Origin: a virus
Strand: one strand, 5' to 3'
Virus record (IMG/VR): IMGVR_UViG_3300045988_069429
Length of the DNA stretch: 55,794 bases
The position numbers and the translations under genes were made by a program. The notes under the pieces are model-generated. The model was given only the letters and a program-made list of their open reading frames with translations. It had not been told where the DNA came from and ran no database searches. Positions 1 through 55,794 of the stretch are shown here, piece by piece (position 1 is the first letter of the stretch; each line of letters opens with the position of its first letter).

Positions 1-119
1 ATTTTTTTTCAAATGCGTGTATTGACAAATTGTTTTCTTCGCAATAAGCGACAACATTTTGATAAAACATAGACTTCTCCTTTCTTTATTTAATAAAGAT
101 TTAGAGAAAAGCTTGACAA
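1..119. repeat. Terminal direct repeat copy 1, identical to 55676-55794 (circular-contig overlap or terminal redundancy)
   Basis: Read directly: attttttttcaaatgcgtg...aaaagcttgacaa is present at both ends. The offset of 55675 is confirmed by the Cro-like start codon (cat at 68-70 = 55743-55745). Confidence 0.95.
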
Positions 120-133
120 TCTTTAGAGAAAGT
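100..133. promoter_or_regulatory. Operator-like direct repeats TTTAGAGAAA flanking the -35 of the rightward promoter; a third, inverted copy lies at 267-273
   Basis: TTTAGAG at 100-106 and 122-128, and CTCTAAA at 267-273 just upstream of the CI-like RBS. Confidence 0.4.
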
Positions 134-141
134 TCTAATAT
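113..141 (+). promoter_or_regulatory. Sigma-70-type promoter (TTGACA-17 nt-TAATAT) reading toward the CI-like gene
   Basis: TTGACA at 113-118, 17-nt spacer, TAATAT at 136-141. Confidence 0.6.
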
Positions 142-219
142 ATGAATTGTCGAGAAACATATTTTGAGAGCACTTCCCTTTAAGTTTATTTTTTAGGCTT
201 TTCCCTAACCTTTAAACTT

Positions 220-248
220 ATTATATAGAGTGTTTTCTAATTTGTCAA
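220..248 (-). promoter_or_regulatory. Consensus promoter (TTGACA-17 nt-TATAAT) reading leftward toward the Cro-like gene across the contig junction
   Basis: The reverse complement of 243-248 is TTGACA and of 220-225 is TATAAT, with an exact 17-nt spacer. Confidence 0.65.
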
Positions 249-291
249 CACCTTTTTTAGGTGAAACTCTAAAAAATGGAGGAAAACACAA

Positions 292-633
292 ATGAACACG
301 GTAGAAAGAGTAAAAGACCTATGCAAACAGAGGAAGATTTCAATACATAAATTAGAATTAGAATGTGGTTTTGCTAACGGATATATAGGTCAGTTGCGTA
401 AAGGTACATTGCCAGATGATAGGTTGGGGAAAATTGCCGAATATTTAGGCGTATCAGCCGAATATTTAAGAACTGGCGAAGAAGAACAGCTTATTTTGTC
501 TGAACAAGCTGATTTGTGGATTAAAGTCAGAAATGACAAAAAATTATTACACTCGTTAAAAACATTTTTTGAGTTAAGTGACGAACAGCAAAAGTATGTT
601 CTCGGTTTAATTAATTTATTTAAAGGAGAGTAG
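292..633 (+). CDS. XRE-family HTH repressor (CI-like)
   Basis: The N-terminus ERVKDLCKQRKISIHKLELECGFANGYIGQLRKG...IAEYLGVSAEYL is a typical Cro/C1 HTH. RBS GGAGG lies upstream, and the gene is divergent from the Cro-like gene. Confidence 0.8.
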   Translation: MNTVERVKDLCKQRKISIHKLELECGFANGYIGQLRKGTLPDDRLGKIAEYLGVSAEYLRTGEEEQLILSEQADLWIKVRNDKKLLHSLKTFFELSDEQQKYVLGLINLFKGE

Positions 634-639
634 TAATAA

Positions 640-852
640 ATGATTGAATCGAAGGATTTTTTAAAGACTATAGTAGAGAAAAGAGATAAAAATGGCAACA
701 CTAACTATGCCGACATTGCTAGTTGCCTTGGCATTGATATGATTTCAATGTTGCCATTTATGAGAGAGCTTAGTAATAAAGGTTACATCACCCAAACCCT
801 TGAAGATGTAACTATTACTAAACTTGGGCTACTTGCTTATGATGAACTTTAA
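640..852 (+). CDS. Small protein co-transcribed with the repressor, possibly winged-helix DNA-binding
   Basis: ATG 7 nt after the repressor stop. The segment IASCLGIDMISMLPFMRELSNKGYITQ resembles a wHTH recognition region. Confidence 0.5.
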   Translation: MIESKDFLKTIVEKRDKNGNTNYADIASCLGIDMISMLPFMRELSNKGYITQTLEDVTITKLGLLAYDEL

Positions 853-905
853 TTAATACTCACGATTTATTAAATTGCGATAAAATCTTTTATTCTTTCA
901 AGTGT

Positions 906-939
906 ACTAGTGCAACATTATGTTGCACTAGTTTTCTTT
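906..939 (+). terminator. Rho-independent terminator of the repressor operon
   Basis: 11-bp stem actagtgcaac/gttgcactagt with a 5-nt loop, followed by tttcttt. Confidence 0.8.
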
Positions 940-1250
940 ATATCTGCTATTATTTTATAGATATACTCTAATACTGCATTATCGTTGGTATTTTCTACCA
1001 TTTCAATAATTTCCTTTTTGTAATCATTGTTATTCACATTCGCACTTCCCCTCTTTTACTATTGTGACGATGTAATTATTATAGAACACACGTTCTATCG
1101 TGTCAAGTGTAGCGGCGATATTGCCAACGCCAATCAAACAATATCGCCTGCCAGAACTTGAAAATGTTTAAGGGTCTTTTTTCAAAGACAAGTTTATTAT
1201 ACATTTATCGTTAGTATATTTCAAATATTTTCGGTCGTGTAATTTTGACT

Positions 1251-2357
1251 TTATTCGACAACTAACTGGAACTTGTCGATTGCATTACCCATAACGCCTG
1301 CATATCCGTCCATTCCGTTAGATGTTTCATCATCTATCTGCTCTGGATAGAAGTTTCTGTTGCCGAATACAGATACCATATACTTAGCATACTTCCAAGG
1401 CTCACCCTCTGGTGTATAGTAGATAATTTCTACGGCATCTATCGGTGTTTTCTGGTCGCCTGCAAAGCCGTTGTTGAAATCATTATAATCAAAGCCGGTA
1501 ACATAAGGAAGCCAATCGCCATTAAGCATATGAACTCTGTACTTAACTGAACCTCTGCTAACCTTGATAATAAGTGCTGTGATAGCTTTATTGTCACCTG
1601 CACCAGCCCAATCTTCTCTATCCTCTACTTCGCCCCACCACCTATCTGTATAAGCGGCATATGTAGCATATACGTGTTCATCTGTGTTATCCTCTGTATT
1701 GTCTTCTTCGCTGTTATCTTCTGTATTATCTTCATCATTATGAAAGCCATAAAATTCTGATAAGTCGCAAACTCCGTCTACACCGTCAATTCTTGCGCTA
1801 GAAGTATACTGCCACCCCGCAAGATAATGGTCGATACTGGGTGTCTTATCCGCATTAACATCATCATTTAACTGCATTTCATCATATCCTAAGTAGTAAC
1901 GTGCTATCCAGAACGGACAATCTAAATCGCTAGGGTTTGTATAAGGCTTGATGTAGCTACCATAGAATGATAAGCCAGTATATACACCGAAGTCATATCC
2001 TGCACCCTCAATAACCTCTTTGTAAGCCTTGATAATGTCGATAAGCTCTGAACCCAAGTTTTGCATACAAGTATTTTCAACATCCATCCAAACTGTCACC
2101 TTACGTCCGTCAAGCACTTCAAGCACTCTGTTAGCCGCCGCAATAGCTTCTTCTACTGTTGGTGTGTAAACATAATTGTATACACCGCAGATATGCACAC
2201 CTGCTAACTGGCAACCTTTCCAGTTGTTTTCGAACTGCTTATCTGGGTCAAAGTCACGTCTGATAACCTTAAGAATAGCGTGAGTAAGTCCTGCCGCCTT
2301 AACTCTGTTCCAGTCAACTACACCATTCCACGCTGAAAAATCTCCACATTTAATCAT
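1251..2357 (-). CDS. Endolysin: GH25 muramidase N-terminal domain, acidic D/E/N/T linker, C-terminal cell-wall-binding-like domain
   Basis: CGDFSAWNGVVDWNRVKAAGLTHAILKV...VYNYVY...WMDVE matches the GH25 (Glyco_hydro_25) pattern. It is the last gene of the late operon. Confidence 0.8.
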   Translation of the reverse strand: MIKCGDFSAWNGVVDWNRVKAAGLTHAILKVIRRDFDPDKQFENNWKGCQLAGVHICGVYNYVYTPTVEEAIAAANRVLEVLDGRKVTVWMDVENTCMQNLGSELIDIIKAYKEVIEGAGYDFGVYTGLSFYGSYIKPYTNPSDLDCPFWIARYYLGYDEMQLNDDVNADKTPSIDHYLAGWQYTSSARIDGVDGVCDLSEFYGFHNDEDNTEDNSEEDNTEDNTDEHVYATYAAYTDRWWGEVEDREDWAGAGDNKAITALIIKVSRGSVKYRVHMLNGDWLPYVTGFDYNDFNNGFAGDQKTPIDAVEIIYYTPEGEPWKYAKYMVSVFGNRNFYPEQIDDETSNGMDGYAGVMGNAIDKFQLVVE

Positions 2358-2359
2358 AA

Positions 2360-2653
2360 TTAAAATACCTCACTTTCTACTGTTCCTGTTGCATCTGAAC
2401 TAACTGTGTTATCTTCTGTGCTGTATGTTGCCTTGTATGTGTTTTTAACACCATCAAGGAAGCTCTTAAGCTCACTGTCTAGTGCTATATCATTCGCCAA
2501 GTATGCCGCAAAATCATTGAAGCTAGCTGACATACTGACTGTGCCGCTTTCGCTGATTGTAGCTGACAGATAAGCTACCTGTTTAAGTGTTCCGTCTGAG
2601 TTTTGAACGGATAATGTTCCGTTCTTCTGAATTGATGAGTTGATGTCTAACAT
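2360..2653 (-). CDS. Hypothetical protein between the tail fibre and the endolysin
   Basis: ORF with an RBS, tightly packed. No TM segment or recognisable motif. Confidence 0.55.
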   Translation of the reverse strand: MLDINSSIQKNGTLSVQNSDGTLKQVAYLSATISESGTVSMSASFNDFAAYLANDIALDSELKSFLDGVKNTYKATYSTEDNTVSSDATGTVESEVF

Positions 2654-2672
2654 TGTGTTTTACCTCCTAATC

Positions 2673-5600
2673 TTATATCCAATTTTTATTTTCGTTGTCC
2701 CAAGTGATAACAACATTATCCCCTATATATCCGCGAAGATAACGTCCATCCCAATCAAACATAATATCACCAGAAAAAGGATTTCTATTAATTACACATC
2801 CTCTTTGATAGTATGACCCATCTTCTGTTTGATGCATTATATACAATGCTGTAGTCTTTATTGAGCTGTTAACTACAGATAGAGCACAGTCACCAAAAGA
2901 ACTCCAACCTTTTGAGTCTATAGAAATTTTTCCTTTTTCAATTTTCGTCCAAGCTTGCGGTTCTCCATTGATGTAAGGCTGGTAATATAATTCGATGCGG
3001 TCTCTTAACACTTCTAACTCTAATCCTGCCGAACCATACATTTTAATACCTTTACCGCTCTCAACATTGAACTGCATTTCGCCATCGTTAGTAACGTGCC
3101 ACAGGGAGTTTAGTGTGCTTGGCGAAGTTCCTTGTACGGCTCCTTTCTGAACAGAAAAAATCCAATCGCCAATATTTTTTGAACTTTGAATGTAAGTTCT
3201 TCTTAAGTATCCGTCTGGTGCTAAGTAATCATTTTTTAAGCTTCCATCAGTAATATCCCAATTGCCAATGCGACCCCCGGTCCCGATTATATCACTACAG
3301 GTAATTGTCCCCGTTGCACTTATAATTGTATTAGTTGATGTTAAAGTAAATGCGTTACCACTAATGTTAACGCTCTTGTTACCGCTAATATTAATAGCCC
3401 CCTTAGCCTTAAGCGTTATATCATCTGCAATTGCTTCAATTGCGGATTTAAGTTCGCCACTTTTTGGGTCTTTCTTGATATAAGCACTAAGACTTGCTGT
3501 TGTAGCGTAATTTTTAAGGCTATCTTTTGTGGCATATGCTCCTGCTACTTCTAACTTAATCGCTGAACTTTCTTTACTTATTGCTGTGCTTATAGCCGCA
3601 TTCATCTGCGTTGTTGTGCTGTAGCTACTTAAGCTATCCTTTGTAGCATAAGCATTAGACACTTCAAGTTTAATGCTATTGCTTTCTGCTTTTACAGCCT
3701 GCGTTATAGCATTCTTCATAACTGTGGTTGTACTGTAGTTATCTTTTAAATTCTGCTGCACACTTAACAATGATGTAGATATACTATCTAAGTTCATTTT
3801 AAAGCTAGCGTTCTGATTAAGCATATAAGCTAATTGTGTGTTAGATACCTCTTTCCAACCCCAATTACCTTTATCATCTTTAGCCCAACGCCAAGTTTTT
3901 TGAGTCGTTTCGTTGTATGCTATTGCCCCGTGATATTTTGCGTATTCATCATTGCTATAAGTCCAAGTAAGATTATCACTTGGAAATAAATCGTCTGACG
4001 GATAAATGGGTATAAACCAGTCAACGGCTGGATAATTATCTTTTGTAGGTGTTGCTGTAACTGTATACACCATAAAATTATCGTTCGTTTGTTGGTATAA
4101 GTCAGATAACGTGATTTCATAGCTATCTAACTTCTGATTGACAGTAGAAAACTTAGTCTTAATGCTTTCGTTGTCAACATTTTCAGTCCACCACAATTTA
4201 TTAGTGATAAAATCACTAGCAACTTTCATCATACCGCCCCATTGAGTATAATCTTTGCCAGCACCACTTGTTATAGCTTGCATAATGACATTAAGTGTCT
4301 GTTTTTCGTTATCAAGGTAAATCTTATTACTCTTAAGTGTATGGGTGTTATCGTTATTGATAACACTAAATAGCGTTTCAATATCCAGCTTACTCGCATT
4401 GATATTAGCATTATCTTGAACAACATCATCACGAACAACTTTCCTTGTGACGCCTTTTTCAGTAAGTCCTAAGGCATCAAACATAAGATTGCCAGCTTTA
4501 TCCCAAACGTACATATTGTAGTCTGAATTAGCGTCTTTACCTATTTGAACTCTTATTCTGTCAGTATCTTTAATGATAATTGTGTTATCTTGCCAATAAG
4601 ACATTCCATTTTCGCTATGAACCTTAAATTTGGTGGTATTAAGGTCAAGTGCTGTAATCTTGTTCGCAGCTATGCTGTCAATCATAGCATCCTTAATCTG
4701 TGCATTGCCAATAACACTTACGACTGCATTAGCGAATTCTGTTGTTAAGCTCTTGCCTGTTGCTGAGCCAAACATTAAGACTTTGATGTTTGCCACATCT
4801 GCGTTTAACACGCCTACCTGTGCATAATCTGCTTGTAACTTAGCAATATTAGCTTCATTAATTGTAGCTTTACTTGCCGTCAAATTAACAATATTTGCTG
4901 TAATAGTTTCAATCTTATTAGCCTTTAATTGGTCTATATACGCTTGATGTGCTTTTAAACTCTCGATATTAGCACTAGTTATATCAGCATTTTCAATAAT
5001 TGCCTTGTTGATTAAGACTAAATCAGCGTAGTATCGTTCCATTTGCTTTGTTATCGGTCCAGCGGCTATATTGCTGTTTTCTGTGTCAGATTGACCTATA
5101 GATGTAACTGTGTCCATTAAGCCGCCGTCACATTCGTGCTCAATCTGCATTATAGGCACTTTGTAATTAACGCCACCTTTGTTGACAGTTATAATGTCGC
5201 CTACTTCAAGCCGCCAGTCACCGACAAACTTAACTGTAAGCGGTCTAAACTGAAAGCCGCCTATCTTTTTATAAATCTCATTTAAGTTAGCTTGTGTCAT
5301 AAATGGATTAGCAAAGCTGAGTCCAGTTGTACCACTGCCGCTAGTGATTGTGCTAGTTTCCTTATCACCAGACTTTGTATTGTTACAAGTCAGCTTTCTT
5401 ATCGTAAAATCTTTGCTAGTGGTAAAAGTAACCCCTTGCTGATAGTATTGATGTCCGTCAAGCACATAACCGCTATCTTTGTACCACTTTATTTCAAGGT
5501 TTCCGTCAGAATTAATAGCCGCATTTCCACCTTGTAGCATAGCCATATAACCTATCATTTCACGCATTGTATAGCCTTGCGGCTTATCTATGATTGTATG

Positions 5601-6056
5601 TGTGTTTGTTATGCTAGTTGCTAACTGTATGCCTAGCTTTGTACAGATTTCCTCTAAAATAGCTTTATCCGTACTAGGATAAGTTAATTCAGTAAAATAA
5701 CCTTTTTCAGCTTTGTACATCTTGTCATAAGCTGTGTACTTAGTGTATTCGCCGTTACTTTCTTCTTTAGTTACAGTAAATATGCCTATCTGTACATACT
5801 CAATGCCGCTATCGCCCTTAACACCCTCAAAAATGGTTATATCCTTATTTTCAAGCGTGATTTCTGGATTATAAATAGAAAAGGTAACACTACTACTGCA
5901 AGTGTTACCTATGGAAATGCTATTGTTCGGATTGATTATGTTGCTGTACTTAAACTCATTAAGTGTCTGATTGTATTCTTTTCCGTCAACTAAATATTTG
6001 CTGTAATATCTTGCATACAGCAAATTGAAATCCGCACCCCAATTAATATTTTTCAT
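2673..6056 (-). CDS. Large tail protein (Tal-like or minor structural N-terminus, coiled-coil shaft, C-terminal receptor-binding region)
   Basis: 1127 aa in the position expected downstream of the tape measure. It has long heptad-like stretches, internal 38-aa tandem repeats and a beta-rich C-terminus. Confidence 0.75.
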   Translation of the reverse strand: MKNINWGADFNLLYARYYSKYLVDGKEYNQTLNEFKYSNIINPNNSISIGNTCSSSVTFSIYNPEITLENKDITIFEGVKGDSGIEYVQIGIFTVTKEESNGEYTKYTAYDKMYKAEKGYFTELTYPSTDKAILEEICTKLGIQLATSITNTHTIIDKPQGYTMREMIGYMAMLQGGNAAINSDGNLEIKWYKDSGYVLDGHQYYQQGVTFTTSKDFTIRKLTCNNTKSGDKETSTITSGSGTTGLSFANPFMTQANLNEIYKKIGGFQFRPLTVKFVGDWRLEVGDIITVNKGGVNYKVPIMQIEHECDGGLMDTVTSIGQSDTENSNIAAGPITKQMERYYADLVLINKAIIENADITSANIESLKAHQAYIDQLKANKIETITANIVNLTASKATINEANIAKLQADYAQVGVLNADVANIKVLMFGSATGKSLTTEFANAVVSVIGNAQIKDAMIDSIAANKITALDLNTTKFKVHSENGMSYWQDNTIIIKDTDRIRVQIGKDANSDYNMYVWDKAGNLMFDALGLTEKGVTRKVVRDDVVQDNANINASKLDIETLFSVINNDNTHTLKSNKIYLDNEKQTLNVIMQAITSGAGKDYTQWGGMMKVASDFITNKLWWTENVDNESIKTKFSTVNQKLDSYEITLSDLYQQTNDNFMVYTVTATPTKDNYPAVDWFIPIYPSDDLFPSDNLTWTYSNDEYAKYHGAIAYNETTQKTWRWAKDDKGNWGWKEVSNTQLAYMLNQNASFKMNLDSISTSLLSVQQNLKDNYSTTTVMKNAITQAVKAESNSIKLEVSNAYATKDSLSSYSTTTQMNAAISTAISKESSAIKLEVAGAYATKDSLKNYATTASLSAYIKKDPKSGELKSAIEAIADDITLKAKGAINISGNKSVNISGNAFTLTSTNTIISATGTITCSDIIGTGGRIGNWDITDGSLKNDYLAPDGYLRRTYIQSSKNIGDWIFSVQKGAVQGTSPSTLNSLWHVTNDGEMQFNVESGKGIKMYGSAGLELEVLRDRIELYYQPYINGEPQAWTKIEKGKISIDSKGWSSFGDCALSVVNSSIKTTALYIMHQTEDGSYYQRGCVINRNPFSGDIMFDWDGRYLRGYIGDNVVITWDNENKNWI
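3470..3737 (-). repeat. 114-nt (38-aa) tandem repeats inside the tail fibre gene, about 2.3 copies
   Basis: YSTTTVMKNAITQAVKAESNSIKLEVSNAYATKDSLSS, then YSTTTQMNAAISTAISKESSAIKLEVAGAYATKDSLKN, then YATTASL. The Tyr codons sit at 3737, 3623 and 3509. Confidence 0.85.
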
Positions 6057-6082
6057 TTATTGGATTGCTCCTTTCTGAATGA

Positions 6083-6409
6083 TTAATCGTTAATCATAAA
6101 GCCAAGTGCGATAATGTTAGCTGGCTCAATGGCTTCACAACTATCAAATGCACTTATATCAACTTTCGTGTATTCAGATACTTCTATCTCCTGTTCTCCT
6201 AGTTCTTCAAGTTCTGATTTTATCTTATCGTTGTTATCTTTATTTTCCTCGCGTATCTTTTCTATCGTTTCTATGACTGCCTTAAAGTGTGGCTCTAACA
6301 TCTTAATGTTAGACATAATGGCAACTGCTAATCTGCCACCCATTTTAAGCTGTGCTACACTTGCAAGTGCTTCATAATGTGCTAAAACTTCATTTCCTGT
6401 TATTTTCAT
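6083..6409 (-). CDS. Hypothetical tail-module protein
   Basis: ORF with an RBS, syntenic with the tail genes. Confidence 0.55.
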   Translation of the reverse strand: MKITGNEVLAHYEALASVAQLKMGGRLAVAIMSNIKMLEPHFKAVIETIEKIREENKDNNDKIKSELEELGEQEIEVSEYTKVDISAFDSCEAIEPANIIALGFMIND

Positions 6410-6420
6410 AGTTAATCTCC

Positions 6421-6792
6421 TTATTTCTGAATTAAACTTAATTTTGCTCCGACTATTAATCCGTCCTCATTCTTTGCTCTTGTGAGATACGGATATGACA
6501 CATCTCCTGTGTATATTGTCATTTCCTTTTGCTGACCGCCTAAAAATAGGACTTGTGCTGTTGGGAATGGGTTATTTTCATCACTAATCACATTATCAAG
6601 CAACAACGCCTGTTCACCTGTTAGTGGTGGTAATTGAAGCTCTACTTTGTCTTTAATAGCCACGATAGTTCCTACCATTTCGCCGTAGTCATTTCTTCCT
6701 GTGTTCTTAGACCATATTTTATTTCTGCTGTACGCGTAGCCGTTATATGCTACTGGGAATGTCACCCCCTCGATAATTACAGCACTTATCAT
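6421..6792 (-). CDS. Hypothetical tail-module protein
   Basis: ORF with RBS AAAGGGG upstream. Confidence 0.55.
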   Translation of the reverse strand: MISAVIIEGVTFPVAYNGYAYSRNKIWSKNTGRNDYGEMVGTIVAIKDKVELQLPPLTGEQALLLDNVISDENNPFPTAQVLFLGGQQKEMTIYTGDVSYPYLTRAKNEDGLIVGAKLSLIQK

Positions 6793-6976
6793 TAAATCGC
6801 CCCTTTCTGCCTAAAAATGAGTAACAAAAAGGACATATCATCTCTGATACGTTCCCTTAGTTTTATATATTTATATTTTCAAGTTGTCCCTACCACTAAC
6901 ATTTTATTTCAATACCCATTTTGAATTTTTATTTATTAAGTTAATTAAACAGCAATATCTTCAATAAACATATTAC

Positions 6977-7411
6977 TTAAATAAAATAAGTGAAATTGTA
7001 ATATGTTTGTCCTTGATTTGCCTTAATTTCGGTATCACTATAAATTTGTAATGCACCATTAGGTGTCAATTGTCCATATGCCACAAACCCCGCCGGATTA
7101 TATACTGTGACCGGAAATTTTATAGTTTTACTCGGTCTATATTCCTCAGGCAGAGTTGCGACTGTTGTCCAGCTCCTAATTGCTACAGTATTGGTTAGTT
7201 TAGCTGGCATTATATTTACCAGTGCCAAAGCAGGTGCGTATGTTATGATAGCATTTTCGTACGTTGTTGTTGTATTGTTGTTCAGTTCACTTATCATATC
7301 ATTATTACTCTTAATCCCATCTTCCATATGATTAAGCCTGTCTGGACTTAATGGAGTACCGCCACTAGTGCCAGCTTTCCACGCTTGCTTTATGTATTGT
7401 ATAAAATTCAT
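6977..7411 (-). CDS. Tail-fibre-like or receptor-binding-like small protein
   Basis: The N-terminal GTPLSPDRLNHMEDGI motif is common at the N-termini of Firmicute phage fibre proteins (recognised from memory). Confidence 0.45.
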   Translation of the reverse strand: MNFIQYIKQAWKAGTSGGTPLSPDRLNHMEDGIKSNNDMISELNNNTTTTYENAIITYAPALALVNIMPAKLTNTVAIRSWTTVATLPEEYRPSKTIKFPVTVYNPAGFVAYGQLTPNGALQIYSDTEIKANQGQTYYNFTYFI

Positions 7412-7435
7412 AGTAAAACCTCACTTTCCAAGCAC

Positions 7436-7472
7436 ACAAAAAGGACACCTCACAATTAAGTGAAATGTCCTT
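7436..7472 (-). terminator. Rho-independent terminator after the membrane-protein moron
   Basis: Minus strand reads AAGGACA...TGTCCTT followed by TTTG. Confidence 0.55.
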
Positions 7473-7567
7473 GTCATTTTGCTATTTATTTGTTATTATT
7501 GACGTGAGCAACTTATATGTACTCATACGTGCTAATCAGAACAGGTCTATTCAACTTGTTCTGTTTT

Positions 7568-8248
7568 TTATTTATCTATTTTGCAATTATTAAGTATTAA
7601 AAACTGTCCTTTTTGAACTGTGCAATACGTCTGATTGTCAAAGTTATCATTGCTTACAATGTGGCTTTGCCTTAAATCATCATAGATACAATAATATCCT
7701 CTTGATGATGTGGCTATCAGTTTATATTCTCCTGGTTCTATGTCAATTCCAACCTCTAACATACAATTATCAAGAGTAGTTTTGGTTGTGTAATACTGTC
7801 TGAATTCTAAAAGAGGTATCGCATTGCACTTGTTTAGTTCAAGATATTCTCCATCTTCTACACTTATCAACATATTGCCTTTGAAATTTTCATTAAACTT
7901 TATTTTGGTTTTATTGCTGTCTGCATATACGCCAAAATAAGCCGAACCTTTGCTTGTTAATGATTGCAAATAGTAATCGCCGTTTGGAATATCTTTACCT
8001 ACTTTGTAAGTGCCTGCCTTATATTTTGTCAGCTTATCATATGTATCTTGTGTTGTCTTTTGTATTGTAGCCGCCGTGGTCTTTTCAGTAGCCTTTTGTG
8101 TTGTAGTTGCAGGCTGTGTATTTGCTATTGTTTTATTATCGCTTTCAGTTATATTATTAATAATAAATAACGCTGTAACAAATACTATTCCTGCCAATAC
8201 TGCAACCACTATCTCCTGTGGCTTCTTTTTGTTATCTTTTTCATTCAT
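7568..8248 (-). CDS. Membrane-anchored protein with a Thr/Gln-rich linker and extracytoplasmic domain (moron; possible superinfection exclusion)
   Basis: One N-terminal TM segment (IVVAVLAGIVFVTALFIINNI), then the low-complexity stretch TTQKATEKTTAATIQKTTQ. It is inserted between the tape measure and distal tail genes. Confidence 0.6.
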   Translation of the reverse strand: MNEKDNKKKPQEIVVAVLAGIVFVTALFIINNITESDNKTIANTQPATTTQKATEKTTAATIQKTTQDTYDKLTKYKAGTYKVGKDIPNGDYYLQSLTSKGSAYFGVYADSNKTKIKFNENFKGNMLISVEDGEYLELNKCNAIPLLEFRQYYTTKTTLDNCMLEVGIDIEPGEYKLIATSSRGYYCIYDDLRQSHIVSNDNFDNQTYCTVQKGQFLILNNCKIDK

Positions 8249-8296
8249 CTTGGTACATTCCTTTTATTAAAAATCTAATGTAATTAAAATTATATA

Positions 8297-8644
8297 TTAC
8301 CAAAAAATCAGCCCACATCTGTTACACACAAACCTATGTTGTGAATAAGTTCCGCCCTGTTGCTTAATCTTCTCTTTCTTATTAACCAGCGTAAACGGTC
8401 TAAACGGATTCAAATTAACGGTATATCTTGTCTTAGTTTTCTGTGGTACAGTTGTTGTAATCTGTGTGTGAGAGCAGTCCCAACTGCTACATCTTGGACA
8501 ATATACTTCAACTAAGCCGTTTTCTGTCGCTCTGTACACTCCTTTAAAGTTAGGATTTAGTGGGCGTTGAATTTGTGGTTGCTGTTTTTTCTTTATTCCT
8601 AATACTTCCAGCATTTTATATAAGCCTTTTTTTAACATATACAT
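8297..8644 (-). CDS. Zinc-ribbon protein of unknown function
   Basis: CPRCSSWDC ... CNRCG cysteine pairs. Confidence 0.5.
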   Translation of the reverse strand: MYMLKKGLYKMLEVLGIKKKQQPQIQRPLNPNFKGVYRATENGLVEVYCPRCSSWDCSHTQITTTVPQKTKTRYTVNLNPFRPFTLVNKKEKIKQQGGTYSQHRFVCNRCGLIFW

Positions 8645-8696
8645 TCCCCCTTATCTTTAGTACTTTAAATATATTCTTTTATTATTTATTTGTCAA

Positions 8697-10691
8697 TTAA
8701 TAAGGGAATGCTGCTTGCCCTGTCATATTAGTGTAGTTATTAGCTTTATCCTGTACCATTGCAAACAATTTATCAGCGTCACCTTGTAGTGTTATATTAA
8801 CGTTGTTGTTAGCTTCTGACATAGCCGCCACAACTGCATTGTAAACCGCTGGATAAACTGCATTAGCAATACCTGTTGTGATTTCCTGCTGATTGGCTAC
8901 TGCTGTTCTTCCGTCCATAGTACCAACCATTTCGGGTGCTACTTCATTAGCAACGAATAACTGTCCTTTGTTTGGAAAGCCGCCATTTGCATACCAATCA
9001 ACACTTATCTTGGGCACTTGAGGTGGCACAAGACTAAATTCGCCATCAATATCGAAATGTGGCGTTTTTATATGTGGGAAGCTAAGTCCTAAGTTGTCCC
9101 ACCAATCTTTGAAATTATACCACATATCTCTTACTTTATAAAAAAAGTTCTCAACGGCTACTGAAATTTCACTAAGGGATGGTTTGCTATCCCACCAATT
9201 AACTACATTATTCCACTTATCTTGTATGCCTACTCTTATTCCATCTGCCATATCACGCCATCTATCTGCCGTAAAGTAAGGTGCTACGTGATTATTCCAC
9301 CAATTGTAAATTCCGGTTGTGCTCCACCAAGAAGAAAAATCAGACCATTTATCTTGTAGACTTGACTTGAAATTATCACCCAAGTTGTTCCATTTATCTT
9401 TAGCAAACCAAGGCGTAACATCATTATTCCACCAATTATATATACCTGTGCCACTCCACCAATTATTGAACGAAGTCCAACTATCAGTTAAGCTGCCCTT
9501 TGCGTTATCTCCAAGAGATTGCCATTTTGCTTTTGTAAAATAAGGCGCTACGCTATTGTTCCACCAGTTGTATATTCCTGTACTACTCCACCAGTTATTA
9601 AAAGAAGTCCAGCTATCTTGCAAGCTATCTTTTGTATTATCTCCAAGTGACTGCCACTTCGCTTTAGTAAACCAAGGCGTAACATCATTATTCCACCAAT
9701 TTACGATTGCTGTATTATTCCACCAATCTGTAATTTCATTCCATTTTTCTTGTGCAGCTATTTTTATATTTTCTATGCCATCTTTTGCTTTTTTTACATA
9801 TTTACTATCATCTATGCTTGCTGAAAATTCCGTAATAAATTTAAGTGTAAGAATTCCGCCCGGAATAACCAAAGAAGCCAAAATTCCTGCAATTCCCCAT
9901 TTGTCGTATATCTCCTGGTAAGCACCCCATATTAATTTTATTGCTGATACTCCTAAGTCAATTGCTAGGTCCAAAATTTTTACAGTTATTTTTCCTAAAT
10001 CTATACCTTCAATAAACTTTATTATATTTCTTCCTAATTGTTCCCAATCAACAGAACTAACAAATCCATCTGCAAAATCCAAAACATTGCAAATAGCTTC
10101 TGTAATTGCTTCTCCTGTTTTTTTCCAAGGAAAAGCATTTATCCCTTTGTTTATTTGTTTGCCTGCGTAAGTACCTATTCCGTACCAGTCACCCTTTTTT
10201 ATGGCTTTTTCTATTCTATCAGCCCAAGCAACTGCCGAATTTTCCATATTGGCAAATGCTTTATTCCACGCCGCTTCATATTCTGCCGCCGCCTTAGCAA
10301 TATCATCTGTCAAATCAATAGTGCTACCGCCACCACCGCTTGAGCCCTTGCTTGAGCTTGTATCGTCCTGCAATTTATTTATTTCATCAAATCCCATAAG
10401 GGATAATGTAGCTTTCTTAGCTGAATCAGCTACATCTTTGTAGCCGTCTGAAATATCTTCTAAGCCATCTGATGTGTCTTTATAACCACTTTGTCCGAAG
10501 CTCTCAAAGTCAATCTTAACACCCATTAAAGAAGCAAGATTGACTAATAATCTTTTGATTACAATAGTTACTCCGTTTACTACTGGCATAACCTTTGAAA
10601 GAATTGGGATAAATAGCTGTCCTGCTACCATTCCTACCTCTTTCATATTGTTACTGAACTGGCGTAACATATTACTTGGGGAGTTGATTGT
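8697..10691 (-). CDS. Tape measure protein, exon 2 (C-terminal 664 aa)
   Basis: It begins TINSPSNMLRQFSNNMKEVG..., which continues the conserved TMP core motif interrupted at 11032. The track start is a TTG and there is no RBS. Confidence 0.8.
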   Translation of the reverse strand, partial: TINSPSNMLRQFSNNMKEVGMVAGQLFIPILSKVMPVVNGVTIVIKRLLVNLASLMGVKIDFESFGQSGYKDTSDGLEDISDGYKDVADSAKKATLSLMGFDEINKLQDDTSSSKGSSGGGGSTIDLTDDIAKAAAEYEAAWNKAFANMENSAVAWADRIEKAIKKGDWYGIGTYAGKQINKGINAFPWKKTGEAITEAICNVLDFADGFVSSVDWEQLGRNIIKFIEGIDLGKITVKILDLAIDLGVSAIKLIWGAYQEIYDKWGIAGILASLVIPGGILTLKFITEFSASIDDSKYVKKAKDGIENIKIAAQEKWNEITDWWNNTAIVNWWNNDVTPWFTKAKWQSLGDNTKDSLQDSWTSFNNWWSSTGIYNWWNNSVAPYFTKAKWQSLGDNAKGSLTDSWTSFNNWWSGTGIYNWWNNDVTPWFAKDKWNNLGDNFKSSLQDKWSDFSSWWSTTGIYNWWNNHVAPYFTADRWRDMADGIRVGIQDKWNNVVNWWDSKPSLSEISVAVENFFYKVRDMWYNFKDWWDNLGLSFPHIKTPHFDIDGEFSLVPPQVPKISVDWYANGGFPNKGQLFVANEVAPEMVGTMDGRTAVANQQEITTGIANAVYPAVYNAVVAAMSEANNNVNITLQGDADKLFAMVQDKANNYTNMTGQAAFPY
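9230..9760 (-). repeat. 132-nt (44-aa) Trp-rich tandem repeats in the tape measure, about 4 copies
   Basis: WWNNDVTPWFTKAKWQSLGDNTKDSLQDSWTSFNNWWSSTGIYN is repeated. The DNA unit attattccaccaatt recurs at about 9291, 9423, 9555 and 9687. Confidence 0.85.
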
Positions 10692-11031
10692 CAAATTTGT
10701 TATCGTATAGGCTCTTTATCCTATACTTCTTATAGTTTCCTATAAGTTCAGAGTACATTATCACCCACGTTTTTACGTTTGGTTTGGTGGTAGCCACTTT
10801 CACCTCATACTGCCCTATATGCAGTAGTGTCGGACACTCTTGGGAATATTATATTTATTCAATTCCTACTCGTTACGATACTCAATAACCTGTTCGTAAT
10901 CTATTGAGTTATCTCGGTATTAGCATAGTTGAAAACTTTAGCCTTCACCGATTTTGCCCGATTGCCATAAGATATTTCTATTCTTATGCAACACTTGGAA
11001 GATAAGCTATGTCATTAACTTTCTTCCGTCT
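10692..11031 (-). other. Candidate group I self-splicing intron (ORF-less, 340 nt) in the tape measure gene
   Basis: Exon 1 ends ...GAT TTA GCT AAU| and exon 2 starts |ACA ATC AAC. The insert ends in G. It contains many perfect hairpins, including CUUAUAG-GAAA-CUAUAAG, GUAUAGG/CCUAUAC and ACUCAAUA/UAUUGAGU. The joined reading frame gives WGDLAN-TINSPSN. Confidence 0.65.
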
Positions 11032-12303
11032 ATTAGCTAAATCGCCCCAAGATACTTTACTTTGGTCTAATATTGCCAACACTCTTAACTGTTGTTTTTC
11101 CATCTGTGTCATTTCAGACACCGACTTAGAAATGCCTAAGTTGTAAGCATACGTCGCTAATGTAGCATTGGTAATATCAATACCATACTTGTACAATGCC
11201 CTCGATTGTCCGATTAAACCGCTTTGTAAGTTCTGTGCTACTGTTGAATAGTCCACATTGAAAAGTGAGCTTATATCGCCCGCAAGCATTGTCATTGACT
11301 TTGTTATAGCCGTTGTTGCTTCGCCTGTCTGTCCTAACGAATTAGTAACAGAAGCTAACTGTGAAGCATACTGTGTTACTTCTTGTATGTTAAGTCCTAA
11401 GTTCTTTGCTCCACTTTCTTCAAGCAAACCACCTTGAATATTAACTTTTAAACCAGACAGCTTTCCGAGAGTATCGTTTACTCTGCTTTGGAAGCTCTCT
11501 GCATATGCTGTTGCGTTATCATATCCGTACTTTTCGTAATCTTTATCCCACTCTGAACCAATCTTGCCAAACGCAACCGCTTGATAGTTGAAAGCTTCAA
11601 TGTAATCTGTTGTTGACTTGATGGCTTCTATAAGCTTCTTACTGCCACGAATTACCATAAAATAAGTGGCATAAAACTTGCCTATTGCACTTGCCAAGTT
11701 CCAACTGCTCTTAGTCGCTGTCCTAACGCTCGTAGAAACGCCATACAGTGACTTTTGAAGTGAGTTTGAAGAAGTACCCACCTTGCTACCTTGACTAGCA
11801 AGATTAGCCAATGCGTTAGTCATTTGAATGACATTTTGACTTACTGTTGGTGCTCTTGATAGCGTTGTCATTAAGCCATTTAAAGCATTGCCTAGCTTTG
11901 GAATGTTTACAACGGCATTTTCAATACTTTTACTGCCTAGCTTACCAAGTGACTTTGCAAATTCTGTGACCTGTGTTGCATTTTGCGGAATAGCTGATAT
12001 GCTTGCAACTGCCTTTGTGACAGCTTGAAGTGATGTAGCTGTGTTAGTTAGTGCAACTGAATCAACAGAACCTATCTTTGTGATATTCTTGGCGAGCCTT
12101 GTAAAATCTGCTGTTCCTGCGTTCATATTCTGCATAGCAGAGCCTAACTGACTAACACCATTTGCAAGACCGCTTAGTGATGAACCATTCACAGTTGCAA
12201 GTGATGTTGACAGCCTTGTAAGCTGATTTATCAGTTTATCAACAGAATTGATAGCTTTAGTGGCAGTACCGGTAATTTTGACTTCTAACGAATCTAATTC
12301 CAC
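11032..12303 (-). CDS. Tape measure protein, exon 1 (N-terminal 424 aa)
   Basis: Follows the G/GT chaperones. It has a helical Ala/Ser/Leu-rich N-terminus and the core motif ...QMEKQQLRVLAILDQSKVSWGDLAN. The 16 codons after N in the track ORF are read-through into the insert. Confidence 0.8.
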
Positions 12304-12319
12304 GCTTTATACCTCCGGC

Positions 12320-12607
12320 TTATTTAGGGTGTGTTAAATCCCAGTTTGCTTTTCGTATTTTCATATTCAAGACAAACTCTTCTCTCTTTCTTTGTATTTC
12401 ATCTTCACCGTTCTCTTTTTTGTTAATATCTCTATAAATAGGCTTGTCTGGGTATTCAAGCTCGCCTTTACCCCAAGCACCACTTCTAACACCTATCTTG
12501 ATTGCCGGGAGTATGTAGTTACCTACTGCAAGCCATATATCTGAATCCATTCGTTGTCTTTCAAGTTTCTTACCCTCTACAACCGCCCATAGCTTTTTAG
12601 GTGTCAT
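12320..12607 (-). CDS. Tail assembly chaperone -1 frame extension (gpT-like part of a G-T fusion)
   Basis: This frame stays open upstream back to the slippery site at 12688-12694, and it sits in the conserved position between gpG and the TMP. Confidence 0.6.
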   Translation of the reverse strand: MTPKKLWAVVEGKKLERQRMDSDIWLAVGNYILPAIKIGVRSGAWGKGELEYPDKPIYRDINKKENGEDEIQRKREEFVLNMKIRKANWDLTHPK

Positions 12608-12669
12608 TTTTAGAAAGTCTGAATAACTAACGCCTAGTGAACTGGCTAAGACAAAGTATTCTTCCCAAA

Positions 12670-13158
12670 TTATTTTGTGGAAGTCTGCTTTTTCTTGTGG
12701 TCCTGTGGAACTACTGTCGGCTTCTTCTGTTCCTGTGTTGCTTCTTCCACATTGTTCGCCATCTCCTCTAGCATCGCTGTTATTCCCGACAGCTCGAAAA
12801 AACCATCATCTTCCATCGCTTTCTTAATTTCTTCAAACAATGTTCTATATCCGTAACTCTTATCTGTCTTTCTTTTCTCTGTAATATATGCCCTAGTGAG
12901 TTCCTTTGCTTCGTCCATTGTTACCGGGTTATTGTCAATACAACCTGCATAAATGGCTAAAATACAAATCTCTGGCACATCTGCTGTCATATCTGCTAAT
13001 CCATCAAAGGAAGCCTGTGCAACACTCTTGTCTGTCTGTACAAGTAAGTAAGAACCGTTAACAACAGAAAACATTTTCTGCACAATTTCCTTGCATTCTG
13101 CTGCACCGAAGCTAAACTCAACTTTGTATTCTTTTCCATTTACATTAATATTCATCAT
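12670..13158 (-). CDS. Tail assembly chaperone (gpG-like)
   Basis: Position between the major tail protein and the TMP, with an acidic middle and a Lys-rich end containing the slippery sequence. Confidence 0.65.
   Translation of the reverse strand: MMNINVNGKEYKVEFSFGAAECKEIVQKMFSVVNGSYLLVQTDKSVAQASFDGLADMTADVPEICILAIYAGCIDNNPVTMDEAKELTRAYITEKRKTDKSYGYRTLFEEIKKAMEDDGFFELSGITAMLEEMANNVEEATQEQKKPTVVPQDHKKKQTSTK
12688..12694 (-). promoter_or_regulatory. Putative -1 programmed frameshift site G AAA AAG
   Basis: Codons AAG AAA AAG lie 6-8 codons before the gpG stop, and the -1 frame is open from here into 12320-12607. Confidence 0.5.
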
Positions 13159-13333
13159 AATTTTTACCCTTTCCCACCCTATCGTCCATATAGGGAAAGG
13201 TGCGGATTTTACACCGCACCTGCCTTTTAAAATAATTATTCTGTTACATCATCAAGATATGATGTGTAGTTGGCTGTTTTGGCGTTTTCTACGCTATCCG
13301 ACACAGCCTTTTTTGATTTAGTCGAATAGCTCA

Positions 13334-13816
13334 TTATTCCCCCGATGTTGGGGTTACTGCTGTATCTGTTCCTACCATATCCTCAATAATAAGGTTGATA
13401 GCCATTGTAAGAAGTGAATTTTGCTCCTTGCCCGTAATTGGTAACTTTGAAGGCGGCTGTGCAACAAAGAACTCCGCATCTGATATACCCGGAGTAATCT
13501 CTTGAAACCACATTCTCTTTCCATCAGTTAAAGCCTTATATTCTGTAATAAGGTCTTTCCACTCTTTGATTGTAGCTTCCGTCTTATTAACTGTTACCGC
13601 AACTGTATCTGTAACTGTATCTCTACCTGCAATGTTTCTTGTCTGTAAATCTTCAAGTGCTGATGCATCTATAGCCTCTGGGGTTACTGTAATCTCATCA
13701 ATAGAATTGATTCTATGAAGAAGTTTAAATGCTGTTGGTTTAGTACCTGCTGTAGTTTCAACTCCATAACTAAACGTGATTCCCAGTGCACTTAATCCTG
13801 CTACTGTATCTGCCAT
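13334..13816 (-). CDS. Major tail protein
   Basis: 160 aa directly upstream of the chaperone pair. N-terminus is MADTVAGLSALGITFSYGVETTAGTKP, preceded by a strong RBS. Confidence 0.65.
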   Translation of the reverse strand: MADTVAGLSALGITFSYGVETTAGTKPTAFKLLHRINSIDEITVTPEAIDASALEDLQTRNIAGRDTVTDTVAVTVNKTEATIKEWKDLITEYKALTDGKRMWFQEITPGISDAEFFVAQPPSKLPITGKEQNSLLTMAINLIIEDMVGTDTAVTPTSGE

Positions 13817-13866
13817 TGTCTACCTCCTAAAAATTCGCAAAAAAATAAGAGCATTTCTGCTCTTTG

Positions 13867-14283
13867 TTACAATAATCTGTCATTTGCTCCGATTAACCGC
13901 CTAAATCGTGCGGTACTCTTATGTACTTTATTGCTGATTGAGAACTCTGGCATTGCATTGCCTTGAAATCTCATTGTTTTAAATGTATCTGTAATTATCG
14001 TCATAACCTTGCGACAGTCAGACTTGCTTGTGTTAGTGGTAACATCTACTTGAAATGTCGCTAACAACGCATTAATTGTCTGTCCGTCAAGCGTTTGTCC
14101 TTGTTCTACTGCTGGCAGTAAATGAATGTATACTGTTGGGAATACTGCTTGACCGCTGTTTTCCCCCTCATTGGTTATGACTATCTTTGGATATGTCTTT
14201 TTAAGCTGTGTTAGGGTTTTAGCCTTGACAAGTGCTGTGACTGTATTCTCGAGGTCTATCGCCCAATCGTTTGCGTTTGCCAT
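13867..14283 (-). CDS. Tail completion or tail-terminator-like protein
   Basis: Called from synteny only (between head-tail joining genes and the major tail protein). Confidence 0.4.
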   Translation of the reverse strand: MANANDWAIDLENTVTALVKAKTLTQLKKTYPKIVITNEGENSGQAVFPTVYIHLLPAVEQGQTLDGQTINALLATFQVDVTTNTSKSDCRKVMTIITDTFKTMRFQGNAMPEFSISNKVHKSTARFRRLIGANDRLL

Positions 14284-14819
14284 TAACTAAACACCTCTCT
14301 TGCTATCTGCTTATACTGATTAATAATCTCTATTGTGGCGTTGTACATAGGCATTGTAGCTTTAACGCCGTGCGTGTAGTGCCATTGATTATCATTACCT
14401 AAGTAGTACCAGCCGTCGCTGAATGCGTGGATTTGTCCTGGATATGTTCCTACGCCCAAGCCGAAATCATTAGCCTTTGGGTTCTCGTTGCCACTGTTGT
14501 AATAAATGCCTGCGCCAAATTCAATCGCTAACAGCGTGTAAAATGGCTCTCTATCTTCTACTTCAACAGTTTTACCGGTAGCAATTAAAATAGCTTGGTA
14601 GCCATCTTGAATAGGCTTTCTGTCAACTCTCAATGTTACTGTCCTACCTAATGGACTTTCGTTAACACTCATAATTGCCGCTTTGTCGCCTAATTCTGCT
14701 AATCGTTCAACAAGCAATTCACATTTATACTGTAAACTCTGCTTATACTGTTGTAACTGTCTGATAGCTTCATTTACAGACTTTTCAGACAAGGATATAT
14801 CAATTGTATGTCTTGCCAT
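14283..14819 (-). CDS. Head-tail joining protein (HK97 gp10-like?)
   Basis: Called from synteny and size. The start overlaps the next gene's stop. Confidence 0.4.
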   Translation of the reverse strand: MARHTIDISLSEKSVNEAIRQLQQYKQSLQYKCELLVERLAELGDKAAIMSVNESPLGRTVTLRVDRKPIQDGYQAILIATGKTVEVEDREPFYTLLAIEFGAGIYYNSGNENPKANDFGLGVGTYPGQIHAFSDGWYYLGNDNQWHYTHGVKATMPMYNATIEIINQYKQIAREVFS

Positions 14820-14830
14820 ATTACACCGCC

Positions 14831-15157
14831 TTAGAGTAATTTTAAGTCCACATAAACTTTAAATATTTTAGGTGATTGAATTGCAAACCAATCAATAGTT
14901 GTTTCATCGTGTCCAAATTGTTCTATATGCTGCCAATTGCACTGTAATCCGCTTTCAGATAGAAAGGCGTGTATTATTTCGTGTCTTAATTGTTTCTTTT
15001 GCAATTCTACAAAATTACCTACTTCATTATAGTTATCAGAACGAATTACTATTAACTTTGATGTATTATCACAAAAGCCGTCAACATCTTCATTGTTAAG
15101 CGTTCTTAGTTCAATAGCATATTCTGTTCCTAAAATATTAATTGTTGTGTTTTCCAT
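14831..15157 (-). CDS. Small HExxH metallopeptidase-like protein (paralog of 32908-33228)
   Basis: The HEIIH motif in LRHEIIHAFLSESG, with the same architecture as 32908-33228 (INGT/ILGT beta start, then HExxH). Confidence 0.5.
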   Translation of the reverse strand: MENTTINILGTEYAIELRTLNNEDVDGFCDNTSKLIVIRSDNYNEVGNFVELQKKQLRHEIIHAFLSESGLQCNWQHIEQFGHDETTIDWFAIQSPKIFKVYVDLKLL

Positions 15158-15164
15158 AATGCAC

Positions 15165-15623
15165 CTACTTTACAACTGCTTTAAGCATATACTTAGTTGA
15201 ATATAATGCCGGCTTAATGCCTACAATCGTGAAATCTGCCGATGTTTCATCAACAAGTCCATCAGATGTGTATGTAGGCTTGCTATCAAGCCAGATAAGG
15301 TCGCCTTTTTTCAAAGGGTACATTCCTTTGTCTGTTAGTAAAACCGCGTCAAAATCGGCTGTGTCAAAGCCGTATTCCTTAGTCTGTGCCTCTCCACCAC
15401 TGAAAGCTATGTTTGCTTTGAAGTCAACCGGCTCTGAAAAGCCGGTTTTCTCTTCAAGAACTTTGGGTATCTTATTTCCGTCATCATCAAGATAAGGAAT
15501 GAAGTTACCCTCCGTGTCGGTGTATCCCTCATAAAGAATATTGCCATCATTATCTCTTTCATAGATAGTTACTGTCTGCCCTTGAAGTGAATACTTCATA
15601 GTCTGCTTATTGATGTCAAGCAT
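15165..15623 (-). CDS. Hypothetical head-tail module protein
   Basis: ORF tightly packed in the operon. Confidence 0.5.
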   Translation of the reverse strand: MLDINKQTMKYSLQGQTVTIYERDNDGNILYEGYTDTEGNFIPYLDDDGNKIPKVLEEKTGFSEPVDFKANIAFSGGEAQTKEYGFDTADFDAVLLTDKGMYPLKKGDLIWLDSKPTYTSDGLVDETSADFTIVGIKPALYSTKYMLKAVVK

Positions 15624-15624
15624 A

Positions 15625-15951
15625 TTACTTCACATCCTTGCCAAATCGCTTCCATAATTCGGATAACTTCTCCCATCCATACATCGAAACGAACGCTACA
15701 ACAAAACCTGCCATAATTGCCGCAAGAATCATATACCACAGTATTGTCATCTGAATATACTGCATATAGGCAACAAATGCCGCTACAGTAATACCGATTG
15801 ACAGGACAAATACCACAATATCTGTAGGTACCTTATTGAATACCCCAATACCCTTGATTACCTGTGTAATTACAGATACCATAAAGGCTAATGCCCCGAC
15901 AATCGCTAATATGATTGTCATATTTGCAATCAATGTTTGCATAATATCCAT
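15625..15951 (-). CDS. Holin (three TM segments)
   Basis: Start moved to ATG 15951, 9 nt after RBS AAGGAGG. TM helices are IANMTIILAIVGALAFMVSVI, IVVFVLSIGITVAAFVAY and ILWYMILAAIMAGFVVAFV, with a basic C-terminus. Confidence 0.65.
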   Translation of the reverse strand: MDIMQTLIANMTIILAIVGALAFMVSVITQVIKGIGVFNKVPTDIVVFVLSIGITVAAFVAYMQYIQMTILWYMILAAIMAGFVVAFVSMYGWEKLSELWKRFGKDVK

Positions 15952-15955
15952 TCTG

Positions 15956-16279
15956 CTATACCTCCTTATCTTCATTAAGTCGTGCTTCCAATCCGTCTAT
16001 TCGGTGGTGTGCCGACTTTACACTTTCCTCAACCTTAATAATCCTGTTATCGTGAGAATTAAGTTCTTTTCTCATTTCTGTAACTTCATTCTTTATCTCT
16101 GTTGTGTTGCTTGATATTGTGTCAAGTTTCATATTTATGCGTGTATTTTCTTTTACACGCTCCGTAAGTTCTGCATTGTCAGACTTTTTGTTGTTCTTAA
16201 GATTAAGTCCTAAGGTAAACAGTCCGAAAAAGACGGAAAAAGCAACTGAAATAATGCTTATAATTACTGCTATTGGCAT
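15956..16279 (-). CDS. N-terminally anchored coiled-coil membrane protein (XhlA-like lysis accessory?)
   Basis: Start moved to ATG 16279 (RBS AAAGGCGG). It has one TM segment (IAVIISIISVAFSVFFGLFTLGL) followed by heptad repeats, and lies immediately upstream of the holin. Confidence 0.5.
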   Translation of the reverse strand: MPIAVIISIISVAFSVFFGLFTLGLNLKNNKKSDNAELTERVKENTRINMKLDTISSNTTEIKNEVTEMRKELNSHDNRIIKVEESVKSAHHRIDGLEARLNEDKEV

Positions 16280-16398
16280 TGATATACCGCCTTTCATAAT
16301 TAATAATGGCACACTGCCCACCACCCTTAATGTGTGCCGCCTGCTACCGTATTGGTAACGCACAATCTTCTTTAATATTCTGTAATGCCCTATAGGCG

Positions 16399-16776
16399 TT
16401 ATAATACTTTGGCAAATGGAAATACCCCGACAAATAAGCTGTCTCTATCTCTCCAAGTTCTGTTGACACCATTCTCGTTGTAGCTTGCCATAAATGCTTC
16501 ACCTGCTTGTGAATGATCATAGACAGCCAGATTAACAATAACACTCTCAAATTTCTTCAAGTCCTCGGTTATCATTTCATCTGTGTAGCTGTCGGGGTAA
16601 TTTCTTCTTGCCTTTACATCTTCTGTAGCCTGTTTAATAAGCTGTTCGATTACTGGATTATCTTCTTTGTTATCGAACACTACCACATCAGATGTCGTAT
16701 TATCATCATTTGTGACTGTATCAATATGAAATTGTTTAAGTCTGATTTTGACTTGCTCTAATGTGGTGTATTCCAT
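16399..16776 (-). CDS. Head-tail connector (gp6-like)
   Basis: Position after the capsid genes. MEYTTLEQVKIRLK...EDVKARRNYP resembles the Phage_connect_1 family. Confidence 0.5.
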   Translation of the reverse strand: MEYTTLEQVKIRLKQFHIDTVTNDDNTTSDVVVFDNKEDNPVIEQLIKQATEDVKARRNYPDSYTDEMITEDLKKFESVIVNLAVYDHSQAGEAFMASYNENGVNRTWRDRDSLFVGVFPFAKVL

Positions 16777-16787
16777 AATTTCAGCTC

Positions 16788-17066
16788 CTATAATCCTAAT
16801 TTCTCAATTAACAATTCTTTAAGTTCTGCTCCTGTAAGCTCCATTGCGTTCTCAATACCTTGTTCTAAGGCAAGTGTCTGTAAGTCCGCTGTTGGCATAC
16901 GCTTAATAGCTGTCTTTGTGTAATCGCTTGTAGGTTGAGCAGGGAACTTGTCCTGCTCTTCCTCGTATTTAAGTTCATCCCCATAAACTGCTTCCTGTCT
17001 TACGTTATCTGCTGTTACTTCTTCGCTCTGCTTTGCGGCGTTGATTTTATGTCGTCTTAATAACAT
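16788..17066 (-). CDS. Small capsid-module protein with a Rho-N/SAP-like C-terminal motif
   Basis: TADLQTLALEQGIENAMELTGAELKELLIEKLGL. Confidence 0.4.
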   Translation of the reverse strand: MLLRRHKINAAKQSEEVTADNVRQEAVYGDELKYEEEQDKFPAQPTSDYTKTAIKRMPTADLQTLALEQGIENAMELTGAELKELLIEKLGL

Positions 17067-17077
17067 ATAAACACCTC

Positions 17078-18109
17078 TTACTTTCCGAACTTAGCAAGAA
17101 CAACCTTTGAATCGTTGCTTAAGACTGCTGTATAGTGTTCATCGCCAGAGATAACAGTTGTCTTTGCAAGAATATCTCTGTCCGATTCAATCTCAACGCT
17201 TCTCTTCATATAGATTGTAAGTGCGTTCTCTTCCTCTGACACGCCATCTGCACCTGTGTCCTCGTTAGGGTCTTCTGCTGACACGATAACAATCGGACAA
17301 GCGTAGAACTCTGTTGTAACAGCCTTTAACTTGCTACCTACCTTGATTTCCTTGTCCTTTGGCTTAAGCGTATGTGCAAGTGCTGTGTCAAGATGAACAT
17401 TAGTTGCATCCTCGCTTGTTGTATCAGCTACAACATTGATTGTTCCTGTTGAATCATCAAGTTCATACTTAACCAGCTTAACTTTCTTAGACTTAACAAC
17501 CTGTGCTCCTGCGATAGAACCGATAGTGCCATTCATAATTACGTTAAGTGGGTACTTGTCATTGCTCTTGAAATCAGCGTCATTAAGTAATGTGGCTTCC
17601 TGTGCCGGATTGATGAATAATATCTTTGTAAGTGATGAATCTGATTCATCATCAAACTTGCTATTAGCCGCTACAACTGCTGAATAGCTGATAGGTGCTG
17701 CTGTTCCATCGTGATCAATAGGTGCTGTGCAAAGTGCGTCATAGCTGTCATTATCAACCTTTGCAGCGATTGACATAGCAATCTGATTGATAGCTGTACC
17801 AAGTGGGTCGCCATAACCAGATAACACTGATTCGTCTGTAAGTTCTACTGCCTTACCTGCTTTCTTAACCTTTGCTTCTGTTGTAGATGTTGTAAGTACT
17901 GTTGTACCCATAGCAACACCTTCTGCTACATCCTGTGCATCACCTATATAAGCGTATTTTGGGACAACAATAGTGCTTCCCGGTCTGCCTACAAGTGTTG
18001 TATCAACTCTTGCAATAGGCGAAAACTTAATCTTCTTTGGTAACTTAGCTGATACCATATCAGCCATTACCTGTGGGTCTACTAAATTTGCTAACTTAGT
18101 CTGTGGCAT
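17078..18109 (-). CDS. Major capsid protein
   Basis: 343 aa directly after the scaffold gene. It has a strong RBS and is followed by a small decoration-like ORF. Confidence 0.7.
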   Translation of the reverse strand: MPQTKLANLVDPQVMADMVSAKLPKKIKFSPIARVDTTLVGRPGSTIVVPKYAYIGDAQDVAEGVAMGTTVLTTSTTEAKVKKAGKAVELTDESVLSGYGDPLGTAINQIAMSIAAKVDNDSYDALCTAPIDHDGTAAPISYSAVVAANSKFDDESDSSLTKILFINPAQEATLLNDADFKSNDKYPLNVIMNGTIGSIAGAQVVKSKKVKLVKYELDDSTGTINVVADTTSEDATNVHLDTALAHTLKPKDKEIKVGSKLKAVTTEFYACPIVIVSAEDPNEDTGADGVSEEENALTIYMKRSVEIESDRDILAKTTVISGDEHYTAVLSNDSKVVLAKFGK

Positions 18110-18129
18110 AGTTTATTTACCTCCGTTTT

Positions 18130-18708
18130 CTACTCTGTGAACTTCTTATAAAGTTCTGGATTCTTATTTTTGAATTCTACTCTTTCGTGGTAATTCATCT
18201 TGTTGAACTGTTCCTGTGTTATTGTGCTTTCTTCTCCGCCGCCTGCATTAATAGCCGGTCTTGATTTAAGCCACTCTGCCTTAGCTTCTTTAACCTGTCT
18301 TTGCACTTCATTGGCAATTACAGTTGCTATAAGGCTATGGTCTGCGTCTGCAACTGCCTCAATCAAAGAATCAATATCTTTTCCATCGCCTATAACTTTC
18401 TGATAAGCATTGACAGCTTTCATATGATTAAGCTCTTTACTCATGTTCTCGAACTTTTCGGCCTGCAACTTTTCAGCTTCCGCCTTTGCTTCCGCTTCCT
18501 GTTCTTCTGCTGTCTGCTTCGAGCGAAGTTCTTTCTTGTACTTAGCTGCTTCTGAACTGGCTTTATCAGAAGCATTCTTATACTTCTCTTTTTCAGCTCT
18601 TTCACTAGCAAGCTGTGCCATAAGTTCTTCTACACTAGGTGTCTGCTCTTCGTTCTGTGGCTCATTATTAGTTGTTGGTTCTGTTGTTTTGTTAGTTACA
18701 TCTGCCAT
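18130..18708 (-). CDS. Scaffolding protein
   Basis: Highly charged coiled coil (EELMAQLASERAEKEKYKNASDKASSEAAKYKKELRSKQTAEEQEAEAKAEAEKLQ) between the portal and capsid genes. Confidence 0.7.
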   Translation of the reverse strand: MADVTNKTTEPTTNNEPQNEEQTPSVEELMAQLASERAEKEKYKNASDKASSEAAKYKKELRSKQTAEEQEAEAKAEAEKLQAEKFENMSKELNHMKAVNAYQKVIGDGKDIDSLIEAVADADHSLIATVIANEVQRQVKEAKAEWLKSRPAINAGGGEESTITQEQFNKMNYHERVEFKNKNPELYKKFTE

Positions 18709-18788
18709 AATTTCTTTACCTCTGCTTTCTGCGTTTTTGTTGTTCTCTCAACTTCTTGCGATATTTGTATTGCCCTTTCTCTAGGGCA

Positions 18789-18824
18789 TATAAAAAGCCA
18801 CAAGGCATTTTCTACCTTGTGGCT
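18789..18824 (-). terminator. Strong rho-independent terminator between portal and scaffold genes
   Basis: Minus strand reads AGCCACAAGG-tagaaaatg-CCTTGTGGCT followed by TTTTTAT. Confidence 0.8.
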
Positions 18825-18833
18825 CAATATCAA

Positions 18834-20426
18834 TTATTTATCTGTTCTGCTCTTATCTATAACTGGACTATTTTCTGTCTGGTCTGATAAGTCTTGCATT
18901 GTGCGGTCTTTGTTAGGCGATTGTTCGCCATCTCCGCCCTCTGCTTGGTTTTGTGTGTCTTTGTTGATTATACTGTCTTGATATGCCTTAACCATCTCTC
19001 CGCTTCTCGCTACAACATCGTTAGGGTCATCGAAGAATGGAATTGCATCAACTGTATCTTTAAGGCTAAATCCGTGACTTATCAATGTCGCCATAGCATT
19101 AACTTTGGTTGACATTTCGTAAGTTTTTTGCCGCTTAATGTTAGGTTTTACATCTCTTGCCCTTAATTTAAGTAATGGATTGCTGCTGTTAACATTGTTT
19201 GACAACTTAATAGCTGCAAGAACAACTTTTATTTCTTCCATTTTGCAGCCATCAGTAATTAGTTGTTGTTTTGCCGCCGCTGTTTCAGCCTGTGACCAGC
19301 CTGTTGCATCTGACATTGCAACTCCTGTACTGCCACCGCTATTATCATTTCGTTGTGGCACATTACATTTCTGCAAGATTATCTGTCGCCTTGATTGGAT
19401 ATTGTTAAGCATACCTGTGTAATCGTAATTAATTGCAAGTGGCTCAACTATTGGAGTTTTGCCATCTGCTGATGTGTAGGTCTGCATCCATTCTCCAGAT
19501 TTTGGTTTCCTTACTTTTTCAGTAATGCGTTGTGTTCCATCTTTATCAACTGTTGTTTCCTGTTCAACCGGGAAATCAACATCATTTGTGTGCCATACTG
19601 CCTGCGTGTTCTGTTCAACATCATTTGTAATATCTGAAATGAGCAAGTTTAAGTTATCCATTTCAGATATTTGCCGTTCAAAACAGCCCATTCTATCAAA
19701 TGACCTTGTGTATTCAATGATAGGAATTTTATGCAGTGGATTTTCTTCTCCGCTTCTCTCTAAAAATCCCCATTTTGTTTTTCCTTTTTCTGGTCCGTTA
19801 GTAATTTTTATCCCATCCGTAACTTCATAACGAATATCTTTTGTAAAACAGGTGTAATATCTTGTACCGCTATGTTTGTCTTTAATATAAGTGCCTGCAA
19901 GAATAACCCTCTTGTCACTATAAGCTGTTGACCTTATGACAAATGTTGTTCTTGGGTCTAATACATCATATGTAAAATAGCTTTCTCCATCCTCATATTC
20001 TGTGTTTACATCAATGAGGACATATCCAACGCCACCAATTTCAACATATCTTGCAAGTTCCTGTTGCTTCTGCCTTGCATTCTGTGATTCGTAGCAACTG
20101 TTTAATTCTGCTATAGCTTTTGTAAGGTTAGAATCCTCATTGTCGCCATTTTGAACTAACGTTATAGGATTTCCCCACTTAAAACCTAAATTGAACTCCG
20201 TGACTTCATTAGCCACATTATCGCAACACTCACAGTCAATGTCTGGTCTGTAAGTCTTTGGATTCTTCCTAACTATTGGCTGTATTCCTGCGTCATAATC
20301 AAGAAGAAACTGTATTCTGTTGGAATTAATATCATGTTCCAAAATTGCTTCACGCAAAATTGGTATTATATTGTCAGGTGTTATTTCTTTTGCGCCTGTA
20401 TAAATAGCAATTCTTCCTGTTTGCAT
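18834..20426 (-). CDS. Portal protein
   Basis: 530 aa downstream of TerL, with an acidic C-terminus. Size and position fit SPP1-type portals. Confidence 0.7.
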   Translation of the reverse strand: MQTGRIAIYTGAKEITPDNIIPILREAILEHDINSNRIQFLLDYDAGIQPIVRKNPKTYRPDIDCECCDNVANEVTEFNLGFKWGNPITLVQNGDNEDSNLTKAIAELNSCYESQNARQKQQELARYVEIGGVGYVLIDVNTEYEDGESYFTYDVLDPRTTFVIRSTAYSDKRVILAGTYIKDKHSGTRYYTCFTKDIRYEVTDGIKITNGPEKGKTKWGFLERSGEENPLHKIPIIEYTRSFDRMGCFERQISEMDNLNLLISDITNDVEQNTQAVWHTNDVDFPVEQETTVDKDGTQRITEKVRKPKSGEWMQTYTSADGKTPIVEPLAINYDYTGMLNNIQSRRQIILQKCNVPQRNDNSGGSTGVAMSDATGWSQAETAAAKQQLITDGCKMEEIKVVLAAIKLSNNVNSSNPLLKLRARDVKPNIKRQKTYEMSTKVNAMATLISHGFSLKDTVDAIPFFDDPNDVVARSGEMVKAYQDSIINKDTQNQAEGGDGEQSPNKDRTMQDLSDQTENSPVIDKSRTDK

Positions 20427-20437
20427 TATCTACACCT

Positions 20438-20647
20438 CTAATAAAATGTCATACCGCTTGAACTTCTGCTGTCCGGTATTTCTTTAATTTGAAAATTATC
20501 ATCATCGTTAGGCACATACCAAATCCACTTGTGGCAGTGCCTACAAGCCAGCTTATGTGTTCGTGGGTCTTTGCTGTCTGCCTTGGTTAAAAACTTATGG
20601 CAGTTCGGACACATAATTGACTTGTCTTTGTTTGTATAAAAAATCAT
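20438..20647 (-). CDS. Zinc-ribbon protein
   Basis: CPNCHKF...CRHCHKW. Confidence 0.5.
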   Translation of the reverse strand: MIFYTNKDKSIMCPNCHKFLTKADSKDPRTHKLACRHCHKWIWYVPNDDDNFQIKEIPDSRSSSGMTFY

Positions 20648-20665
20648 ATTCTACCTCGTTGCATA

Positions 20666-20698
20666 ACAAAAAACACCGCTACAATTAAGTAACGGTGC
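20666..20698 (-). terminator. Putative rho-independent terminator
   Basis: Minus strand reads GCACCG-14 nt-CGGTGT followed by TTTTTG. Confidence 0.5.
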
Positions 20699-20796
20699 TT
20701 TCCGATAAAGGATTGTAATATTTGATGAAAAACAGTTCTGTAATTTCTTACAGGTATACTATACCACGCCGGCAATGTGACATTCTATGACATCTT

Positions 20797-21219
20797 TTAC
20801 AAATATTCACTTCCATATTTGTCTTCAAAGGCCTGTAATGCTTTAGCGTGTATTCTATGCACTTGTCTCCAGCACCAGCCTGTTTCATTTGCAATTTTTT
20901 CAAATGTAAACTTTCTGATATATCTTAGAAACAATACTGTGTAATAATCTTCGTTGTTTATCTGTTCTATCTGCTCTATTATTTTGTTTTTTACATCAAT
21001 GTATTTATCTATAAGCTTATCAAGGTTTTCTTCCATTTGTTCAAGTCTGACATATCCACAGCCTGTTTTGTCTGGATCTGATGATGACATAACTCTTTCT
21101 TCATTAACAACCGCTGAAATGCTGTATGATAATTCTTTATACTGTGTTATTTCTATCAACTTATTATCAATTATCTTGTTGTAATAGCTTATCTGGTTAA
21201 GATAGTCCTTAGTTGTCAT
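20797..21219 (-). CDS. Sigma-70 region-4-like or ArpU/RinA-like late transcription regulator
   Basis: The C-terminal YYTVLFLRYIRKFTFEKIANETGWCWRQVHRIHAKALQAFE is an r4-type HTH. Confidence 0.55.
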   Translation of the reverse strand: MTTKDYLNQISYYNKIIDNKLIEITQYKELSYSISAVVNEERVMSSSDPDKTGCGYVRLEQMEENLDKLIDKYIDVKNKIIEQIEQINNEDYYTVLFLRYIRKFTFEKIANETGWCWRQVHRIHAKALQAFEDKYGSEYL

Positions 21220-21232
21220 ATAAACCCTCCTC

Positions 21233-22960
21233 TTATATCGGACTTGACATAATTACTGTCTTTTTTACTCTATTTCCTCTTTTCATTCTTAATGCAAAAT
21301 TTGAAAAAACATCCGGTACATCATCGTGCAAATTTTTACCAGATACTGAATATTTCAATAACCAACTCATCATCTCTGCATAATCGCTCTTAGGTTCATA
21401 TAGGCTTCTGTCTTTGAACACAATATGTTGCAATACCCAGCTAGAGCACTGAAATATTCTTGCTTCTTTGTTTGTTTCGGTTGCAGTGTCTGATATATTG
21501 CATAACCAGCCTTTTTCTTCTACTCGTTTTCTGACTTCATTTGCAACCCTATCTCCGCCTTGATTGGCTTCAAAATCGCAATCTTGCATTTCATTATCGA
21601 CAATTAAATTTGCTGAATTTTCATATTGTTTTTCGTAATCTGCCGAATTGTTGCATATAGTATCAGTGCAGTAATACGTTCCCTCATATCCTTCAAATTC
21701 AACCAGGCAAGGAAACACATAAAAATCAGTACCAGAGGATTTTGTGTCACATTGTCCAGTAATTCTTTTAATTCGTGTTTTAGGAAGTTCTTTGTATCTC
21801 ATTATTTTGTTTTCTGGATAAAGCAATCCCTCACGTTCTATTGGATCTTGCTTATAAAGACATCTATAAGATATATCATCCATTGTCAGTGCTTGATCAT
21901 TAAAAAATTCCACCGACATTCCATTATATTCATAGTCAAAATTGCTTTTCCCTGTTTTAGGGTCAATATCTGGAATCGAAATAATTTTTAACTTTGGGTC
22001 GTTTCCATAAAGCTCAATAATATGTCCAATAATGTCTTTTGTGCTCCATCTGGTCATTATAATTATTTCTTTTACTTGTTCGTTTAGCTTTCTTTGCTTT
22101 AAATCGACTCCATAAATTCTCCATATTTTTTCAAGAATTATTGGATTAAGTGCTTCTTCAATAGAACCTATAAGGTCATCACAATATAAATAACGGTTAG
22201 TTCTAACCTTACCAGCATTCTTAGCTCCTATTGATGAGCATTGAATACTTGAAAATGCTTTGTATTTACCGAAATTAGCTTCTTGTGCCTGTGCATTTGT
22301 GCTTTGTAATGGTAAATTAGGGAAAATAACATTCCATTTATATTCTTTATCATCTGTTGTTATGTCAAGCACTCCTTTATAAAACTTTCCTGTAATTTCG
22401 TTGCTGTGAGAAAAGAAAAGGCTGTAATCTTTAGGGTGCTTGCCAATTATCCAAGAGCAAAAAAATTTTTCCAGTGTAGTTTTTTGTGTTCCTGGTGGCA
22501 TAGAAATACATAATCTATTATATTTGTCGTCTTCCAAATCTTGCATAGCTTGAATAAGCCCGTATTTATTAAGCTGTTTCATTTTTGGCTGATAAAATCT
22601 TTCACTCTCTTCTCTGTCTTTTTCAAGATAAAGCAAATAGCTGTGAAATAAGTGCGGAGCTTCAAGTAATAAGGTGTCAAAATATCTATTAACTAAATCA
22701 TTGTCTATATTGTTGTTGAATGTATATTTTTCAAGTTCAAAAATATCTATGCCTATATCACGCATACAAGCCTTTTCTATGAGCTCTTTTGTCCTAGTCG
22801 TACATTTTAACATTGTGTCAATTTCGCCCTCATTCTTGGCAAGCTGGCACACGTTGTAGTAGGTTTCTATAATATTTTCATCTATTCCATTTTGGGATAT
22901 GTATTTTTCGCATTCATCTATCAGTTGATTTAATTCAGAATTCAAGATAAGCACCTCCAC
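21233..22960 (-). CDS. Terminase large subunit
   Basis: Walker A-like SMPPGTQKTT and an acidic YCDDLIG motif. A C-terminal nuclease-like region precedes the portal. The true start may be TTG at 22945, after GGAGG. Confidence 0.75.
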   Translation of the reverse strand: MEVLILNSELNQLIDECEKYISQNGIDENIIETYYNVCQLAKNEGEIDTMLKCTTRTKELIEKACMRDIGIDIFELEKYTFNNNIDNDLVNRYFDTLLLEAPHLFHSYLLYLEKDREESERFYQPKMKQLNKYGLIQAMQDLEDDKYNRLCISMPPGTQKTTLEKFFCSWIIGKHPKDYSLFFSHSNEITGKFYKGVLDITTDDKEYKWNVIFPNLPLQSTNAQAQEANFGKYKAFSSIQCSSIGAKNAGKVRTNRYLYCDDLIGSIEEALNPIILEKIWRIYGVDLKQRKLNEQVKEIIIMTRWSTKDIIGHIIELYGNDPKLKIISIPDIDPKTGKSNFDYEYNGMSVEFFNDQALTMDDISYRCLYKQDPIEREGLLYPENKIMRYKELPKTRIKRITGQCDTKSSGTDFYVFPCLVEFEGYEGTYYCTDTICNNSADYEKQYENSANLIVDNEMQDCDFEANQGGDRVANEVRKRVEEKGWLCNISDTATETNKEARIFQCSSWVLQHIVFKDRSLYEPKSDYAEMMSWLLKYSVSGKNLHDDVPDVFSNFALRMKRGNRVKKTVIMSSPI

Positions 22961-23045
22961 TTAAAAGCAAAGGCGCTTATAGACCTCTGCCTATAATTGT
23001 TTTAGGGTAGCGCCGCAAACCTCTTATGCGGCGGTAATATATTAT

Positions 23046-23429
23046 TTATTTAATATCAATATCTGGTACTAATCTTTCAGGGTAAAACGTCAATTCATAA
23101 TGGTACTTATCTGTCCCGACTGGTTCTGTTTGTTCCATAACATAACAAGTCCAATCGTTAAGATATATATAATCTTTATAATATGTGTTCTCGCCTGTTT
23201 TGATAGTAACTACAAGCTCATTAGTACTGTTGTTGCTAAGGCTCATATACCCCTCTGCCTGCAACATAATTGTATCTGTTCTTGCATTTGTAACTGTAAT
23301 TTTTCGATAGAGATTAAACTCATCTCCATCTTTTGACAGATTGTGGTTTACGACATCTGCCGTTCTACAACCAACCATTCCAAGTGCAATGCAGATTATC
23401 ATTCCTAATGTCAAAAATTTCTTTTTCAT
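23046..23429 (-). CDS. Lipoprotein (possible superinfection exclusion)
   Basis: Signal peptide plus lipobox: MKKKFLTLGMIICIALGMVGC. Confidence 0.65.
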   Translation of the reverse strand: MKKKFLTLGMIICIALGMVGCRTADVVNHNLSKDGDEFNLYRKITVTNARTDTIMLQAEGYMSLSNNSTNELVVTIKTGENTYYKDYIYLNDWTCYVMEQTEPVGTDKYHYELTFYPERLVPDIDIK

Positions 23430-23510
23430 AATTTCTATTCCTTTCTATGTTTTATCAGCCTTTAACTCTCTAAGGTCAGCGGCTACAATCAATTTGTAGT
23501 CGGTAATTGT

Positions 23511-23687
23511 TTATTTTAATTTCTTAACTTCCAGACAAGTACGTTTTCCATCCTTTTCAATTCTCCATCTGGTACTCCAATGTTCAATGTGGCAGTTTTT
23601 ATCTTCATTAAGTGGGACTCTATTGACAATAGCACTTGCAATAGTGCTTGGTGGAATGTCTAAATCATCTACAATCAATGTTGTCAT
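23511..23687 (-). CDS. Small hypothetical protein (58 aa, below the track cutoff)
   Basis: Translated by hand: MTTLIVDDLDIPPSTIASAIVNRVPLNEDKNCHIEHWSTRWRIEKDGKRTCLEVKKLK. Confidence 0.4.
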   Translation of the reverse strand: MTTLIVDDLDIPPSTIASAIVNRVPLNEDKNCHIEHWSTRWRIEKDGKRTCLEVKKLK

Positions 23688-23695
23688 TTGATTTT

Positions 23696-23899
23696 CTACT
23701 TTTGGTAATCTGGCTTTTTTAATTCGTTCAAATACTTTGTCATTGCAATTTCAGTACCATTTTCATCTTTTGTGCAAACAGTAACGCAATTACTTTTATT
23801 GCTTCGTAAGTCAGCAAGTATTATTTCCGTTTTATCATCATCAAACTTGTAACACTCACGCATTTTCTCAATGCAGTTATTCATTTCTGTTATTTTCAT
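23696..23899 (-). CDS. Hypothetical protein
   Basis: Start moved to ATG 23899 (MKITEMNNC...), just after the upstream stop. Confidence 0.5.
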   Translation of the reverse strand: MKITEMNNCIEKMRECYKFDDDKTEIILADLRSNKSNCVTVCTKDENGTEIAMTKYLNELKKPDYQK

Positions 23900-23903
23900 A
23901 ATA

Positions 23904-24092
23904 TCACTTCTTCCCCCATAAATTATTTGGCAACTCCTCACCGCCGTAAATCTTGTTAGCGTATTTCTTAAATGTCGGTACGCTACAACCTGCTACTTTT
24001 GCCGCTTTTACCTGTGAAACCCGCCCCGATATGTATAGGTTTATTGCTTCATAGAACTTATCTTTGTTTAGTGGGTGTACGCCTGCTGCCAT
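23904..24092 (-). CDS. Small HTH DNA-binding protein
   Basis: Start at ATG 24092 after AGGAG. The segment VSQVKAAKVAGCSVPTFKKYANKI is HTH-like. Confidence 0.5.
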   Translation of the reverse strand: MAAGVHPLNKDKFYEAINLYISGRVSQVKAAKVAGCSVPTFKKYANKIYGGEELPNNLWGKK

Positions 24093-24113
24093 AATAATCA
24101 CTCCTTGTCTGTT

Positions 24114-24278
24114 TTACATCATTTTCTGTATCATAATTGCCAATATACCTGTCAGTAAACATATAATTATCAGCATTCCCTCTTTAACAGCTGTTGCAAT
24201 AGATATATCTTCTCTTTCAATGTATTTGATATTGTAGTAAACCCATATCAGCAGCACTATGCCTAATATTAATTTCAT
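24114..24278 (-). CDS. Small two-TM membrane protein (54 aa)
   Basis: Hand translation: MKLILGIVLLIWVYYNIKYIEREDISIATAVKEGMLIIICLLTGILAIMIQKMM. Confidence 0.45.
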   Translation of the reverse strand: MKLILGIVLLIWVYYNIKYIEREDISIATAVKEGMLIIICLLTGILAIMIQKMM

Positions 24279-24291
24279 AAACATTGTTCCT

Positions 24292-25278
24292 TTACATCTC
24301 TATAAATCTATTTGCCAGCTTGCCAAGATATTCAGCATTGGCAAAATGTGTTATTGAGTAGTTAGTGCTTTCTCTATGTTCTCTGATAAAGTGGTCGTTA
24401 ATCATTCTCTGTAAAACTGTAATACTCTTATCGTCTGTTTCGTATATATCATCAGAATTGAAATGTCCGTGTTCTGTATCTGTGATAGTTGATAGTACAA
24501 AACATACATTCTTTAATGTCTTATCTGTAAGTATTGGGTGTACTTTATGGAAATAGATTTCATATAACTGCATATACATCTTAAATCCATCTTTAACGCA
24601 ATCACATATAGTTGAATTATCTATGTCGTTGTCGCAGATGTTATTGAACCTATCAACCATATCTTTTTCTTTAAGCAACATTTCATCTCTTGTGACAGCT
24701 CTTGCCGTCGGTTTCTCTGAAAACGATGTATGTACCTCTCCATCAATGTTAATTGATGTATTATCCTTATTAGTAATTTCTGAATTATAATCTCTGTTTA
24801 TATTCTCTGTAGTAATCTCTGGTAATGGTCTGTCGTTTTGTCCTTCTCGACAGGTCATTCTGTCCTGTCGGTCTGTCATATTGTCTTGTCGATTTGTCAT
24901 TCTGTCCTCATTGGAATTAAATTTATCCACAAGTTCCTGTAGTTTCTTAGTATTTATTGTGTACCACTTTGTTTTATCAATAGCTAATTTATTGTAATTA
25001 GCTGATATAACAATTCCTTTACTTTCAAGCCTTGTGAATGTTCTCTGTATCGTTTTTTCACTCCAATATGGAAAATTATTAATTCTCCAATCGCTGTATG
25101 AGTTGTAAACCCAATATTTACCATCAACAAGGTTCTTTTCAGCTTTTTTATTAATTTCTATCCAGTAATTTAGCTGATTAAGCACTATTGCTTCGTTTAA
25201 ATCTCCCAAAACAAGTGCTAAATCGGTGTTTACAATAAGTGTCCTTGATTTGTCAATAAATAATTCTTTAAAATTCAT
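24292..25278 (-). CDS. Winged-helix replication-initiator-like protein with an internal MTxRQD repeat
   Basis: The N-terminal LNEAIVLNQLNYWIEINKK...WSEKTIQRTFTRLESKGIV resembles DnaD/HTH_36-type phage Rep proteins. Tandem DRMTNRQDNMTDRQDRMTCRE in the middle. Confidence 0.5.
   Translation of the reverse strand: MNFKELFIDKSRTLIVNTDLALVLGDLNEAIVLNQLNYWIEINKKAEKNLVDGKYWVYNSYSDWRINNFPYWSEKTIQRTFTRLESKGIVISANYNKLAIDKTKWYTINTKKLQELVDKFNSNEDRMTNRQDNMTDRQDRMTCREGQNDRPLPEITTENINRDYNSEITNKDNTSINIDGEVHTSFSEKPTARAVTRDEMLLKEKDMVDRFNNICDNDIDNSTICDCVKDGFKMYMQLYEIYFHKVHPILTDKTLKNVCFVLSTITDTEHGHFNSDDIYETDDKSITVLQRMINDHFIREHRESTNYSITHFANAEYLGKLANRFIEM
24854..24909. repeat. 21-nt tandem iteron-like repeats (2.7 copies) inside the Rep-like gene
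   Basis: gtcattctgtcctgtcggtct / gtcatattgtcttgtcgattt / gtcattctgtcctc. Confidence 0.8.
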
Positions 25279-25425
25279 AAATTACCTCCTGTGAAAGATA
25301 ATAGCACTCCGCTTGTGCTTAATCTGTGAATAACAAAACAACAAACAGGCAGTTCACAGGTCTGCTTTTCGGTAGCTAACCTAGTTTGTTGTTAATCTGA
25401 CATATGGACTTGCACCATACCCGCA

Positions 25426-25482
25426 CGCCAAGCTAGGGAATCGAACCCCACGCTTAAAAAAATACATCTTCAAGCGCATACC
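25426..25482 (-). pseudogene. tRNA-like remnant: T-arm and 3' acceptor strand plus a 7-bp hairpin, with no 5' acceptor or D-arm
   Basis: Minus strand: CTTGAAG-ATGTATT-TTTTAAG hairpin, then TGGGG-TTCGATT-CCCTA-GCTTGGC-G. I found no complementary 5' strand. Confidence 0.4.
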
Positions 25483-25554
25483 GCCTTATAATGAGAATCG
25501 AACTCATCTCGCACTATGCTGTCAGAACAAAGCACATCTTAACCTAGGATAAGT
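25483..25554 (-). pseudogene. 72-nt tRNA-like element with a canonical T-arm but a mismatched acceptor ends and no standard anticodon arm
   Basis: ACTTATC...ATGAG-TTCGATT-CTCAT-TATAAGG-C. Pairs 1-72 and 7-66 are mismatched, and the central hairpin has a 10-nt loop. Confidence 0.4.
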
Positions 25555-25599
25555 CCGCAAACAGCATTATGTACGCAAACCTAAGAAATGCTTTCAAAA

Positions 25600-25682
25600 C
25601 GCCGATATCGTGAATCGAACACGAACAACATTTCTGTTGGATAGCTTAGCAAGCTACTGGAATACTTTTATCCCATATCGGC
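25600..25682 (-). tRNA. tRNA-Ser(GCU), class II
   Basis: Folded by hand: GCCGATA/TATCGGC acceptor, GGA/TCC D-stem, GTAGC-TTGCTAA-GCTAT anticodon arm, CAACA-GAAA-TGTTG variable arm, TCGTG-TTCGATT-CACGA T-arm. Confidence 0.85.
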
Positions 25683-25686
25683 AAAG

Positions 25687-25776
25687 TGGAGAAGATAGGA
25701 ATTGAACCTACAATGTTTACCGCAAGGGAACAGATTTACAGTCCGCCGCAACACCGCCAATCGTTACCGCTTCCCC
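25687..25776 (-). tRNA. tRNA-Tyr(GUA), class II
   Basis: GGGGAAG/CTTCTCC acceptor, GCGGA-CTGTAAA-TCTGT anticodon arm, GTAGG-TTCAATT-CCTAT T-arm. The variable arm fold is less clean. Confidence 0.7.
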
Positions 25777-26139
25777 ATATCGTTTTAAAAGACTAGCATT
25801 GTGAAAATGTTTCGATTAAGGTGGATAGTTGATACTGAAAAACAATGCTAGTCTTAATAGCAGTATAGGCTATGACACCTATAACAGGTCGTGGCAAAGC
25901 TTGGATGTCATTCTACTCGTGCAGTTGGGCTCAAAGAAAGTAGCTTCGCTCGCTGTCTATCCATACAGATAACTGCTGCGCTATAGGTATAACTTAATTT
26001 TATTTGCGTATTTATAATACGCAAAACCTCACGGACTATCTGACAGTCCTTAACAGCTCTCGCTATGAGGTGAAAGGAGGACTTAATGCTAGTAAACCAA
26101 TAAGTCCTGTAAAGGCACAAGTGTAATTAAACACTTGAA
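25777..26139 (-). ncRNA. 363-nt structured non-coding spacer inside the tRNA array (unknown RNA)
   Basis: Perfect hairpins: 13-bp aagactagcattg/caatgctagtctt (25789-25857), 8-bp tttgcgta/tacgcaaa (26003-26025), ggact/agtcc with a 7-nt loop (26033-26049), 8-bp aggactta/taagtcct (26078-26108). Only short overlapping ORFs. Confidence 0.5.
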
Positions 26140-26211
26140 CTACCCCTGTGGGATTTGAACCCACGATACAGGAATCAAAATCCTGTGCCTTGACCACTTG
26201 GCTAAGGGGCA
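26140..26211 (-). tRNA. tRNA-Gln(UUG)
   Basis: TGCCCCT/AGGGGTA acceptor (U1-A72, G73 as in bacterial tRNA-Gln), CAGGA-TTTTGAT-TCCTG anticodon arm, GTGGG-TTCAAAT-CCCAC T-arm. Confidence 0.9.
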
Positions 26212-26216
26212 ATATG

Positions 26217-26387
26217 CTATTCTTTTGTTTCAAAGAGTACTGCATTTTTATTTGCTGTTTCAAGCTCTGTGAAGTTATCCTTGCCTTTTACAACATTTGG
26301 ATTGCCATTACAGGCATTACAAGGCTTTTCACAATATAACTTATGTCTATGTTTGCACTGGTAACAGTGCTTATCCTGATTACCCAT
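26217..26387 (-). CDS. Small Cys-rich protein (56 aa)
   Basis: The ATG overlaps the MazG stop (TAATG). Hand translation: MGNQDKHCYQCKHRHKLYCEKPCNACNGNPNVVKGKDNFTELETANKNAVLFETKE. Confidence 0.5.
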   Translation of the reverse strand: MGNQDKHCYQCKHRHKLYCEKPCNACNGNPNVVKGKDNFTELETANKNAVLFETKE

Positions 26388-26803
26388 TATTTATCACCTG
26401 CCTGTCTGTGATTAGCTCTGTAAGTGTCAAAACCGTCCGGATAACGTGCTATAAGTTTATCTATGTTTGTCTGCATTACATCATCAAGATTAAAACCGCA
26501 AGCTTCACAAATCATAGCAACGTACCATAAAACATCGCCACACTCTTTCTTAAGATGTTCTAAGTCTATGCCTTTTTCGTGGAATATGCCCTTTTTAACG
26601 AGGTCTGATACCTCGCCAGCTTCGCCGGTTAAACCTAAGACACCATTAAGAAGTCCTGCTATGTCATTTATGTTGCTACACTTAGCATTGCTTTCTGCTA
26701 GAGGGCTAAGCGAAAACTTACCAGTTAATTCAGTAATTAATCTATGATGAGCCTTTTTATCGTTAGTACGCATAGCCAATTTTTGGTATTCATTGCCCTG
26801 CAT
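26387..26803 (-). CDS. mazG: MazG-like nucleoside triphosphate pyrophosphohydrolase
   Basis: EYQKLAMRT...GLTGEAGEVSDLVKK...ECGDVLWYVAMICEACGFNLDDVMQTNIDKL contains the EAGE and EExGDxLWY MazG motifs. Confidence 0.8.
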   Translation of the reverse strand: MQGNEYQKLAMRTNDKKAHHRLITELTGKFSLSPLAESNAKCSNINDIAGLLNGVLGLTGEAGEVSDLVKKGIFHEKGIDLEHLKKECGDVLWYVAMICEACGFNLDDVMQTNIDKLIARYPDGFDTYRANHRQAGDK

Positions 26804-27321
26804 TTATAGCTCCTAACTCTTTTTTATTTTTAAAATTTTTTTGGAATTTATTCAGCCGACTAGCTGATTCTCTGATGTGTTTATTGAATATCTTGTGATT
26901 AATTAATATGTGTCTATTATACACCTAATTAGCTTAAATGTATAGATGTTAATTGGATTATTTTTAATTAAATATATAAGTGATTTATTAGTATTAATTA
27001 TATGATTAATGGCTAGGTATTATTTATATATAATTATATAATATGTGTATTATGTGGGTAATAATAATATAAATATATATTAATATATAAAGCCTTTTTC
27101 TTGTCGTGGAAAAATGAGTGACTTAGTTGGGGCGTGTTCCGAGGACAAATAAACCCCCTCCGCCCTTGTCCGTGTAATTGTGTCTATTTTACGCCATATT
27201 CTCAAACAATTAACACAATTAACACCATATCCATACTATAACGCCGATAAACCTTAATTTATCAGCGTTATATAAATACTTATTACTCACAAACCCAGTA
27301 TTTAAGCGGTTTGCAAGCTGT

Positions 27322-28008
27322 TTAAATTGTGTCTGAATTGTTTACAGCGTTTATCTGCTGTTTATCGGTTAATTGTGTATTATTTTGGTTTAATTGCTGG
27401 CGTATTTCTGCGGCTGTAAGAGGTGTTTTGCTGGTGTTTTCTCTACTAACGCCGGGAAGATTCCAACCAAAGCGGCGATTCATAACCGCAAGTTGCCCGA
27501 CTGGATTCTTGCCAGACCAGAGCCGTGCCTCTCCACTAGATTCATAATCTTTTGACAATTTTTCCCACAAATCGTAAGCCGAAGTACTTAGTTTTGATGC
27601 TCTCTTCTCATTAGCCCAATCATATATAACAGTTTCATTTATGCCGGTTAATTTACAATATCCCGATATAGTACATATTTTATTATACTTATAACACATA
27701 TATATATAATAATCTGCTATATAATTAAGATACTCATAATTATAACTATTACAATTACTATTATTTATATTACTATATTGATTATTATAATTATTATTAT
27801 TATATCCCTGTAATTTACCCTTTAATTTTAACCTATTAGTGCCTTTAAAAGTATTGTTATATACATAAATCAAGGCGGCATAAAAAAGGGATTGCGGAGC
27901 CGCTGCAATATCTTTAATGTTTTCATCTTTGCAAAATCTTTTGAAATACATATCAATTTCATTTTCAAAAATTTCTTGACTTTCTGGTGCTTCCTGTACT
28001 TTCTCCAT
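27322..28008 (-). CDS. Terminase small subunit with an Asn/Tyr-rich low-complexity insertion
   Basis: The C-terminal half ISGYCKLTGINETVIYDWANE...SGKNPVGQLAVMNRRFGW matches the HTH plus NPxGxIFxLKNxFGW pattern of Terminase_2-type TerS. Confidence 0.6.
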   Translation of the reverse strand: MEKVQEAPESQEIFENEIDMYFKRFCKDENIKDIAAAPQSLFYAALIYVYNNTFKGTNRLKLKGKLQGYNNNNYNNQYSNINNSNCNSYNYEYLNYIADYYIYMCYKYNKICTISGYCKLTGINETVIYDWANEKRASKLSTSAYDLWEKLSKDYESSGEARLWSGKNPVGQLAVMNRRFGWNLPGVSRENTSKTPLTAAEIRQQLNQNNTQLTDKQQINAVNNSDTI

Positions 28009-28159
28009 CTGTTCCCCTTTCTGCTGAAGCTTATCCAGCTAATTATATTATTAATACAAATAAAAACACCCAATAACTATTATATAATTATCGGGTGTAA
28101 ATCTTATATATTTAATTATTAAAATAATATAGCATAAATATATTATAAAGTCAATCGTC

Positions 28160-28654
28160 TTAAAATTCGTATCCCTTCATTCTTCCCGCTAAAGTAGGGG
28201 TAAAATGTGTATTATATTTATCGTCAAAATCTTGAATATATTTTATTATATCCTTATCAAATTGTTCCATAACTTCTTCAGTTTTCTCCTCGGCTTCCTC
28301 GTATGTCATTCCCTCTAGCTCGTAAAGATAATCGTTAGATGTATCATCATCAAAACTGTAAGTGTATTCTATTCTCGGCAATCCTGCCTTGCTTAAATAG
28401 TCATTAATGCTCTCTCCTGTTGAGCAGTTGCTTAGCAACTCCCCAATCGTCTCGGCATCACCGGACTCAGCGCGAAAAACGCTGCTTCTGTTCCTATGGA
28501 TATAGTGCCTATCTCCGCACAATCGTACTATTGCTTGTGCCTGTTCTTCTGTAGCACCATTAAGCACAGCTAATTCAGCGTTTTCATAGCTCTTCCTCTG
28601 CGCGTAAATCTCTTTGCCTTCGCGCATTTCTTTTGTTATTTCCATAACATTCAC
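28160..28654 (-). CDS. Acidic hypothetical early protein
   Basis: ORF with an RBS. The C-terminal half is D/E-rich. Confidence 0.5.
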   Translation of the reverse strand: MNVMEITKEMREGKEIYAQRKSYENAELAVLNGATEEQAQAIVRLCGDRHYIHRNRSSVFRAESGDAETIGELLSNCSTGESINDYLSKAGLPRIEYTYSFDDDTSNDYLYELEGMTYEEAEEKTEEVMEQFDKDIIKYIQDFDDKYNTHFTPTLAGRMKGYEF

Positions 28655-28667
28655 CTTTTAACCTTTC

Positions 28668-28871
28668 TTAATTGTTTTCTTTTTCGCATTCAAACCCGAA
28701 TAAAATATCATTCGCCAGCTCTTCGCTTATTTCTTCCTCTGCGATTGGCTTTCTGTTCTCTGCTCCGATTATTTCGTCAAGACTTGCGTCTATATCAGCA
28801 AGTGCCTTTTCGCTGTCAAATCCAAGCTCAACAACCTTGTTCAATAATTCAATAGTTTTCATATTGCCCAC
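28668..28871 (-). CDS. Small strongly acidic early protein
   Basis: GTG start after GAAAGG. About 18 D/E residues in 67 aa. First gene behind the promoter at 28912-28940. Confidence 0.5.
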   Translation of the reverse strand: MGNMKTIELLNKVVELGFDSEKALADIDASLDEIIGAENRKPIAEEEISEELANDILFGFECEKENN

Positions 28872-28911
28872 CTTTCAGCGTTTCCGCTGTCCTTTCTTTT
28901 AATGTATCTTA

Positions 28912-28940
28912 AGTATATACCAATAGTGTTACATTGTCAA
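28912..28940 (-). promoter_or_regulatory. Promoter TTGACA-17 nt-TATACT with the upstream AAAAAGGGTG motif
   Basis: The reverse complement of 28935-28940 is TTGACA and of 28912-28917 is TATACT. Confidence 0.6.
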
Positions 28941-28958
28941 CACCCTTTTTAGTGTTAT

Positions 28959-29186
28959 TTAAAAATATTTTATTTTTTCGTCGTTGGTTGGTACTATCTC
29001 TAAAATGTCGTTTGGCTGGCATCTTAATATAATACATAATGTATTTAAAGTTTTTGTATTAATGTCACTCCTGTTTCTTAGATTCTGCATTGTGCTTTCA
29101 CTTAATATCTTCTCTTTCCTCATTCTGTTAGCGGTGTAGCCACGCTGTGCCAGCTCTTTTAATACATCTATTTTATATGTAATCAT
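28959..29186 (-). CDS. XRE/Cro-type HTH regulator
   Basis: LKELAQRGYTANRMRKEKILSESTMQNLRNRSDINTKTLNTLCIILRCQPNDILE. It is divergent from the plus-strand cassette. Confidence 0.7.
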   Translation of the reverse strand: MITYKIDVLKELAQRGYTANRMRKEKILSESTMQNLRNRSDINTKTLNTLCIILRCQPNDILEIVPTNDEKIKYF

Positions 29187-29271
29187 TTACAAGCTCCTTT
29201 CTGTTTTGTTTTTACTATTATATATAAAATATTGCAGTTTTGCAACACTTAAAAACAAAATTTAAAAACAT

Positions 29272-29311
29272 CTTAAAAGGTGTTGACATACACCTTAAAA
29301 GGTGTTATTAT
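29272..29311 (+). promoter_or_regulatory. Promoter TTGACA-17 nt-TATTAT overlapped by two 13-nt direct repeats CTTAAAAGGTGTT
   Basis: TTGACA at 29283-29288 and TATTAT at 29306-29311. Repeats at 29272-29284 and 29294-29306 (22-nt spacing). Confidence 0.65.
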
Positions 29312-29420
29312 TAAGCTACAAAATAAATAAGGCGGTCACTCCTACCAAGAACGAACCGCCACCAATCAAAAAAGAAAGGTAAGCCGATTATATCACAATC
29401 GGCGAAAAGGTACAAGAATT

Positions 29421-29753
29421 ATGAAAAAATTAACAATTGCAGAAAAGAGAGAAAAAGAGCTAAGAAGAGCAACAGAAACATACAATATTGAATATGATAT
29501 TGCTAAAAAATTGATAAATCGCTTCTACAGACTGAATGCAGACCTTGACAGGTTATCATATTTAGAAAACGAGGAAAGAACTTGCAACAGAAGAAGCACA
29601 AAAGAACTTTCCGAAAGCTGTGACAGGCGAATTGATAAATTAAATAAAGATTTAGAGCCTTACGGCTTAGCACTGGATAGCTTTAGTCACTTAATGACTA
29701 TTGTAGTAAAAGGCACTACAAGGACAGCAATAGAAAGTTTTTATTATAACTAA
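29421..29753 (+). CDS. Hypothetical protein (charged, helical)
   Basis: First ORF of the plus-strand cassette. Confidence 0.55.
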   Translation: MKKLTIAEKREKELRRATETYNIEYDIAKKLINRFYRLNADLDRLSYLENEERTCNRRSTKELSESCDRRIDKLNKDLEPYGLALDSFSHLMTIVVKGTTRTAIESFYYN

Positions 29754-29767
29754 GGAGGCACCAAAAA

Positions 29768-29917
29768 ATGAAAATAGGCGACAAAATTATTTATGGCAAT
29801 GAGATAGAATGCACTTTTAAAAAGTACGAAATAATCAAGAATGGCGAGGTTATAATATACGCCGATTGCAAAGGTGGTGCAATTATAGCACCTTGGGAAA
29901 TGTTTAAAAAAGCATAG
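29768..29917 (+). CDS. Small hypothetical protein (49 aa)
   Basis: RBS AAGGAGG 8 nt upstream. Hand translation: MKIGDKIIYGNEIECTFKKYEIIKNGEVIIYADCKGGAIIAPWEMFKKA. Confidence 0.55.
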   Translation: MKIGDKIIYGNEIECTFKKYEIIKNGEVIIYADCKGGAIIAPWEMFKKA

Positions 29918-30007
29918 CCGAAACGCTCCAGAGTGGAGCGTCAGCCGCGGACCGGTCGCCGTGGCTCTGATGATGGTAGACCGCACAATGAAAGGATGAT
30001 TGATTAT

Positions 30008-30274
30008 ATGACAATTTATAAAACCACAGATTACTTTAATATTACGAAAGAAGAAGCAAGCAAGATTTGCAATGGATATGATACACGAGAAGAAGCAAAA
30101 GTTTTAGATTCTGGACTTGAGCATTTTTTCTTTGAAACCTTAGAATGTCTTACGGAGGAATATAATTCCAAAGAACGCAAGGAATATACTGAGAAAAAAG
30201 GCTATGAAGTAATTCTATTTGAATTTGTAGCAGACAATGGCAATCATAATAAATATTGTATGGTATTTAGATAG
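30008..30274 (+). CDS. Hypothetical protein
   Basis: The track ORF starts at GTG 29933 inside GC-rich hairpins. An ATG at 30008 (MTIYKTTDYF...) is more plausible, so the start is uncertain. Confidence 0.45.
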   Translation: MTIYKTTDYFNITKEEASKICNGYDTREEAKVLDSGLEHFFFETLECLTEEYNSKERKEYTEKKGYEVILFEFVADNGNHNKYCMVFR

Positions 30275-30354
30275 GAGGGTTAATACTATGACAAACGAAA
30301 CAGCAGAACAGAGAACGAAAAGAAAAGGCGAAAAGTTGAAAAAATCGCATAATT

Positions 30355-30396
30355 AGCAAGGTTGACACTTCCGGGGTTCGATTCCCCGGCTTGCTA
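30355..30396 (+). other. tRNA-like minihelix (acceptor-like stem plus canonical T-arm, no D or anticodon arms)
   Basis: AGCAAG-gttgacactt-CCGGGG-TTCGATT-CCCCGG-CTTGCT-A. Confidence 0.5.
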
Positions 30397-30403
30397 AAAT
30401 AAA

Positions 30404-30432
30404 AGAGAGGAAGTACAATATACTTCCTCTCT
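30404..30432. terminator. 12-bp perfect hairpin; the U-tract lies on the minus-strand side and an A-tract on the plus side
   Basis: agagaggaagta-caata-tacttcctctct, preceded by aaaataaa. Confidence 0.5.
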
Positions 30433-30529
30433 TACCATTCAAAATAGCACTTGTCCTAAAAATATACAACAACAAATGTCTTTGTTATAATAGCATATAA
30501 AATATAAAAAGTAAAGGAGATTTAAAAAG

Positions 30530-31252
30530 ATGGCAGGATATTATAAAAATCAAATGAGTAACAACGCCGTTTGGGCGTATTCGCAAGGTGAAAAACCTAT
30601 GTATAAGTGGACTAAAACCACTATTTTGGAAGAGATAGATAACATTTTTTGGCACGCTGATGAAAAAACAGAAATAGATTTTAAAAAAATGACATTAAAA
30701 GAATTGAAAGAGAATTTTCTGGTGTGGTCTTCCTGGCATCATACAGGAAAAAATTACAATGAAACAGATTTTTATTGTATAGAAGAAAGTGCAGTACTAA
30801 ACTTTACAGTTAAAGAATTCGATAAAATTATATCTAACAGAAAAAAGAAAACGTATACGAGAAGAACTGCGGCAGAGTTAGAACAGATTAAAGCAGAAAA
30901 AGAAAAAGATATATTGCTTACTGAGAGAAGCGAAGAACTTTATAGAAAATTATATATAATTTATATATATAAATCAGATTTAAAAACCTTTAAGGGTTTA
31001 ATAAACAGGTTTTTGAATGATAAAATAAATATAGAAAAGGATTTTGCCGAAAGTGTAGAAATCGCAAGGCAAAAAGAAGAGCACAGAATAAAATGCTGGC
31101 AAGGAGATGTAAACGACTGGCACAACAGAGAAGGAATTGTTGATTTGTATTATAAAGACATAAGTGTCTATGTCTTAAAAATGCGAGGAATTAAAGATTG
31201 TGATATGAATAAAAAGTTTTTGAAGCAGATAAAAACAAAATTAGCGAATTAG
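30530..31252 (+). CDS. Hypothetical protein (240 aa)
   Basis: RBS AAAGGAG. No motif recognised (contains WSSWHHTGKNYNETDFY). Confidence 0.55.
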   Translation: MAGYYKNQMSNNAVWAYSQGEKPMYKWTKTTILEEIDNIFWHADEKTEIDFKKMTLKELKENFLVWSSWHHTGKNYNETDFYCIEESAVLNFTVKEFDKIISNRKKKTYTRRTAAELEQIKAEKEKDILLTERSEELYRKLYIIYIYKSDLKTFKGLINRFLNDKINIEKDFAESVEIARQKEEHRIKCWQGDVNDWHNREGIVDLYYKDISVYVLKMRGIKDCDMNKKFLKQIKTKLAN

Positions 31253-31311
31253 CTTTTGGGGAGTGTACAGGTTGCGCCCTTTTGGCTTGCTCGATTCCAG
31301 CCGCAAGCATT

Positions 31312-31340
31312 AAGCATATATTTTTATATGCTTTTCTTTG
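31312..31340 (+). terminator. Rho-independent terminator of the plus-strand cassette
   Basis: aagcatata-tttt-tatatgctt followed by ttctttg. Confidence 0.75.
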
Positions 31341-31478
31341 CGTACCTTGAAAAATTAATATAATAATGCTATGCTTATATATAAGGCTTTTAGGTGTACA
31401 AGTGTACCCAATTGGGGCGGCGTGCGTTCTGGAAAATCCGCCAAAACTGGCGACAGCTTCCACAACTTGTAAGGGCAT

Positions 31479-31507
31479 ATTATACCCATTTTATACAACG
31501 CTGTTAA
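31479..31507 (-). promoter_or_regulatory. Promoter TTAACA-17 nt-TATAAT inside the ORF-poor region
   Basis: The reverse complement of 31502-31507 is TTAACA and of 31479-31484 is TATAAT. About 20 nt downstream of the predicted start is the hairpin UCGCCA-GUUU-UGGCGG followed by AUUUU (31431-31453). Confidence 0.45.
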
Positions 31508-31881
31508 AGACGTTTTAAGGCTGTTTTATTTTGTAGGCTTATAAATCTACACCGACACAATAAAACCGCCGCACAGGTCAAATCACAAAGTCACAAAGTC
31601 AAAACAAGCACGAACCGCAACCGGTCAAGTCTATATATAGTGCTTTACCATACTAAAGTTTTTCATCAATTTTTCAGGGCAAATCTGAACAAAATCGGGA
31701 ACAAAAATTGAAATTCTGTGTAACCGATTTTTGGATTTCAAAATTGCATATGACGGGGGTATCAAAATTTTTGCATTATATTTTTGTAGGAAAATTTTTT
31801 CAATTTTTTAAGTAGGATTTGAACGAAATCTGAAACGGATTTTGAAAATTGTCAAAATTAAAATTGCGAATATAAAAAGTT

Positions 31882-31925
31882 AACCCACGGGGGTAAAGAA
31901 AAACTTTACCTATATTCCGTGGGTT
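31882..31925. terminator. Nested bidirectional terminator directly after the cas5-like stop
   Basis: aacccacgg ... ccgtgggtt enclosing ggtaaag-aaaaa-ctttacc. T-runs lie on both sides. Confidence 0.7.
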
Positions 31926-31930
31926 TTAAA

Positions 31931-32629
31931 TTAGTTTATAAAAATAATCGGTTTATCATCATCAAAAAGATTACTAACAACTTCCTGTCCTTTATCCACT
32001 AAGTAACAAGGAACTTTCTGGAATCGTCTAAGACCTTTGATGATTTCATATTTGTTGTTAATTCTATATATAGTTCCTGCGAAATTGCCTTTATTAACAG
32101 GGATATAAGATTGCGTATCTAATGGAGCTGATATAGGCTTGTCAAGCTCATTAAGTTCTACAATATCTACCGCTTCAATCTTACATAAATCACCATATTC
32201 ACCTAATGATGGATATACCGGTGGGTTTAGTAACGCATGGCATATATCATCTATGTCACTATCATCAGCTTTGATGTATATAGTTGTGTATAAATCAACT
32301 AACATCAAATGATATTTAACTGTATTAACCCATCCGGTATGGCTTCCGTCTGTATAATCTGTTATAATATCCCAACGCTTAAGCATTTCATCGCTAACCT
32401 TGTTAAAACGCTTGCCGCCGTGCCATTCTTTCTGTGTTTTAGTGTTGTAAACACCTTTGCCAGTAACAAAATAATCTAATTTATGATACTTTTTCCATTG
32501 ACACATTGAATGAATAAATCCATTAACTGTGCTGAACGGCGGTAAAGGATAGCAATCCGCACCTCTTGGCGCTGATGGATTGTTAAATCTAGCCATTTCT
32601 TGATACATTTTCAACCTAATAACTCTCAT
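31931..32629 (-). CDS. cas5: Cas5-like protein (type I-B Cas5t/Cas5h-like), solitary
   Basis: Start at ATG 32629, 7 nt after GGAGG. MRVIRLKMYQEMARFNNPSAPRGADCYPLPPFSTVNGFIHSMC matches the Cas5 N-terminal signature (xxYPLPPxSTvxGxxhs). Later segments LMLVDLYTTIYIKADD...LLNPPVYPSLGEYGDLCKIEAVDIVEL and GTIYRINNKYE parallel clostridial I-B Cas5 (from memory, no search run). Confidence 0.7.
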   Translation of the reverse strand: MRVIRLKMYQEMARFNNPSAPRGADCYPLPPFSTVNGFIHSMCQWKKYHKLDYFVTGKGVYNTKTQKEWHGGKRFNKVSDEMLKRWDIITDYTDGSHTGWVNTVKYHLMLVDLYTTIYIKADDSDIDDICHALLNPPVYPSLGEYGDLCKIEAVDIVELNELDKPISAPLDTQSYIPVNKGNFAGTIYRINNKYEIIKGLRRFQKVPCYLVDKGQEVVSNLFDDDKPIIFIN

Positions 32630-32639
32630 AACAAAACCT

Positions 32640-32686
32640 CCAAAATAAAATAAGTTGCACCTATACAAAAAATGTATCAATGCAAC
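32640..32686 (-). terminator. Intrinsic terminator or attenuator hairpin immediately upstream of the cas5-like RBS
   Basis: Minus strand: GUUGCAUUGAUACA-UUUUUU-GUAUAGGUGCAAC (12 of 13 positions paired), then UUAUUUUAUUUU, then GGAGG. Confidence 0.6.
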
Positions 32687-32761
32687 TTTCCACTATGGTT
32701 CTATTAAGGTAAAATGATATAATAGTTATCTATTGTTTACATCTATTAAATAATAGCATTT

Positions 32762-32911
32762 TTAAGCATTACTGTCAATACAACATTTTTCTGTATAAAT
32801 CAATGCTTTGCTTGCATACTGGCATTGACTAAGCTCATATATCAATAGCTCCTTAGTCATAGTCGGATTAGTCTTTTGAATTATCTTTAACAGCTCATCA
32901 ATACTTATCAT
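32762..32911 (-). CDS. Small hypothetical protein (49 aa)
   Basis: ATGA overlap with the upstream stop. Hand translation: MISIDELLKIIQKTNPTMTKELLIYELSQCQYASKALIYTEKCCIDSNA. Confidence 0.45.
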   Translation of the reverse strand: MISIDELLKIIQKTNPTMTKELLIYELSQCQYASKALIYTEKCCIDSNA

Positions 32912-33228
32912 CCCACTCTCCTAACTGCTCCAAGCACCATATCAACAATGTCAAACACTTCATCTCCGTATGTTGCTACAAAATCACAGAGTACTTCTTC
33001 CTGTTCGATAGGCAAATACACATCATAAGACATACAGATTGCGTGGCACACTTCGTGTATCAGCACTTTGCGTTCCATAAATCCACGCAAGGCGTTTGAC
33101 AGATAAATTGTATGTGTATTTCTATCAGTTACACCTAAGCTGATTGTGCCGTCTGACCGCTTCAATTCACTTGAATTTGAATTTTTATATTGCACTTGCC
33201 ACATTGTGCCATTAATATTAAAAATCAT
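32908..33228 (-). CDS. Small HExxH metallopeptidase-like protein (paralog of 14831-15157)
   Basis: Start at ATG 33228 after AAAGGAG. The HEVCH motif sits in KVLIHEVCHAICMSY. Confidence 0.5.
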   Translation of the reverse strand: MIFNINGTMWQVQYKNSNSSELKRSDGTISLGVTDRNTHTIYLSNALRGFMERKVLIHEVCHAICMSYDVYLPIEQEEVLCDFVATYGDEVFDIVDMVLGAVRRVG

Positions 33229-33287
33229 CTGTATGCTCCTTTCTGAATAAAACAGGCTATGAATATTGCTACTCATAGCCCTTAAAT

Positions 33288-33902
33288 TTACAGCTTAGAA
33301 ACAAGTGTACTAAGTTTGGTACGCATAAGATTGCGTTCCTCTGCCGTCATATCGCCGATAAGCTGTGTAATATCGCCGCCAAGCTCCTTAATATATCCGT
33401 CAAGTGCTTTCATCTTATGTTCCTTGTCCTCTGGTGTGTTATTCTTGTGTATTTCCTTAGTTTCTGTGTAGTTTCTCTTTGCTCTGTCGTAATTACTTTC
33501 AGACATTGGCTCTGTATAATACATCTTGCCATAATCTCTATCCATATCTCTCATATGCTCTGATTCTGGGTACATGTGCATATAAGGCGGTTCTTCATAT
33601 CCTCTGCGGTATGTTCCTTTGCCTTTTGGGGCGAATCTGCCATTTGCATAGCGGTAATGGTCATAGTATCTTCTGTCCGGATAATCTTCGTACTGTTCAA
33701 GCATACGCATAATATCTTCGTTATCTTCTGACTTTTCCATAGCTTCAACAATTCTGTAATCCTTGTCAAAGCAAGCTATGTTCTTAGCTATTTCTGTAAA
33801 ATCTTTTAAATCGTCAAGGTTCTGCCCCTCAAAGCTATCTAATCCGATTGCTTCAACCTTAGCCTTGACACATTCCATAATCTGTTTAGCCCATTTATGC
33901 AT
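33288..33902 (-). CDS. Tyr/Arg/Asp/Met-rich hypothetical protein
   Basis: ORF with an RBS. Low-complexity middle: DRRYYDHYRYANGRFAPKGKGTYRRGYEEPPYMHMYPESEHMRDMDRDYGKMYY. Confidence 0.5.
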   Translation of the reverse strand: MHKWAKQIMECVKAKVEAIGLDSFEGQNLDDLKDFTEIAKNIACFDKDYRIVEAMEKSEDNEDIMRMLEQYEDYPDRRYYDHYRYANGRFAPKGKGTYRRGYEEPPYMHMYPESEHMRDMDRDYGKMYYTEPMSESNYDRAKRNYTETKEIHKNNTPEDKEHKMKALDGYIKELGGDITQLIGDMTAEERNLMRTKLSTLVSKL

Positions 33903-33906
33903 AATA

Positions 33907-34326
33907 TCAAGCCTCCCTTACTGCAATCAAATTACTGTTCTGTACTTCAATAGCCTGTGTAGATGTATTTTGCACCGCTACTGTACTGCAGCAGCCACAA
34001 GGTACATCAACATATGCTTGTGCTGATACGTTAAATAAATTTTCAACTGCGGCTGGCGTTACAACCATTCGTGTTGACTGCAAAGGCTCTCCATCTACTG
34101 CAATGGCAAGTGATATAGCTCCAACTGTACCGCCTGTCGGTATCTGAATATTGCCGGAATACGATACCAAAAACCTAGCCTTGCACTGATTTGTGATACC
34201 TCTTAACTTGATAATTCCACTTCCCTGTCTGTGAACTATACATTTGCTACCGCATACCGGTGTTTCTGTAAATGCAACATCTTCTCCGGCGGCAACTGTT
34301 TGTAACGCAATTCCTGTTATCTCCAT
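33907..34326 (-). CDS. BclA-C-terminal/C1q-like jelly-roll protein
   Basis: 139-aa all-beta pattern (...GIIKLRGITNQCKARFLVSYSGNIQIPTGGTVGAISLAIAVDGEPL...STVAVQNTS..IEVQNSNLIAV) resembling exosporium BclA-CTD-type domains. Recognised by pattern only. Confidence 0.4.
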   Translation of the reverse strand: MEITGIALQTVAAGEDVAFTETPVCGSKCIVHRQGSGIIKLRGITNQCKARFLVSYSGNIQIPTGGTVGAISLAIAVDGEPLQSTRMVVTPAAVENLFNVSAQAYVDVPCGCCSTVAVQNTSTQAIEVQNSNLIAVREA

Positions 34327-34499
34327 TATTTTTACCTCTCTTTCATAAAAATAAGGGCAAACATTATAGCCTGCCCTTTGATTATAAGTAATACTGCTTA
34401 GCAGACATAATCTCGACTAACTCTCGACTAAACTTGGACTAAGCCTCGACTAAAAATGGTTTTTAATCGGTTTAGATTGAGTTAACTCAATTAAGATAC

Positions 34500-35345
34500 T
34501 CAATTATTCTGTTGTAAATATTCAGGTATATCCTTTCTTGGAAGTTGGTGTTTTCCTGTTGTTTTTTTACCGAAAAGGCATTCTTCTACTGTCCACCCGG
34601 CATTATATCTATACCTTAAAGCTTCTCTGCTTATGCCAAGCTCTTTTGACCATTGAGAAAGAGTCTTTTTTACCCCGTTATAAACTATAAAAACAGAAGT
34701 CCTCTTGTTTGACTGTTGCTCGCTCATGGGTATCCAAGTACAATTAGACGGCTCATAATTTCCGTTTACATCTATTCTTTCAAGTGTAAGGTCCTCTGAA
34801 TATCCATTTGCGTATGCCCACTCCCTAAAATTCCAAAAAGTAAGCCATTCATCACACATTTTTATTCCTCTGCCACCATAATCTTTATAATTCGGAGAAT
34901 TAGAATTGTAACATCTTGTTTTTACAGAACTCCACTTTTTATAAAGCTTTCCTGTTGATTCCCCATGACAAGGCCTTACCTTTTTAGCATAATAACTTCT
35001 AAGGCACCCACAAGATGTGCTCGTCCCCCTCTCGAGGTTGTATTGGTAGCAAACAACTTCTTTCCCACAGTCACATTTGCAAAGCCATTGGTTATTGCGG
35101 TTTTTTCTTCCATACTTTTTTATAACAGTTAAATTACCAAACTTTAGACCAGTTAAATCTTTTGCTTTGTGTATGCATCCGCAACTTTTGGTATGTCCAT
35201 TTCTAAGGCTTTTACCATTCACGATTGCATAGTTTCCACAATCGCATCTACACTTCCATAAGTGATACCCTTTTTCGTTTTTTCCTGAATACTCTTCAAC
35301 TATAAGTTTACCAAATCTTTTTCCAATTAAATTTTCAACAGCCAT
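34500..35345 (-). CDS. DNA-binding or homing-endonuclease-like protein with a duplicated Cys motif
   Basis: Two copies of G-(K/L)-(R/K)FG-(K/N)L-x-V...W-(K/L)C-(R/K)CDCG...SCGC. The C-terminal GVKKTLSQWSKELGISREALRYRYNAGWTVEECL is HTH-like. Confidence 0.4.
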   Translation of the reverse strand: MAVENLIGKRFGKLIVEEYSGKNEKGYHLWKCRCDCGNYAIVNGKSLRNGHTKSCGCIHKAKDLTGLKFGNLTVIKKYGRKNRNNQWLCKCDCGKEVVCYQYNLERGTSTSCGCLRSYYAKKVRPCHGESTGKLYKKWSSVKTRCYNSNSPNYKDYGGRGIKMCDEWLTFWNFREWAYANGYSEDLTLERIDVNGNYEPSNCTWIPMSEQQSNKRTSVFIVYNGVKKTLSQWSKELGISREALRYRYNAGWTVEECLFGKKTTGKHQLPRKDIPEYLQQNN

Positions 35346-35429
35346 GTGCCTAACCTCCGATATTTATATAATTATTATATCATAAATTAGGCACATTAGC
35401 AATTCTAAACTTAATGTTGATAAAAAGTT

Positions 35430-36197
35430 TTAGCAATTACAGCCGGTATTGCAACCACAGCCATAGTACGCATTTGGATTAGGTACTGTGTATGCCGGGA
35501 TTGGTGCTGGGTTTACAGCATTGATAATCTGATTTGTCTGTGTGCTCATTGCAGCAGTCAGAAGTGCGTTCTGTCTATCCTGTGAAGCTGCTCTGCGTAA
35601 ATCGTTGTTCTCTGCTGTAAGTGTTGCTATCTTATCCTGACATAAGTAGTCTAATATGCTTCTAAAGCCTGCCTGCTGGCTGTCAATAATATCTCTTGTA
35701 TTATTGTTCATTGTGTTCTGTAAAGCACAAGTGTTAGTTGCTAAATTGTAATTAACTCCCTGAATAGCTTCTCTTGTCTCACAGCAACAGTTAGCAAGCT
35801 GTGCCTGTAATGCGTTTGTATTCTGCATATTAGCAACTGTATCAGCGTTAATAGCCTGCTGTATGCCGTAGCCTGTCTGCATAATATTTGTGTTAATACA
35901 ATTAAAGCCTGTGAGCATACTGTTGTTCATAGCATAGAAGCCGTCACAAAGTCCGTTAGAAATGCCATCTAACTTGCTGATAACCGCTGAATTATCAAAT
36001 CCTCTCTGTATTTCTGCTCCTACTCCGTTGTTTCCACCGCCTCCGAAACCGCCAAAGCCATTGCCCCAGCCTCCAAAAGCAATAAATAATACAAATACAA
36101 CTATCCACCATGCACCGCCGTCACCGAAAAAGCCGTTTCCGTTGTTTCCGTCGACATTCGCTACAAGTGGTACGCTTGCACAATTTGAATTAAACAT
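35430..36197 (-). CDS. Gly-rich membrane protein with a Gln/Asn-rich core and Cys-rich C-terminus (YjcZ-like N-terminus)
   Basis: GNNGNGFFGDGGAWWIVVFVLFIAFGGWGNGFGGFGGGGNNG ... ANCCCETRE ... YYGCGCNTGCNC. Confidence 0.5.
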   Translation of the reverse strand: MFNSNCASVPLVANVDGNNGNGFFGDGGAWWIVVFVLFIAFGGWGNGFGGFGGGGNNGVGAEIQRGFDNSAVISKLDGISNGLCDGFYAMNNSMLTGFNCINTNIMQTGYGIQQAINADTVANMQNTNALQAQLANCCCETREAIQGVNYNLATNTCALQNTMNNNTRDIIDSQQAGFRSILDYLCQDKIATLTAENNDLRRAASQDRQNALLTAAMSTQTNQIINAVNPAPIPAYTVPNPNAYYGCGCNTGCNC

Positions 36198-36265
36198 AAT
36201 TTTTACCTCCTAAATTTTATATATACTTAATCTTGCAAGAATTAGTATCAAAGTTAATTAAAATG

Positions 36266-36274
36266 TGTTATAAT
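36266..36274 (+). promoter_or_regulatory. Extended -10 promoter (TGTTATAAT) for the HNH gene
   Basis: tgt-tataat at 36266-36274, followed by a 51-nt branched hairpin (gtacgga...tccgtac, 36281-36331). Confidence 0.45.
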
Positions 36275-36376
36275 ATACTAGTACGGATAGGGTAGCTCCC
36301 AATAAGCTGTTTGTCCTAACAGTTTCCGTACATTACCGATAGGACGTTTCACGCTGAAAGGACAGGTGTTATTTTT

Positions 36377-37099
36377 ATGCAAGAAATTTGGAAAGATGTC
36401 CCAAACTTTGAGGGCATTTATCAAGTAAGCAATCTTGGTAATGTAAAATCTTTGTCAAGATGTATCATCCATCGTGGCAATGTTTCCCATATCAAAGAAA
36501 AAATTATGAAACCCTTTATAAACCGTGGTGGATACAAATGTATCAAGTTATCAAAAAATCAAAAGTACTATCCGTTTAAAGTCCATAGGCTTGTAGCTTT
36601 AGCTTTTATCCCCAATCCTAATAATTATGAATGTGTAAACCACAAAGACGAAAATAAACAAAACAACATAGTTTCAAATCTTGAGTGGTGCACCAAAAAG
36701 TATAATAATGAATACGGTTCAAAAGCCTTATGGAAACGAAAAGTTTATAAATACAACCTTAATGGAGTATTTCTTGATTCGTACGAAAGCGTTGTTGAAG
36801 CCTCAAAAGCAAACAAAATACCAGTCAGTTCAATCCGAAGTGCTTGTGATGGTAATAGTATAACAACTCATGGCTTAATATTTGTTTTTGATAAGAATGA
36901 CATTTCAAACAGACTTGAACAGTTAAGGAAATCTAGTCCTATCGGTGTAGCAGTTTACGATTCAAATAAAAAATTAATCGAAAAGTTCGACTGTATTTCC
37001 GATGCATGTTTAAAATACAATGTATCAAAAACATCTATTCATAGGTGTTGTAAGCACCAGTTCAAAAAGTGCAAAGGTTACATTTGGGAATATTGCTAG
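36377..37099 (+). CDS. HNH homing endonuclease (NUMOD4 plus HNH_3, with C-terminal DNA-binding repeats)
   Basis: WKDVPNFEGIYQVSNLGNVKS (NUMOD4), VHRLVALAFIPNPNNYECVNHKDENKQNNIVSNLEW (HNH). It is the only plus-strand gene in a minus-strand block. Confidence 0.8.
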   Translation: MQEIWKDVPNFEGIYQVSNLGNVKSLSRCIIHRGNVSHIKEKIMKPFINRGGYKCIKLSKNQKYYPFKVHRLVALAFIPNPNNYECVNHKDENKQNNIVSNLEWCTKKYNNEYGSKALWKRKVYKYNLNGVFLDSYESVVEASKANKIPVSSIRSACDGNSITTHGLIFVFDKNDISNRLEQLRKSSPIGVAVYDSNKKLIEKFDCISDACLKYNVSKTSIHRCCKHQFKKCKGYIWEYC

Positions 37100-37103
37100 T
37101 TCG

Positions 37104-37337
37104 CTACTTAGGGAATCGATTTTTAAAGTCGGTAAATGCTCTATCAAAGTCAATTCCCTTTTCTTTTGCTATGTTCCTTCCGATTTCCTTAATTCCTTGC
37201 ACATCGCCTTTTTGTGCCATATTGAACATATTTTTAGCAAGTGGATTATTGGCTATTCTTGGATTGTTCATCATCTGTTGAGCTAACTGTTGTGGGTTAC
37301 TACCTATCATCTGCTGAAAAATGTTAATTGGGTTCAT
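37104..37337 (-). CDS. Hypothetical small protein
   Basis: ORF whose start overlaps the upstream stop. Confidence 0.5.
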   Translation of the reverse strand: MNPINIFQQMIGSNPQQLAQQMMNNPRIANNPLAKNMFNMAQKGDVQGIKEIGRNIAKEKGIDFDRAFTDFKNRFPK

Positions 37338-37858
37338 TCTTCATCACCGCCCTTACTTTGAGTTCTTGAAGTTTTTCTTTGTGTTCCTAAAGATTTGTCA
37401 AATCTATCTTCTAACTGTCCTATTTTCTCTGATAACTCTTCAAACTTATTTAAGAATAGCTGTGTGCTTTCGTCTGATAGGGTAAATTTAGCGTTTTCTG
37501 CATTAGCCATAGAATTTACTGTCTGATTATCTTTAGGGTCTGTATAAGGCTTATATACAATCGTTCTAATTGTTCCGTCAGCGTTCCAACCCTTAACATA
37601 AATCTCCGACATATCCTGTTTCGGGAAAAATGCCATTGAGCCGTCCATAGGGACCTCGTTAGCGTTTATATTTTCAACCGCTTGCACAACTCTGCCGTTA
37701 ATACCTATTATCTGCTGTGGAATAGTTTGCTGAACTTGTGATTGCTGTATCTGCTCCTGCGGCTGAAATCTCTGTATATTTGCCATAGGGTTGTATTGAT
37801 ATGCTCCATATTGAGGTACATAATTACTCATAATCGGTTGCTGATAAGGATTGTTCAT
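37334..37858 (-). CDS. Gln/Pro-rich hypothetical protein
   Basis: ORF with an RBS. Q/P/Y-rich N-terminus, followed by a globular domain. Confidence 0.5.
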   Translation of the reverse strand: MNNPYQQPIMSNYVPQYGAYQYNPMANIQRFQPQEQIQQSQVQQTIPQQIIGINGRVVQAVENINANEVPMDGSMAFFPKQDMSEIYVKGWNADGTIRTIVYKPYTDPKDNQTVNSMANAENAKFTLSDESTQLFLNKFEELSEKIGQLEDRFDKSLGTQRKTSRTQSKGGDEE

Positions 37859-38092
37859 TGTCTGCCTCCTCTAAAACTTCCTCGATTGCGTGGATAACAA
37901 GAGATAATGTCACTAAGTCAAGTTTCTGTAATTCTTCTTTGCTTAAGATTTTTTCTCTAACTTCATCAGAAAACATTTGCACTACCTCTCTTTCTAGTTA
38001 CATTTTTGCATAAAAAAAATCACTTATAGCGACACATAATAGACATATGTGCGACATATAAGCGACAATGCTGAAATTATATAATTGTAAAA

Positions 38093-38108
38093 CGCGATAA
38101 ATGCGGCA
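38093..38108. repeat. 16-nt inverted repeat, left copy (3' flank of the integrase gene)
   Basis: cgcgataaatgcggca. Its reverse complement matches 39544-39559 at 15 of 16 positions. Confidence 0.85.
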
Positions 38109-38111
38109 TTA

Positions 38112-38138
38112 GCACTTCCTATATGCTATAGGAACTGC
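38112..38138. repeat. Palindrome just downstream of the integrase stop (attP core or operator candidate)
   Basis: gcacTTCCTATA-tgc-TATAGGAActgc: perfect 8-bp arms, 11 of 12 when extended. Confidence 0.6.
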
Positions 38139-38150
38139 ATTAAGTTTGTG

Positions 38151-39512
38151 CTAAAAATTCTTAAGCTGTATTTCAATATTTCCATTGACAATTACTATCT
38201 TGTCAATTATAGTCTTTAGTATCAAGTTCTTTTGTTTCTTGTCGACCTTATCCCAAATGTCGGCAAGTTTTTTTATGTTCTCATAAACAAATTCCTTTTT
38301 CTGCGTATTGATTGCGTTTTTGCTTTCAGCAGTAATGTTTAATTTCATTTCTTTAATCTGTGCTTCCAGTTCTTTAATCATTTCTAAGACAGTATCGTTT
38401 CCGTCAGCATACAGATTGTATAATCTTTTTAGTTTAATCTGCTCTTTTTCAAGCTGTGATTGCATAATTTCAAGTTTTGTCGCCTTTTCTTTTGGCTTGT
38501 AAGATGATAAATCAAGTGATATTTTAAGGATTTCTTCTTCTACTTGCTTTTCTATCTCGTCCGCCCATTCAAGTGAATTATTACAGCTTGCATTATAATT
38601 GGGCAGATATGAAAGTGATTTATTTCTTGAACAGCAATAAATCTTGTGCTTTTCACTACCCCATTTTTGATAACGCATTTTGCAGCCGCAAATGCCACAA
38701 TAACATAATCCGGTCAGTAAATTAGGTTCGGTTATGCAGTAAGTTTTTGCTGAACACCTTGACTTTCTTAGTTCTAATCCAAGATTAAACCTATCTTTAT
38801 CAAAAACAGGTTCGTGTTTTCCTTGATATATTTTGCCTTTGTAAGGTATCATTCCGATATTTACAACGCCGGTCAAAATGCTTCTAGTAACAAGTTCAGA
38901 CTTAAAGCCACAAATTTCTTTAATTTTCGCATCTGAATAGCCAGATATGAACAATTCAAGACCTTTTCTTGCCTGTTCTGCACGTTCCGGGATAGGTATT
39001 AATATGCCTTGCTCCTTACTGTAGGAATAACAATACGGCAAATTGCCACCACCCATCCAGTAACCCTGCTTAATTCTTTCAAGCATACCGCCACGCATAC
39101 GCAACATCATAGTATTTTTATCAAGCTGCGCAAAAACAGCCATCATCTGTGTGTATGCCTGCTCCATCGGACTGTCATAATTCACACTATCGTGTACACA
39201 TTTAAACACAACATTATATTTTTGAAATACTTTTTCGATAAGATATATTCCATCAATCATATTTCTTGATAATCGGTCAAGTTTAAAGGCTACAACACAG
39301 CCTACTCTCTTACGGCTGCAATCATTTACAAGCCTTTGAAGTTCTGGTCTATCCATATTAGTACCGGTATAACCATCATCAATGTACCAATCCGTTATCA
39401 CAAGCTCATTTTTTCTGCAATAGTTTTCAATATCCCTTTTCTGGCTATCAAGTCCATTGCCCTCAACAGCCTGTTTTTCAGTAGATACTCTCATATAAGC
39501 AACACATTCCAT
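38151..39512 (-). CDS. Large serine recombinase (integrase)
   Basis: Start at ATG 39512 after AGGAGA. VAYMRVSTEKQ carries the catalytic Ser motif, followed by resolvase and recombinase domains, a Cys cluster (CYCGICGCKM...YCCS) and a C-terminal coiled coil. Confidence 0.85.
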   Translation of the reverse strand: MECVAYMRVSTEKQAVEGNGLDSQKRDIENYCRKNELVITDWYIDDGYTGTNMDRPELQRLVNDCSRKRVGCVVAFKLDRLSRNMIDGIYLIEKVFQKYNVVFKCVHDSVNYDSPMEQAYTQMMAVFAQLDKNTMMLRMRGGMLERIKQGYWMGGGNLPYCYSYSKEQGILIPIPERAEQARKGLELFISGYSDAKIKEICGFKSELVTRSILTGVVNIGMIPYKGKIYQGKHEPVFDKDRFNLGLELRKSRCSAKTYCITEPNLLTGLCYCGICGCKMRYQKWGSEKHKIYCCSRNKSLSYLPNYNASCNNSLEWADEIEKQVEEEILKISLDLSSYKPKEKATKLEIMQSQLEKEQIKLKRLYNLYADGNDTVLEMIKELEAQIKEMKLNITAESKNAINTQKKEFVYENIKKLADIWDKVDKKQKNLILKTIIDKIVIVNGNIEIQLKNF

Positions 39513-39543
39513 ATATTTTATCTCCTTATAATATAAATAAATG

Positions 39544-39559
39544 TGCCGCATTTATCACG
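39544..39559. repeat. 16-nt inverted repeat, right copy (5' UTR of the integrase gene)
   Basis: tgccgcatttatcacg. It also forms a local hairpin ataaatg-tgccg-catttat. Confidence 0.85.
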
Positions 39560-39570
39560 TTCTACGGCAC

Positions 39571-39598
39571 ATTGTAACACATATTTACTTGTTGTCAA
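39571..39598 (-). promoter_or_regulatory. Integrase promoter TTGACA-16 nt-(TGT)TACAAT
   Basis: The reverse complement of 39593-39598 is TTGACA and of 39571-39576 is TACAAT, preceded by TGT. Confidence 0.6.
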
Positions 39599-39678
39599 TT
39601 ATCTCTGCAATTATCTTTAGCAAGCTGTCTGAAAGAGTTATGTTTTCTGTTTTTACGTCTTCACCATTTTGAGTAACT

Positions 39679-39891
39679 CTAATCATTTATAACCTCCAAC
39701 TTACTTATTTTCTTTTTAATTTTGTTTATCTTGCGATTGACTGTTCTATCACACACGGACAGCCGCATAGCAATTTCTGTAATGCTTCTGCCCTGTGATA
39801 GCAACTTGAATATTCTCAATTCTTCTTCTGTAAAATTGGCATTTTTAATTATCTCATCAAGTTCCGGCTTAGTCAGTTCTGAAAACTTCAT
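39679..39891 (-). CDS. Sigma-70 region 4 or LuxR-type HTH protein
   Basis: ELRIFKLLSQGRSITEIAMRLSVCDRTVNRKINKIKKKI. Confidence 0.65.
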   Translation of the reverse strand: MKFSELTKPELDEIIKNANFTEEELRIFKLLSQGRSITEIAMRLSVCDRTVNRKINKIKKKISKLEVIND

Positions 39892-39903
39892 AAGCCTATC
39901 TCC

Positions 39904-40182
39904 TTATTTAAACTTAATATGTTCTATTCCTGTTTCTTCGTATAACTGATTAACAAGCTCTTCCGCTGTGAATAATCCGTCATTATAGTTATCTATAAGC
40001 ACTTTGAGTTCTCTCTGTACTTTTGTTAATCTCTGTTGTCCGAAACCGAATTTATCGTGTAGCACCCATAAAATTAATATTAATGCTGATTCAAAATTTT
40101 TCTTCTGGTGTTCATTGCTAATTCTGTTCATCTGAACACGCAACATTTGTTCCTTAAACTTTTTCTGTTCTGCCTTGCTCAT
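39904..40182 (-). CDS. Hypothetical protein
   Basis: ORF with an RBS. Confidence 0.5.
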   Translation of the reverse strand: MSKAEQKKFKEQMLRVQMNRISNEHQKKNFESALILILWVLHDKFGFGQQRLTKVQRELKVLIDNYNDGLFTAEELVNQLYEETGIEHIKFK

Positions 40183-40186
40183 ATTT

Positions 40187-40831
40187 TCACTTCTTTCTTA
40201 GAAACTGATTGTCATATCGCCAGTAGTGCTTGCTATTATCATTCTTAAGGCTTTTACCCCTTTCATAGTCTGTCTGCCAGCATTTCTGACACAATTGCCC
40301 TTGTGGTCTGTCAATAGGTTCTCCGCAACGATAGCACAAGTGATTTTCTTTGCGATATTCTTTTATATTTTGCCTATTTTCAGTTCTTTTTCTGTGGATA
40401 GCATTGTCTTTACTCTGACATACAAAACACTTTGCTTTGCCCTTAACAGCTTTAGTCTTACCACATCTAACACATATGCCAGCTTTTCTACGTTCAGCGT
40501 ATAAGTTTTTTGAATATTGTTTAAATGCTTCATTGTTTTTTCTTCGCTTATCATCACTTAATGGGTGATTAGCTCTATATTCAGCTTTGTTAGCCAAACA
40601 TTCCGGACATATCTTTTCATCACCCACAAGTTTATTTTTGCGACATTCCGGGCAAATTTTAAACTGCCTGCAAAGTTCTCTAGTTTCTCTACTGTAAGCC
40701 GTTTGCTTCTCCCTACATTCTTCACAATAAAAGCCTTTTCTATCAAGTGGCTTGCCACATTTAGGGCACAATCCATTCTCTCGGCGGTAATTATATAATT
40801 TCTTCTGCGGACTAATTGGCGTTGTCTCCAT
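40187..40831 (-). CDS. Protein made of four tandem zinc-ribbon modules
   Basis: CPKCGKP..YCEECREK; CPECRKN..ICPECLANK; CVRCGKT..KCFVCQSK; CYRCGEP..LCQKCWQ. Confidence 0.55.
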   Translation of the reverse strand: METTPISPQKKLYNYRRENGLCPKCGKPLDRKGFYCEECREKQTAYSRETRELCRQFKICPECRKNKLVGDEKICPECLANKAEYRANHPLSDDKRRKNNEAFKQYSKNLYAERRKAGICVRCGKTKAVKGKAKCFVCQSKDNAIHRKRTENRQNIKEYRKENHLCYRCGEPIDRPQGQLCQKCWQTDYERGKSLKNDNSKHYWRYDNQFLRKK

Positions 40832-40837
40832 TGAAAA

Positions 40838-41500
40838 TCAACCTCTCATTCTGTCAATTCTATCTTGCACTTCTTTAGGTGCTTCAATATATTCTTCTGC
40901 GTTTGTATTTTGACCGACAAGGGCATTTTCTTTGATTGTAGGTGTATTTATATCTCTTTGGAATTTTTGCTGGAATTGAGCTTTATACGAAATTGCATTC
41001 ATCTTTTCGATAAGTGATTTAATGTCGTCTGGCATACGATTTATTTCATTTGCACGCTTAACAACCGTTTCGTAAGTTCTTAGAAAATTCGATTGTATTA
41101 CTGTTTCAATCGTCTGATAATCTGATGTCGCCCAGTTTTTAAGGTTGTCTGGCATACCAACCGCCTGTTTTACAAGTGGCGGTAGCTTGTTAAATTCTTC
41201 AACCGCCCCATATGTGCCGTTCCTTAATGCTTTACTGACTAATCCCCAAGCTGTCATTCCGTCAAGTTCTTGCGGCTGTGATATAGTCTGTATCTTACCT
41301 ATCAACTGTCCTATACTTGGGGCAAATCCGCTTGTATCAGAGTTGATGTATGCTTTAAGTGCGACTGACACTTGTTCATAACTGTAATTTTCCAGCATCA
41401 TATTCCACACATCTACTGTTTCTGATAGGTTGTTAGGTTTGTAGTTAGGGTAGCAATCACACATAATGCGAATAATTTTAACTGTTTCTTCTCTTGTCAT
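40838..41500 (-). CDS. G39P-like helicase loader
   Basis: EETVKIIRIMCDCYPNYKPNNLSETVDVWNMMLENYSYEQVSVALKAYINSDTSGFAPSIGQLI matches the pattern of the family named Loader and inhibitor of phage G40P. Confidence 0.6.
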   Translation of the reverse strand: MTREETVKIIRIMCDCYPNYKPNNLSETVDVWNMMLENYSYEQVSVALKAYINSDTSGFAPSIGQLIGKIQTISQPQELDGMTAWGLVSKALRNGTYGAVEEFNKLPPLVKQAVGMPDNLKNWATSDYQTIETVIQSNFLRTYETVVKRANEINRMPDDIKSLIEKMNAISYKAQFQQKFQRDINTPTIKENALVGQNTNAEEYIEAPKEVQDRIDRMRG

Positions 41501-41657
41501 TACTACCTCCTTTCAATTGATTAGAAATAGTATCTAATTTGCCGCATATAATAGCACTATTAATTGCGATTATTTTTAAGAGTGATTCAACCTTTCCGTT
41601 GTGCGGATAATCACTTCTAAAATTTATTTTGTTGAGTGTATCATCTAATCTACTCAT
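41478..41657 (-). CDS. Small hypothetical protein (59 aa)
   Basis: Hand translation: MSRLDDTLNKINFRSDYPHNGKVESLLKIIAINSAIICGKLDTISNQLKGGSNDKRRNS. It overlaps the next start by 23 nt. Confidence 0.4.
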   Translation of the reverse strand: MSRLDDTLNKINFRSDYPHNGKVESLLKIIAINSAIICGKLDTISNQLKGGSNDKRRNS

Positions 41658-41669
41658 TCTTACTGCCCC

Positions 41670-42491
41670 CTACACATTATCCCAATCAATAGCACCCTTA
41701 CTGAAATTTTGATTGCCTTGCTTTTCGGAAACGACATTCTGATTAAGATAACTCTCAAACTTCGTACCAAACAAGGTATCTGGTCTTAAATATCTTTCCC
41801 TTTCAGTTCCAAGCCATTCATTGACTTTTTTATCTATGACTGTGTAAAAATCCTGTTCAGTATATCCCTCTTTGATTCTTGCCCCGATATGTTTCTTAGT
41901 ATTAGGTGTATTGTATTTATATCTGGTATTACATCTGTTATTTAAGTAACTAATAATATTTATATATATATTATTATCTATATTATCTTTCCTTTTATTT
42001 ACTATATTATTATTAACAGAAACAGAATCAGATACAGTATCAGAATCAGTATCAGAAACAGATGTCTCCATAGGGTATGTATACCCTATGTATAGGGTAT
42101 TATTTTTGATGAAATCAACCATATCATTAACATATTTTCTAAATTCATCAGATTTAATATGTTTGGCAACTCCTAAAACCCCTGCCAAGACTTTCTCTGA
42201 TTTGCTCCAGTTATACTTATACCAATGTAATATCAGCACTTCTTTAGTTTCTGAATCAAATTTAATAACCTTGTGTATTTTATCAAACCTTTCTAACAGT
42301 CTGATAATAGTATCTTTGTTATAACCTGTCTGCCTTGTCATTTGCGAATAACTAACCTCATAACACCCACATATATTTGTCTGTGGATTTGTTAGCAAAT
42401 ATATGTAGAAATACTTGTCCTCTGGCGTAAAATCATCTTCAACCTTGTTATCGGTCCAAAATGATAATTGAACATTTCTATATATTGCCAT
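41670..42491 (-). CDS. Phage replisome organizer (DnaD-like N-domain plus conserved phage C-terminus)
   Basis: Start at ATG 42491 after AGGAG. MAIYRNVQLSFWTDNKV...YFYIYLLTNPQTNICGCYE, and C-terminal WLGTERERYLRPDTLFGTKFESYLNQ. Confidence 0.75.
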   Translation of the reverse strand: MAIYRNVQLSFWTDNKVEDDFTPEDKYFYIYLLTNPQTNICGCYEVSYSQMTRQTGYNKDTIIRLLERFDKIHKVIKFDSETKEVLILHWYKYNWSKSEKVLAGVLGVAKHIKSDEFRKYVNDMVDFIKNNTLYIGYTYPMETSVSDTDSDTVSDSVSVNNNIVNKRKDNIDNNIYINIISYLNNRCNTRYKYNTPNTKKHIGARIKEGYTEQDFYTVIDKKVNEWLGTERERYLRPDTLFGTKFESYLNQNVVSEKQGNQNFSKGAIDWDNV

Positions 42492-42526
42492 ATTATTACT
42501 CCTGTTCTTCAAGTTCTGTCACATTG

Positions 42527-42733
42527 TTACTTCACTAAATCGTTGATATTAACTCTAAATCCGTCAAATTCCTTACCTTTACTTCTAACATAGGCAGATG
42601 TATCAAAGAACATCAAGTTGCCACTATTGTCGGTTGCCATACTTACACCATTTCTCGTAAGACTGCCTTTGAGTAGGTCAAGTAAAATCTGTATTTCCTG
42701 CTTTGTTTCATCTTTCATTATTTGCCTCTCCAT
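42527..42733 (-). CDS. Hypothetical small protein
   Basis: ORF overlapping the upstream stop. Confidence 0.5.
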   Translation of the reverse strand: MERQIMKDETKQEIQILLDLLKGSLTRNGVSMATDNSGNLMFFDTSAYVRSKGKEFDGFRVNINDLVK

Positions 42734-43435
42734 ATCTCTTCATCAAGAATATATTGTCTGATAAATCTATCTGCGTACTGTGGGTGTATCATTGACCTTG
42801 CTGTTTTTCTGTCTACTCCCAATGGATTATCGCTTGTAACATATCTTTGTTTCATAACCTCAACTACCTCTAATGGTTCAAAAATAAGATTATTCTTAGG
42901 TTGTAAACCAATGAACCAATATTGCGTAGGCTTTTTATAGTAATCTCCGTTCAATGTCCTGTCTTTGTCGATGACATTGGGCTTTAAGCACCAAAAATGT
43001 GTTAAATAATGCATTCCGCTAGTACTCAATGGATTTTCTATAATCAGCCTTAGATGTTTTCTTTGACATACAATGACAAACTTATTAAGTATCTCATAGA
43101 ACAAACTTAACTGCCTATGCCTTTTCATTGACACCTCACATTTTTGCTCAATAGTGTAATTCTTATATTGATAAGCCGTGCAGCATAAATGCCTAGGACT
43201 TTGGTCTGAAAAATAAGTGCAAGGGAAAAATGCAAATATCAAATCATCTGGGCTTATCTTATCAAACAAACTCGGCTCGCCTTGATACCCCCCCCTCTAT
43301 CTCTTTAAAAAGGTCAGTAACATAATCGGTTTCGTTAAATTCATTCTGAATATCATAGTCGTAGGCTTCAATTCCATACTTTTTGAAAGCATTCTTGAAT
43401 GTGCCCGACTGTTCAAATAAACAATGTACTATCAT
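42718..43435 (-). pseudogene. C5-cytosine DNA methyltransferase-like gene split by a frameshift in a G8 tract
   Basis: N-terminal ORF 43262-43435 (MIVHCLFEQSGTFKNAFKKYGIEAYDYDIQNEF...KEIEGG). C-terminal ORF 42718-43269 carries FFPCTYFS (motif IV-like) and LIIENP (motif VI-like). Removing one G joins them as ...EIEGGYQGEPSLFDKISPDD... Confidence 0.6.
43288..43295. repeat. Homopolymer C8 (G8 on the coding strand) at the methyltransferase frameshift
   Basis: Counted directly: cttgata-cccccccc-tctat. Confidence 0.9.
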
Positions 43436-44217
43436 TCTGTATCTCCTATAAAGTCAAATAAGTTCATCTGTGATGTCTCGGCTTTTACTCGGCTTTCAGC
43501 AATTTTATAATTTTTATCATCATTTTCAAATGCGATAAATTTTAATCCACAATTATGTGCCGCTATTGCAAAAGTTCCACTTCCTGCGAATGGATCCAAA
43601 AGTAGTTCACCATTTCTTGCAGATTGAGTAATCATATCCTCTGCAATATCAAGTCGCTTTTGATTCGGGTGTTCCGTCCTCTCATTGCCTTGACAAATTG
43701 GTTTTACCCAAAAAGATTGCTTCTGTCCTTTCTCGATATTCCAATAATGTTTAGCACCTGGCAACTTTGTAGCAAAAATGCAAAATTCAGTGCTAGACAT
43801 ATATCCAACCTTAAATATTTGAGGGCAAGGATTGGTTTTACACCAAACCAATGTACTTCTAACATGGAATCCTATATCTTTAAGTATATATTCAATAAAA
43901 GATACCTCATTTTTAGGAACCCACATATATAGACTAGCACTGTCTTTCATAACTCTATACACTTCGACAAAGACGCTCTGAATAAAGCTGAAATACGCCT
44001 CATTATCTGCAAAGAAATCCCATTTGCCATAATTGAAATTGAGTTCTTTTTTGTTTCCGCTTCTCTTTAATGCCTTGCTATCTATCGCACTTCTATCAAT
44101 AGACTTTTTTTGAGAAATATTATAAGGAATATCTGTCATTACAATATCTATCATTCCATCATCTATTAATTTAAGCCCATCCCTGCAATCCATTTTATAC
44201 AATCCATTTTCTAGCAT
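43432..44217 (-). CDS. N6-adenine/N4-cytosine DNA methyltransferase (beta class)
   Basis: DIVMTDIPYNI (DPPY-type motif IV) precedes LLLDPFAGSGTFAIAA (motif I). Confidence 0.8.
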   Translation of the reverse strand: MLENGLYKMDCRDGLKLIDDGMIDIVMTDIPYNISQKKSIDRSAIDSKALKRSGNKKELNFNYGKWDFFADNEAYFSFIQSVFVEVYRVMKDSASLYMWVPKNEVSFIEYILKDIGFHVRSTLVWCKTNPCPQIFKVGYMSSTEFCIFATKLPGAKHYWNIEKGQKQSFWVKPICQGNERTEHPNQKRLDIAEDMITQSARNGELLLDPFAGSGTFAIAAHNCGLKFIAFENDDKNYKIAESRVKAETSQMNLFDFIGDTE

Positions 44218-44280
44218 TTTAAATCTACCAAAAGGAAACCTCGGTTTTATGTCGCGACAACCTATTCCTTTCTTTGATTT

Positions 44281-44421
44281 TTAGTCTATAGTCCTATACT
44301 TATCTTCGTAAAATTCCCTATCTTCTTCATTGGAATAGGCTCTTTTACAATTCGTACAAAATTCTAAATGCACCTCTATATCTGTGCTGTTTTCGTATCT
44401 ACAGCCATTGCAATCATTCAT
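44281..44421 (-). CDS. Small zinc-ribbon protein (46 aa)
   Basis: ATGA overlap with the upstream stop. Hand translation: MNDCNGCRYENSTDIEVHLEFCTNCKRAYSNEEDREFYEDKYRTID. Confidence 0.5.
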   Translation of the reverse strand: MNDCNGCRYENSTDIEVHLEFCTNCKRAYSNEEDREFYEDKYRTID

Positions 44422-44771
44422 TCCGAATCACCCACTTTCTCAAAAGGAACTCCTCTTAAATGCTCATCAAGGTCTAATTCCGTTCCATCAATATTTCCAT
44501 TCAGCTTGTTTTGGCAATGACACAATAGTATTTCAAGGTCGCAAATTCTACCTGCCCTATACTCACTTCTTACGAAGTCAAGAACTCTTTTTACGCTTTC
44601 CATCCTGTACTTTACTATCTTTGAATTGTACTCAAGTCTTATATCTGCAATTTCTTTTTCATGCCGTCTGATTTCAGCTAAATCACACTTGCAAAATTCA
44701 TAATCACTAATAAGTTTTTCCTTTGTATCTCGTGCGATTTCTTCTGCTGTATAGCCTTTAATTTCGCTCAT
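44418..44771 (-). CDS. Hypothetical protein
   Basis: ORF with a start/stop overlap. Confidence 0.5.
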   Translation of the reverse strand: MSEIKGYTAEEIARDTKEKLISDYEFCKCDLAEIRRHEKEIADIRLEYNSKIVKYRMESVKRVLDFVRSEYRAGRICDLEILLCHCQNKLNGNIDGTELDLDEHLRGVPFEKVGDSE

Positions 44772-45367
44772 TCGTTCCTACCTTCTTTCAATATATCCAT
44801 AAACTTCTCATACTGTTTCTGTGATACCTTGTTATTAGCCTTATCCGCTCTCAATTCGATTTTAAGGTGCTTTTCAGCGATAGAAGATAATTCCCTCGCT
44901 AACACCTTTTTGCCTTGCTGTATGCCTTGCATATAGCCTTTAGGCGCTTTTCTCTCGCCTATTGAACCACTAGCACGATTTTCTCCTTGACCGCCTAAAC
45001 TGACATTTCTAAGCTGATAGCCTTTATCAGCATATAGCTTGATGTAATACTTCTCTTTTTCGTCAAGCTGACTTTCGGGAAAATTTAGAAATTCAACTCG
45101 CCAGCCATAAGGATTTTTCTCTTTGTCGTACAGCTTGTGTTTGCGTAAGCTAAGGTCTATATGCTGTTCATAACCTACAAGGTGGCTTGCCAATCTGCTA
45201 AGTGTATGTACTGCCTGTCCGACATATGCATACTTAAATCCGTTTTCATCTTCTCGGAGTAAGAAATATATTCCGCTTTTATCATTCAGCTTTGGATTCA
45301 GCTTCAGTAGTCGCTTTTTATTTTCCTGTTCAATTGCCTTGGCTCTTGCTATGTTCTGATAATTCAA
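44768..45367 (-). CDS. GIY-YIG nuclease-domain protein
   Basis: GIYFLLREDENGFKYAYVGQAVHTLSRLASH...EKYYIKLYADKGYQLRN. Confidence 0.7.
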   Translation of the reverse strand: MNYQNIARAKAIEQENKKRLLKLNPKLNDKSGIYFLLREDENGFKYAYVGQAVHTLSRLASHLVGYEQHIDLSLRKHKLYDKEKNPYGWRVEFLNFPESQLDEKEKYYIKLYADKGYQLRNVSLGGQGENRASGSIGERKAPKGYMQGIQQGKKVLARELSSIAEKHLKIELRADKANNKVSQKQYEKFMDILKEGRNE

Positions 45368-45813
45368 TAATTGCCACCTGCCTTTAATTGCTCTAAAACT
45401 TTGTCATTGTATTCTTTTAAGTGAAGAGCATATGGATTGCATTTGATCAACATAAACTTACATTCTTCACTTATAAGTCTGTGGTAATCCTCTAAAGCTG
45501 TAAAATACACCTCTTTGTTGTGATTATTTTCAGTGTCAACATCTGCCTTTACTATCTTAATCGCTTCTTTCAATGGTACTATTTCATACGATTTTGACCA
45601 TCCTACAGGTCTTGACAGTGTACTTCTATTCTCTAATTGTTCTACAACCTTATTCACATCATAGGCAGTTGGAGTTTGCGTTTCATCATTGATAATACTC
45701 TTTACGATATTCAGACCGGCATTTATGCCTTTTGCGTATGCCCCTATCTCTCGTTCTTTCTGGTCTTTCATCAGTTCTAATAATTTATCTGCATCAATCA
45801 GTCTCATACTCAC
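45364..45813 (-). CDS. Hypothetical protein
   Basis: ORF in the operon. Confidence 0.5.
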   Translation of the reverse strand: MSMRLIDADKLLELMKDQKEREIGAYAKGINAGLNIVKSIINDETQTPTAYDVNKVVEQLENRSTLSRPVGWSKSYEIVPLKEAIKIVKADVDTENNHNKEVYFTALEDYHRLISEECKFMLIKCNPYALHLKEYNDKVLEQLKAGGNY

Positions 45814-45819
45814 ACCTCT

Positions 45820-46248
45820 TTAATTAAATGGTAATCCCTCGTCAGCTACATTGTCTGGAATTGACATAAAACTGTCTGAACTAGCATTACCGCCCATAAT
45901 TCCATTATTGTTGCTCTGCTGATTAGTACGACTTTCGCAGAACTCGTGTCTTTCAACAACACAATCATTAGTGTATACTTTCTGTCTGTCCTTGTTAGTG
46001 TAGTTGCCTGTCTGCCATCTACCCTCAACGATAATCTTAGTTCCCTGATGTAAATACTTCTCTGCAAACTCTCCATTCTTGCCGAATGCTACGCAGGAAA
46101 TAAAGTCTGCTGCCTGTTCGCCCTCTTTTTTGAGAGCTCTGTCAACAGCTAATGTATATCTTGCTACCGCCATACTTCCGTTTACTGTCTGTGAATATCT
46201 TACTTCTGGCTCTCTAGTCAGCCTGCCACATAAAATCACACGATTCAT
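45820..46248 (-). CDS. ssb: Single-stranded DNA-binding protein (canonical, acidic tip)
   Basis: MNRVILCGRLTREPEVRY...FISCVAFGKNGEFAEKYLHQGTKIIVEGRWQTGNY...DEGLPF. Confidence 0.9.
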   Translation of the reverse strand: MNRVILCGRLTREPEVRYSQTVNGSMAVARYTLAVDRALKKEGEQAADFISCVAFGKNGEFAEKYLHQGTKIIVEGRWQTGNYTNKDRQKVYTNDCVVERHEFCESRTNQQSNNNGIMGGNASSDSFMSIPDNVADEGLPFN

Positions 46249-46688
46249 TACTTTTCCTCACTTTCTAATAGTTCTTTATTATCAAAAATGTTGCCGATAA
46301 CTTCAACTCGATTTCCGTTCTGAACGTATTTCCACAAATCATCATTTATAGAACCGCTTCCATTTTTCCCCATTCCGATAGCAAATGTTGTTCTAAAGCC
46401 TTTATAGAATACTTTTCCCAACCTTTTCTTCGTATCTTTGTTTGGGAATGGGCAATCATCATTATCTCGTTGGAACAAAATAATGTCACCTTCCCAAATC
46501 AGCTTGCCATTCTTGTCTTTCAAGCCTGTGCATTGGCAGATGGTGGATGGGTCTACTTCAATCATATTAGGCACATCATTTGTCATTCCCCACAGAATAT
46601 ACCGCTTTTCCCAAATGCCGTATAAATAGCCCTGAACCCATTCTCCGTTATCAATTCTTTTAGCCTTAAATAAATATCTATCTTCCAT
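46248..46688 (-). CDS. YopX-family protein
   Basis: YLFKAKRIDNGEWVQGYLY...CTGLKDKNGKLIWEGDII. Confidence 0.7.
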   Translation of the reverse strand: MEDRYLFKAKRIDNGEWVQGYLYGIWEKRYILWGMTNDVPNMIEVDPSTICQCTGLKDKNGKLIWEGDIILFQRDNDDCPFPNKDTKKRLGKVFYKGFRTTFAIGMGKNGSGSINDDLWKYVQNGNRVEVIGNIFDNKELLESEEK

Positions 46689-46700
46689 ATTCTATCCTTT

Positions 46701-46985
46701 CTAATGCCTTGATATTTCAATCTCGCTATTCAATATGGCATTAAGTTCCTTGCTAAGTAAATCAAGCTCCTGTTTTGTCAATGATTGAGCTTCATTTATC
46801 GCACTCATTACAGATGTACTGTTTAATTTTCTATCATAGATATTTAATGCCTTACAATTCATATATAGCGTTTCTCCACAGCCACATAGTGTGTGAACAC
46901 ATATATCTAATCTTTTATTGTCACCTCTGTAGATGGTTCCAGACTCAACCGGCTTTCCATATTTTGCATTGCTTATATACTTCAT
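46701..46985 (-). CDS. Hypothetical protein
   Basis: Start moved to ATG 46985 after GGAGGG. Confidence 0.5.
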   Translation of the reverse strand: MKYISNAKYGKPVESGTIYRGDNKRLDICVHTLCGCGETLYMNCKALNIYDRKLNSTSVMSAINEAQSLTKQELDLLSKELNAILNSEIEISRH

Positions 46986-46993
46986 ACTCCCTC

Positions 46994-47341
46994 CTATTCC
47001 GCTTCTGATTGCAACCAATCCATACAACTAGCTTCTCCTTCGTATTCCTCTCCAAATGTGTTTTTGAATCCGACAAGAAATTCTGCTAACTCTTCATCCG
47101 ACATATTCCTTATCCTGTCGGCATTGGTTGTTGTGAATTTAGATGAAGTAATCTCCATCGTCACGTCTGTAATAAGCCCATCTCCATAACCATCTAACTT
47201 TACAGATTCAATACTTCCAGAAAAATTGCCATTTAGAGATAGATTCAACATTCTTGGCTTTCCTGTAGCACCATATCTATTTTCTTTTGTATCAAGAATT
47301 TTTATCAAATCACTAACTGTTACTACTTTCATTTTCTCCAC
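46994..47341 (-). CDS. Hypothetical protein
   Basis: ORF in the operon. Confidence 0.5.
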   Translation of the reverse strand: MEKMKVVTVSDLIKILDTKENRYGATGKPRMLNLSLNGNFSGSIESVKLDGYGDGLITDVTMEITSSKFTTTNADRIRNMSDEELAEFLVGFKNTFGEEYEGEASCMDWLQSEAE

Positions 47342-47353
47342 CTCTCAATTCTT

Positions 47354-47911
47354 TCAATACAATTTAAAAGCACCGTCCCATTTTTTCCACTTTAAAAGCT
47401 TTCCACAGTAATGACATTTTTCAAAATCATTGCTTGAAGTTACATATTCTCCGCATTTAGGACAACTGCCGCCTACGTATTCAAAATCACTTGACGGACA
47501 TTGACTTATTACTTCTTCTATGTAGTTAGGTTCTTTTAATCTTGCTTCCGCCTCGCCCTTTGTAAGAAATACCGATTTACCAAAATCCGAAGCGTGTACT
47601 GTTATGTCATCCAAGTCATCTTTTGGAAAACCTGCTGAATACGCAATGCAGCGATACCGTACTACATTTAAAAGAATGGTTATTTCATAAACTTCATATT
47701 CTAATATTTGCCCCAATTCCCTGCAAAAATGCCAAACGGTATCCTTTGTTGTGCAAGACAATTTAATAAGTCTACCTTGCTCCTCTAAGTCCTCATAATC
47801 TGCTAATTTCTGTAACACATTATGACGATTGTTTTCCCATTCGATAGGTTCTCCACTAGGTGTAGCATATACACCTGTTCCGTTAGCACTTCTTCTTGTT
47901 AATCTCTCCAT
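47354..47911 (-). CDS. Hypothetical protein with a C-terminal zinc ribbon
   Basis: CPKCGEY...CHYCGK. The N-terminal MERLTRR...LADYEDLEEQGRLIKL segment is common in Firmicute phages. Confidence 0.5.
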   Translation of the reverse strand: MERLTRRSANGTGVYATPSGEPIEWENNRHNVLQKLADYEDLEEQGRLIKLSCTTKDTVWHFCRELGQILEYEVYEITILLNVVRYRCIAYSAGFPKDDLDDITVHASDFGKSVFLTKGEAEARLKEPNYIEEVISQCPSSDFEYVGGSCPKCGEYVTSSNDFEKCHYCGKLLKWKKWDGAFKLY

Positions 47912-47923
47912 TTCCGCTCCTTT

Positions 47924-48661
47924 CTAAAACGGACATTCACTAGGATTTTTCAAATCCCAACTTTTTCCTGCAACCGCAACATCTACATTCGCCCCACAAG
48001 CAACTTTTCTCATCTTCTCGATAAAACTATCTCTATCAGAATTTTCACTTGATAGATGGCACATTATGACATTCTGCAAGCTATCTGAATAATTTGCCTT
48101 AACAAAATCACAAGCCGTGTCAATGGATAAGTGACCTCTGAAAACGTGGTTAGCTTTGCCTGTGTTGTCTCTGTCGATTAAATCCTTGTCATAATTCACA
48201 CCTAAAAGGATATGGTTGATGCCTTTAAATTTCCACTTGACAACCTCACAATCGGTTATATAAAGCATTCTCCCCATTTCCGGGTGAGTAATCAGAAAGC
48301 CGACTATCGGACAAGGTTCGCCATTTGCGTCTGTGTGCGTCCAATTTCCGTCTATTGTTGTTAGGTCAAATGCTCTCACAGTAAAATAAGAATTTGCTAA
48401 GAACTGGTTCATAAGCAAGGCTTCGTATGGTTTGCATACAGGAATACCCATAGTTTCAAAATCTTTTACTGACTTGCTGTGGTCAAGGTGTTTATGGGTG
48501 CATAACACACCCACAACATCTTTAATGTTCCAATCTAAGCCTTTTTTAATCTCCTTAATCGGTATTCCACAATCAAGGATAAGCGTTTCTCCACTGTTGG
48601 AAGTTAATAAATAACAATTTCCGGCTGACGATGAGCCTAAGCATTTTAATTTCATACTCAC
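47924..48661 (-). CDS. Metallo-beta-lactamase-fold hydrolase (possible nuclease partner of RecT)
   Basis: HxHxDH motif in CTHKHLDHS. Adjacent to recT. Confidence 0.7.
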   Translation of the reverse strand: MSMKLKCLGSSSAGNCYLLTSNSGETLILDCGIPIKEIKKGLDWNIKDVVGVLCTHKHLDHSKSVKDFETMGIPVCKPYEALLMNQFLANSYFTVRAFDLTTIDGNWTHTDANGEPCPIVGFLITHPEMGRMLYITDCEVVKWKFKGINHILLGVNYDKDLIDRDNTGKANHVFRGHLSIDTACDFVKANYSDSLQNVIMCHLSSENSDRDSFIEKMRKVACGANVDVAVAGKSWDLKNPSECPF

Positions 48662-48990
48662 ACCTCGATTTCATCATCCTGTGGAAACTGAAAGTACTCT
48701 GTTGTAGCTTTCCGGAATTGTTCCTCACTCAAAATACGCTGTACTTCTTCAAAACGCTTTGAACTGGCTGTGCAATGATAAAACACATTATTTTCATACA
48801 CTTTTCTAAGCATTTCCATAGCTTTAAGCGCTTTTGCGTTGGTTGAGTATTCAGCAATTTTTACACTCGGTGCGTATGAGCTTTGGCAATATATGTGTGC
48901 TACTTTTGCATCATATTTAGCACCAATAACAAATAATTGATAATCATTATATGGAACATCTAATGCTCCGTCCTGCGAAATTATTCTCAT
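48658..48990 (-). CDS. Hypothetical protein
   Basis: The track ORF extends to 49194 across recT. ATG 48990 after AGGAG gives MRIISQDGALDV... Confidence 0.5.
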   Translation of the reverse strand: MRIISQDGALDVPYNDYQLFVIGAKYDAKVAHIYCQSSYAPSVKIAEYSTNAKALKAMEMLRKVYENNVFYHCTASSKRFEEVQRILSEEQFRKATTEYFQFPQDDEIEV

Positions 48991-49000
48991 ACTTAATCTC

Positions 49001-49885
49001 CTATTCTGCCTGCATAAATGGCGGTAATGTGCTATCTTCCGCCTGTTTTTCGGTTGCTTCTGTGGCTGTGCACTCGATAATGTCGCTTTCTTCAAAATCA
49101 ACGCTGTTTGCGTTCTGCTCAATATCGTAAGCAACATCCTGTTCAAGCATTTTATCGTGGCTGATTTCCTCGTAATCCTCGTTTTCATTACCACTATGAG
49201 AATTATTGATATATTTAAGCAATCTATTTTTGACGGTTTTCATAGCCATCTGGTCAGCAAATTTCTGATGAGCACCATTGCCATTCTCTTTGTAGCCATA
49301 ACCCTGTTTCCAAGCCTGCTTAATCTGTACAATGGTCATAACCTCTGCTATCTTCTCTCCGTCATCCATAATCGCCACTGCATAAGCCCCGGTAATCTTA
49401 TCGTTGTCGATATTCTCAAAACTCTGTTCGTGGCAATCAATAATTGTCTTAGCGTCCTCTTTGTGATACTTGAACACATCTCCCTTGTAAATGACCGCTG
49501 CATTAATGTCTTTAAGTCCGAATCTCCTTGCTACACAAGTGTTTCCATACACTGACTTCTGACACTGTAGCTTGCCACCATAAGCAACCGGGTAGCACTG
49601 TTTCTTCTGCATTGAAAGTCCGTTCGTAACCATTTCAACAAGTGCATTTTCGATACTCGCCCTTGTGCAACTCTGCAATACAGGCTTTTTGTTCATATCT
49701 ACTGTGTCCTGCAAAATCAGCATTGCCGACATAAATTCATTTGTGTAATTGTAATCCTTAGGGAATGTCAAGCCAAATTTCTCTTTCTGCTTGATTTTTA
49801 CAACCATTCCCTCTGTAAAATCTTTTGCTACAAGCTCTCTGCTTTCAGCTTCTTTCTTTTCCACAACTGCTGCATTCTCTGCCAT
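49001..49885 (-). CDS. recT: RecT-family single-strand annealing protein
   Basis: ...QKKQCYPVAYGGKLQCQKSVYGNTCVARRFGLKDINAAVIYKGDVFKY... fits the RecT pattern, in a recombination-module context. Confidence 0.65.
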   Translation of the reverse strand: MAENAAVVEKKEAESRELVAKDFTEGMVVKIKQKEKFGLTFPKDYNYTNEFMSAMLILQDTVDMNKKPVLQSCTRASIENALVEMVTNGLSMQKKQCYPVAYGGKLQCQKSVYGNTCVARRFGLKDINAAVIYKGDVFKYHKEDAKTIIDCHEQSFENIDNDKITGAYAVAIMDDGEKIAEVMTIVQIKQAWKQGYGYKENGNGAHQKFADQMAMKTVKNRLLKYINNSHSGNENEDYEEISHDKMLEQDVAYDIEQNANSVDFEESDIIECTATEATEKQAEDSTLPPFMQAE

Positions 49886-49887
49886 AA

Positions 49888-50427
49888 TTAATCCTCACTT
49901 TCTTCAAACTCTTTTAACTGTTCCGCTAACTTCTTGCACTCTTCTGCTACATATTCTTCTGTACGGATTATCAATCCTTCAATACGGAATCTGTCCTCAC
50001 ACTCAATCTGTATAGCAAGGTTGCTTCTATAATTGGGAAATTTCTCATAAGCAAGTTTAAGTTCCCTTGCGTCACCGTAATGTCCGCAATCAAATCCGAA
50101 CCACCACAAATCACTCTCGATTGGATAACTTGAATGCTCTCCACCGCCTGCATATGTAATGCCACCGTGACACTGAAAATATGCTTCAATGCGGATTCTT
50201 TCGTCCTTATCAAAGCAAGCGCCCAGCAAAGGAAAAACACCACTTATCTCTCTACTCTTCAAATCTTCCTTTTTAATTTCAAGATAGTCTGAATAGTTCT
50301 TGCCATATAGCGGATGATTCTTTGGAACGCCAACATATCCACATCTATGCCCTATTGCGCCGAATATAACAACACATTTGTATCCAGAGTGTTCAAACTC
50401 ACGCTCTACAACATATCTATCATTCAT
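49888..50427 (-). CDS. Hypothetical protein
   Basis: ORF in the operon. Confidence 0.5.
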   Translation of the reverse strand: MNDRYVVEREFEHSGYKCVVIFGAIGHRCGYVGVPKNHPLYGKNYSDYLEIKKEDLKSREISGVFPLLGACFDKDERIRIEAYFQCHGGITYAGGGEHSSYPIESDLWWFGFDCGHYGDARELKLAYEKFPNYRSNLAIQIECEDRFRIEGLIIRTEEYVAEECKKLAEQLKEFEESED

Positions 50428-50432
50428 AGTGC

Positions 50433-52367
50433 TTATCCCTCCACAATTTCTAATTTCTCACTATCATTAACAATCAGCATAATTAACTGACTATCCACCA
50501 TTTCAGCAACTTTCTTCTGATTTTCTTCATCTAAGCTCTCAGAATCGTCTAAGATAATAGGTGCTGATATGCCACTAATCTTCTGAATTGAATTGCAAAT
50601 ATCAACTCTGCCTAAAATCCTGTTACCCTTGTTAGACATAGTTGTTAAAATGCTTTTTCCGTCAACAGTAGGTATGCAACAACTCTTATAATTGCCGTTC
50701 TTAGCATATTCAAATAACTGCCACTTAGCCAAACCAAAATGACTGTTTACCGCTTCTGTCAAGGCTTCATTCTTTGCTTTGTCAAGTTCATCAAGTAAAT
50801 CAAGGATTTTCTCGGCATTAGTCTTATTCTGTTCAGAATCAATCCTTGTCTGCTTTAATTCTTCAAGTCGCTGTTCATCTGCTGCCGTATCAGACTTTGC
50901 AATCTGACTTTCGCATTCTGCTAACTGCTGCCTTAAAGCTGTTTCCTGTGCTTTTAATTCTGCCTTGATTGCTGAAATATCATTAGCTTTGTGCATAGCC
51001 TGTTCCTTTTCAGCAATCTGCTGTTCGAGTGCCTTGTATTCTTCTGTGGCTGATGCATCAATTTCCTGCGGAAGTTCTGATAACTGCTTTTCAAGGTCTG
51101 CTAAATCAACTAAATGCTTTTCTAACTTCTGCTTTCTGTCAGCCAATTCCTGTTCAGCTTCAACTAACAATCCTTTGATTTCATCAAGCATTTTCTTAGC
51201 TGTGTTGCCCTTATCGGTAATTCTGCTAAGTTCAGTTTCTTTATGTGCCTTAAAATCTGCCTTTAGTTTCTCTTTCTTTTCCTCTGGGTATTCCTGTTTA
51301 CAATAAGGGCAAATAAGATTATTCTCGTCAAATACACGCTCTTTTTCAGCTTTCCATTCGGTTCTGCTATCATCAAGTGTTTTCTGATATTCAGCTATCT
51401 TGTCCTTACCAAAACTAACAACATCTTCTGCGTTGCTGATTGACTTCTTGCTATCCTCAATCACATAATTAAGGTTACTAATCTGTGATTCAAGTTTTCT
51501 CCTAGCCTTAACATTTTCTTCATTAGCTTTGCGTGACATATCGCCAAGCTCAAATTTGAGATTAAGAATATCCGAACTAGCCTTGTCATATTCAGCTATC
51601 AGCTTGTCATTGTCGGTCTGCTTTGCCACACAATCAGCAATCTGTTCTTTAATGCTGTTCTTCTGCAATTCAAGGTCTGATACTTCAATAGCCTGTTTAA
51701 GCTGTATATCTCTTTCCTTTTCCTTAATCTGTCCATCAAGAATAGGTAAATCCTTTGTAATCTTGGTCTTTGTAGCTTTATTCATAGCGGATAATTCTTC
51801 AACTGTATACTTATTAAGTAAAGGAACTAACTCGGCTAATTCAGCTTTCTGTGAAGCTATATCAAGGTCTGTAACATCTCCTACAAGACCGAATAGGTAT
51901 TCTCTCATTTCTGCCGGCTTCTGATTAAGAAAAGCATTTACATTACTGCACATCTTGAATACATTCATATCCACATCAAGATATGCGTTGAAATCCTTTA
52001 ATGTCTTAGGCACATCATTGACAAAATACTTGTTATCGTCCTTGTAGCTGCTACCATCTTTGCTGTAGGTTCTTTTCTGCACCTTCTTCATAGTTATTTC
52101 TTTTCCGTCAACATCAAGTGTAAGTTCAACACTTGTGTCCATATCATCAACGGACTTTCCGTCAACCTCTCGTCTAACAACCGGATTATCCTTTAACTCA
52201 TAATCACAGTTGAACAAGCACCACATATAAGCGGTTGCAATAGTTGACTTACCTTTGCCATTCTTAGCCATAATCTTTGTAATAGCATAAAAATCAAATT
52301 CTGCGTGTGCATAGCACATAAAGTTTTCAAGAGCTACCTTTTTTAAAACTGTTCTTTCCATAAACAT
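50433..52367 (-). CDS. SbcC/SMC-like AAA ATPase with a long coiled coil
   Basis: Walker A AKNGKGKST, a central coiled coil of about 350 aa containing a CPYC hook-like motif, and a C-terminal ILDDSESLD Walker B-like segment. Confidence 0.7.
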   Translation of the reverse strand: MFMERTVLKKVALENFMCYAHAEFDFYAITKIMAKNGKGKSTIATAYMWCLFNCDYELKDNPVVRREVDGKSVDDMDTSVELTLDVDGKEITMKKVQKRTYSKDGSSYKDDNKYFVNDVPKTLKDFNAYLDVDMNVFKMCSNVNAFLNQKPAEMREYLFGLVGDVTDLDIASQKAELAELVPLLNKYTVEELSAMNKATKTKITKDLPILDGQIKEKERDIQLKQAIEVSDLELQKNSIKEQIADCVAKQTDNDKLIAEYDKASSDILNLKFELGDMSRKANEENVKARRKLESQISNLNYVIEDSKKSISNAEDVVSFGKDKIAEYQKTLDDSRTEWKAEKERVFDENNLICPYCKQEYPEEKKEKLKADFKAHKETELSRITDKGNTAKKMLDEIKGLLVEAEQELADRKQKLEKHLVDLADLEKQLSELPQEIDASATEEYKALEQQIAEKEQAMHKANDISAIKAELKAQETALRQQLAECESQIAKSDTAADEQRLEELKQTRIDSEQNKTNAEKILDLLDELDKAKNEALTEAVNSHFGLAKWQLFEYAKNGNYKSCCIPTVDGKSILTTMSNKGNRILGRVDICNSIQKISGISAPIILDDSESLDEENQKKVAEMVDSQLIMLIVNDSEKLEIVEG

Positions 52368-52380
52368 ATCCTTTCCTTAT

Positions 52381-52572
52381 TTATATATTCATAATAAATA
52401 CACCATCTTCAACCTGAAAGCTATCAACCACGATATTTATGTATGTACAATTTTTAGCTTCATTAAACGAACCATCAAAGATTGTTCCGTATCGTGGTGA
52501 CCATATCTGACACATCGCATCTTCATCAAGCGCCATACTTGCTAACTCTCTAACCGTAATATCACTGCACAT
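52381..52572 (-). CDS. Hypothetical small protein
   Basis: Start moved to ATG 52572 (MCSDITV...) after GAGGG, overlapping the upstream stop. Confidence 0.45.
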   Translation of the reverse strand: MCSDITVRELASMALDEDAMCQIWSPRYGTIFDGSFNEAKNCTYINIVVDSFQVEDGVFIMNI

Positions 52573-53203
52573 TAGCTTCGCCCTCATCTGCATAATCAAT
52601 CTTGCTTACCGATACTTCATAAGCAGTTCTTGTTTCAACTTCATTGTCACTTATCTTCTTAGCGTATTCCCTGCTCTGGAATCTTCCCTGAATCTGAATA
52701 TGTTCCCCAGCTTCAAGTCTACCTGCAAATCTCGCATTTCTTCCCCATACGATACAAGGTATGTAATCTGACTTACCATAGGCTCTATTGACAGCCATCA
52801 TAATGTCACATACCTCTCTGCCTTGCGGTGTTGTTCTATATGTAGGTGCTTTGCATAAATGCCCCACGATTTCAATTGAATTGTTCGTATCCAGTGGAAT
52901 TTCAACATCCTCTAATATATCAATCTCCCTAGCGAATATGCTAAGTATCAGATGGCTATGTGTGCCATCTATGTGTTGATTGTATGACCTAATCTGTCCG
53001 TTAATTACTACAGTTCTGTCTACATCTAGTCTGTTAATGTCAACAAGTCTTTCAGATACAACGACCGGAAGCGTATCTACATTGCCGCTTTTTCTTGGAG
53101 CTTCTATGTGAAAAATATAAAATCCCTCACCATAAACCTCGTGTGAAAATACTGGTTTCTTAGCAATCTTACCTATCATATAGGCTTTATTATTTGTTAT
53201 CAT
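52562..53203 (-). CDS. Second SSB-like protein with two tandem OB-fold-like halves
   Basis: Two internally similar halves (IGKIAKKPVFSHEVYGEGFY...VINGQIRSY and IVGHLCKAPTYRTTPQGREV...HIQIQGRFQSREY), with an acidic C-terminus ADEGEA. Confidence 0.5.
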   Translation of the reverse strand: MITNNKAYMIGKIAKKPVFSHEVYGEGFYIFHIEAPRKSGNVDTLPVVVSERLVDINRLDVDRTVVINGQIRSYNQHIDGTHSHLILSIFAREIDILEDVEIPLDTNNSIEIVGHLCKAPTYRTTPQGREVCDIMMAVNRAYGKSDYIPCIVWGRNARFAGRLEAGEHIQIQGRFQSREYAKKISDNEVETRTAYEVSVSKIDYADEGEANVQ

Positions 53204-53328
53204 TCCTTTTCTCCTCTCTTAACGAATCCTACGACTTTGCCGCCGTCTATAACTGTCACCATATCTTTCTTCTCGTACATATCAATGCAATCCTGTACTG
53301 TTATTACTTTCTCGTTTACCTGTTTCAT
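53200..53328 (-). CDS. Small hypothetical protein (42 aa)
   Basis: Hand translation: MKQVNEKVITVQDCIDMYEKKDMVTVIDGGKVVGFVKRGEKE. ATGA overlap with the next gene. Confidence 0.4.
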   Translation of the reverse strand: MKQVNEKVITVQDCIDMYEKKDMVTVIDGGKVVGFVKRGEKE

Positions 53329-53430
53329 ATTGTTCAATCCTTTCTTTTCTCTTTGCCCTTGCCATTGTCAGAACGATACAAGCCAGTTCTAAAAACATCC
53401 CGAATATCGTTCCTAGCATAAATCCCTGTA

Positions 53431-53712
53431 TCATAGCTTATATCTCTCTTTCATTATTGTAGGCAGTTCGTAGCAGTCGATATAATCGTGAGTGTCTGCT
53501 ATGTACTTCTTTTTCAGTTCACTCAAACCACACCCGTATTCGTGCTTTAACTGCCCTAAAATATCTTTTACAACTACTCTTCTTAAGAGTTCACAATGTT
53601 TATTTCTTCCTAAGAGGTAACTTGCTCTTCTGCCAATGTGTGCCAGGATTTCAAGTTTTTCCACCTCATTAATCTGCTCTCTTTCACCTTTTTCAGAAAT
53701 AATAAATATCAA
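53431..53712 (-). CDS. ORF6C-domain-like protein
   Basis: KHEYGCGLSELKKKYIADTHDYIDCYELP parallels the C-terminus of the antirepressor (KREFGCVTTYKSIRRKYIDNVHKFIDDYALP). Confidence 0.5.
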   Translation of the reverse strand: MIFIISEKGEREQINEVEKLEILAHIGRRASYLLGRNKHCELLRRVVVKDILGQLKHEYGCGLSELKKKYIADTHDYIDCYELPTIMKERYKL

Positions 53713-53729
53713 TCTGCTAAAACTCCTTT

Positions 53730-53921
53730 CTAATTAATAAGCTGAAATATCATTGACACAATAAATAATATTGCTGATAACGTCCATAAGTATTCAGCTA
53801 TCTTACTGTCTCTCTTAGCTTTCTTGTATGCCGCAATAGAGACTTCTAACTTGTTTCTTTCTGCTATCAGTTCCTCTACTGATATGCTATACTGTGGTGT
53901 TGCCTGTACTTCCTTTTCCAT
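53730..53921 (-). CDS. Small C-terminally anchored membrane protein
   Basis: C-terminal TM segment WTLSAILFIVSMIFQLI. Confidence 0.5.
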   Translation of the reverse strand: MEKEVQATPQYSISVEELIAERNKLEVSIAAYKKAKRDSKIAEYLWTLSAILFIVSMIFQLIN

Positions 53922-53946
53922 AAGCTTCTCCTTATTTTAAAAATTG

Positions 53947-53955
53947 TGATATAAT
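53947..53955 (+). promoter_or_regulatory. Extended -10 promoter (TGATATAAT)
   Basis: tga-tataat at 53947-53955, 33 nt upstream of ATG 53988. Confidence 0.45.
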
Positions 53956-53987
53956 CCTCTTATCTTTTTATAGGAAAGAGGTGAAAT

Positions 53988-54179
53988 ATGACTGCTGAAA
54001 AATATATATCAGCTTATGCTACCGCTAAAATTTGTGGTTATAATGGCTCATATGATGATTTTAGAAAACTGTACGACCAATACTATTCAGAAATCATCAG
54101 TTCAGTGCCTGCTGAAGAACTGCAATTAGCAAAAGCTGAAGCGACTAACAATCCGTTCCGTAACCTGAAGCACTTCTAA
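53988..54179 (+). CDS. Hypothetical small protein (the only plus-strand gene in the early region)
   Basis: RBS AAAGAGG. The 3' end overlaps the convergent 54145-54402. Confidence 0.5.
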   Translation: MTAEKYISAYATAKICGYNGSYDDFRKLYDQYYSEIISSVPAEELQLAKAEATNNPFRNLKHF

Positions 54180-54402
54180 ATGCTTCGATTACTGGGGAAA
54201 TGGCGGTAAGTACTTTGATTGATAGCTCAATGTCAGTTTCTTCAAGGTGCTTATCGCCGCTTTTAATATTTCTGTAATCATCCACAATATCCATAGCGAT
54301 ATGCTGTGCAAATTCATCAATGCTTATAAAACGAGAAGCTTCTTTCTCGGCAATTACGCTTTTTCCGTTTTTGCCTGTTATTGTGTATCTTTGCCTTTCC
54401 AA
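54145..54402 (-). CDS. Hypothetical protein
   Basis: ORF in the early operon. Confidence 0.5.
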   Translation of the reverse strand: MERQRYTITGKNGKSVIAEKEASRFISIDEFAQHIAMDIVDDYRNIKSGDKHLEETDIELSIKVLTAISPVIEAFRSASGYGTDC

Positions 54403-54416
54403 CTCTTACTCCTTTC

Positions 54417-55136
54417 TTAAAAACTCATACTTATCTGTGCATTAGCTTCTTTTACCTGTTCAGCAAGTGCCATAGGCAACGCATAATCATCTATAAACTT
54501 GTGTACATTATCAATGTACTTTCTTCTTATGCTCTTATATGTTGTTACGCAACCAAACTCTCGTTTTAACTGCTTATATATGTCAGAATATACTGAACTG
54601 CGAATACTGCCGTTCTTATAAGCTTCACTATCCTTGCCACCAAGTACAATTACACCTTTTCTATTAACGTGCTGTTTGACCTCATCAATCTCACAGCCGT
54701 AAAGAGGTGTGTTATCCTTAAGCTCTGTCATATCTTCTTTGATAGAGTTAACAGCCTGTTCAAGTTCTGTATAACCCTGTGCTAAAAGCTGTATCTGACC
54801 GCCTGTTGTCTTTGGCATACCATAACTGCCCGTCTTTCTGATTGACGGAAGCACCTCATCCATTACCCAACTTTCAAATTTCTCTGCACTAGGTAATTTT
54901 GATTTCATAATAAGTCGGTATAAATCACCCTCATTTATGTATGACATCTGCTGAACACCACTAGATGTAGGGGTGTCACGTTTCGTTACCCCCTTACAAT
55001 GGTCGTTCACAGCCTTTCGTGGATTTATATATCCAAGTGCGGTTGCCACATCTGTTGCTACGAAATATGGTTTTCCGTCAATTTCTGTCATTCGGACTTC
55101 TCCAAACTCTTCATTATTAAAAATCTGTAATTCCAT
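54417..55136 (-). CDS. Antirepressor (Bro-N domain plus ORF6C-like C-terminal domain)
   Basis: Start at ATG 55136 after AAAGGAG. LQIFNNEEFGEVRMTEIDGKPYFVATDVATALGYINPRKAVNDHC is Bro-N. Confidence 0.8.
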   Translation of the reverse strand: MELQIFNNEEFGEVRMTEIDGKPYFVATDVATALGYINPRKAVNDHCKGVTKRDTPTSSGVQQMSYINEGDLYRLIMKSKLPSAEKFESWVMDEVLPSIRKTGSYGMPKTTGGQIQLLAQGYTELEQAVNSIKEDMTELKDNTPLYGCEIDEVKQHVNRKGVIVLGGKDSEAYKNGSIRSSVYSDIYKQLKREFGCVTTYKSIRRKYIDNVHKFIDDYALPMALAEQVKEANAQISMSF

Positions 55137-55151
55137 AAACACGCTCCTTTC

Positions 55152-55421
55152 TTAAAACGCTGACTTGCCAACTTCCATTGAATAGTCACGCTTTTCTTTT
55201 TCACAAGGAATATGTGAAGAAGCACTAACGATAATCTTCATATAATCTAAAAATCCTTGAGCTTCCGAAGCAGATAAGCCATATTGTGCAATTAATTCTC
55301 TTACAGAGCCAGTTAATTCGCCTATATCCTTATAGTTTTGTAAGCGCTTTACATAAAACATACAGCCTTCTGTTGTTTTTATAAGTTCCTCTTTTATGGC
55401 ATTTTCAATAAAATCTCTCAT
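55152..55421 (-). CDS. Hypothetical early protein
   Basis: ORF in the early operon. Confidence 0.5.
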   Translation of the reverse strand: MRDFIENAIKEELIKTTEGCMFYVKRLQNYKDIGELTGSVRELIAQYGLSASEAQGFLDYMKIIVSASSHIPCEKEKRDYSMEVGKSAF

Positions 55422-55441
55422 CTTTGCTCCTTTCTTAGCAA

Positions 55442-55546
55442 TTAAAATAGTAAGTCAATTATCGTAAGTGAAATATTCAATATTGCAATAACAACAGCGA
55501 TTATTGATGTTATTAATGCTATGTCACAAAGTTTTAATTTCTTCAT
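55442..55546 (-). CDS. 34-aa hydrophobic peptide
   Basis: RBS AAGAGG. Hand translation: MKKLKLCDIALITSIIAVVIAILNISLTIIDLLF. Confidence 0.4.
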   Translation of the reverse strand: MKKLKLCDIALITSIIAVVIAILNISLTIIDLLF

Positions 55547-55556
55547 TGATACCTCT

Positions 55557-55745
55557 TTACTTAATCCATTTTTCAACTGGGATTTTTGTTGCTTCTGCAA
55601 TTTTTTGTACTGTGGTTAACGCCGGTAAAGAATTATTATCTTTCCACCTGCCTACAACTCCATTACCAAGACCACATTTTTTTTCAAATGCGTGTATTGA
55701 CAAATTGTTTTCTTCGCAATAAGCGACAACATTTTGATAAAACAT
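55557..55745 (-). CDS. Cro-like XRE HTH protein
   Basis: VVAYCEENNLSIHAFEKKCGLGNGVVGRWKDNNSLPALTTVQKIAEATKI. First gene of the leftward early operon. Confidence 0.75.
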   Translation of the reverse strand: MFYQNVVAYCEENNLSIHAFEKKCGLGNGVVGRWKDNNSLPALTTVQKIAEATKIPVEKWIK

Positions 55746-55794
55746 AGACTTCTCCTTTCTTTATTTAATAAAGATTTAGAGAAAAGCTTGACAA
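55676..55794. repeat. Terminal direct repeat copy 2 (identical to 1-119)
   Basis: Direct comparison of both ends. Confidence 0.95.

Follow-up and report, generated by a model that had tools for sequence, protein, structure and literature searches.

Our analysis of the window (the whole 55,794-nucleotide stretch of viral DNA studied here) indicates that positions 10692-11031, read on the minus strand, are very probably a group I intron, predicted to be self-splicing, which lies within a single tape measure protein (TMP) gene. Exon 1 of this gene (11032-12303 of the minus strand, from the ORF list) comprises 424 codons, starts with GTG and has the 3′ end GAT TTA GCT AAT; exon 2 (8697-10691, minus strand) comprises 664 codons and a stop and begins ACA ATC AAC; and between them lies the 340-nt, ORF-less intron (10692-11031, minus strand), whose assignment draws on a match to the Rfam model RF00028, its fold, its absence from sister genomes and the covariation of its helices. 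All other features of the locus given below are likewise on the minus strand.

The listed minus-strand ORFs, 10984-12303 and 8697-10694, flank a region with stops in all three frames. Reading the exon-1 frame into the insert leads to a UAA (10984-10986) after 15 codons, and the longest reading frame within the 340 nt is 43 aa. Excising 10692-11031 joins GCU AAU to ACA AUC in frame, giving one ORF of 1,088 aa (119 kDa); the preliminary description of this DNA, which had reported a 340-nt gap between two TMP ORFs that form one frame when joined, encoding a protein of about 1088 aa, was thus exact in coordinates, frames and length. The insert is preceded by T and its last base is G. The boundary could slide by one nucleotide only, intron base 1 and exon-2 base 1 both being A, and the rule of U before a group I intron and G at its end settles it at the boundaries of the preliminary description: the predicted 5′ splice site falls between 11032 and 11031, and the predicted 3′ splice site between 10692 (the terminal G, or omega-G) and 10691. 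The predicted spliced junction would read TGGGGCGATTTAGCTAAT followed directly by ACAATCAACTCCCCAAGT, and the joined TMP would yield a junction-spanning tryptic peptide, VSWGDLANTINSPSNMLR (residues 417-434).

An improbable alternative is that the insert has lost the ability to splice, as a dead relic of an intron or endonuclease insertion, and that the two halves of the protein are made as polypeptides of about 47 and 73 kDa (translation of exon 2 being initiated at the TTG or an ATG close by) and assemble into a working tape measure without any RNA ligation. Gene callers do annotate two ORFs here and start exon 2 at several different places; and a functional, endonuclease-split ribonucleotide reductase is known, being cited in PMC10448857. 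However, exon 2 would have to be translated without a ribosome-binding site, as the preliminary description had already remarked: no Shine-Dalgarno-like sequence was found upstream of its TTG, and promoter-like sites in the region are not commoner than in shuffled sequence. Moreover, the split cuts the most conserved motif of the TMP at its centre.

Both exons match PHROG 1535, ‘tail length tape measure protein’ (2e-11 for exon 1, covering positions 2-345, and 3.9e-21 for exon 2, covering 360-579), and in PHROG 28918 they are contiguous, exon 1 occupying positions 2-192 and exon 2 positions 193-397; the Pfam TMP_3 match to exon 1 is weak (20 bits against a cut-off of 41). A 260-aa query across the join gave single-piece tblastn matches in 82 phage records, which include annotated tape measure proteins of Roseburia, Clostridium and Streptococcus phages. 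Intron-less homologues of 33-74% identity align without a gap across KVSWGDLAN/TINSPSNM (the slash marking the join), the protein reading KVSWGDLANTINSPSNM, and residues D147, A149 and T151 of the junction query are invariant among the intron-less proteins. Alignment to intact homologues therefore bears out the join LAN/TIN that had been proposed. Genomes of gut Clostridia, Lachnospiraceae among them, also have intron-less homologues, according to a scan of genome contigs which gave intron-less copies only and for which one of the two search patterns spans the junction itself. A seemingly near-isogenic intron-less allele (P0007 / L047, 96%) was set aside, as its contig has an odd context (Mur ligase, TPR and STAS genes beside a 280-aa TMP fragment) and may be chimeric; 32 IMG/VR genomes served as the intron-less reference instead.

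These 32 come from a search of IMG/VR that gave 353 relatives, the best 80 of which share about 99% identity over the exon-1 query segment. Three allele states occur among these 80 best-matching genomes: 32 have no insert, their exons abutting exactly at AAT/ACN; 34 carry an insert of 337-341 nt; and 14 carry one of 1,275-1,276 nt. That the insert might be an assembly or chimera artefact of a single contig is refuted by more than 100 contigs, assembled independently from many samples, that all have it at this site, in 59 distinct variants.

The nature of the insert is indicated by its match to RF00028 (group I catalytic intron) at 10729-11009, minus strand, in a permissive Rfam scan (E <= 10) of the 751 nt from 10500 to 11250. 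The match has a score of 48.2 bits (E = 4e-11) and runs the full length of the model (positions 1-253 of 253), and RF00028 was the sole family matched there; the score is 1.8 bits under the curated gathering score of 50, a shortfall which can be counted in favour of the dead-relic alternative described above. The alignment picks out P3, P4-P5, P6, the P7 strands with J8/7, P8 and a GAAA-capped P9, and the window's P7 (GAGUA/UACUC) differs from the RF00028 consensus (GACUA/UAGUC) by a middle pair that is flipped on both sides. A scan of the whole window at the gathering threshold gave no group I match in this region, and in a permissive scan of the whole window the RF00028 match was lost because the filters are stricter on more sequence. 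The Rfam check suggested in the preliminary description thus has two answers: the gathering scan misses the intron, and the local permissive scan recovers it at full length. Taken at face value, the miss would have led to a wrong refutation of the intron claim. Three tRNAs, an int-alpA RNA and a type II hammerhead were recognised elsewhere in the window by the gathering-threshold scan. The relative L200, whose intron is at the same site, scores 50.0 bits, equal to the gathering score, and was the sole detection when seven relative loci were scanned permissively; with so few relatives detected, Rfam is unfit for surveying them.

The insert also folds far better than expected by chance on the gene strand, with a minimum free energy of -87.7 kcal/mol against -62.95 +/- 4.89 for dinucleotide shuffles (z = -5.06), none of the 100 shuffles folding as well. 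The opposite strand folds less strongly, although still above chance (z = -3.15). This last result, together with the silence of the default Rfam gathering scan, might be taken to favour a structured non-coding element of a different kind (regulatory RNA, ribozyme of another class or small mobile element) lying between independent tail genes. Such an element is effectively refuted: RF00028 is the only family to match, and does so over its full length; the helices map one-to-one onto P2-P9; sister copies bear a homing endonuclease in a loop (see below); and one profile is matched in two halves by the flanking ORFs, which are fused in the 32 intron-less sister genomes. The group I intron within the TMP gene that had been postulated is accordingly upheld by the RF00028 match, the presence/absence polymorphism, the gap-free homologues, the contiguous PHROG coordinates and covariation, and from this evidence we infer that it splices in vivo.

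For the covariation analysis a structure was drawn on the window sequence (P1a, P2-P6a, the P7 pseudoknot, P7.1, a three-hairpin P8, P9 and P9.1) and its pairs were tallied in an alignment of 55 distinct cores of 81-99.7% identity, from which endonuclease segments had been removed. Standard pairs are formed in 98.9% of cells, against 96.0% in shuffled and 32-42% in slid registers, a percentage that is inflated by the relatedness of the sequences and by the drawing of the structure on one member. The sounder measure, robust to drawing on one member, is the number of pairs changed on both sides: 34 of the 92, against 9.6 +/- 2.0 in shuffles (0/500 reaching the observed count) and 2-10 in slid registers. 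These compensatory changes are located in P1a, P2, P4, P5, P5a, P6, P7.1 and the P8 hairpins; P7, P9.1 and most of P3 are without variation, as is expected for the core, and are uninformative on covariation. The comparison shows selection on the RNA fold, compensatory changes being spread over copies as little as 81% identical. From a dead relic one would expect neither helices that stay paired through changes on both sides nor an invariant catalytic core (five of the seven P3 pairs, P7 and J8/7), nor the retention in every copy of the U before the intron and the terminal G.

Taking the predicted parts of the self-splicing intron in 5′ to 3′ order, the putative 5′ strand of P1 (11031-11035) would consist of exon bases U(-4)A(-3)A(-2)U(-1) and intron A1, and is followed by a hairpin (intron nt 5-35; 10997-11027) that we propose to be a P1 extension. 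Its base, GGAAGA/UCUUCC, is conserved, its tip is variable and differs in length among relatives, and five of its 11 pairs show both-sides changes. The in-frame UAA that closes the exon-1 frame lies just before P2, ahead of the catalytic core, and in every intron-bearing relative this frame ends at the equivalent position with (L/E)(P/S)SVA and a stop. P2 (nt 44-66; 10966-10988) is a hairpin with a GAAA tetraloop and both-sides changes in 5/9 pairs. The P3 5′ strand, UCGGGCA (10955-10961), which matches the P3 of RF00028, pairs in the drawn structure with UGUCCGA (10830-10836); all seven pairs are 100% paired by the pair counts and five are invariant. Next come P4-P5-P5a (nt 81-118; 10914-10951), with both-sides changes in four of nine P4/P5 pairs and two of four in P5a, and P6/P6a (nt 119-155; 10877-10913), with five of 11. 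The P7 strands, GAGUA (10867-10871) and UACUC (10751-10755), the former part of the guanosine-binding helix and invariant in the 55 copies, pair with each other; J8/7 (AUAAUG) stands directly before the latter.

Between P7 and the 3′ strand of P3 is a peripheral hairpin, P7.1 (nt 166-189; 10843-10866), which is an insertion relative to RF00028 and has both-sides changes in 4/5 pairs. The P8 domain (nt 203-270; 10762-10829) has an outer stem, CAC/GUG, that is invariant and so uninformative, enclosing three hairpins, P8, P8b and P8c, with both-sides changes in 4/6, 3/4 and 1/4 pairs respectively; such a three-hairpin arrangement is unusual. P9 (10729-10746; GAAA-capped) and P9.1 (10705-10726) are about 100% paired and nearly invariant. 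Group I introns of subgroup IA2, which is typical of phages, have two extra hairpins, P7.1 and P7.2, between P7 and the 3′ strand of P3. The window intron has one covarying hairpin there and no second, its P8 being elaborated into three hairpins instead, and we describe it as IA-like. Four of the five helices singled out in the preliminary description can be placed in this structure: CUUAUAG-GAAA-CUAUAAG is P9, GUAUAGG/CCUAUAC is P9.1, ACUCAAUA/UAUUGAGU is P6a and AUAAGA/UCUUAU is P2. The fifth, AGUGUC/GACACU, is not a helix, as it would have a 1-nt loop and its bases belong to the 3′ strand of P3 and the base of P8.

The exon flanks bear the marks expected of group I splice sites. All 59 unique same-site inserts from the fetched loci follow T, end in G and precede ACA, so that the U and G pointed out for the window copy are general; in a further six copies, which are more diverged, the last base is again G and exon 2 opens with ACA, ACT or ACC. 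Position -1 is T in all 21 distinct intron-bearing flanks (136 loci) against 24/39 intron-less flanks (Fisher p = 5e-4), the other 15 of the 39 being mostly the synonymous AAC. At position -4, T occurs in 17/21 intron-bearing and 16/39 intron-less flanks (p = 0.006), and T or C in 20/21 of the former, the exception being L299 with A.

Intron nt 36-44 (AAGUGUUGC) are invariant in 55/55 distinct copies while the adjoining hairpins vary, and by complementarity we propose that U39 G40 U41 U42 G43 (10989-10993) act as the internal guide. In the proposed P1, G40 would pair with U(-1), U41 with A(-2), U42 with A(-3), G43 with U or C at -4, and U39 with intron A1; in the proposed P10, U39 and G38 would pair with exon-2 A+1 and C+2. 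Such a P1 has only 4-5 pairs and such a P10 only two, and the base frequencies of the exon flanks are consistent with both. G40 is preferred as the partner of U(-1) because G38 and G43 each give a mismatch at the next position. The guide suggested previously, GUUAAU (nt 13-18), has to be abandoned: it lies in the variable tip of the first hairpin and is absent from L300 and L299, and therefore is not the guide. That tip is replaced or deleted in L299, L300, L301 and L303, and GUUAAU permits no P10.

The longer inserts bear on the history of the intron. In the 1,275-1,276-nt form, the P5a loop of the same ribozyme is enlarged by about 940 nt, at a point corresponding to about 10929-10933 of the window. 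This added piece contains a 311-aa ORF in which GIY-YIG (38.4 bits, cut-off 22.6) and NUMOD1 (50.4 bits, cut-off 22.8) domains are recognised and which also matches PHROG homing endonuclease families. Seven diverged same-site copies from other assemblies all have a GIY-YIG ORF, of 232-306 aa. No endonuclease ORF is present in the window intron. Since sister copies carry a GIY-YIG ORF at the same site, the window intron is best read as an endonuclease-less, non-autonomous derivative of a mobile intron, the likely direction of change being loss of the endonuclease in the window lineage. The start of exon 2 is nearly uniform in intron-bearing alleles (ACAATCAAYTCCCCAAGT), while intron-less alleles mostly use other synonymous codons there (e.g. 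ACGATTAACAGCCCATCA), as in the divergent sequences GCTAAT/ACGATTAACAGC and GCTAAT/ACAATCAACTCC. This codon pattern fits co-conversion during homing, endonuclease resistance of the empty sites, or both. A search of the GenBank phage collection gave no close relative of the phage, the matches being confined to short pieces of the intron, which over its 3′ third shares 77-98% identity with introns from Staphylococcus, Clostridium and other phages.

We propose that the TMP gene would be transcribed as a single pre-mRNA and that the conserved UAA, 15 codons into the intron, would halt exon-1 translation, sparing the catalytic core from ribosomes. In T4 introns a stop in the upstream frame is thought to prevent ribosomes from unfolding the ribozyme, and by analogy we infer a role for the window's UAA in excluding ribosomes from the core. 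The intron would fold from P1 to P9, with a P3/P7 pseudoknot, the extra P7.1 hairpin and the elaborated P8. An exogenous guanosine bound at P7 would then attack after U(-1), held in P1 by the G40-U wobble; the 3′-OH of exon 1, once freed, would attack after the terminal G; and the exons would be ligated as GCU AAU-ACA AUC, in an mRNA translated to one TMP of 1,088 aa. As a copy without an endonuclease in a mobile lineage, the window intron would be a passenger, which must keep splicing because its host gene is essential.

The preliminary description had regarded introns in phage structural genes as uncommon and was unsure of any precedent in a tape measure gene, but such introns have already been published (PMC2504315, PMC10448857), so that this one is less unusual than supposed. 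Group I introns of subgroups IA1 and IA2 occur at three TMP sites in Bacillus cereus-group prophages, where they are named TMP-IVS1, -IVS2, -IVS3a and -IVS3b (Tourasse & Kolsto 2008, PMC2504315), and some of these are without a complete endonuclease gene and are common to related phages (PMC2504315). Like the IA-like intron of the window, these introns of subgroup IA lie in conserved stretches of a TMP gene of Firmicutes (pro)phages, and in both cases there are several insertion sites within one gene family. Compared by description, the two differ in host clade, TMP family and insertion motif; and here, unlike in the B. cereus group, empty, ORF-less and endonuclease-bearing states coexist in one phage species. 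Barth et al. (2023, PMC10448857) have called TMP a ‘frequently interrupted gene’, and splicing of the TMP transcript of Vibrio phage ICP1 to full length was shown by RNA-seq and RT-PCR (PMC10448857). As in the window lineage, the ICP1 gene is split by an endonuclease-associated intron, and endonuclease content varies while the surroundings are conserved; however, ICP1 has HNH-3 endonucleases, a Gram-negative host and demonstrated splicing, whereas the window intron has no endonuclease, its sisters have GIY-YIG enzymes and its splicing is predicted. Among other structural genes, Cluster J mycobacteriophages splice introns from capsid and minor tail genes (PMC3706429).

Related introns occur in staphylococcal, clostridial and streptococcal phages, among them the TMP intron of Staphylococcus phage 6ec, with which the window intron shares 77.5% identity over its last 107 nt (spanning P8c, J8/7, the 3′ strand of P7, P9, P9.1 and the terminal GAUAACAAAUUUG). 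In 6ec the N-terminal part of the TMP, the endonuclease and the C-terminal part of the TMP are separately annotated genes; the intron sits at VVQLG/NNMATQES in a different TMP family, and its endonuclease is of the HNH and not the GIY-YIG type. The td intron of phage T4, with I-TevI, is a phage group I intron of subgroup IA, with extra P7.x hairpins and a GIY-YIG endonuclease in a peripheral loop; an early in-frame stop closes its upstream exon frame, and its homing brings co-conversion of the flanking exon. Its host gene is that for thymidylate synthase and its ORF is in P6, whereas in the window lineage the ORF is in P5 and the window copy is ORF-less. The window intron thus adds to the TMP introns already documented in other phages and is not a new type of element; it does not change what is known of group I introns or of tape measure proteins.

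Relatives carry other inserts at TMP residues 369/370, with two different read-through tails, GQSRA-ELLVA* in one and SRAL-TYIAHK...STTIEMVA* in the other. One of these, of 324-325 nt, has a fold z-score of -4.27 and shares its 3′ end, GGUAACAAAUCG, with the window intron, but an RF00028 scan of this insert gave no match, and where its boundary is most naturally placed, the base preceding the splice site would be C instead of U. Possibly this insert is a self-splicing ribozyme too divergent or atypical for present models to recognise. In the window lineage itself, the ORF-less intron, found in about 40% of genomes, might be retained by shielding its site from the endonuclease of co-infecting sister phages. 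A wider reading, that the TMP block QSGLIGQSRALYKYG...SWGDLANTINSPSN is an insertion hotspot, with an atypical ribozyme at 369/370 and the ORF-less intron kept as site protection, is a speculative one that we think unlikely to be right as a whole. Further inserts in relatives possibly lie around TMP residues 419-433.

The intron affects the annotation of these phages: gene calls break the TMP of a very common, uncultured gut phage (a single exon-1 cluster numbers 1,019 sequences) into ORFs of 439 and about 665 aa that are treated as unrelated, and a default Rfam gathering scan leaves the TMP intron unflagged. Analyses of tail length or of protein families that rest on these split ORF calls will be wrong. 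Beyond annotation, a single phage species here has the empty site, the endonuclease-bearing intron and the ORF-less intron, the three stages of the homing cycle, side by side, together with footprints that fit co-conversion, and so offers a convenient natural data set on how introns are gained and lost among human gut viruses.

Rfam detection of the ORF-less 340-nt group I intron in the tape measure protein (TMP) gene (10692-11031, minus strand) varied with the length of sequence scanned: the intron scored 48.2 bits in a scan of 751 nt, and was missed by both the gathering scan and the E-value scan over the full 55.8-kb window. Thus further weak introns in the window may escape full-window scans. 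The intron also complicates annotation, in that the called start of 'exon 2' differs between gene callers (window 10672-10803, minus strand; relatives' proteins P0051 and P0101), being either the TTG formed by the last three bases of the intron; an ATG within exon 2 (MLRQF...); or, in copies shorter by one base, an ATG within the intron (MYSELIGNYKKYRIKSLYDNKLTINSPS...). These varying calls produce several spurious protein clusters.

Other structured RNAs were found in the window. At 29916-29985 on the plus strand, the type II hammerhead ribozyme family RF02276 is matched with 49.1 bits, above its gathering score of 37 (E = 4e-7). The matched stretch has 66% GC compared to 36% for the genome, and is located between a 110-aa ORF (29421-29753, plus strand) and the following plus-strand ORF. 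The listed GTG start of the latter, at 29933, falls inside the ribozyme match, and its true start is probably an ATG a few codons upstream of ...MIDYMTIYK. Elsewhere, at 25324-26211 on the minus strand, an int-alpA RNA (RF02996, 44.6 bits; 25324-25391) adjoins three tRNA genes from the Rfam scan (25600-25682; 25687-25776, a weak match of 30.3 bits; and 26140-26211).

The C-terminal half of the TMP carries four to five tandem, tryptophan-rich repeats of about 44 aa each (residues ~750-935; window ~9170-9720, minus strand), with the pattern ...GIYNWWNNxVxPxFTKAKWQSLGDNxKxSLxDxWxSFNNWW...

Among relatives, the contig L047 (that of protein P0007) encodes 280 aa of a TMP that shares 96% identity with the protein of the window; this fragment crosses the exon 1/exon 2 junction without an intron. 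Its neighbours on this 10-kb contig are Mur ligase, TPR and STAS genes, an odd context that could stem from chimeric assembly or from what is left of a prophage.

Other relatives carry, at a site uninterrupted in the window, a separate insert of 324-325 nt after ...QSGLIGQSRA, between TMP residues 369 and 370 (L231:3113-3437; also loci L205, L233 and L234). This insert folds strongly (z = -4.27) and its 3' end, ...CGGUAACAAAUCG, is similar to that of the window intron. It gave zero matches to the Rfam group I intron model RF00028, even with the scan narrowed to 371 nt, and at its natural boundary C, not U, would precede the splice site.

Truncated TMP relatives (proteins P0088-P0120, from outside the window) end in several distinct read-through tails, including ...SRA-ELLVA-stop and the 44-aa ...SRAL-TYIAHK...STTIEMVA-stop, with other endings near TMP residues 419-433 (P0044, P0089, P0098 and P0086). 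The distinctness of these tails suggests that several different inserts are clustered in the most conserved block of the window TMP family, an arrangement which would resemble that in B. cereus prophages, where three such sites have been described (PMC2504315).

Follow-up and report, generated by a model that had tools for sequence, protein, structure and literature searches.

The closest described systems are phage-borne Cas5 homologues, phage CRISPR mini-arrays and RNA anti-CRISPRs. In Listeria, the Cas5b homologue AcrIB3 inhibits type I-B by becoming part of Cascade; the same work deals with 358 orphan viral cas genes, and its Table S3 lists IMGVR_UViG_3300007353_000004 and 3300029054_000005 as orphan viral type I-B cas5 genes with Lachnospira as host (Katz et al., bioRxiv 10.1101/2023.06.24.545427). 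Phage type I-B mini-arrays, described from Clostridium phages c-st and phiSM101 and from a Fusobacterium virus, copy host autoregulatory crRNA-like RNAs and occur in acr loci (Shmakov et al., bioRxiv 10.1101/2023.03.03.530964). Racrs are solitary repeats, typically without cas-gene association; RacrIF1 has no 5' handle, and RacrIC1 is carried with AcrIC5 on one bicistronic RNA (Camara-Wilpert et al., PMC10651486). Viral Cas5, phage regulatory mini-arrays and RNA anti-CRISPRs are each known, and their combination, as found in the locus analysed here, seems undescribed.

The window (the whole stretch of 55,794 nt that was analysed, record IMGVR_UViG_3300045988_069429) is the 55.7-kb genome of a temperate siphovirus, a gut phage of Lachnospira. 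The features of the locus are given below from upstream to downstream.

32762..33276, minus strand: two co-conserved genes upstream of the cas5-like gene, with 122-aa and 49-aa products
32908-33276, minus strand: gene for an HExxH (M78/SprT-like) protein, 122 aa; weak PF06114 match, phrog_1233
32762-32911, minus strand: gene for a 49-aa protein, its 3' end overlapping the promoter
32750..32778, minus strand: predicted promoter, TTGACA-17-TATTAT, 11/12 match plus extended -10 TG
32778-32773, minus strand: -35 box TTGACA, 17 nt from the -10 box
32755-32750, minus strand: -10 box of the extended -10 TGcTATTAT; predicted transcription start at about 32743
32735..32749, minus strand: first-repeat remnant, TTAATAG plus ATGTAAAC, equal to the host repeat with a 12-nt internal deletion
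32711..32734, minus strand: spacer-like segment AATAGATAACTATTATATCATTTT, 24 nt, allele A, unique in the window
32689..32710, minus strand: partial second repeat ACCTTAATAGAACCATAGTGGA, type I-B repeat positions 1-22, the 3'-handle part
32642..32688, minus strand: intrinsic-terminator-like hairpin (32688-32652) and U-tract (32651-32642) closing the leader
31931..32629, minus strand: cas5-like gene, 232 aa, with profile and fold matches to Cas5; ribosome-binding site (RBS) GGAGG at 32641-32637
31883..31925, minus strand: nested hairpin terminator 3' of the stop codon, followed by UUUUU on the minus strand, with a weaker tail on the plus strand

The 232-aa ORF and its GGAGG are present as the original prediction had them, and its assignment to a type I-B-like Cas5 was borne out by profile searches, in which TIGR01895 matched over the full length (E=1.1e-22, residues 1-218 on model positions 1-204 of 217) and the PADLOC Cas5b profile matched at 2.8e-23. 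The TIGR01895 score of 80.8 bits is below the curated cutoff of 96.7, making the protein a homologue and not an equivalog by the NCBI cutoff; PF09704, also proposed as a check, covered the N-terminus only (E=0.03, 14.7 bits against a cutoff of 23). A structure was predicted (pLDDT 73, pTM 0.70) and, as had also been proposed, compared with known Cascades: the top 30+ PDB matches in Foldseek were Cascade Cas5 chains (probability 1.00, TM 0.45-0.58), with matches of the predicted model spanning the Cas5 of I-E, I-B, I-A and I-C Cascades (best E 3e-7). A search of PDB sequences with the family profile gave a single weak N-terminal match (8fcj_A, E=0.042). The motif YPLPPFSTV.G..H is common to the phage family and cellular Cas5b. 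The protein is a full-length, strongly diverged type I-B Cas5 homologue. With cellular Cas5b (TIGR01895) it shares full-length homology and the Cas5 fold; unlike cellular Cas5b, it scores below the curated cutoff, is encoded outside a cas operon, lacks C-terminal loop segments and has invariant residues of its own family (W69, G71-G72, R85 and G99), which are missing from cellular Cas5b and from AcrIB3.

The ORF is intact in 80/80 IMG/VR relatives, with a median dN/dS of 0.09, and the gene is under strong purifying selection. It is solitary in five phage lineages, among them unrelated sipho-, P22-like and myoviruses; whether orthologues would always stand alone had been raised at the outset. 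Those of the L104 and L108 lineages are 53% and 63% identical to the window's protein. In a crude neighbour-joining tree without support values, the phage family formed its own clade, a separate deep branch with 24-34% identity to the cellular Cas5b sampled and 28% to AcrIB3, and AcrIB3 grouped with cellular Listeria/Clostridia Cas5b (42-45% identity). Because the family falls outside all cellular Cas5b sampled, it appears to be a separate, deeper co-option than AcrIB3. Like AcrIB3, it is a full-length phage Cas5b homologue outside a cas operon and apart from the cellular Cas5 clade; unlike AcrIB3, it belongs to a different clade and has a repeat-like leader in front, which is absent from the account of Katz et al. 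The two Table S3 members (L046 and L071) are 95% and 93% identical to the window's protein, and with these and AcrIB3 on record the statement that no system of this kind had been described does not stand. A tblastn match in 'Listeria phages', first taken as AcrIB3, was discarded as a true Cas5b because its record (UNVERIFIED_ORG) has an array and all of a type I-B operon. Scanning IMG/VR with P0022 and P0014 gave no matches.

The cas5-like ORF is the sole cas gene in the window, as had been claimed: PADLOC and Pfam, applied to all 91 ORFs, found no other, and among eight L. eligens Cas proteins searched by tblastn Cas5 alone matched. Neither the window nor any of 89 related phage loci showed another cas gene or a regular CRISPR array. 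The absence of an array thus holds for regular arrays, but the leader of the gene is itself a degenerate handle-spacer-repeat unit (see below). At least 80 IMG/VR contigs and one prophage have the same gene arrangement, and the possibility that the contig is chimeric with a host cas operon was rejected because at least 80 independent contigs share it. A DNA search of INPHARED found no close phage relatives.

The IMG/VR host prediction is Lachnospira. Eight gut type I-B arrays together contribute 25 spacers that match the window, with a 5'-CCN PAM in 25/25, and the Cas5b encoded beside one of these phage-targeting arrays (L180) has 100% identity to a protein of L. eligens at NCBI. L241 and L120 exemplify real type I-B operons, in which cas5 is accompanied by cas7, cas8b, cas3 and a CRISPR array.

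Both hairpins flanking the gene are real, the upstream one with a dG of -16.4 (z -4.5) and the downstream one (31925-31883) with a dG of -21.7 on the minus strand and -23.4 on the plus strand. The original prediction had taken the gene to be insulated on both sides; it is right that no promoter fits between the upstream hairpin and the RBS, but a near-consensus promoter (32778-32750) lies upstream of the hairpin. This promoter is nearly invariant across 84 relatives, and TTGACA-17-TATTAT is kept in L104 and L108 despite their 53% and 63% Cas5 identity. Because a conserved promoter precedes it, the hairpin belongs to a 5' leader, and the cas5-like gene would be reached solely by read-through of this terminator-like hairpin, as had been reasoned. 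In L104 and L108 the promoter, the hairpin structure and the U-tract are kept while the hairpin sequence differs, and strong hairpins also lie 3' of the stop codon. Transcription start and termination are placed here from predicted signals.

The leader of about 100 nt consists of the 5'-handle-like ATGTAAAC, a 24-nt spacer, a partial repeat and the terminator. The handle-like 8-mer (32742-32735) lies on the predicted transcription start and is 7/8 identical to the host handle ATGTAAAT; the first-repeat remnant of which it is part equals the host repeat TTAATA[GAT]ACATAGTGG[GAT]GTAAAT minus 12 internal nt. A complete first repeat is retained in the L104/L115-L119 lineage (repeat-profile matches from E=7e-4 in L104 to about 9e-5 in L115-L119), and in the window's lineage the first repeat is without the Cas6 recognition part, which brings the handle to the predicted start. 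With a profile built from cellular I-B repeats only, the window's top match on both strands was 32707-32686 (14.3 bits, E=0.0035; next 0.14). The partial second repeat is 18/19 identical to positions 4-22 of the repeat in the phage-targeting arrays, and the 8 nt after it are not handle-like; terminal repeats of real arrays decay likewise, to ...GGAAAG. RNA and cas5-like gene are linked in at least three deep lineages, with the RNA upstream or downstream of the gene. The leader is a degenerate CRISPR mini-array homologous to the L. eligens autoregulatory mini-array upstream of cas6. A repeat-like RNA partner had been suggested, and such an RNA exists; its place is in the gene's own leader, which had been read as a terminator only. 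Rfam gave no CRISPR-DR family match to the leader. The sole CRISPR-DR match, DR22 in the downstream non-coding stretch (31512-31547, E=0.59), is probably noise, and a 6-nt periodicity of spacer shortening was dropped as inconsistent across lineages (24, 20, 18 and 28 nt).

Host mini-arrays of the same design lie upstream of cas6, and some (e.g. L200) also end in a terminator. Their CCA-flanked targets lie on the cas6 promoter, where 11-18 seed positions are matched against at most 5 elsewhere in the same locus, and in L248 mini-array spacer and target co-vary. The phage spacer exists as two alleles, with 43 A-type and 38 B-type spacers among relatives (allele B in 38/83 relatives). Allele B (AATTGATAATTAATATATCATTTT) shares a stretch of 17 identical nt with the spacer of the L. 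eligens mini-array, and each of these two spacers matches the target CCA|AATTGATAATTTATATTGACA, which lies on the cas6 -35 box, at 15/16 positions. The window's allele A matches this target at 12/16, with mismatches at seed positions 4 and 10. No promoter fitting allele A was found among the sequences examined (12/16 at every cas6 promoter compared), no better target was found in host loci or in the window, and no self-targeting of the window by the leader spacer was found. Host loci searched initially for PAM-plus-seed targets of every phage leader spacer gave none above shuffles because they were without the true host promoter; the target surfaced in the L. eligens locus, whose cas6 promoter lies at L241 6500-6635. 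Repression of the cas6 promoter is thus suggested at the level of the lineage and not for this genome, since the allele carried here matches at only 12/16 with seed mismatches.

The phage mini-array resembles those of Shmakov et al. in having two repeat-like units around a short spacer, a host counterpart upstream of cas6 that targets the cas6 promoter region beside a type I-B PAM, and, in allele B, a seed shared with the host spacer. It differs in forming the 5' leader of a viral cas5 (Shmakov et al. never mention 'cas5'), in a first repeat reduced to a handle at the transcription start, and in that allele A of the window misses the known target. As for Racrs, a predicted promoter, a repeat mimic directly 3' of it and a terminator are all present around the predicted RNA, and an RNA and a protein inhibitor would share one transcript, to judge by the predicted signals; unlike Racrs, the leader RNA combines a handle with a spacer for which a plausible target exists, and a cas homologue follows it.

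On balance we favour a reading in which leader RNA and cas5-like gene form one anti-CRISPR transcription unit, with an RNA that mimics a guide and a Cas5 decoy made by read-through. The strong promoter would drive the leader RNA, a crRNA-like mini-array copied from the host autoregulatory mini-array. The host's own mini-array RNA would guide Cascade to a PAM-flanked, partly complementary site at the cas6 promoter, on its -35 box, and thereby turn down the cas operon. The phage copy would exert the same repression in excess and would compete with real crRNAs for Cas proteins. Most transcripts would stop at the leader terminator, and those reading through would serve as mRNA of the diverged Cas5b homologue, which may serve, in the manner of AcrIB3, as a defective subunit of Cascade; a Cas-derived decoy, as proposed in the original prediction, is judged the most plausible function of the protein. 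This reading builds on the observed homologies, the architecture and its conservation, the host system that targets the phage and the promoter match of the sister allele, from which the repression and the activity of the protein are extrapolated. An AcrIB3-like block of Cascade DNA binding would conflict with a guide whose action depends on Cascade sitting on the promoter.

A possible but distinctly less probable account is that the leader is a pure decoy RNA which, in the manner of a Racr, would work whatever its spacer, drawing Cas6, Cas7 and Cas5 off into short complexes of no use, with the promoter match of allele B merely inherited from the host mini-array. RacrIF1 acts in that manner (Camara-Wilpert et al., PMC10651486). 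The seed-mismatched allele A occurs as often as allele B (43 vs 38), behind the same conserved promoter and terminator, and the spacers are short (18-24 nt) in several lineages, as such a decoy would allow. However, the first 17 nt of allele B equal the host spacer though phage and host Cas5 share only about 32% identity, a contrast that speaks for selection acting on the spacer, and the L108 lineage keeps a related spacer (AATTGATGATTGTATATT) beside a completely different hairpin sequence.

It is unlikely, in our estimate, that the viral Cas5 is a dedicated partner of the leader RNA and not a poison. It would then cap the phage RNA, in which transcription initiation creates the 5' handle and the last base of that handle is C, not U, and with host Cas7, Cas8b and Cas6 would form a repressor-only Cascade silencing the cas operon or other targets. 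Such a partnership accords with the linkage of RNA and gene in at least three deep lineages, with the loss of the Cas6 recognition part that leaves the handle on the predicted start, and with the family-specific W69, G71-G72, R85 and G99, and it would remove the clash between a guide that needs DNA binding and a decoy that blocks it. Specific recognition of the phage RNA lacks support, however, and a handle so nearly identical should be bound by host Cas5 anyway. The two parts are not strictly dependent on each other, because L141 and L171 have an RNA of the same design without any cas5, and L004, of the P0014 lineage, has cas5 with no repeat-like unit found. We are equally doubtful of an extended form, in which the initiation-made guide (requiring no Cas6 at its 5' end) and the private Cas5 would be a two-part kit reprogramming host Cascade onto the cas6 promoter, with the two alleles tracking host promoter variants in an arms race at one site.

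Less probable still is a cis-regulatory sensor, in which host Cas6 or Cascade acting at the partial repeat would alter termination, mRNA stability or RBS access, so that the decoy would be made only where type I-B is active. The expected Cas6 cut (GGA|AAG) falls on the first base of the terminator stem, the repeat and RBS regions pair in a longer leader fold, and the 5' arm of the hairpin contains a 12-nt perfect complement to codons 7-10. The pairings with the RBS differ in L104 and L108, though, the 12-nt complement could be chance, and in L111 and L114 two repeat units 59 nt apart lie downstream of the cas5-like gene, where they cannot control it in that manner. Very improbable, lastly, is a mini-array turning host Cascade on competing phages, or else a functionless relic of a captured CRISPR locus: viral mini-arrays targeting related viruses are known and the repeats here are degenerate, but the 24-nt, AT-rich spacer is close to fixation as two alleles and matches nothing else in the window or the loci examined, a relic is excluded by the dN/dS of 0.09 and by the 18/19 repeat identity to present-day host repeats against about 30% for the protein, and joint capture is unlikely because the host cas5 adjoins neither array nor mini-array.

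Under the favoured reading of a guide-RNA mimic and a Cas5 decoy, the locus joins both halves in one promoter-to-terminator unit, a link that recurs in several phage lineages of the abundant human-gut Lachnospiraceae; if the parts do cooperate, this would be the first phage to supply a guide together with its matching Cas subunit and so direct a host effector against its own promoter. The system lends itself to testing: the host species is named, its type I-B locus is available in full together with the autoregulatory RNA and the promoter target, there are 25 natural protospacers with PAM, and of the two natural spacer alleles one matches the promoter while the other does not. For annotation, surveys of 'orphan' viral cas genes overlook degenerate repeat units in gene leaders.

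The neighbours of the cas5-like gene in the window include no recognisable acr or aca, and no known AcrIB matched. In L104 and L108, homologues of the genes for the 122-aa and 49-aa proteins immediately precede the cas5-like gene. A 90-aa partner protein of other lineages was considered as a homologue of AcrIB4 or of the Cas8b C-terminus and rejected; it showed no similarity to either and is absent from the window. In the L104 lineage ArdA adjoins the locus and an acidic protein of 86-90 aa recurs nearby, and in the L004 lineage an HTH gene overlaps the start of the cas5-like gene.

An intact ORF on the minus strand (31931-32629) begins with an ATG seven bases past GGAGG and encodes 232 aa, as originally predicted, and its product was identified as a full-length Cas5b homologue by profile searches, with a matching Cas5 fold. 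The NCBIfam model TIGR01895 aligned to residues 1-218 (model positions 1-204 of 217, E=1.1e-22) at 80.8 bits, under the curated cutoff of 96.7, and the PADLOC Cas5b profile gave 2.8e-23; Pfam PF09704 matched the N-terminal 40 residues (E=0.03) and left the rest of the protein unmatched. An AlphaFold model was built on nine family members (pLDDT 73, pTM 0.70), and its first thirty-odd PDB matches were Cas5 chains of type I-E, I-B, I-A and I-C Cascades (E down to 3e-7, TM 0.45-0.58). The gene is indeed solitary: Cas5 was the sole Cas family among all 91 window ORFs and the only one of eight Lachnospira eligens Cas proteins to match the window by tblastn. All 80 IMG/VR relatives keep the ORF intact; their median dN/dS against the window is 0.09.

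Relationships between phage and cellular Cas5b were taken from a simple NJ tree, in which the phage proteins formed their own clade at 24-34% identity to any cellular Cas5b (32% to that of the host, L. eligens). AcrIB3, the Listeria viral Cas5b anti-CRISPR, was taken from Katz Table S2; it shares 28% identity with the window protein and clustered with cellular Listeria/Clostridia Cas5b at 42-45% identity. These placements argue for a co-option separate from that of AcrIB3, and older. The phage family retains the YPLPPFSTV.G..H motif, has its own invariant residues (W69, G71, G72, R85 and G99) and, compared with cellular Cas5b, lacks loop segments of the C-terminal half. A lone phage cas5 was initially thought to be of an undescribed kind and is not novel: examples of solitary viral cas5 are on record, one of which, AcrIB3, has been characterised, and the present phage lineage is already catalogued as carrying an orphan viral cas5 (Katz et al., bioRxiv 10.1101/2023.06.24.545427). 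The INPHARED entries 'Listeria phage LM 4-11-1 / 4-14-1' are probably host DNA and not phage; in these UNVERIFIED_ORG records (OR846720.1 34974-43600, locus L120, and OR848150.1) the type I-B cas operon is complete and is accompanied by an array with 13 or more repeats.

Both hairpins proposed to flank the gene were recovered, upstream at 32688-32652 with a U-tract at 32651-32642 (dG -16.4, z -4.5) and downstream at 31925-31883 (dG -21.7). The insulation inferred from them was not upheld, because a near-consensus promoter lies immediately upstream of the first hairpin. The same promoter, U-tract and GGAGG recur in L104 and L108, phage lineages with Cas5-like proteins 53% and 63% identical, where the hairpin keeps its shape with a different sequence; owing to this recurrence, the upstream hairpin is best read as part of a 5' leader, so that the cas5-like gene would be reachable by read-through only.

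CRISPR repeats were derived beside the closest cellular Cas5b genes (e.g. GTTTTAATAGAGCCATACTGGA followed by ATGTAAAT), and a profile was built from six such cellular repeats only. Its best match in the whole window, both strands, was 32707-32686 (14.3 bits, E=0.0035; next 0.14), inside the leader and immediately before the hairpin. No regular array was found in the window, as originally stated; the leader itself carries repeat-like units. The leader runs from the -10 box through TTAATAG, ATGTAAAC, the spacer and ACCTTAATAGAACCATAGTGGA to the terminator:

32778-32750, minus strand: predicted promoter (TTGACA, 17 nt, TATTAT, extended -10 TG)
32742-32735: 5'-handle-like ATGTAAAC, 7/8 match to the 8-nt 5' handle, placed where transcription is predicted to start
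32734-32711: leader spacer, 24 nt
32710-32689: partial repeat ACCTTAATAGAACCATAGTGGA, the 3'-handle portion of the repeat

The first leader repeat equals the host repeat minus 12 internal nt between two GAT triplets. Leaders of L104 and L115-L119 carry a near-complete repeat (E 7e-4 to 9e-5) and a partial second one. In the unrelated phages L111 and L114, marked by a P22-type portal or a myovirus baseplate, the cas5-like gene is immediately followed by two full repeat-like units spaced 59 nt apart. Among the lineages, only L004, the most distant, has no such unit. Stand-alone units with no cas5 gene nearby were found in two further loci (L141 ~6480-6700, minus strand; L171 3310-3520), each with promoter, full repeat, short spacer, partial repeat ending GGAAAG and terminator, and in L139 three repeat-like units occur, their spacers 24-26 nt long. 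Within the window, the 5' arm of the leader hairpin (32680-32669, UUGAUACAUUUU) is a 12-nt perfect complement of AAAAUGUAUCAA (32611-32600, minus strand), codons 7-10 of the cas5-like gene, a match that may reflect alternative pairing once read-through has occurred, or coincidence.

Phage copies of host regulatory mini-arrays are known as type I-B predictions (bioRxiv 10.1101/2023.03.03.530964), and RNA anti-CRISPRs (Racrs) are known as solitary repeat units typically not associated with cas genes (PMC10651486). A limited literature check found no account of an arrangement, recurrent across lineages, in which a viral cas5 gene has a mini-array for its leader; Katz et al. are silent on repeats or mini-arrays beside viral cas genes, and cas5 does not appear in Shmakov et al.

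The host system was identified from metagenome contigs, where scanning for the repeat core turned up 66 genuine arrays. The phage is targeted by this system: 25/1721 spacers, drawn from eight gut type I-B arrays, have protospacers in the window that match at 29-35 of 34-37 nt (e.g. 37534-37500, 19451-19416, 14136-14102, 14112-14077, 10583-10548, 34083-34048 and 31429-31394). All 25 protospacers are preceded by 5'-CCN (CCA 15, CCT 7, CCG 3), the usual type I-B PAM; 22 lie on the minus (coding) strand and none inside the cas5-like gene. Repeats of the targeting arrays, e.g. GATTTAATAGAAACATAGTGGA followed by ATGTAAAT, match the leader's partial repeat at 18/19 positions. A Cas5b beside one of these arrays (L180) is 100% identical to NCBI Cas5 of L. 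eligens, and the IMG/VR host genus predicted for two members of the phage lineage, Lachnospira, agrees. The full L. eligens locus (L241) reads cas6-cas8b-cas7-cas5-cas3-cas4-cas1-cas2, then 47 repeats.

Upstream of cas6 in gut type I-B loci, on the opposite strand, lies a small mini-array built like the phage leader: a promoter, a partial repeat bearing the handle, a short spacer and another partial repeat, with some loci also having a terminator. Every such spacer has a CCA-flanked partial target 55-110 bp away at the -35 box of the cas6 promoter, matching 11-18 seed positions (at most 5 elsewhere in the locus). This is the autoregulatory type I-B arrangement described, with phage copies, by Shmakov et al. 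(bioRxiv 10.1101/2023.03.03.530964). The L. eligens elements are:

L241 6486-6422, minus strand: mini-array, spacer AATTGATAATTAATATAATCAACT
L241 6544-6567: its target, CCA followed by AATTGATAATTTATATTGACA, 65 nt before the cas6 ATG

Over the first 16 positions, host spacer and target pair at all but position 12 (15/16), which belongs to the every-sixth series left unpaired in type I effectors. Two leader-spacer alleles occur among 83 phage relatives. Allele B (AATTGATAATTAATATATCATTTT; 38/83) shares a 17-nt identity with the host spacer and matches the host cas6 promoter in the same 15/16 pattern. Allele A (AATAGATAACTATTATATCATTTT; 43/83, window included) departs at positions 4, 10 and 13 and has 12/16 positions paired. 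The target is common to four L. eligens loci and varies in related hosts. Across the Lachnospira-type loci compared (L241 6422-6567, L244 ~1440-1580, L248 ~1390-1520 and L249-L252), regulatory spacer and cas6-promoter target co-vary between lineages, both having changed together in L248, and some loci are without any mini-array; such co-variation and absence would fit an arms race with phage mini-array copies.

We propose that the predicted leader promoter fires and that most transcripts would halt at the leader terminator, yielding a crRNA-like RNA that would be loaded into host Cascade, directed to the cas6 promoter and compete with genuine crRNAs, and that read-through would yield a Cas5 decoy acting like AcrIB3. 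RacrIC1-AcrIC5 is a precedent for a single transcript that carries inhibitors of both kinds, RNA and protein (PMC10651486). The main weakness is the window itself, since allele A has two seed mismatches to every promoter examined and no promoter fitting it was found among the host loci examined; in this genome the leader RNA may work as a decoy independent of its spacer, may fit a host variant outside the sample, or may chiefly control the cas5-like gene behind it. The proposed two-inhibitor transcript holds a second tension, in that a decoy blocking Cascade DNA binding would undercut a guide needing such binding. Were the viral Cas5 the guide RNA's own partner, which we consider unlikely, this tension would be removed.

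A conserved gene pair (an HExxH protein and a 49-aa protein) precedes the cas5-like gene in the window lineage, where the gene adjoins a variable region; in L104 that region holds ArdA and, adjoining it, an acidic 86-aa protein, with homologues directly beside the cas5-like gene in two other lineages. The very acidic 86-90-aa proteins are:

L004 1037-1309
L111 9729-10001
L114 699-971
L104 9582-9842, minus strand

They are 33-37% identical mutually, accompany the cas5-like gene in three lineages, show no resemblance to AcrIB4-9 or Cas8b, and are not in the window; the family is a candidate for an anti-defence role. In L004 the start of the cas5-like gene is overlapped by an HTH gene. Downstream of the window's cas5-like gene, a ~600-bp stretch without convincing ORFs (31300-31900), kept in 53-79 of 83 relatives, contains short tandem repeats, one host-spacer target (31429-31394) and the following:

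31803-31775 and 31507-31479, minus strand: promoter-like sites, 11/12 match
31519-31537 / 31552-31570: 19-bp inverted repeat
near 31290-31320, plus strand: sequence like a tRNA 3' end

The window is a temperate siphovirus (55.8 kb, 36% GC) with a 119-bp identical terminal overlap (1-119 and 55676-55794), and was thus assembled as a circle, for a genome size of about 55,675 bp. It encodes an SPP1-type portal, capsid, RecT, two SSBs, a large serine recombinase, a GH25 lysin and tRNAs. A 99%-identical prophage lies inside a 407-kb bacterial contig (L001 4306-5432 and onward), starting directly after spoIIAA, spoIIAB and an 85-aa Sigma70_r2 fragment; given this fragment and the recombinase, the phage probably interrupts sigF in the manner of sporulation-gene intervening elements. 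Further window features are:

38151-39551, minus strand: large serine recombinase
25324-25391, minus strand: int-alpA RNA, 44.6 bits
25600-25682, minus strand: tRNA-Ser
25687-25776, minus strand: possible third tRNA, 30.3 bits, barely over threshold
26140-26211, minus strand: tRNA-Gln
34500-35345, minus strand: HNH endonuclease gene
36377-37099, plus strand: second HNH gene, NUMOD4/HNH
28959-29186, minus strand: small Cro/C1-type HTH protein in the variable region (PF13443, E=9e-12)
29916-29985, plus strand: type II hammerhead ribozyme (Rfam RF02276, 49.1 bits, gathering score 37)

The first HNH gene is missing in essentially all 83 relatives and is therefore probably a homing-endonuclease insertion particular to this genome. 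HTH_26 genes also lie near the cas5-like gene in L104 and L111-L113, making the HTH protein a possible regulator of the accessory region. Two small plus-strand ORFs flank the hammerhead, which lies in the variable region on the downstream side of the cas5-like gene.
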